A DNA stretch of 17,896 nt from IMG/VR virus record IMGVR_UViG_643348547_000004. One strand, 5' to 3'. This DNA comes from a virus. Lineage: Duplodnaviria; Heunggongvirae; Uroviricota; Caudoviricetes. Positions 1 to 17,896 of this stretch are shown here, piece by piece; the stretch's first letter is position 1, and every line of letters begins with the position of its first letter. The position numbers and the translations under genes are program-made. A model generated the notes under the pieces. It made no database searches and was not told where the DNA came from. It saw nothing but the letters and a program-made list of their open reading frames with translations.

Positions 1-688
1 TTAAATGCCGAGTGGGAAAATATCATGGCCTTGTTCCTGCCAACTGGTGAGTTGCTGCTGTTGGGCAGAGGTTCGATTTTCACCGCACCACACCAGCAAT
101 GTACGGCCTTCGAACAGTTCAGGGCGTAGTTGATTGAGCGAGTGGGCGAGGACATCAATGCGCCATCCTTGTTGACTGGCAATCCAGCCCTCCAGCCACA
201 GACGGGTGGTATCGTGAATATTCCAGCCAACCACCAGCGCATCTTTACCCTGTTTTTTACGTGCCGAAGCCAGACAGATGGCGATGTAGTTGATCAGTAC
301 GCCGTCGAGGATCGCCAGCAGCGCCTGGAGAGTCGGTTGTTGACACTGAAGTCGTCGGCGCAGAGGAATAAACAGATGTGTGGTGAGTGTCTGGGCGGGG
401 TAATCCTGACCGCGCTCTTTGATCCACGTTCGCAGGCTATGCAGATTGCCGCTTTGCAGGTAAGTCAGTAATGTTTCTTGCTGATCGCGCCAGCCGTTCT
501 GCACATCAACATTTTCATTACTGAGCAGCATTTTTACTTTGCTGACCTGCACGCCGTTGTCGATCCAGCGTTTGATCTCGCGGATCCGGTCAATATCGGC
601 ATCGTTGAACAGCCGATGACCGCCGTCTGTCCGTTGCGGTTTCAGCAATCCGTAACGCCTCTGCCACGCGCGTAACGTGACAGGGATT
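1..688 (-). CDS. mlrA: MerR-family transcriptional regulator MlrA (YehV), 3' portion; the N-terminal ~25 codons and promoter are missing from this side of the prophage junction
   Basis: Minus-strand ORF 1..648 with stop (TAA) at 1-3. Translation shows a MerR-type HTH (LLKPQRTDGGHRLFNDADIDRIREIKRWIDNGVQVSKVK) and matches my recollection of E. coli MlrA. The frame stays open upstream to about 688 (..PVTLRAWQRRYGLL), where similarity is lost. Exact junction is uncertain by roughly 10 bp. Confidence 0.75.
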
Positions 689-722
689 AAGGGTAAACTA
701 ACTGATTTTGCAAGTTTTTATT
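689..722. other. Prophage/chromosome junction (attL region) between the mlrA fragment and the integrase stop codon
   Basis: mlrA reading frame breaks here and the adjacent gene is a tyrosine integrase read toward the junction, the arrangement expected at attL of a lambdoid prophage. The att core itself is not identifiable by eye. Confidence 0.5.
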
Positions 723-1177
723 TTACCCAACTTTCTTATGGGGCATACATGGGACACTTTCAGATAGTCTTTTGTTAAGGAGTTCTATCTGTTCGTGATT
801 GTTGTCTTTCATCCATGCTCCGTAAACATTGAATACCATTTGTGCGTTTGTGTGGCCCATCTGGCTTGCGATAAAACTAGGATTAGCTCCTGCGGCAAGT
901 GACCAGCATGCATAAGTATGCCTGGATTGGTACGATTTTCTGTGTCTCAGACCTGCGCGTTTTAAGATACTTGTCCATGACTCCCTGATGGAGTCAACCT
1001 TGTAGTGAGGTCCGGACAACTGCTGCTGTTTTGTTACCTGAGGACTAAAAACAAAAGTGCATTTATGCACAGCAGTTCTCCCATATTCCCTCTGCTTCAC
1101 CTCTACAGAATGTTGCTTTCCAAGCATGGTCATTTCCGCCTGGCTTTTAAGAGCATCAATAGCTGGTTGAACCAGAT
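723..1177 (-). pseudogene. int: Phage tyrosine integrase, C-terminal catalytic fragment; N-terminal part removed at the IS boundary
   Basis: ORF 723..1133 contains tyrosine-recombinase C-terminal motifs (RHTYA, MGH, VYGAW). I checked codon by codon that the frame is open upstream of the listed start as far as the IS inverted repeat at 1178, so the gene is cut by the IS. Confidence 0.7.
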
Positions 1178-1202
1178 TGAACCGCCCCGGGTTTCCTGGA
1201 GA
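1178..1202. repeat. IS terminal inverted repeat, orfB-proximal end
   Basis: Begins with TG and is a 22/25 inverted match to 4733-4757. Confidence 0.8.
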
Positions 1203-1219
1203 GTGTTTTATCTGTGAAC

Positions 1220-1720
<501 letters not shown>

Positions 1721-1743
1721 CTATTTCCCTGCCTCTCCTCCCC

Positions 1744-1777
1744 GAACCGGACGTGCACCTTTCAGCGCATCCGGCTC
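1744..1777 (-). ncRNA. Group II intron catalytic domain V (34 nt)
   Basis: Minus-strand 'GAGCCGGATGCGCTGAAAGGTGCACGTCCGGTTC' closely matches the domain V consensus (AGC triad, GAAA tetraloop, bulge) and lies immediately 3' of the RT stop codon. Confidence 0.8.
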
Positions 1778-1782
1778 TCCAT

Positions 1783-3306
1783 TTAAATGCTGGCGAACGC
1801 CATTGCCACTTCTGTAAAGCGCGATGTATACGTGTTTCTGGTCTCCGTCCTCAGATAGGGATTACCTTCGGGTAGCCGCCAGCGGAACAGCTTCTTGCCT
1901 TGCCCCACCAACCGGTACAGTATTTCGCCGCTGAGCTTGCCGTGATTGGTTTTACCAAATAAAACCCACGTTTTGCTCTGACCCGGTTTCGGTGATTTAC
2001 ACCACCACCTCATCAGGGAAGCGATACCTGTACGGTATTTGCGGGCCAGCCAGTGAGCCAGCTTCCAGAACACGACACGGTCGATATAACTGAAGACTTT
2101 GGCCTTAAAATCAACGAACTGATAGAACATGGCCCAGCCTTTCAGTTTTCGGTTGAGTTGTTCAGCCATATCGACTTTGCTTTCACTGTAGTTGCCTGAT
2201 AACAGTGCTGTCAGCGATGCGGCGAAGTTTCTGGCTTTCTCCTGCGGGATCGTTGAGACCACTCGCATCTCGCCATAACGACTGCGTTTGCGAATGATCC
2301 TGTGCCCCAGAAAGATAAAGCCGTCATTAACATGGGTGATTTTAGTCTTATCCATGTTCAGCCTGAGTTTCAGACTGCCTTCGAGCACACCCCGACACTC
2401 CTCCCTGATGGCTTCCGCCTGTGCTTTGGTGCCTTTGACGATGAGGACAAAATCATCGGCATAGCGGCAGTACGCCACCGCGGGTTTCCACTGCCAGTTT
2501 TCTCTGACCGCCGTACTTCGGCCCCGTTGGATACTGTTATTCCAGTACCACCGATCTTTTCTGGCTTTCCCGCTCAGGTAGCGCTCATGCAGGTATTGAT
2601 CGAACTCATTCAGCATGATGTTCGATAATAGCGGCGATATAACACCGCCCTGTGGCACACCTTCACTGGCCGCCCGAAAGAGACCGACATCGATATGTCC
2701 CGCCTTGATGGTTTTCCACAGCAGAGTCATGAAACGTGCGTCACTGATCCTGCGGCGTACAGCCTTCATCAGCAGTCGATGATGTACGGTGTCGAAGTAA
2801 CTGGACAGGTCGCCTTCAATCACCCAGCGTCCCCGGGTTTCACCGCAGTCTGTGAGCTGTAATTTCACCGTGCGGATCGCGTGGTGGACACTGCGCTCAG
2901 GCCGGAAGCCATATGAGAGCGTATGAAAATCACTCTCCCATATCGGCTCCATCGCCATCAGCATGGCCCGCTGAACAATACGATCCCGCAACGCGGGGAT
3001 ACCCAGTGGTCGCAGTTTGCCGTTGCTTTTAGGGATGTAAACCCGTCTGGCGGGCAAGGGCTGGTAGTGGCCTGAGAGTAATTCATCCCTGAGGATTTGC
3101 AGCTCAACAGCCAGTCTGGCCTGTAGCATTGTTTTGTTCACGCCATCAACGCCGGGGGTATGGGCCCCCTTTGATGAAAGCGTGATCCGCGCCGCTTCAG
3201 CCAGCCATTCTGGTTGTGTTATTAGACGCAGCAGCCGTTGAATCCGTAGGGACGGATCGGTGGCTGCCCATGTGGCAAGCTTGCGTTGCATTTCGCTGAT
3301 TATCAA
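1783..3306 (-). CDS. Group II intron-encoded reverse transcriptase/maturase (507 aa)
   Basis: RT motifs including the YADD box (..AYCRYADDFVLIV..) and a C-terminal maturase (X) region. No Cys/His-rich HNH endonuclease motifs are visible at the C-terminus. Confidence 0.9.
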   Translation of the reverse strand: MIISEMQRKLATWAATDPSLRIQRLLRLITQPEWLAEAARITLSSKGAHTPGVDGVNKTMLQARLAVELQILRDELLSGHYQPLPARRVYIPKSNGKLRPLGIPALRDRIVQRAMLMAMEPIWESDFHTLSYGFRPERSVHHAIRTVKLQLTDCGETRGRWVIEGDLSSYFDTVHHRLLMKAVRRRISDARFMTLLWKTIKAGHIDVGLFRAASEGVPQGGVISPLLSNIMLNEFDQYLHERYLSGKARKDRWYWNNSIQRGRSTAVRENWQWKPAVAYCRYADDFVLIVKGTKAQAEAIREECRGVLEGSLKLRLNMDKTKITHVNDGFIFLGHRIIRKRSRYGEMRVVSTIPQEKARNFAASLTALLSGNYSESKVDMAEQLNRKLKGWAMFYQFVDFKAKVFSYIDRVVFWKLAHWLARKYRTGIASLMRWWCKSPKPGQSKTWVLFGKTNHGKLSGEILYRLVGQGKKLFRWRLPEGNPYLRTETRNTYTSRFTEVAMAFASI

Positions 3307-3962
3307 AGGTCTTCACCTCGTTAGGTCAGTTAATTCACGTCGCAAACACATTCAAACTGCTTCCCTTCGCCATGTAATGGGCTTTCCCCATCGCGGACTA
3401 CTACGGAAGCTCCGCCAGCCAGCGCGTCATCGGAGCCATGCCCCCTTAACATCCGTCGCTGACCTTCCCCGGTTTACCTGCCTGGACTCAGGCATACTGA
3501 GGAGGCTGCCCGTCGCACTCTTTATCCTTGCTTGCCGCAAGTTGGCAGAAGTCAGCAACGCAAGCGTGATAGACGCTGCTGCCCCGGTGTTTCGCATACA
3601 TGTCAAAACACCTTCGACCGGCAGTGCTTACGTATCACTGCCAGTTCCTCCTGCACGGCCTGTCAGATCACGTAGGCCGTGGTGACGTTTTCAACCCACA
3701 GAGGCGGATTAACGGGTTCATGTTCTTCAGCCTTTCAGTACTTAACCTTGAGGATCATCTCGGCTTAGTGATCTCGCCTCAATCCCCGTTGTCAGCGGGT
3801 TACATCACCCTGCGGGCATGCCGCAGGTCACTGCCGCTCAGGTTCTCCACCGTCACACCCGGTGGGATTGTTGGGTTTCTCATCGTGAGTTACCGGTTCA
3901 ATATTCCAGACAGACTCGCGGTTCATTTAAGCATCCATGCCCGCCCTGAACTCCGGGCACAC

Positions 3963-4380
3963 CGTAAGTAAAATCAGCCACCCACAGCTGGTCAGGTCGT
4001 TCTGCCACGAACTGACGGTTTACGCGGTCGCCTGCGGCAACGGCTTTCCGGCTGATGGTCGTACGGACCTTTTTACCCCGGAGAACACCGGCAAGTCCCA
4101 TAACCGCCATGAGACGTGCCACAGTGCATCTGGCCACTCTGATACCTTCCCGTAACAACTGACGCCAGACTTTACGCACACCGTATACCTTGTGATTTTC
4201 ATCGTATACGCGCTGTATCTCTTTCTTCAGCCAGTCATCGCGCTGCGCACGGGCACTGCGTTTATCCGGATGATGTCGCTGTTGCTGACAGTGGTAATAC
4301 GTTGACGGGGCAATATGCAGTTCGCTGCATAGCGGTCCGACCCCGTACTGCTCACGCAGCTTATCCAGCAGTGGCATCAT
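3963..4380 (-). CDS. IS3-family transposase OrfB, exon 1 (N-terminal part through the first catalytic Asp in ..LWVADFTY)
   Basis: ORF 3898..4380 matches IS629 OrfB up to residue ~139 (..VADFTY), then reads into unrelated sequence that begins with 'GTGTG' on the minus strand. Confidence 0.8.
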
Positions 4381-4703
4381 TTTTTCCAGAGGCGGTCGAA
4401 CTCCGCCTTCGCAAAATAAGCGGAAGCCTGGCGAAGGATATCGTTACTGCGGCGCAGTTCACGATTTTCACGTTCCAGCTCTTTCAGACGCTGACGTTCA
4501 GCGGTGGTGAGCCCTCCATCACCGCCCCCGGTATCCCGCTCATGCTGGCGAACCCAGACACGCAGAGTCTCCGGCGTACAGCCAATCTTTGGAGCAATGG
4601 AACAAATTGTCGCCCATTGTGAGTCATATTCGCTCTGACTTTCCAGAACCATACGGACTGCCCGTTGACGGACTTCGGGGGAAAAACGAGTATTTTTAGT
4701 CAT
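4377..4703 (-). CDS. IS3-family transposase OrfA (108 aa, HTH DNA-binding subunit)
   Basis: ORF 4377..4703 ([19 protein letters not shown]...) with the leucine-zipper-like C-terminus typical of IS3 OrfA. Its end overlaps the orfB start through an A-run ('GGAAAAAATGATG' on the minus strand), consistent with the -1 frameshift window of IS3-family elements. Confidence 0.85.
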
Positions 4704-4732
4704 CCTGTTTACCTCTTTCTCAGGAAGTTTAG

Positions 4733-4757
4733 TCTCCAGGATTCCCGGGGCGGTTCA
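4733..4757. repeat. IS terminal inverted repeat, orfA-proximal end
   Basis: Reverse complement is a 22/25 match to 1178-1202. Confidence 0.8.
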
Positions 4758-7669
4758 GTCAGCGGACAGGTACCGCGTTTTCGGATAATGCGGCCCTGTT
4801 TGCCCGTTCGGCTGCCTCGATGCGTGAATATGGTTACAGTGCTGATGATGTGCTGAAGGTGACGGAGGCCATTTCGACAGGACTGAAACTGTCAGGGGCT
4901 GGAGTTGCGGAATCCGGTTCGGTGATCACCCAGTTCAGCCAGGCACTGGCACAGGGTGTACTGCGTGGCGAAGAATTTAATGCTGTTAACGAAAATGGCG
5001 ACCGGGTGATCCGCGCGCTTGCTGCGGGGATGGGTGTGGCCCGTAAAGATCTGAAGGCAATGGCGGATGACGGAAAACTGACAGCGGATAAAGTGGTCCC
5101 CGCGTTAATCAGCCAGCTGGGGATATTACGTGATGAATATGCGGCCATGCCGGAAACGGTTTCCGGTAGTATCACAAAGGTGGAAAACGCCTTTATGGCC
5201 TGGGTGGGCGGTGTGAATGAGGCCAGCGGCTCGACGAAAACGCTCTCCGGCGTGCTGAATGGTGTGGCCGGACATATTGATAATGTGGCCGCGGCGGCGG
5301 GCGTGCTGGTTGCTGTCGGGGTGGCCCGGTACTTTGGCAATATGGCCGCAGGCGTGGGAAAGGCCACCACAGAGCTGATCGCGGCGAAGTCCGGGACGGT
5401 TGCCCTGGCAGCCGCACAGGCAGATGCGTCTGTTCAGGTGCAGCGTAAGGCGGCAGCTGACGCGCTGGCGGCAGAACGTGCCTGGCAACTGGCACAGGCT
5501 GAACTTGCACTGGCCAGAAACACCAGTGCGGAGGCGCTGGCCACACAGAATGCCGTCGCAAAACGCCGGGCCATGATTGTGGCCAATGCCGCACTGGTAC
5601 AGTCGAATCAGGCGGTGGCGGCCTCGAGGAAGGCGCTGGAGAATGCCACGTCGGTTACGGGAATGCTGAAAAGTGGCGCGGCATCCCTGCTTTCGCTTGT
5701 CGGCGGGATACCCGGTTTACTGATGCTGGGAGCCGGTGCCTGGTACACGGTGTACCAGAATCAGGAACAGGCCAGGGAGTCCGCCCGTCAGTATGCATCG
5801 ACGATTGATGAAATCCGGGCAAAGGTACCGGGAATGACCCTTCCGGAACTGGCTGATAATGAGGGTAAAACCCGCGAGGCACTGGAAGAGCAGAATCGTC
5901 TGATTGCTGAGCAGGAAAGTAAAGTCCGGGGACTGAAAACACAGATTGCTGACTATCAGCGCTGGCTGCAGGAAAATCCACAGGGTGGTTCAGGTGCGGA
6001 GATTATAACCCACGGCCTTGCGGAGGCAACCGGCAGGCTGGCGGTCGAGCAGTCACGCCTGACACAGATACAGGAAAAGGCGAAGTCTGTACAGGAAACG
6101 CTGGCGTCACTGGAATACAACCGTGTGGCGAGGATACGTGAGGAGGCGGCAGAGCAGAACAGGGCATACCAGGCATTACTGCAGACGAATGTTCAGCATA
6201 CGGAATTCAACCGTCTGCTGGGGCTGGGGAATGAACTGCTTCAGCAGCGGCAGGGACTGGTGAATGTGCCGTTACGGCTGCCACAGGCCACTCTGGATGA
6301 TAAACAGCAGAGTGCCCTGACAAAAACAGAGCGTGAGCTGGCCCTGTCCAGACTGAAAGGGGAAGAAAAAGAGCGTGTCCGACTGGGGTATGCGGCGGAT
6401 GACCTCGGTTTTGTGGGTGATCCGTATCAGGAGGCGAGACAACGTTATATCAGTAATGCCCTGGAAGCCTGGCGCAATAACGAGGCGAATAAAACCAAAT
6501 CCCGGGGTGGAAAATCAGAGACGGAAAAAGCGGAAGACAGTTTTTCCCGGCTACTGAAGCAGCAGAAAGAGCAACTGGCACTGGCGGGTCAGAATACAGA
6601 GCTGGCGAAGCTGAAGTACCAGACAGCGCAGGGCGAACTGAAAACCCTGACGGAGATACAGAAGCAGGAACTGCTGCGCAATGCGGCCCTGATTGACCAG
6701 CAAAAAATCCGGGAACAGTTGCGATCCCGGGAAGAGACCCTGAAGAATGATAATGTGGCTGCGCGTGCATCAAATGAAGCCGAACTGCTGGGGTACGGGC
6801 AGGGAGAACGAGCCAGGGAACGCATGCGGGAGTTGCAGCAGATCCGCGACAGCTTCCGCCAGAAGGATGCGGACCTTCAGTCTCAGTATCAGACCGGGGA
6901 TATCAGTGAGGATTTTTACAGACAGGCACGGGCACAGAACGCGCAGTATCTGAGCGAACGCCTTAAGGACCAGGCAGCCTTTTATGCCGAATCGGATGCG
7001 CAGCGTGCGGACTGGCAGAAAGGCTTGCAGGAGGGGCTCAGTAACTGGGTGGACAATGCATCCGATTACGCCTCTCAGGCAGCACAGCTGGCAACGGAGG
7101 GGATTTCAGGACTGGTGAATAACATCACGGAGATGCTGAACGGAAACAAAGTGGAATGGCGCAACTGGGCCTCATCCGTACTGCAGGAAATCTCAAAAGT
7201 TCTTATGAATGCCGCGATTGTCAACGGAATTAAGACGGCGGCAAACGGTATGTCCGGTGCGGGAGGATTTATTGGCAGCATTGGTGACTGGCTGGGCGGT
7301 GCGGTGGCCAATGCAAAAGGCGGCGTGTATACCTCGGCAAACCTGAGTGCGTACAGCAACAGCATTGTGGACACGCCCACGTACTTTGCGTTTGCAAAAG
7401 GGGCCGGGCTGATGGGGGAAGCCGGACCTGAAGCCATTATGCCCCTGACCCGGGCGGCGGATGGCTCGCTGGGCGTACGCGCGGTGGGCAGTATGAACGG
7501 CAGTGCCGGTCTGGTGTATTCCCCGGTCTACCACATCGCCATTCAGAATGACGGGGCTAACGGACAGATAGGGCCGGAGGCGGCAGGCAGTCTTGTGCAG
7601 CTGATTGACCAGCGGGTGCAGGCGGTGATGCTGTCCATGCGACGTGACGGAGGAATGCTGAGTGGCTGA
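4758..7669 (+). pseudogene. H: Tail tape measure protein (lambda H homologue), 5'-truncated at the IS boundary
   Basis: ORF 4820..7669 (949 aa), with the frame verified open upstream to the IS end at 4757. It has coiled-coil-rich tape-measure composition and its C-terminus (..NDGANGQIGP..RRDGGMLSG) resembles the lambda H C-terminus as I recall it. There is no upstream start codon or RBS. Confidence 0.8.
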
Positions 7670-8003
7670 GATAAAAACGCTGCATCTGGTCCCGCGTGAA
7701 GGGATGCAGGTGAGTGAGAAACCGTCGGTGGTGAGGGTTCGGTTTGGTGACGGTTATGAACAGCGCCGACCGACGGGACTTAATGCCAGACTGAAGACGT
7801 TTCAGGCGGTGTTCCGGGTGACGGATGAACCAACCCGGCGCTGGCTGGATGAATTTTTATCCTGGCATGGTGGTTACCGTGCCTTTTTGTGGCGACCGCC
7901 GAAACATAACCGGACGGTGAGGGTGGTATGCCGGGAGTGGAGCGTCACAGATAACGCCAGGTACAGTGATTTCAGTTGTACGATTGAGCAGGTGGTGAAC
8001 TGA
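7662..8003 (+). CDS. M: Minor tail protein M
   Basis: 113-aa ORF with a GTG start overlapping the tape-measure stop. Matches lambda M by recollection (..VRFGDGYEQRRPTGLNA..FSCTIEQVVN). Confidence 0.85.
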   Translation: MAEIKTLHLVPREGMQVSEKPSVVRVRFGDGYEQRRPTGLNARLKTFQAVFRVTDEPTRRWLDEFLSWHGGYRAFLWRPPKHNRTVRVVCREWSVTDNARYSDFSCTIEQVVN

Positions 8004-8701
8004 TGCAGGATATTCACGAAGAAAGTCTGAACGAGTCGGTTAAGTCAGAGCAGTCACCGCGGGTGGTACTCTGGGAAATCGACCTGACGGTGCAGGGCGG
8101 TGAGCGGTATTTTTTCTGCAATGAGCTGAATGAAAAAGGGGAGCCGGTGACCTGGCAGGGGCGTGAATATCAGGCGTACCCGATTGAGGGGAGTGGCTTT
8201 GAGATGAACGGGAAGGGCAGCAGTGCCAGACCATCGCTGACGGTGTCCAATCTGTTTGGTCTGGTCACCGGGATGGCGGAAGACCTGCAGAGTCTGGTGG
8301 GGGCCACGGTGGTCCGCCGCCGGGTGTATGCCCGTTTTCTGGATGCGGTGAATTTCGTTGCGGGCAATCCGGAGGCGGACCCGGAGCAGGAGCTGAGTGA
8401 CCGCTGGGTGGTGGAGCAGATGTCGCAGCTGACAGCCATGACGGCCTCGTTTGTGCTGGCCACACCGACCGAGACGGACGGGGCGCTGTTTCCCGGTCGC
8501 ATCATGCTGGCGAACACCTGTATGTGGACCTGCCGCTCTGATGAGTGTGGTTACACGGGCGGGGCAGTGGCGGATGAGTTCGATAAACCCACCACGGATA
8601 TCCGTAAGGACAGATGCAGCAAGTGCATGCGCGGGTGTGAACTGCGCAGGAATGTCGGCAATTTTGGCGGTTTCCTTTCCATTAATAAACTTTCGCAGTA
8701 A
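8003..8701 (+). CDS. L: Minor tail protein L
   Basis: 232-aa ORF whose ATG overlaps the M stop (TGATG). Strong match to lambda L by recollection (MQDI..VVLWEIDLT..GERYFFCNE..NVGNFGGFLSINKLSQ). Confidence 0.9.
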   Translation: MQDIHEESLNESVKSEQSPRVVLWEIDLTVQGGERYFFCNELNEKGEPVTWQGREYQAYPIEGSGFEMNGKGSSARPSLTVSNLFGLVTGMAEDLQSLVGATVVRRRVYARFLDAVNFVAGNPEADPEQELSDRWVVEQMSQLTAMTASFVLATPTETDGALFPGRIMLANTCMWTCRSDECGYTGGAVADEFDKPTTDIRKDRCSKCMRGCELRRNVGNFGGFLSINKLSQ

Positions 8702-8711
8702 ATCCCGGTTT

Positions 8712-9455
8712 ATGACACAGACTGAATCAGCGATTCTGGCGCATGCCCGGCGGTGTGCGCCTGCGGAGTCGTGCGGCTTCGTGATAAGCACGCCGGAGGG
8801 GGAGCGGTATATCCCTTGTGTGAATATTTCCGCAGAGCCGGAGGCGTATTTTCGTATCGCACCGGAAGACTGGCTGCGGGCAGAGATGCAGGGGGAGATT
8901 GTGGCACTGGTCCACAGTCATCCCGGTGGGCTGCCCTGGCTGAGCGAGGCTGACCGGCGGCTGCAGATAAAAAGCGCACTGCCCTGGTGGCTGGTCTGCC
9001 GGGGTGACATTCACAAATTCCGCTGCGTGCCGCACCTGACGGGACGGCGCTTTGAGCACGGGGTGACGGACTGTTACACGCTGTTCCGGGATGCATACCA
9101 TCTGGCGGGGACTGAAATGCCGGATTTTCATCGCGAGGATGACTGGTGGCGCAACGGTCAGAACCTTTACCTGGACAATATGGCGGTCACCGGCTTTTAC
9201 CGGGTGCCCCTGTCCTCTGCACAGGCGGGCGATATTCTGCTGTGCTGCTTTGGTGCTTCGGTACCGAACCATGCCGCCATTTACTGCGGCAACGGTGAGC
9301 TGCTTCACCATCTGCCTGAACAACTGAGTAAACGGGAGAGGTATTCCGAAAAATGGCAACGACGAACGCATTCTGTCTGGCGTCACCGCCACTGGCACGC
9401 ATCTGCCTTCACGGGGATTTGCAACGATTTGGCCGCCGCCTCAGCCTGTATGTGA
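8712..9455 (+). CDS. K: Tail assembly protein K (JAB/MPN-like plus NlpC/P60-like regions)
   Basis: ATG at 8712 begins MTQTESAILAHARRCAPAESCGF.., matching lambda K by recollection. The JAMM-like 'HSHPGG..S..D' and a Cys/His pair (DCY .. NHAAIY) are visible. The ORF-track start at 8451 is an in-frame extension overlapping L and is rejected. Confidence 0.85.
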   Translation: MTQTESAILAHARRCAPAESCGFVISTPEGERYIPCVNISAEPEAYFRIAPEDWLRAEMQGEIVALVHSHPGGLPWLSEADRRLQIKSALPWWLVCRGDIHKFRCVPHLTGRRFEHGVTDCYTLFRDAYHLAGTEMPDFHREDDWWRNGQNLYLDNMAVTGFYRVPLSSAQAGDILLCCFGASVPNHAAIYCGNGELLHHLPEQLSKRERYSEKWQRRTHSVWRHRHWHASAFTGICNDLAAASACM

Positions 9456-10033
9456 ACACGGCAGCGGAAGCCATTCGCGCCCTGTCGATGCAGATGCCGG
9501 GCTTTCGCCGTCAGATGAACGAAGGCTGGTACCAGATACGTATTGCCGGTGATGACACGGCACCGGAGGCGGTGTACGCCCGTCTTCACGAACAGCTGGG
9601 TGAGGGAACGGTCATCCACATTGTGCCGCGACTGGCCGGAGCCGGAAAGGGCGGACTGCAGATTGTGCTGGGGGCGGCAGCCATCGTGGGCTCTTTCTTC
9701 ACGGCCGGTGCCTCGATGGCGTTATGGGGTTCAGCCCTGGCAGCCGGTGGTTTTTCTGCCACCACGATGCTGTTTTCACTGGGGGCCAGCATGATACTGG
9801 GCGGTGTGGCACAGATGCTGGCCCCGAAGGCAAAAACACCGGATTACCGCGCAACGGATAACGGCAGACAGAACACGTACTTTTCCTCGCTGGATAACAT
9901 GATTGCCCAGGGGAACCCGATGCCGGTGCCTTACGGGGAAATGCTGGTTGGCTCCCGCCGTATATCCCAGGACATCAGCACCCGTGATGAAGGCGGGGGC
10001 GGAAAGGTCGTGGTTATCGGGCGGCAGGGGTAA
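9353..10033 (+). CDS. I: Tail assembly protein I
   Basis: 226-aa ORF overlapping the end of K. Matches lambda I by recollection (..ARICLYGDLQRFGRR..IVLGAAAI.GSFFTAGA..NTYFSSLDNM..). Confidence 0.85.
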   Translation: MATTNAFCLASPPLARICLHGDLQRFGRRLSLYVNTAAEAIRALSMQMPGFRRQMNEGWYQIRIAGDDTAPEAVYARLHEQLGEGTVIHIVPRLAGAGKGGLQIVLGAAAIVGSFFTAGASMALWGSALAAGGFSATTMLFSLGASMILGGVAQMLAPKAKTPDYRATDNGRQNTYFSSLDNMIAQGNPMPVPYGEMLVGSRRISQDISTRDEGGGGKVVVIGRQG

Positions 10034-10078
10034 AAAGAATAAAAAAATCCCGCAGTGATCGCGGACAGGAACTGCGGG
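10034..10078 (-). terminator. Candidate intrinsic terminator on the minus strand (hairpin followed by a U-tract)
   Basis: 8-bp stem 'CCCGCAGT' (10049-10056) pairing with 'ACTGCGGG' (10071-10078) around a 14-nt loop. On the minus strand it is followed by 'ATTTTTTTATTCTTT' (10048-10034). The long loop makes it less canonical. Confidence 0.5.
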
Positions 10079-10137
10079 AGAGTTACGAAGATTAAGTGTA
10101 AGGAATTATTCTTATATCACGACAAAAAAATTAACGC
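10040..10137 (-). ncRNA. Candidate ~100-nt small RNA in the I-J spacer (promoter-to-terminator unit with no ORF)
   Basis: Bounded by a TTCACA-16-TATAAT promoter (10171-10144) and the terminator at 10078-10034 on the same strand. No ATG-initiated ORF lies between them. Ends are predicted, not measured. Confidence 0.35.
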
Positions 10138-10143
10138 AGCGAA

Positions 10144-10171
10144 ATTATACGCGCCACAGTCAGTTTGTGAA
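10144..10171 (-). promoter_or_regulatory. Predicted sigma70 promoter on the minus strand (-35 TTCACA, 16-bp spacer, -10 TATAAT)
   Basis: Plus-strand 'tgtgaa' at 10166-10171 and 'attata' at 10144-10149 are the reverse complements of TTCACA and TATAAT, with a 16-bp spacer. Confidence 0.4.
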
Positions 10172-10243
10172 AATGTGAAGATATTCAGAATTTTTATGCC
10201 ATTACCGGTTTTAACCAACAGGATTATCGGTGGGCATGAAAGA

Positions 10244-10279
10244 AAACCCCGGTATCTGCTGATACCGGGGTTTCTCTTT
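10244..10279 (+). terminator. Strong bidirectional intrinsic terminator upstream of J
   Basis: Perfect 10-bp stem 'CCCCGGTATC' (10247-10256) and 'GATACCGGGG' (10261-10270) with a 4-nt loop, preceded by an A-tract and followed by 'TTTCTCTTT'. Confidence 0.65.
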
Positions 10280-10376
10280 AGCATGGCAGAAATGTGTTTC
10301 ATGCTTTTCGGGCGAAGGATATCCGACTTCTGTACGGAATGGCAAGTGGCGGTTAATTTATTCAGGGGAAGGCTGT

Positions 10377-13300
10377 ATGGGAAAAGGTGGCGGTAAGGCA
10401 CACACGCCTCGTGAGGCGAAGGATAATCTCAAATCCACGCAGATGATGAGTGTGATTGATGCGATTGGTGAGGGACCGATAGAAGGTCCGGTGAAGGGAC
10501 TGCAGAGTATTCTGGTGAACAAAACCCCACTGACGGACACGGACGGCAATCCCGTGATACACGGTGTGACCGCGGTCTGGCGTGCCGGGGAGCAGGAGCA
10601 GACACCACCGGAAGGCTTTGAGTCCTCCGGAGCTGAAACCGGACTGGGCGTGGAAGTGACGAAGGCAAAACCGGTGACGCGCACCATTACGTCCGCGAAC
10701 ATTGACCGCCTGCGGGTTACCTTCGGGGTGCAGTCACTGGTGGAGACCACGTCAAAGGGCGACCGTAATCCTTCCTCTGTCCGGATTCTGATTCAGTTAC
10801 AGCGTAATGGCCGCTGGGTGACGGAAAAGGATGTCACCATTAACGGCAAGACCACCTCGCAGTTCCTGGCCTCGGTGATTCTGGATAATCTGCCTCCCCG
10901 GCCCTTTAACATCCGGATGGTCAGGGAGACGGCGGACAGCACCACGGACCAGCTGCAGAATAAGACGCTGTGGTCGTCATACACCGAAATCATCGATGTG
11001 AAACAGTGCTACCCGAACACGGCCATTGTGGGGCTGCAGGTGGATGCGGAGCAGTTCGGCGGCCAGCAGATGACGGTGAACTACCATATCCGCGGTCGCA
11101 TCATCCAGGTGCCGTCAAACTATGACCCGGAAAAACGCACGTACAGTGGTATCTGGGACGGCAGTCTGAAACCGGCATACAGCAACAACCCGGCCTGGTG
11201 CCTGTGGGACATGCTGACTCACCCGCGCTACGGCATGGGAAAACGTCTGGGGGCGGCGGATGTGGACAAGTGGGCGCTGTATGCCATCGGGCAGTACTGC
11301 GACCAGACGGTCCCGGATGGTTTCGGGGGGACCGAGCCGCGGATGACCTTTAATGCGTACCTGGCACAACAGCGTAAGGCGTGGGACGTTCTCAGTGATT
11401 TCTGCTCTGCGATGCGCTGTATGCCGGTATGGAACGGTCAGACGCTGACGTTCGTTCAGGACCGCCCGTCGGATGTGGTGTGGCCGTACACCAACAGCGA
11501 TGTGGTGGTGGATGATAACGGCGTGGGGTTCCGCTACAGCTTCAGTGCCCTGAAGGACCGGCACACGGCGGTGGAGGTGAATTACACCGACCCGCAGAAC
11601 GGCTGGCAGACCTCCACGGAACTGGTGGAAGACCCGGAAGCCATACTGCGCTACGGACGCAACCTGCTGAAGATGGACGCGTTCGGCTGTACCAGCCGCG
11701 GTCAGGCCCACCGTGCCGGGCTGTGGGTGATAAAGACCGAACTGCTGGAAACGCAGACGGTGGATTTCACGCTCGGGTCTCAGGGGCTGCGGCACACACC
11801 CGGTGACATCATTGAAATCTGTGATAACGACTATGCCGGGACCATGACCGGCGGACGTGTCCTGTCCATCGATGCCGCCAGCCGTACCCTGACGCTGGAC
11901 CGGGAGGTGACACTGCCGGAGACCGGCACGGCCACTGTTAATCTGATTAACGGCAGCGGTAAGCCGGCGAGCGTGGCCATCACCGCACACCCCGCGCCTG
12001 ACCGGATACAGGTCAGCACCCTGCCGGATGGTGTGGAGACATACGGGGTGTGGGGACTCTCCCTGCCGTCACTGCGTCGTCGCCTGTTCCGCTGTGTCTC
12101 CATCCGGGAAAACACGGACGGCACGTTCGCCATCACGGCGGTGCAGCACGTACCGGAAAAAGAAGCCATTGTGGATAACGGTGCCCGCTTTGAGCCGCAG
12201 TCAGGCAGCCTGAACAGCGTTATCCCACCGGCAGTGCAGCACCTGACGGTGGAGGTGAGTGCAGCTGACGGTCAGTATCTGGCACAGGCGAAATGGGACA
12301 CGCCGCGGGTGGTGAAGGGTGTGCGCTTCAGTCTGCGTCTGACCAGCGGAAGCGGAGAAGACAGCCGTCTGGTGAGCACCGCCATCACCGCAGACACGGA
12401 GCACCGTTTCAGTGGTCTGCCGCTGGGGGAATACACCCTGACGGTGCGGGCCATTAACAGCTACGGCCAGCAGGGCGAACCTGCGACCACCACCTTCCGG
12501 ATTAACGCGCCTGCAAAACCCGCCACCATTGAGCTGACGCCGGGGTATTTTCAGATAACGGCGGTCCCGCGTCTTGCGGTGTATGACCCGACGGTACAGT
12601 TTGAATTCTGGTTCTCAGAAAAACGCATCACGAACACAGCACAGGTGGAAAAATCTGCCCGTTATCTGGGGACCGGCAGTCAGTGGACTGTCCAGGGGAG
12701 CCGGATTAAGCCGGGGACGGATTTCTGGTTTTACGTGCGAAGCGTCAACCTGGTGGGAAAATCTGCTTTTGTGGAAGCCAGCGGGCAGCCCAGCAATGAT
12801 GGTGAAGGGTATCTGGAAATTTTCCGGGGGCTGATAGATGAGACGCTTCTGGGCCAGGCACTGAAAGAGCGCATTGATGCTTCAGCGCTGCGTACGGAGG
12901 TCACGCAACTGGAAGAAGATATCCGTCAGCGGATGGACACGGATATTGCGGAAGTGACCCGGAAAATCGGGGAGGCGGAAAACAGCCTCACGCAGCTGGT
13001 TGCGAAAAAGAATGAGGACCAGACACTGGCCATCGCGCAGGTGAGCCAGAAAGTGGACCGGGTGAGCAGTGAAATCTCACAGACTGTCAGCCAGGGGCAG
13101 TCAGAAAACGCCCGACAGATAGCACAGGTCCGCCAGTACGTGGATGAAAAAGGGAGTGAAATTACCTCGACCACGGATAAAAAGCTGGGTGACCAGGCCG
13201 TGACCATACAGCAAATCCAGCGGGTTCAGTCAGACACGCGCAATGAGCTGAATGCCATGTATATGCTGAAGGTGCAGAAAACAAAAAACGGTATTCCCTA

Positions 13301-14069
13301 TGTGGCCGGGATTGGTGCGGGGATTGAGGATGTTGATGGTCAGACGCTGAGCAGTATTCTGCTGCAGGCGGACCGTATCGCGATGATTACCCCGGAGAAT
13401 GGCAACACCACGCCGCTGTTTGTGGCGCAGGGGAATCAGCTGTTCATGAACGACGTGTTCCTGAAGCGACTGTTTGCGGTGAGCATCACGTCATCCGGCA
13501 ATCCTCCTACGTTTTCCCTGACGCCGGATGGCAGGCTGGCAGCCCGCAATGCGGATATCAGTGGAGCCATCACGGCGAATACCGGCACGCTCAATAATGT
13601 CACCATTAACGAGAACTGTGTCATCAGAGGGAAACTGTCTGCAAACCAGATTGAAGGCGATCTCGTTAAAACAGTGGGTAAGGCTTTCCCCCGTGACTCC
13701 CGTGCACCGGAGAGGTGGCCATCAGGGACCATTACCGTCAGGGTTTATGACGATCAGCCGTTTGACCGGCAAATTGTTATTCCGGCGGTGGCATTCAGCG
13801 GTGCCAGACATGAGCGGGAGAATAACGATATTTATTCGTCATGCCGCCTGATAGTACGGAAAAACGGTGCTGAAATTTATAACCGTACCGCGCTGGATAA
13901 TACGCTGGTTTACAGTGGTGTTATTGATATGCCTGCTGGTCGCGGCCACATGACGCTGGAGTTTTCTGTATCAGCATGGTGGGTAAATGGCTGGTATCCC
14001 ACAGCAAGTATCAGCGATTTGCTGGTTGTTGTGATGAAGAAAGCCACTGCAGGCATCACGATTAGCTGA
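10377..14069 (+). CDS. J: Tail tip / host specificity protein J (1,230 aa)
   Basis: Extensive match to lambda J by recollection from the N-terminus ([22 protein letters not shown]..) through the fibronectin-like and C-terminal regions. RBS 'AGGGGAAGG' precedes the ATG. It is about 100 aa longer than lambda J because of an expanded coiled-coil segment. Confidence 0.9.
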
Positions 14070-14090
14070 ATTTTTATAACCCCAATACGG

Positions 14091-14115
14091 GCGCCAGAAA
14101 TGGCGCCTTTTTTAT
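14091..14115 (+). terminator. Candidate intrinsic terminator after J
   Basis: Palindromic 'GGCGCC'-AGAAAT-'GGCGCC' hairpin followed by TTTTTT. The stem is short, so confidence is moderate. Confidence 0.45.
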
Positions 14116-14137
14116 TGCAGAAAAGCGAGAGGTAATT

Positions 14138-14737
14138 ATGCGTAAATTATGTGCTGTTATTCTGTCCGCAGTAGTCTGGCTGGTTGCCGCTGGTACACCA
14201 GCGAGCGCAGCAGAGCATCAGTCCACACTAAGCGCCGGGTATCTTCAGACCCACACTGATATGCCAGGCAGCGATAATCTGAACGGGATTAACGTGAAAT
14301 ACCGTTATGAGTTTACGGACGCGCTGGGGCTGATTACGTCCTTCAGTTATGCCAATGCTGAGGATGAGCAAAAAACGCACTACAGCGATACCCGCTGGCA
14401 TGAAGATTCCGTGCGTAACCGCTGGTTCAGCGTGATGGCGGGGCCATCTGTACGCGTGAATGAATGGTTCAGTGCTTATGCGATGGCAGGTGTGGCTTAC
14501 AGCCGTGTGTCGACGTTCTCCGGGGATTATCTCCGCGTAACTGACAACAAGGGGAAAACGCACGATGTGCTGACCGGAAGTGATGACGATCGCCACAGCA
14601 ACACGTCTCTGGCGTGGGGAGCTGGCGTGCAGTTTAACCCGACCGAATCCGTGACCATTGATATTGCTTATGAAGGTTCCGGTAGTGGCGACTGGCGAAC
14701 GGATGCATTTATTGTTGGTATCGGATACCGTTTCTGA
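14138..14737 (+). CDS. lom: Outer membrane protein Lom (Ail/Lom/OmpX family beta-barrel)
   Basis: 199-aa ORF with a signal peptide (MRKLCAVILSAVVWLVAAGTPASA) and a C-terminus (..IAYEGSGSGDWRTDAFIVGIGYRF) matching the lambda Lom C-terminus by recollection. Position between J and stf is as in lambda. Confidence 0.9.
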   Translation: MRKLCAVILSAVVWLVAAGTPASAAEHQSTLSAGYLQTHTDMPGSDNLNGINVKYRYEFTDALGLITSFSYANAEDEQKTHYSDTRWHEDSVRNRWFSVMAGPSVRVNEWFSAYAMAGVAYSRVSTFSGDYLRVTDNKGKTHDVLTGSDDDRHSNTSLAWGAGVQFNPTESVTIDIAYEGSGSGDWRTDAFIVGIGYRF

Positions 14738-14842
14738 CAACAGACGCCGATTTATCTTCTGTAAATATTGTTATGATACGCAGGTTCATCCGCCTTATGG
14801 GGTGAACTGCGTTTGAGGAAACGTAAAGTTACACTGTCCTGA

Positions 14843-14875
14843 AGCCCGTGGCGTCACTGCTGCGGGCTTTTTTTA
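14843..14875 (+). terminator. Intrinsic terminator after lom
   Basis: Stem 'AGCCCG' (14843-14848) pairing with 'CGGGCT' (14863-14868), followed by a run of seven T. Confidence 0.6.
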
Positions 14876-14888
14876 TTGGTGGAAAAGT

Positions 14889-16949
14889 ATGACAGTAAAA
14901 ATTTCTGGCGTGCTTAAAGATGGCACAGGAAAACCAGTACAGAACTGCACCATTGTGCTGAAGGCCAGACGGACCAGCAGCACGGTGGTGGTGAACACGG
15001 TGGCCTCTGAAAATCCGGATGAAGCCGGGCGTTACAGCATGGATGTTGAGTATGGCCAGTACAGCGTCACCCTGCTGGTTGAAGATTTTCCGCCTTCACA
15101 TGCCGGGACCATTACCGTCTATGAAGGTTCCAGACCAGGTACGCTGAATGATTTTCTCGGCGCCATGACGGAGGATGATGTTCGTCCGGAGGCACTGCGC
15201 CGTTTTGAGCTGATGGTGAATGAAGTGGCACGTCATGCCGGAGCGTCATCACAGAGTGCAGCGGCGGCAAAGAAATCCGAAACGGCAGCAGCCTCATCGA
15301 AGAATGCGGCGAAAACCTCAGAAACGAATGCAGCTAACAGCGCACAGGCGGCAGCGGCCTCGCAGACTGCATCGGCAAACTCCGCGACAGCAGCCAAAAA
15401 ATCAGAAACCAGCGCGAAAAATAGCGAGACAGCCACAAAGGCCAGCGAAAAAAACGCAAAATCCAGCCAGACGGCAGCGAAAACCAGTGAGACGAATGCC
15501 AAAGACAGTGAAGCCAACGCAAAGGTGAGCGAAACAGCGGCGGCGAACTCGGCGAAAGCATCGGCAGCAAGCCAGACGGCAGCAAAAGCAAGTGAAGATG
15601 CTGCCAGAGAATACGCAAACCAGACAGCAGAGCCGTACAGATATGTTTTACAGCCGCTGCCGGATGTGTGGATACCCTTTAATGATTCGCTGGATATGAT
15701 TACGGGCTATTCTCCGGGTTATAAAAAAGTGAAGATTGGTGATAATGTGGTTCAGGTTGCCAGTGATAAACAGGTTAATTTCAGTCGCGCATCAACGGCA
15801 ACATATATCAACAAATCTGGCGAACTGAAAACGGCGGAAATTAATGAGCCACGATTTGAAAAAGAAGGTTTATTGATTGAAGGTCAGCGAACCAACTACA
15901 TGTTGAATTCAGCAACTCCAGCTTCTTGGGGTAAATCTGCAAATATGAATGTCGCTGAGGTTGGAACTGATAGTTTTGGTTTTACTTATGGAAAGTTTGT
16001 TTGTAATGAATCATTAATTGGGCAAAGTACAACCCTTAATATGGCAGTAGTTTCAACCTCGGGGGCTGTCGATGTATCAGGCGATAATAAGTGTGTGACG
16101 ACATCGTGCAGATTTAAAACGGATTTGGAACTCCTGTTAAGGATCAGGTTTGAAGCCTTCGATGGCAGCGCTTCATCTAATCTTGGATATGCCATTGTTA
16201 ATACGCGGTCTTTATTGGTTGAAATCACCGGTGTAGCTGCCGACAGGCTCACCGCACGAGTTAACAAAGATGAAGCTACGGGCTGGATTTTTGTAGAGGC
16301 AACGATTCAAGCAAGTAAAGAAACTTACATAACCTCTGCAATACAATACGCACCAAAAAAAGGTGGTGTCGTTGAATCTGGTGACTATATTTATCTGGCC
16401 ACCCCTCAGGTTGAGGATGGTTCGTGTGTATCATCTTTTATTATATCAGGAACGACGGCGGCGACGCGCGCAAGCGATATGGTTACAGTTCCGATTAAGA
16501 ATAATCTTTATAATCTTCCTTTTACGGTTCTTTGTGAGGTACATAAGAACTGGTATAAAACGCCAAATGCAGCGCCACGTGTTTTTGATACCGGCGGTCA
16601 TCAAACCGGAGCGGCTATTATTCTTGGCTTCGGATCTTCGGCAGATGGGCCAGACGGATTTCCTTATTGCGATATTGGTGGATCAAATAGGCGTGTTAAC
16701 GAAAACGCATCGTTGAAAAAAATGGTTATGGGGATGCGTGTAAAGTCAGATCAGTCTACATGTGCAGTAAGTAACGGGCGTATATCCAGCGAAACAAAAA
16801 CCACATGGGAATATATCCGGAGTACAGCAACCATTCGCATTGGTGGACAAACTACAGCAGGATTACGCCATTTATTTGGGCATGTGAGGAATTTTCGTCT
16901 CTGGCATAAAGAGCTAACAGATGCGCAGCTTGGGGAGGTTGTGGAGTGA
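14889..16949 (+). CDS. stf: Side tail fibre protein: lambda Stf-like N-terminus, Ser/Ala/Lys-rich repeat spacer, and an unrelated C-terminal domain
   Basis: The N-terminal ~120 aa (MTVKISGVLKDGTGKPVQNCTI..) match lambda Stf by recollection. Residues ~125-235 are low-complexity (K-SETNA-type) repeats. The C-terminal ~430 aa are AT-richer DNA and end in a motif (..HVRNFRLWHKELTDAQLGEVV) reminiscent of ConA/LamG-like domain termini. Confidence 0.85.
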   Translation: MTVKISGVLKDGTGKPVQNCTIVLKARRTSSTVVVNTVASENPDEAGRYSMDVEYGQYSVTLLVEDFPPSHAGTITVYEGSRPGTLNDFLGAMTEDDVRPEALRRFELMVNEVARHAGASSQSAAAAKKSETAAASSKNAAKTSETNAANSAQAAAASQTASANSATAAKKSETSAKNSETATKASEKNAKSSQTAAKTSETNAKDSEANAKVSETAAANSAKASAASQTAAKASEDAAREYANQTAEPYRYVLQPLPDVWIPFNDSLDMITGYSPGYKKVKIGDNVVQVASDKQVNFSRASTATYINKSGELKTAEINEPRFEKEGLLIEGQRTNYMLNSATPASWGKSANMNVAEVGTDSFGFTYGKFVCNESLIGQSTTLNMAVVSTSGAVDVSGDNKCVTTSCRFKTDLELLLRIRFEAFDGSASSNLGYAIVNTRSLLVEITGVAADRLTARVNKDEATGWIFVEATIQASKETYITSAIQYAPKKGGVVESGDYIYLATPQVEDGSCVSSFIISGTTAATRASDMVTVPIKNNLYNLPFTVLCEVHKNWYKTPNAAPRVFDTGGHQTGAAIILGFGSSADGPDGFPYCDIGGSNRRVNENASLKKMVMGMRVKSDQSTCAVSNGRISSETKTTWEYIRSTATIRIGGQTTAGLRHLFGHVRNFRLWHKELTDAQLGEVVE
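15255..15600 (+). repeat. Imperfect tandem coding repeats inside the tail fibre gene
   Basis: Reiterated ~21-24-nt units of the form 'aaaacctcagaaacgaatgca' / 'aaaaccagtgagacgaatgcc' encoding A/S/K/T/E-rich repeats. These generate spurious ORFs in other frames on both strands. Confidence 0.7.
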
Positions 16950-17224
16950 GAGATTTCACGTTGCGTTTCAGTGATAAAGCAGATTTCAGGGCATTTCTCA
17001 GGAAACTTAACTGGGAAGAGGACGAAGAGCTGCAGAATGCCATTCTGGTTGATGAGATTGGTTTTACGTTCAGTGAGTCAGGTGTTTCTGCTGACGGGGA
17101 GCCTGAATACACGCGAGACGAAGGGTACTTTGTTAATATTCGTCTTCTTGACGATGGCTTTGATGAATCCGTGTTCCGTGAGTGGGTGGTTACACCAGAG
17201 CGCCCGCTCAGGGAGTGGTTTTAA
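16946..17224 (+). CDS. Hypothetical acidic 92-aa protein, translationally coupled to the tail fibre gene
   Basis: GTG start at 16946 overlaps the stf stop (GTGGAGTGA) and is preceded by 'GGGGAGG'. The product is strongly acidic. I do not recognise the family. Confidence 0.55.
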   Translation: MRDFTLRFSDKADFRAFLRKLNWEEDEELQNAILVDEIGFTFSESGVSADGEPEYTRDEGYFVNIRLLDDGFDESVFREWVVTPERPLREWF

Positions 17225-17233
17225 GGGGAGCAG

Positions 17234-17530
17234 ATGGATATCACGCCGATACTTCATGCAATTTGTGCAGTAGCCGTGCAGGGGCTGGTCGGGTGCATTA
17301 CCGGTGACTGGGTTTACGGAGCGATAGCGGGTTGTACGTTCTTTATTGCCCGAGAACATACCCAGGCAGAATATCGCTGGATTAAGCGTTTTGGTGATGG
17401 TCACAGACAGAACATGCCGTGGTGGGGCGGTTTTGATCCGCGTGTGTGGAATGTGGCCAGTCTGATGGATTTTGTGGTGCCGGTGGTGGCCTGTGCGGGA
17501 TTGTATGGCTGTATGCTGATTTTTAGCTGA
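17234..17530 (+). CDS. Hypothetical small hydrophobic protein (98 aa, probably membrane-embedded)
   Basis: ATG at 17234 is preceded by the RBS 'AAGGGGAG' at 6-nt spacing. The product has hydrophobic N- and C-terminal segments (..ICAVAVQGLVGCITGDWVYGAIAGCTFFIA.. and ..LMDFVVPVVACAGLYGCMLIF). I do not recognise the family. Confidence 0.55.
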   Translation: MDITPILHAICAVAVQGLVGCITGDWVYGAIAGCTFFIAREHTQAEYRWIKRFGDGHRQNMPWWGGFDPRVWNVASLMDFVVPVVACAGLYGCMLIFS

Positions 17531-17556
17531 AAAAAAGGGGAGCACTCAGGCTCCCC
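17530..17556 (-). terminator. Intrinsic terminator for the convergent minus-strand DinI-like gene
   Basis: Stem 'GGGGAGC' (17537-17543) pairing with 'GCTCCCC' (17550-17556) around a 6-nt loop, followed on the minus strand by a run of seven U (plus-strand A-run 17530-17536). Confidence 0.6.
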
Positions 17557-17647
17557 AACCAGAAGAAGTCGCTTGAAACGACAAGCTCGTTGTTATGCCT
17601 TTTAAGAATGTCATACAAAACAGGTCATTACAGTGATTATGATCCCG

Positions 17648-17896
17648 TTATTGCATAAACCAGTCGTCCGCGGTTTGCCAGACTTCCTGTAGTGTTTCCT
17701 GTACGAACTCCAGTGCTGATTCTTTATCGACGGCTCTTAAAATGGTGAGTCCATCATTGCTGGCAGATTTAACGATCACATCTGCATCGTCATATCGCTT
17801 ACCTATGCGGCGCAGCATTTCTTGCTGCAGAGCAGGAACAGAACCTTTCGGCATTTTGCTGATTTTTTCTTTAGCGATACAGATCTCAACACGCAT
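17648..17896 (-). CDS. DinI-family protein (82 aa)
   Basis: Pattern MR.E..IAK..(17)..RI..(25)..ETLQE.W..ADDWF aligns with E. coli DinI as I recall it (MRIEVTIAK.. ..ILQETWESADDWF). The start codon lies at the last bases of the window. Confidence 0.75.

Follow-up and report, generated by a model that had tools for sequence, protein, structure and literature searches.

The closest described relative of the locus studied here is PasB, one of five prophage sRNAs of EPEC E2348/69 that were found by Hfq RIL-seq and confirmed by Northern blotting (Pearl Mizrahi et al. 2021, PMC8550237). It is an RNA of 83 nt encoded on the minus strand of prophage PP6 (NC_011601.1, 1466343 to 1466261; table S6, PMC8550237), and the Northern probe used for it, AATCCCGCAGTGATCGCGGAGCT, revealed a discrete band of matching size, the RNA being dependent on Hfq for its stability, with log2 fold changes for pasB of −6.8 and −2.4 in the hfq comparison (PMC8550237). 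Thirty-seven RIL-seq partners were recorded, 30 of them in coding sequences or 5′ untranslated regions, with an RNA2 fraction of 0.99–1.0 and a longest U-tract of seven; no common motif was found among the targets in the original study (PMC8550237). A discrete RNA, loss in an hfq mutant and RIL-seq partners are known for the E2348/69 allele only.

The DNA examined here, a stretch of 17,896 nucleotides referred to throughout as the window, carries the plus-strand tail genes of a lambda-type prophage (tape-measure, M, L, K, I, J, lom and a tail-fibre gene). The features that define its context are the following.

1-648, minus strand: mlrA, a core gene
723-1133, minus strand: phage integrase fragment
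1693-1779: 3′-terminal catalytic-intron motif (Rfam Intron_gpII)
1783-3306: group II intron reverse-transcriptase ORF
4306-4422: frameshift pseudoknot of an IS3-family transposase that is interrupted by the group II intron
4820-7669, plus strand: tape-measure gene, 5′-truncated
9353-10033, plus strand: tail assembly protein I gene (ORF list; Pfam Lambda_tail_I, E 1.7e-16; CFT073 annotation)
10377-14069, plus strand: tail tip attachment protein J gene (Pfam Ig_J, FNIII-A_GpJ, Phage-tail_3 and Ig_GpJ_C)
14138-14737, plus strand: lom

Matches to other genomes start at 4755, and all that the prophage once had from the integrase fragment to the tape-measure gene is gone. The prophage is thus a remnant without early, lysis or head genes, in which the sRNA unit is nevertheless intact. 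The start annotated for RefSeq homologues of gene I is the position equivalent to 9452.

Genes I and J are separated by an AT-rich spacer of 343 bp (10034-10376), as had been stated in the preliminary description of this DNA and as the ORF ends, the Pfam assignments and the drop in GC content, to 0.39–0.41 from 0.57–0.63 in the flanks, all agree. None of the listed genomes has a RefSeq annotation at this spacer. The elements that we recognize in it are these.

10041-10137, minus strand: predicted PasB-family sRNA (covariance model match, alignment to the E2348/69 PasB locus, Northern probe match)
10041-10079, minus strand: Rho-independent terminator and presumed Hfq-binding module (stem 10079-10071 / 10056-10048, 14-nt loop, U7 at 10047-10041)
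10087-10105, minus strand: CU-rich conserved core UUCCUUACACUUAAUCUUC, putative seed (invariant columns A..TCC.T and T.ATCTT across alleles)
10144-10171, minus strand: sigma-70-type promoter (−35 TTCACA at 10171-10166, 16-nt spacer, −10 TATAAT at 10149-10144)
10171-10192, minus strand: CRP-like invariant box AATTCTGA-ATATCT-TCACATTT, upstream of the promoter −10
10196-10376, plus strand: right-hand spacer module, a conserved segment that includes the ribosome-binding region of J
10244-10273, both strands: 13-bp hairpin (perfect arms 10244-10256 / 10261-10273, 4-nt loop)

Gene I adjoins the sRNA terminator on its 3′ side, the U7 tract stopping a few bases from the I stop codon. With a deviant GC content, a promoter and a terminator of its own and a spacer of 343 bp against 60 bp in lambda, the sRNA unit qualifies as a moron, that is, extra DNA with its own promoter and terminator in a lambdoid late operon (Juhala et al. 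2000, as cited in PMC4104026).

In the RefSeq annotation of E2348/69, PasB lies between the tail assembly protein gene (end 1466255) and gpJ (start 1466496), and the unit in the window has the same place and the same orientation; the I–J position recurs in all 15 of the other homologous loci with annotation or ORF context. The PasB Northern probe matches window positions 10046-10068 at 20 of 23 positions, the first 20 bases being identical. Pairwise alignment of the two alleles, which are 74% identical over the predicted transcript, showed four nearly identical parts and a diverged middle, the common parts being the promoter, the GCGUUA sequence with a U-run, the CU-rich AAUCUUC block and the 3′ half of the terminator with its U7. 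A covariance model was constructed from 22 distinct family alleles, taken from E. coli genomes, deposited phages and IMG/VR contigs, with the window allele and its three closest relatives left out. This model gave a single match in the window, at 10041-10137 on the minus strand (73.3 bits, E 1.3e-11, model positions 1–97 of 97), the next-best match having an E value of about 1. An nhmmer profile of 17 whole units with their promoters matched the window at 10203-10037 (E 6.7e-39) and at no further site below E 0.5.

An Rfam search, one of the checks proposed with the preliminary description, was performed with Rfam 15 on 9950-10450 and returned no family at the gathering score (AgvB RF02702, AsxR RF02703, STnc100 and Esr41 included), and the best sub-threshold hits, searched up to E 10, reached 17–20 bits against cut-offs of 39–315 bits and are terminator look-alikes; PasB itself has no Rfam model. 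Literature searches for the terminator sequence string found no paper, and those for transcript evidence from UPEC or CFT073 found nothing relevant. On the strength of synteny, the covariance model, the nhmmer profile, the alignment and the lack of a conserved ORF (see below), we assign the window unit to the PasB family. The preliminary description had recognized the architecture of an sRNA gene that stands by itself and runs counter to the late operon, and had pointed to the Hfq-dependent sRNAs of prophages, a view that the synteny and homology with PasB support; it had considered the candidate not assignable to any named sRNA, and on this point the comparison goes further.

The predicted sRNA is approximately 97 nt long, with its 3′ end within the U7 tract. 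Its terminator, a perfect 9-bp stem and U7 some 90–100 nt downstream of the promoter and predicted start, is the hairpin and U-tract that had been noted about 100 nt from the promoter, and the coordinates given for it were correct. The stem CCCGCAG/CUGCGGG and the U7 are invariant in the 22 alleles and, because the stem never varies, the 22-allele alignment contains no covariation in the terminator; the structure is backed by its thermodynamics, by the U7 tract and by the mapped 3′ end of PasB. At the 5′ side, read coverage placed the published end of PasB about 15 nt inside the start that the −10 element predicts, and the 5′ end given here for the sRNA is therefore tentative, the RNA being possibly processed. 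The IMG/VR alleles include PasB and PasB-2, which differ by a single C-to-A change at position 27, and this difference fixes the published 5′ end on our alignment.

Over the family as a whole, the conserved scaffold consists of the 5′ GCGUUA, the U-run, the sequence A..UCC.U...U.AUCUU and the CCCGCAG/CUGCGGG stem with U7, with variable stretches between them. The predicted fold of the window RNA leaves most of the core region single-stranded. It reads CUCCUU in PasB, UUCCUUA in the window allele and (A/C)CUCCUUAAGGUGA in two divergent units of tandem arrays, and the last of these contains the final eight or nine bases of 16S rRNA; in sequence, the core resembles an anti-Shine–Dalgarno sequence. 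For PasB, the seed has been assigned to the unpaired sequence that immediately precedes the terminator (Zhu et al. 2026, bioRxiv 10.64898/2026.05.13.724894).

The minus-strand TTCACA-16-TATAAT promoter at 10171-10144, also present in the preliminary description, scored 11/12 in a consensus scan and is the sole match of at least 11/12 in the 17.9-kb window, where dinucleotide shuffling leads one to expect 0.10; for the spacer the corresponding figure is 0.005. The predicted +1 is at about 10137, 7 nt past the −10. Among the family units the −10 is conserved, as (N)ATAAT/ATCAT, and the −35 is variable after its first TT. Upstream of the promoter, the sequence TCTGA-N6-TCACATTT was found in 17 of 17 units, with invariant half-sites, a variable 6-nt middle and a constant distance to the −10. 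The corresponding 22-mer of the window, AATTCTGAATATCTTCACATTT, agrees with the CRP consensus AAATGTGA-N6-TCACATTT at 14 of the 16 specified positions (two mismatches). No other site in the window matches this 22-mer consensus, the expectation being 0.08 at no more than three mismatches. Invariant halves, fixed spacing and a variable −35 together form the pattern that would be expected of a site for a dimeric regulator at an activator-dependent promoter.

In a class II CRP promoter, TGTGA-N6-TCACA is centred at −41.5 and overlaps a weak −35. Counted from the first base of the −10, the box described here is centred 32.5 bp upstream, at about −44.5 from the predicted +1, which is 3 bp further out than the canonical −41.5; it is not at −61.5 either. 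Expression data for PasB run in a direction consistent with such control, in that 1820 chimeric fragments were recorded in overnight static LB and 258 in exponential DMEM (about seven-fold), with the opposite trend for the CRP-repressed Spf (387 and 7925, respectively; PMC8550237), but the comparison is confounded, as the two conditions differ in growth phase and oxygen too. Both this and the position of the centre speak against a textbook class II promoter, and we regard CRP control of the sRNA promoter as a lead rather than a finding. A sigma-S signature (C at −13) was also considered and was rejected, the base at −13 varying among the aligned alleles.

The 13-bp hairpin in the right half of the spacer has a predicted free energy of −27.1 kcal/mol on the plus strand and −26.0 kcal/mol on the minus strand (z-scores −7.9 and −7.3). 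It had been described as a strong bidirectional terminator; the perfect hairpin, stable on both strands, is borne out by the calculation, but neither of its T-tracts is continuous (TTTCTCTTT on the plus strand, TTTTCTTTC on the minus) and a consensus terminator scan did not call it. The consensus promoter scan found no plus-strand promoter of at least 9/12 for an RNA ending at this hairpin. We think it probable that the structure serves as an intrinsic terminator, or as an insulator, ahead of J. The proposal that it insulates the sRNA unit from late transcription has to be abandoned, because for plus-strand (late) transcription the hairpin lies downstream of the sRNA gene; at most, plus-strand transcripts would be halted by it ahead of J or, in the minus orientation, antisense transcription entering from J would be kept off the sRNA promoter.

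Of 1450 E. coli records, 1441 have the whole right half at 99% identity or more, an invariance that leaves no covarying pairs in the hairpin. The right half is found with different sRNA alleles, so the spacer is a mosaic: in PPompW-type prophages and many IMG/VR contigs, PasB-2 is joined to exactly the right half seen in the window, and the window allele is found with short spacers too. These short spacers (235–254 bp) have a different hairpin, CAGGCAYCC-loop-GGRTGCCTG followed by TTGTTTTT on the plus strand, with a C-G / U.G / U-A series at one pair. In lambda, where J had been said to follow I directly, there is in fact a gap of 60 bp, which has no sRNA unit and carries the hairpin AACCGCC-TGCG-GGCGGTT followed by TTGTCATTT. 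Because lambda has such an element without the sRNA unit, it seems that a plus-strand hairpin and T-tract shortly before J belongs to the late operon proper, the sRNA cassette being inserted between the I stop codon and the hairpin. The inserted module would be essentially the sRNA unit of about 170 bp, plus an extra 100 bp or so in the window spacer type, which is the only type in which the I–J hairpin has a minus-strand U-rich tail.

The closest relatives of the window allele are those of Stx2c/Stx1a-converting phages (93% identity) and O111 strains (88%). Among 5426 complete E. coli genomes, a megablast search with canonical PasB picked out 956, with no match below 90% identity, and none of the sequences found was the window allele. 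Searching the same number of genomes by blastn with the window unit found some member of the family in 1835. The window allele was present at 99% identity or more in 471 records and at 95–99% in 172, and records with a window-like allele include CFT073, S88, ATCC 25922, CE10 and VR50; the CFT073 copy lies in a complete tail operon, and its spacer differs from that of the window at 1 of 343 positions. Some prophages have three or four PasB-family units in tandem. An exact 18-mer scan of one genome per species (GTDB) gave only six chance matches, in unrelated taxa, and hence, at this stringency, no evidence of occurrence outside the E. coli accessory genome.

The distribution of PasB has recently been surveyed in Escherichia and Shigella using the 83-nt E2348/69 sequence as the query and a word size of 28, and the variants found are said to differ by few nucleotides (Zhu, Shabalina & Storz 2026, bioRxiv 10.64898/2026.05.13.724894). 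As the longest exact word common to that query and the window allele is 25 nt, the allele is most probably outside the data set of the survey. The text of the survey makes no mention of a CRP-like box, an anti-Shine–Dalgarno-like core or PasB-type tandem arrays; the terms promoter, CRP and cAMP are absent from it, and ‘tandem’ is used only in arguing against tandem duplication of pasA and pasD (bioRxiv 10.64898/2026.05.13.724894).

Taken together, the results make it probable that 10041-10137 (minus strand) is the gene of a trans-acting, Hfq-dependent PasB-family sRNA of about 97 nt, carried as an autonomous moron between I and J of a lambdoid prophage remnant. Reasoning from the homology, the synteny, the anatomy of promoter and terminator and the pattern of conservation, we infer that the window allele is expressed, from its own sigma-70 promoter preceded by the invariant CRP-like box, through which CRP may control it. 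The U7 tail, with the upstream U/A-rich stretch and hairpin, would serve as the Hfq-binding module, and the single-stranded CU-rich core, as the putative seed, would most likely pair with purine-rich ribosome-binding regions of host and prophage mRNAs, the translation or stability of which would be repressed as a consequence. Because of the differences in and around the core, the set of targets is probably in part different from that of canonical PasB. We count the occurrence of the family in 1835 of 5426 genomes, the conserved scaffold with its variable middle and the intactness of the unit within a remnant as signs of selection.

Other readings of the same locus have to be set against this one. 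The RNA could act mainly in cis, being perfectly complementary to the I–J spacer of the late mRNA, in which case the RNA itself, or convergent transcription from its promoter, would lower the expression of J, lom and stf or trigger RNase III cleavage of late transcripts, whether from the window prophage or from a related superinfecting phage. In favour of such a mechanism, all loci examined have the gene opposed to the late operon and at one constant site directly before J, and the unit is packed to within a few nucleotides of the I stop codon. However, the Hfq-dependent chimeras of PasB with its 37 partners are mostly with coding sequences and 5′ untranslated regions of core and accessory genes, PasB is abundant in uninduced lysogens, and the window unit persists in a remnant that has no late promoter region. 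In addition, the body around the conserved seed-like core is variable, a pattern for which purely cis-antisense action gives no need. We therefore think it unlikely that cis action is the main one, although it could coexist with action in trans. Equally doubtful, in our view, is the reading of 10196-10376 as the site of a second, unrelated minus-strand sRNA of about 75 nt, transcribed from a weak promoter, TTGCCA-18-TATCCT (10345-10316), and terminated by the 13-bp hairpin with UUUUCUUUC. The promoter matches the consensus at 9/12, the very stable hairpin is followed on the minus strand by a U-rich tail, over 1400 genomes carry the segment almost unchanged, and in other prophages, where units stand in tandem in this spacer, what precedes one unit is the terminator of another. 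On the other hand, neither the family covariance model nor the nhmmer profile recognizes the right half as an sRNA unit, there is no upstream box, the −10 is poor, the invariance leaves no covariation to examine and two natural variants (L031 and L084) have the hairpin deleted exactly. A second, degenerate PasB-like unit in the same half, suggested by the likeness to the eye of TGAATAAA...TTGCCATTCCG...GATATCCT to the promoter of a unit, was likewise undetected by the covariance model and the 17-unit nhmmer profile, and is not supported.

It is very unlikely that the promoter–terminator pair is a decaying or neutral moron remnant whose window allele has no regulatory role. The allele does differ from the validated PasB in its middle region, and the host prophage is itself a remnant; nevertheless, nothing is missing from its promoter, upstream box, 5′ end, core or terminator, each of which agrees with what is invariant in the family, and an allele at least 95% identical occurs in about 640 complete-genome records, intact prophages among them. 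A small protein encoded by the spacer is the least probable reading, to the point that we have set it aside. Coding sequences for hypothetical proteins of 32–50 amino acids are annotated, by automated procedures, in phages PhiR12_1 and 1720a-02, and the spacer of the window has a minus-strand ORF of 61 amino acids and a plus-strand ORF of 113 amino acids that crosses it. When 13 spacers were compared, however, no ORF was conserved in strand, frame or sequence, in keeping with the earlier statement that the unit contains none; two of the spacers have no ORF of 25 amino acids or more, the indels in the alignment are not multiples of three, and the ORFs run through promoters and terminator hairpins.

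The trans-acting PasB-family sRNA remains our preferred reading. Roughly one-third of complete E. coli genomes carry at least one such unit, with neither a RefSeq annotation nor an Rfam model. PasB-type regulation in extraintestinal E. coli has probably been under-counted, because the allele of CFT073, S88 and ATCC 25922 appears to be beyond the reach of the only published distribution study. The upstream box, the anti-Shine–Dalgarno-like core and the tandem arrays bear on the nature of the inducing signal and on whether allelic swapping of seeds retargets these sRNAs. A wider picture can be offered only tentatively, and as a whole we think it rather less likely to be right than wrong: the I–J junction of lambdoid prophages might be a dedicated slot for interchangeable sRNA cassettes, which would have in common a regulated promoter with its invariant CRP-like box and an Hfq/terminator scaffold, would differ in their anti-Shine–Dalgarno-like seeds and would occur singly or in tandem arrays of two to four units. 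In that case the window/CFT073 allele would represent a seed variant in its own right, frequent among extraintestinal E. coli and not covered by the published PasB surveys, and would couple catabolite or stationary-phase status to the translation of its own set of host mRNAs.

In comparison with known systems, the I–J hairpin of lambda, that of the short spacers and the 13-bp hairpin of the window occupy the same place but are not homologous in sequence, and that of the window differs from the other two in having a minus-strand U-rich tail as well. CyaR is a cAMP–CRP-activated, Hfq-dependent sRNA of E. coli, and the regulatory logic of the PasB family would be the same if the TCTGA-N6-TCACATTT box binds CRP, the −35 being poorly conserved as in activator-dependent promoters; the departure from CyaR is that the CRP site is a predicted one, with the offset centre given above. 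HnrS, a multicopy sRNA of the prophage late region that represses a host mRNA by pairing at the ribosome-binding site, provides a precedent for the proposed action. It is not the same RNA, which its different locus rules out (Sp12 2234239 in Sakai, against 2217630 for PasB); it is 66 nt long and confined to LEE-positive strains, and no sequence relationship between HnrS and the PasB unit is claimed or seen.

The AsxR and AgvB anti-sRNAs of EHEC lambdoid prophages (Tree et al. 2014, PMC4104026), together with the EcOnc sRNAs, are like the window unit in being Hfq-bound morons at conserved lambdoid positions, and the AsxR/AgvB family, like the PasB family, combines a conserved 3′ scaffold with a variable targeting part (PMC4104026). 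Unlike the window unit, AsxR and AgvB lie 3′ of PR′ near the stx and lysis genes, are 51–60 nt long and act as sponges of core sRNAs, and the EcOnc table has two Sp12 entries only (2234239 and 2237479), neither of which is at the position of PasB in Sakai, 2217630-2217727 (PMC4104026). The closest likeness is to PasB and PasB-2, with which the window unit shares the I–J spacer, the orientation antisense to the late operon, the promoter architecture and the upstream box, and, within the transcript, the GCGUUA with its U-run, the AAUCUUC CU-rich core, the CCCGCAG/CUGCGGG stem and the U7. It differs from PasB in that the region from the U-run to the terminator is largely replaced and in the terminator loop, which is 14 nt in the window and 11 nt in PasB. 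As the family, its Hfq dependence and its prophage context have been published, the locus represents an extension of PasB rather than a new kind of sRNA; what is new is a divergent, widespread and unannotated allele of the family.

A single I–J spacer can hold a tandem array of three to four sRNA units on the same strand, as seen at two of the loci that we collected:

L104, 601-1335: array in E. coli O104:H21 CFSAN002236
L016, 4418-5000: array in an IMG/VR contig

The box TCTGA-N6-TCACATTT is present at each unit of both arrays, and the covariance model of the PasB family matched the first at 601-693, 821-915 and 1274-1335 and the second at 4418-4509 and 4643-4740. One divergent unit per array escaped the model; these units have the terminator CUCCCGU...ACGGGAG and a core, (A/C)CUCCUUAAGGUGA, which mimics the 3' end of 16S rRNA. 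For PasB itself, in E2348/69, the published 5' end, determined from read coverage, lies approximately 15 nt downstream of the +1 position predicted from the conserved TATAAT (1844 versus 1859 at that locus, L001), so that either the end read from coverage is only approximate or the sRNA undergoes 5' processing.

The left part of the window, 1-4820, lies outside the tail operon and includes an IS3-family transposase interrupted by a group II intron:

1-648, minus strand: mlrA
723-1133, minus strand: phage integrase fragment
1220-1666: IS3-family transposase piece (rve)
1693-1779: Intron_gpII (Rfam)
1783-3306: group II intron reverse transcriptase/maturase ORF
3898-4380 and 4377-4703: IS3-family transposase pieces (HTH)
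4306-4422: ALIL frameshift pseudoknot

Near 4755-4820 the tape-measure gene is cut short, and none of the complete E. coli genomes in our collection spans this junction. Downstream of J, two further features were found:

14841-14870, plus strand: strong terminator-like hairpin (13 pairs) followed by T8, between lom and the tail-fibre gene
17648-17896, minus strand, opposite the tail genes: DinI-like ORF at the right end of the window (Pfam DinI, E 6.7e-17)

The nhmmer match between the PasB terminator region and the first of these was weak and not significant (E 0.51).

Sequence identity across the right half of the spacer (10196-10376, 181 bp) was 100% or at least 99% for 1441 of the 1450 E. 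coli records, and that of the adjoining sRNA unit ranged from 74 to 100% within the same spacer type. On the plus strand this right half is predicted to fold into three hairpins (z −2.8). Two IMG/VR contigs with long-type spacers (L031 and L084) have lost exactly the 13-bp hairpin and approximately 20 bases after it, the deletion being bounded by two AGAAA repeats; the hairpin is thus dispensable, at least for prophage persistence. The 60-bp I–J gap of lambda also contains a hairpin, AACCGCC-TGCG-GGCGGTT, followed on the late-operon strand by TTGTCATTT (NC_001416 15463-15489; 764-790 of our lambda locus, L106), an analogue of the hairpins that precede J in spacers carrying PasB.

Follow-up and report, generated by a model that had tools for sequence, protein, structure and literature searches.

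Gene content of the locus

The window, that is, the whole analyzed stretch of 17,896 nucleotides (IMG/VR virus record IMGVR_UViG_643348547_000004; Caudoviricetes), carries toward its 3' end a side tail fiber gene followed by two small genes, here called ORF1 and ORF2 (Table 1). The DNA is that of an E. coli prophage, and both ORFs are real, uncharacterized genes: an exact 1.2-kb stretch containing the two was found in E. coli chromosomes at 100% identity, where each is annotated as “hypothetical protein.” A preliminary description had placed here a 92-aa frame with a GTG start overlapping the stop of the fiber gene (stf) and a 98-aa frame behind a good ribosome-binding site, and the sequence and ORF list agree with it in coordinates, lengths, overlap, and initiation site. 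Two alternative ORFs overlapping the pair, at 16971-17273 on the plus strand and 17078-17545 on the minus strand, were rejected as unsupported because conservation falls on the annotated frames.

Table 1. Coordinates of features at the 3' end of the fiber locus
Feature	Position	Strand	Basis
Side tail fiber gene, 686 aa	14889..16949	+	ORF list
Exchangeable fiber-tip cassette (FIBC), fiber residues 257-686	15657..16949	+	blastp, tblastn
Shine-Dalgarno GGGGAGG of ORF1, within the end of the fiber gene	16932..16938	+	Sequence; 7 nt upstream of start
ORF1, 92-aa acidic protein, phrog_1361	16946..17224	+	ORF list, sequence, PHROG match
ORF2 ribosome-binding site AAGGGGAG, purine-rich, overlapping the ORF1 stop codon	17223..17230	+	Sequence
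ORF2, 98-aa predicted three-helix inner-membrane protein, phrog_1443	17234..17530	+	ORF list, PHROG match, model
GC-rich hairpin and T-run, intrinsic terminator of the convergent dinI-like gene	17537..17556	-	Terminator scan
dinI-like gene	17648-17896	-	Pfam DinI, E 7e-17

The fiber is built of a lambda Stf-type N-terminus, an Ala/Ser-rich shaft, and a tip cassette. Its residues 1 to 131 match phage_tail_N (Pfam; E 1e-67), and residues 1 to 94 align with a lambda tail fiber chain (PDB 9e7m). The tip cassette, of ~430 aa, is common to lambdoid, Drexlerviridae, Tequintavirus, and Vequintavirus fibers, with 36 to 100% identity by blastp and tblastn. Within it, fiber residues 329 to 528 match GTA_spike_fiber (NCBIfam), its middle part resembles the head-spike fiber of RcGTA (Rcc01080, PDB 6tb9; E 4e-6), and the C-terminal end of the homolog in IrisVonRoten is galectin-like (PMC11990801). 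Peptidase_S74 was not found in the window fiber or in the tip-cassette fibers of nimi, T5_ev219, and tuinn. A crude consensus scan of the plus strand from 14700 to 17896, spanning lom to ORF2, detected no sigma-70-like site, which is compatible with a weak or non-sigma-70 promoter. Since the plus-strand A-run lies before the hairpin stem, the hairpin downstream of ORF2 would be at best a weak stop for a transcript of fiber, ORF1, and ORF2.

ORF1, a conserved acidic protein linked to the fiber tip

The GTG start of ORF1 (16946-16948) shares the tetranucleotide GTGA with the TGA stop of the fiber gene (16947-16949), an overlap through which ORF1 is probably translationally coupled to the fiber gene. 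The assigned start is supported by the homologs, which open with ATG at this very position and share its N-terminal motif (M-K/R-D-x-T-L-K/R-F). The protein is indeed highly acidic, as first noted (23 D+E against 11 K+R; pI 4.25), and matches the whole of phrog_1361, a family of “unknown function” (E 2.7e-39; positions 1 to 92 of 92). Length and frame are kept across 31 distinct sequences, down to ~33% identity, with 92 to 93 aa as the usual length and 110 aa in rV5-like phages. Synonymous sites are saturated (pS 0.85 to 0.89; pN 0.25 to 0.37), and the gene is, by these codon comparisons, under strong purifying selection. The structural model is a compact alpha/beta domain (pLDDT 83).

Homology searches returned little beyond this family. 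The best Pfam-A match to ORF1 in a scan at E up to 1 was to an unrelated family (E 0.076), with none above threshold, and ORF2 likewise had no Pfam family above threshold; the earlier statement that neither protein resembles lambda Tfa thus stands, and no match to the Tfa, gpU, or gpG families was found for either in the same scan. Neither had a match in NCBIfam or, at E up to 1, in PADLOC, and their family profiles retrieved nothing in PDB sequence searches. The Foldseek check that had been proposed for the ORF1 model was run against BFVD and matched only uncharacterized 64- to 121-aa proteins of uncultured phages. ORF1 lacks a protease motif and does not resemble S74, and a literature search found neither a characterized homolog nor a virion proteome containing it.

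In all 77 ORF1 loci, drawn from lambdoid, T1-like, T5-like, and rV5-like phages, ORF1 begins at the stop codon of a fiber with this same tip cassette; in 75 of the 77, no more than 30 nt separate the end of the cassette from the ORF1 start. Cassette and ORF1 occur together in a lambdoid phage (Nesevirus), in tuinn (Drexlerviridae), in T5_ev219, IrisVonRoten, and FFH1 (Tequintavirus), and in nimi (Vequintavirus); the divergent 88-aa protein of FFH1 is an ORF1 homolog according to hhalign (98.1%). Sister phages carry the other allele. The fibers rV5 gp41 and nimi_170 are 89.5% identical over ~900 aa, and the genes downstream are 99.5% identical, but gp41 ends in Peptidase_S74 (residues 1151 to 1202) and has no ORF1, whereas the nimi fiber ends in the tip cassette and is followed by ORF1. 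No small gene follows ltf of T5, at the C-terminal end of which a self-chaperone domain is reported, and LtfA and LtfB of DT57C both bear S74 domains (PMC4728585). In these genome comparisons, S74-terminated fiber alleles in sister phages (rV5, T5) are exactly where ORF1 is missing. That alleles of the same gene end either in S74 or in the tip cassette plus ORF1 suggests equivalent roles in assembly. The published rV5 proteome covers the S74 allele, which comes without ORF1.

Many relatives have ORF1 between a proximal fiber, bearing the tip cassette, and a distal fiber of 166 to 586 aa, an arrangement that recurs among T1-like and T5-like loci and in many lambdoid ones. The first ~17 to 25 residues of these distal fibers are conserved (M-x-T-x-T-V-I-P-x-D-I-T-x-L-K) and the remainder is variable. 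In rV5-like phages the gene after ORF1 encodes the distal tail protein. The window has no distal fiber gene, and ORF1 is kept in two lambdoid clades that lack one, that of the window and that of L019, which share 63% identity. Identity of ORF1 correlates only moderately with identity of the tip (r 0.68), and a tip 90% identical to that of the window goes with an ORF1 just 52% identical; ORF1 therefore does not track the variable receptor-binding surface, a point against its being a partner of the tip.

Proposed role of ORF1

The constant linkage to the tip, together with the absence beside S74 alleles, makes ORF1 most likely a trans-acting assembly partner from a non-Tfa family, and we consider an assembly chaperone of the fiber tip its most likely activity. 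The suggestion in the preliminary description that ORF1 serves the non-lambda C-terminal fiber domain is strengthened by the same two observations. ORF1 would be dedicated to the ~430-residue tip cassette and made by coupled translation from the fiber message; it would do the job that falls, in other alleles of the fiber, to a self-cleaving S74 chaperone domain at the C-terminus, or to Tfa in lambda and gp38 in T4, and might remain attached as a small subunit of the tip or joint.

A structural role in the virion, with ORF1 as an adaptor or joint on the proximal fiber at which the distal fiber docks, is the chief alternative, and one that we regard as rather improbable. The ORF1 of the window would then be a remnant of a branched fiber that lost its distal part. 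Several observations are consistent with such a joint: a distal fiber with conserved N-terminal residues follows ORF1 in the T1-like, T5-like, and lambdoid loci noted above; 42 of the 78 E. coli loci have a distal fiber gene between ORF1 and ORF2; and the close linkage of ORF1 to the tip would fit a tip subunit or a distal-fiber joint equally well. IrisVonRoten has the same tip cassette in Gp22 (62% identity), then an ORF1 homolog (bas32_0023, labeled “tail fiber protein” in the BASEL record), then a T-shaped distal fiber, which the BASEL paper models on the proximal fiber (Gp22/Gp24; PMC11990801), and this three-gene layout recurs in many E. coli lambdoid prophages. Yet purifying selection keeps ORF1 where there is no distal fiber (window type, L019 type, and rV5-like phages), and exchange with S74 self-chaperone alleles suits a folding role better. 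Since there is no distal fiber in the window, ORF1 must have its core role at the proximal tip.

ORF2, a predicted inner-membrane protein of temperate phages

ORF2 begins 9 nt past the ORF1 stop and matches phrog_1443, again of “unknown function,” over positions 1 to 91 of 97 (E 1.9e-48). With a dN/dS of 0.15 to 0.19, it is, as far as substitution patterns tell, a conserved gene under purifying selection. The AlphaFold2 model (mean pLDDT 95) has three helices, at residues 4 to 23, 26 to 53, and 74 to 97, and agrees with the earlier reading of ORF2 as a membrane protein with hydrophobic ends. An invariant loop spans residues 39 to 68 (A-R-E-H-T-Q-A-E-Y-R-W ... M-P-W-W-G-G-F-D), and the invariant residues are H8, Q16, R40, E41, Q44, E46, Y47, W49, R58, P62, W64, and F67. 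Loop 40 to 73 carries a mean of 5.45 K+R against ~0 elsewhere. By the positive-inside rule alone, the predicted topology is N-in, C-out, with the invariant loop in the cytoplasm. The C-terminal tail is 0 to 1 residue long, neither a signal peptide nor a lipobox was found, and almost no periplasmic exposure is predicted. With so little of ORF2 predicted to lie outside the inner membrane, and its conserved loop predicted on the cytoplasmic side, the receptor-masking function first envisaged for it is unlikely.

The distribution of ORF2 differs from that of ORF1. Of the 57 lambda-type loci with sufficient sequence, 56 have it, as against none of the 11 loci without a lambda-type fiber N-terminus, including T1-like, T5-like, and rV5-like phages. 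Among the phages compared, ORF2 is restricted to temperate elements and is missing from virulent phages with the fiber and ORF1 cassette. Elsewhere it directly follows a P2-type S74 fiber, a pectate-lyase-fold spike, a T4 gp37-like fiber, or a Desulfovibrio tailspike; in the P22-like phages JEP4 and 611R6 it lies between tailspike and integrase, a slot in which it once adjoins an OafA-type O-acetylase. In unrelated phages ORF2 begins directly at, or within, the end of the receptor-binding gene that precedes it, which suggests expression late in the lytic cycle rather than from the prophage. No conserved partner gene emerged, as upstream neighbors scatter over many unrelated clusters, and the small proteins upstream of ORF2 in Leclercia, Silvania, and other genomes had no useful PHROG match. 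At least 1000 contigs carry the exact ORF2 sequence, and a library of 1.84 billion proteins yielded 447 representative clusters at 50% identity. Copies from E. coli are 55 to 60% identical to those from Aeromonas or Comamonas, and partial matches occur in Aeromonas jumbo phages. Lone chromosomal homologs were also found, for example, beside pirin in Aeromonas and ligA in sphingomonads, the neighbors of chromosomal copies being housekeeping genes (ligA, prmA, pnp, thiC, and pirin).

ORF1 and ORF2 as separate modules

The two genes, described at first as coupled, lie side by side on one strand with a 9-nt gap in the window and in 30 of the 78 E. coli loci, and Comamonas and Pantoea loci have a weakly ORF1-like phrog_18574 protein 5' of the ORF2 homolog. 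Such an arrangement might reflect a functional pair, either a chaperone with a membrane anchor or a toxin-immunity-like system. This we consider very improbable, for the distribution data already contradict it: all virulent lineages have ORF1 without ORF2, ORF2 occurs without ORF1 after unrelated fibers and spikes and in chromosomes, and a fiber gene is frequently inserted between the two. The 188-aa Comamonas protein was rejected as an ORF1 homolog by hhalign, with a probability of 0.2% against the ORF1 profile. In the loci compared, ORF1 and ORF2 segregate independently and are not a functional pair. We therefore lean toward a reading of ORF1 and ORF2 as separate, abutting modules, with ORF1 as a trans-acting partner of the tip and ORF2 as mobile inner-membrane cargo unrelated to the fiber.

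Proposed role of ORF2

ORF2 is most likely a non-structural cargo acting in or on the inner membrane. It would be a horizontally mobile three-helix protein that temperate phages add 3' of any receptor-binding cluster, and it might, for example, exclude incoming phage genomes or modulate a conserved host membrane protein. Our best guess is an accessory membrane cargo, possibly for superinfection exclusion at the inner membrane. The earlier label of moron holds in part. ORF2 looks like accessory cargo near host-range genes, is confined to temperate elements among the phages compared, and has the dispensable character and module-boundary position of a moron, its presence being independent of the fiber cassette; the autonomous layout, with a promoter and terminator of its own, was not seen, as just 9 nt separate it from ORF1, no promoter-like site was detected, and the sole strong downstream hairpin is oriented to the minus strand.

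A more specific possibility, which we entertain with some doubt, is that ORF2 is expressed from the prophage as a lysogenic-conversion or superinfection-exclusion protein, stopping genome entry by related phages at the inner membrane as HK97 gp15, T4 Imm, and P22 SieA do, or as a modifier of surface glycan synthesis. Its small size, predicted inner-membrane location, and restriction to temperate elements, with absence from virulent phages that have the same fiber cassette, would all fit. So would the P22-like tailspike-integrase slot, once beside the O-acetylase, and the fact that ORF2 is often found where the prophage is predicted to end (the contig stops within 400 nt of ORF2 in 26 of 78 IMG/VR contigs). 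The receptor-binding proteins adjoining ORF2 are of fiber and tailspike types, which usually target surface glycans. However, ORF2 has neither a promoter-like site nor intergenic room for one, translationally abuts late genes in several phage types, and lacks a PADLOC match; its cross-genus identity and the solitary copies in housekeeping contexts point to a conserved cellular rather than a phage-specific target. The chromosomal homologs and the jumbo phage matches fit poorly with a purely anti-phage role.

Late expression would also accord with a lytic protein made along with the receptor-binding proteins, such as a holin-like or lysis-timing factor, although we judge this improbable. ORF2 is apparently co-transcribed with late fiber or spike genes, shares size and three-helix layout with class I holins, and has weak matches to Phage_holin_8 (E 0.003) and to the holin family phrog_198 (E 0.04); holin gene t of T4, which adjoins the T4 tail fiber genes, offers a positional parallel. 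Against Phage_holin_8, with its cut-off of 26.4 bits, the ORF2 of the window reaches 18.1 bits, and only 4 of 65 ORF2 family members reach E 0.1, so that membership in a holin family was rejected. A class I holin has its N-terminus outside and its C-terminus, a charged tail, in the cytoplasm, whereas ORF2 is predicted to be N-in, C-out, with a large basic cytoplasmic loop and no charged tail. Its invariant polar motif contrasts with the loosely conserved sequences of holins, and both its absence from lytic relatives and its chromosomal copies in housekeeping contexts speak against a lysis function.

Comparison with known systems and significance

ORF1 resembles lambda Tfa, Mu gpU, P2 gpG (Caudo_TAP), and T4 gp38 in being small, directly 3' of the fiber gene, and exchanged along with the tip it serves, a functional analogy and not family membership. 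By that analogy, ORF1 may promote folding or trimerization of the tip and perhaps stay bound to it. It differs from Tfa in having no sequence relation to it, in being acidic, in its length (92 against ~190 aa), and in the fold of the tip served, which has RcGTA head-spike-like and galectin-like parts. The genetic position is equivalent to that of the S74 intramolecular chaperone domain in fibers of the endosialidase type (K1F, T5 pb1, DT57C LtfA/LtfB, and rV5 gp41), but S74 is covalently attached and self-cleaving, whereas ORF1 is a separate polypeptide. The branched fiber of DT57C has S74 on both LtfA and LtfB with no small gene reported, unlike the window, where there is no distal fiber.

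As a small membrane protein near host-range genes, ORF2 recalls HK97 gp15, T4 Imm, and P22 SieA, the genes of which lie in tail-gene regions, and Cor and Llp, which adjoin receptor-binding genes; homology was detected to none of them. Like the first three, it is predicted to sit in the inner membrane, and exclusion by ORF2 is putative; Cor and Llp are receptor-blocking outer-membrane lipoproteins, found also in virulent phages, whereas ORF2 lacks a signal peptide and lipobox. It also differs from these exclusion proteins in having chromosomal homologs. In JEP4 and 611R6, ORF2 occupies the tailspike-integrase slot in which P22-like phages carry the seroconversion genes gtrABC and oac, and it too is a predicted inner-membrane protein, but it is unrelated to GtrA or acyltransferases, runs in the same direction as the tailspike gene that it abuts, and at 98 aa is too small for a typical transferase. 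Tail-assembly interference of the Tai/anti-Tai kind was set aside, as the genes precede the packaging module and, in the available portion of the report, are given no link to the ORF1/ORF2 locus (PMC11364771).

More broadly, it is conceivable, if speculative, that ORF1 founds a new class of trans-acting fiber chaperones or adaptors and that ORF2, separately, represents a cellular family captured by temperate phages. The ORF1 class may be structurally distinct and, in evolution, interchangeable with the S74 self-chaperone domain, and may license a “plug-in” joint by which distal fibers with a short conserved N-terminal peptide are swapped among T1-like, T5-like, and lambdoid phages. Tip-cassette fibers occur in four coliphage groups, several of them common in laboratory collections, and a large fraction of the prophages of E. 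coli have them as well. Should ORF1 be needed for the tip to fold or to be completed, host-range engineering by tip swap must move ORF1 too; and the conserved N-terminal peptide of the distal fibers would be a ready-made docking rule. ORF2, for its part, may belong to a widespread family of small membrane proteins that share an invariant H/E/H/Q/E/Y/R/W motif in the cytoplasm, and phages may have taken it up to act on a conserved inner-membrane machine of the host. It is very common, lacks a family annotation, and lies consistently beside the host-range genes of temperate phages; its target, once found, would point to a new mechanism of exclusion at the inner membrane or to a small protein, new as a regulator, that controls a conserved complex in the membrane.

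The fibre locus and its exchangeable tip

The window represents the tail end of a lambdoid prophage of E. coli. Its terminal 1.2 kb matched the chromosomes of several sequenced E. coli strains at 100% identity, and both small genes downstream of the side tail fibre gene (ORF1 and ORF2) are annotated "hypothetical protein" there. Both belong to families that are already catalogued and uncharacterised, namely, PHROG families of unknown function phrog_1361 (ORF1) and phrog_1443 (ORF2). We consider their interest moderate, mainly for fibre engineering and because ORF2 represents a very common, unannotated family of small membrane proteins.

Features of the window and of related loci (loci with an L prefix were compared with the window)
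Feature	Coordinates	Remarks
J-like tip protein gene	10377-14069	
lom	14138-14737	
Strong intrinsic terminator after lom	14841-14870	Terminator scan
Side tail fibre gene	14889-16949	686 aa
Fibre N-terminus		Lambda Stf-type; Pfam phage_tail_N; PDB 9e7m
Fibre shaft	15220-15640 (residues about 110-250)	Ala/Ser-rich; between N-terminus and tip
Fibre tip	Residues 257-686	About 430 residues
ORF1	16946-17224	GTG start overlaps fibre TGA stop (GTGA)
ORF2	17234-17530	Starts 9 nt after ORF1 stop, behind AAGGGGAG
dinI-like gene	17648-17896	Convergent, minus strand
Distal fibre genes, related loci	L002:4292-4792, L003:4289-6010, L079:6081-7805, L084:3918-4958, L087:4286-4990	Absent from window; L084 protein 346 aa
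Solitary ORF2 homologue, Aeromonas	L078:6001-6309	
Solitary ORF2 homologues, sphingomonads	L145:5010-5288, L148:4878-5225	

The fibre is a mosaic. The middle of its tip (15770-16520, fibre residues about 298-543) was related to the RcGTA head-spike fibre Rcc01080 (PDB 6tb9, E 4e-6) and matched NCBIfam GTA_spike_fiber; the RcapMu tail fibre was another match. The tip alone was common to lateral fibres of Drexlerviridae, Tequintavirus, Vequintavirus, Dhillonvirus, and many lambdoid phages (36-100% identity), and the N-termini bearing it differed widely between those groups. Five records labelled Campylobacter or Listeria phage (MG065653-55, OR847733, OR848352) contained rV5-like or T1/T5-like coliphage fibre and ORF1 sequences and are probably contaminant or mislabelled entries. 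The shaft itself was a low-complexity Ala/Ser/Lys/Glu/Thr repeat (e.g., SETAAxxAK motifs) that gave rise to long spurious ORFs (15220-15528 on the plus strand; 15233-15517 and 15334-15618 on the minus strand).

Given the strong terminator after lom and a scan of the plus strand downstream of it that found no promoter-like site, the fibre gene, ORF1, and ORF2 presumably depend on antiterminated late transcription. Only 18 nt separate this terminator from the fibre start codon. A hairpin 3' of ORF2 (17537-17556) carries its run of T residues on the minus strand; by orientation it would terminate the convergent dinI-like gene and not the fibre operon.

ORF1, a candidate assembly partner of the tip

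ORF1 was present as the preliminary description had it, a highly acidic 92-aa protein (D+E 23 versus K+R 11; pI 4.25) overlapping the fibre stop, with a Shine-Dalgarno sequence (GGGGAGG) 7 nt upstream of its start; the 98-aa ORF2 with a good ribosome-binding site was likewise confirmed. Searches of both proteins against Pfam, NCBIfam, and PADLOC returned no match, including to the Tfa family in Pfam, in agreement with the earlier remark that neither resembles this lambda tail fibre assembly protein. By their conservation, both are real genes: among 31 distinct ORF1 homologues, frame, length, and start were all kept and non-synonymous change was limited, with synonymous sites saturated, while ORF2 had a dN/dS of 0.15-0.19 and 447 representative clusters in a library of 1.84 billion proteins.

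Homologues of ORF1 were identified in 176 phage records and 73 IMG/VR loci. The same tip lay upstream in all 77 loci examined, and in 75 of them no more than 30 nt separated its end from the start of ORF1. Even behind the most divergent tip checked, that of the Tequintavirus FFH1 (36% identity), a homologue could be recognised (hhalign 98.1%). ORF1 identity tracked tip identity only loosely (r 0.68; in one case, a tip 90% identical to that of the window was paired with an ORF1 only 52% identical). Its contact with the tip is probably at the conserved C-terminal end (R-H-L-F-G-H-V-R-N-F-R-x-W-H-K) and not on the variable surface.

The most telling evidence on ORF1 is provided by two natural allele swaps. 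Between the Vequintavirus members rV5 and nimi, the fibre genes shared 89.5% identity across about 900 residues, and the gene after them 99.5%, yet rV5 gp41 (L155:16200-20018) ended in a Peptidase_S74 (S74) self-chaperone domain with no small gene, whereas the nimi fibre (L004:1-4333) ended in the tip cassette and had ORF1 behind it. This amounts to a clean exchange of cassettes between members of a single genus (flanks 89-99% identical). At the corresponding locus of T5-like phages, no small gene followed T5 ltf, which is reported to have a self-chaperone domain at its C-terminal end, and S74 domains are also reported for DT57C LtfA and LtfB (PMC4728585); IrisVonRoten, T5_ev219, and FFH1 carried the tip cassette and ORF1 there. 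ORF1 thus occurs precisely where the fibre has no covalent chaperone, and we read it as a putative trans-acting assembly partner of the tip. Tip linkage and S74 swaps fit the earlier proposal of a chaperone for the non-lambda tip, although the chaperone role itself is something we infer. In this proposed role ORF1 may be likened to Tfa, gp38, and the S74 domain, but it is a member of none of these.

ORF1 could instead be a joint subunit between a proximal and a distal fibre. ORF1 was directly followed, at T1-like, T5-like, and many lambdoid loci, by a gene for a distal fibre (166 to 586 aa in total) whose first ~17-25 residues were conserved (M-x-T-x-T-V-I-P-x-D-I-T-x-L-K), which suggests a universal peptide for docking to the proximal fibre; the remaining 150-570 residues were unrelated or only distantly related. 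In the model from the BASEL phage collection, the proximal fibre of IrisVonRoten has a galectin-like domain at its C-terminus and bears a T-shaped distal fibre (PMC11990801), and the ORF1 homologue of this phage is annotated "tail fiber protein." Arguing against a pure joint role, selection has maintained ORF1 in phages with no distal fibre, namely, two lambdoid clades and rV5-like phages. Among 78 E. coli prophage loci, a distal fibre gene lay between ORF1 and ORF2 in 42, and 30 had no such intervening gene, as in the window. Between the text and the Fig 12 legend of PMC11990801, the IrisVonRoten proximal fibre is named Gp22 once and Gp23 elsewhere; GenBank lists the 796-aa fibre as bas32_0022 and the 92-aa ORF1 homologue as bas32_0023.

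ORF2, mobile cargo behind receptor-binding genes

The preliminary description had called the two ORFs coupled, a view that, taken in a functional sense, the distribution of ORF2 contradicts. ORF2 was found in 56 of the 57 lambda-type loci with enough downstream sequence, but it was absent from every virulent phage having the fibre and ORF1 cassette, and it directly followed unrelated receptor-binding genes in Leclercia (P2-type fibre with S74 domain), Citrobacter (pectate-lyase-fold spike), Escherichia (T4 gp37-like distal fibres), and Desulfovibrio (tailspike). In Chelativorans the preceding gene encoded a fibre assigned to tail-protein PHROGs 5939 and 1419, families that the window fibre also matched. 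P22-like phages carried it in the tailspike-integrase slot, once beside an O-acetylase, and a further copy lay in a 108-kb record that contains a parA gene and resembles a phage-plasmid. Cluster members were all stand-alone (roughly 60-145 aa, mostly 90-105), and homologues in Aeromonas and sphingomonads (about 45-59% identity) were solitary chromosomal genes with no phage genes nearby. The genes upstream of ORF2 homologues had nothing in common, which marks ORF2 as mobile cargo, recurrent at the 3' end of receptor-binding clusters, and not as a partner of ORF1.

These solitary copies were surrounded by housekeeping genes. Pirin adjoined the Aeromonas homologue, and two genes for lipid A acyltransferases were located 1-2 kb from it; the sphingomonad homologues adjoined ligA and prmA. 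In Comamonas and Pantoea prophages (L099:4432-4998, L106:4484-4999), the gene before the ORF2 homologue encoded a 171-188-aa protein whose N-terminal ~90 residues matched phrog_18574, a family that ranked second for ORF1 (E 1e-4); alignment of this protein with the ORF1 profile by hhalign was not significant, and a very remote ORF1-like domain is possible. In IMG/VR loci (L156-L233), no further gene commonly separated ORF2 from the predicted prophage boundary; in 26 of 78, the viral contig or predicted prophage ended within 400 nt after it, often at about 30 nt.

The ORF2 model consisted of three helices (residues 4-23, 26-53, and 74-97; mean pLDDT 95), with an invariant stretch across the family (A-R-E-H-T-Q-A-E-Y-R-W ... 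R-x-N-M-P-W-W-G-G-F-D) and further invariant helix residues H8, Q16, and D79. Basic residues were concentrated in loop 40-73 (K+R 5.45 versus about 0 elsewhere), which predicts an N-in, C-out topology with a cytoplasmic loop and a periplasmic turn of only two residues. Masking of an outer-membrane receptor, raised in the preliminary description, is unlikely with such a topology. No promoter-like site was found ahead of ORF2, which abuts late genes in several phage types. The lysogen may not express it. Weak holin matches were not family-wide, and a holin assignment was rejected. As a working model, ORF2 would be a non-structural accessory protein of the inner membrane, with a conserved membrane component as its target; exclusion of incoming genomes is the leading specific guess, a tentative and rather doubtful one. 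The similarity of ORF2 to HK97 gp15, T4 Imm, and P22 SieA is one of kind only.
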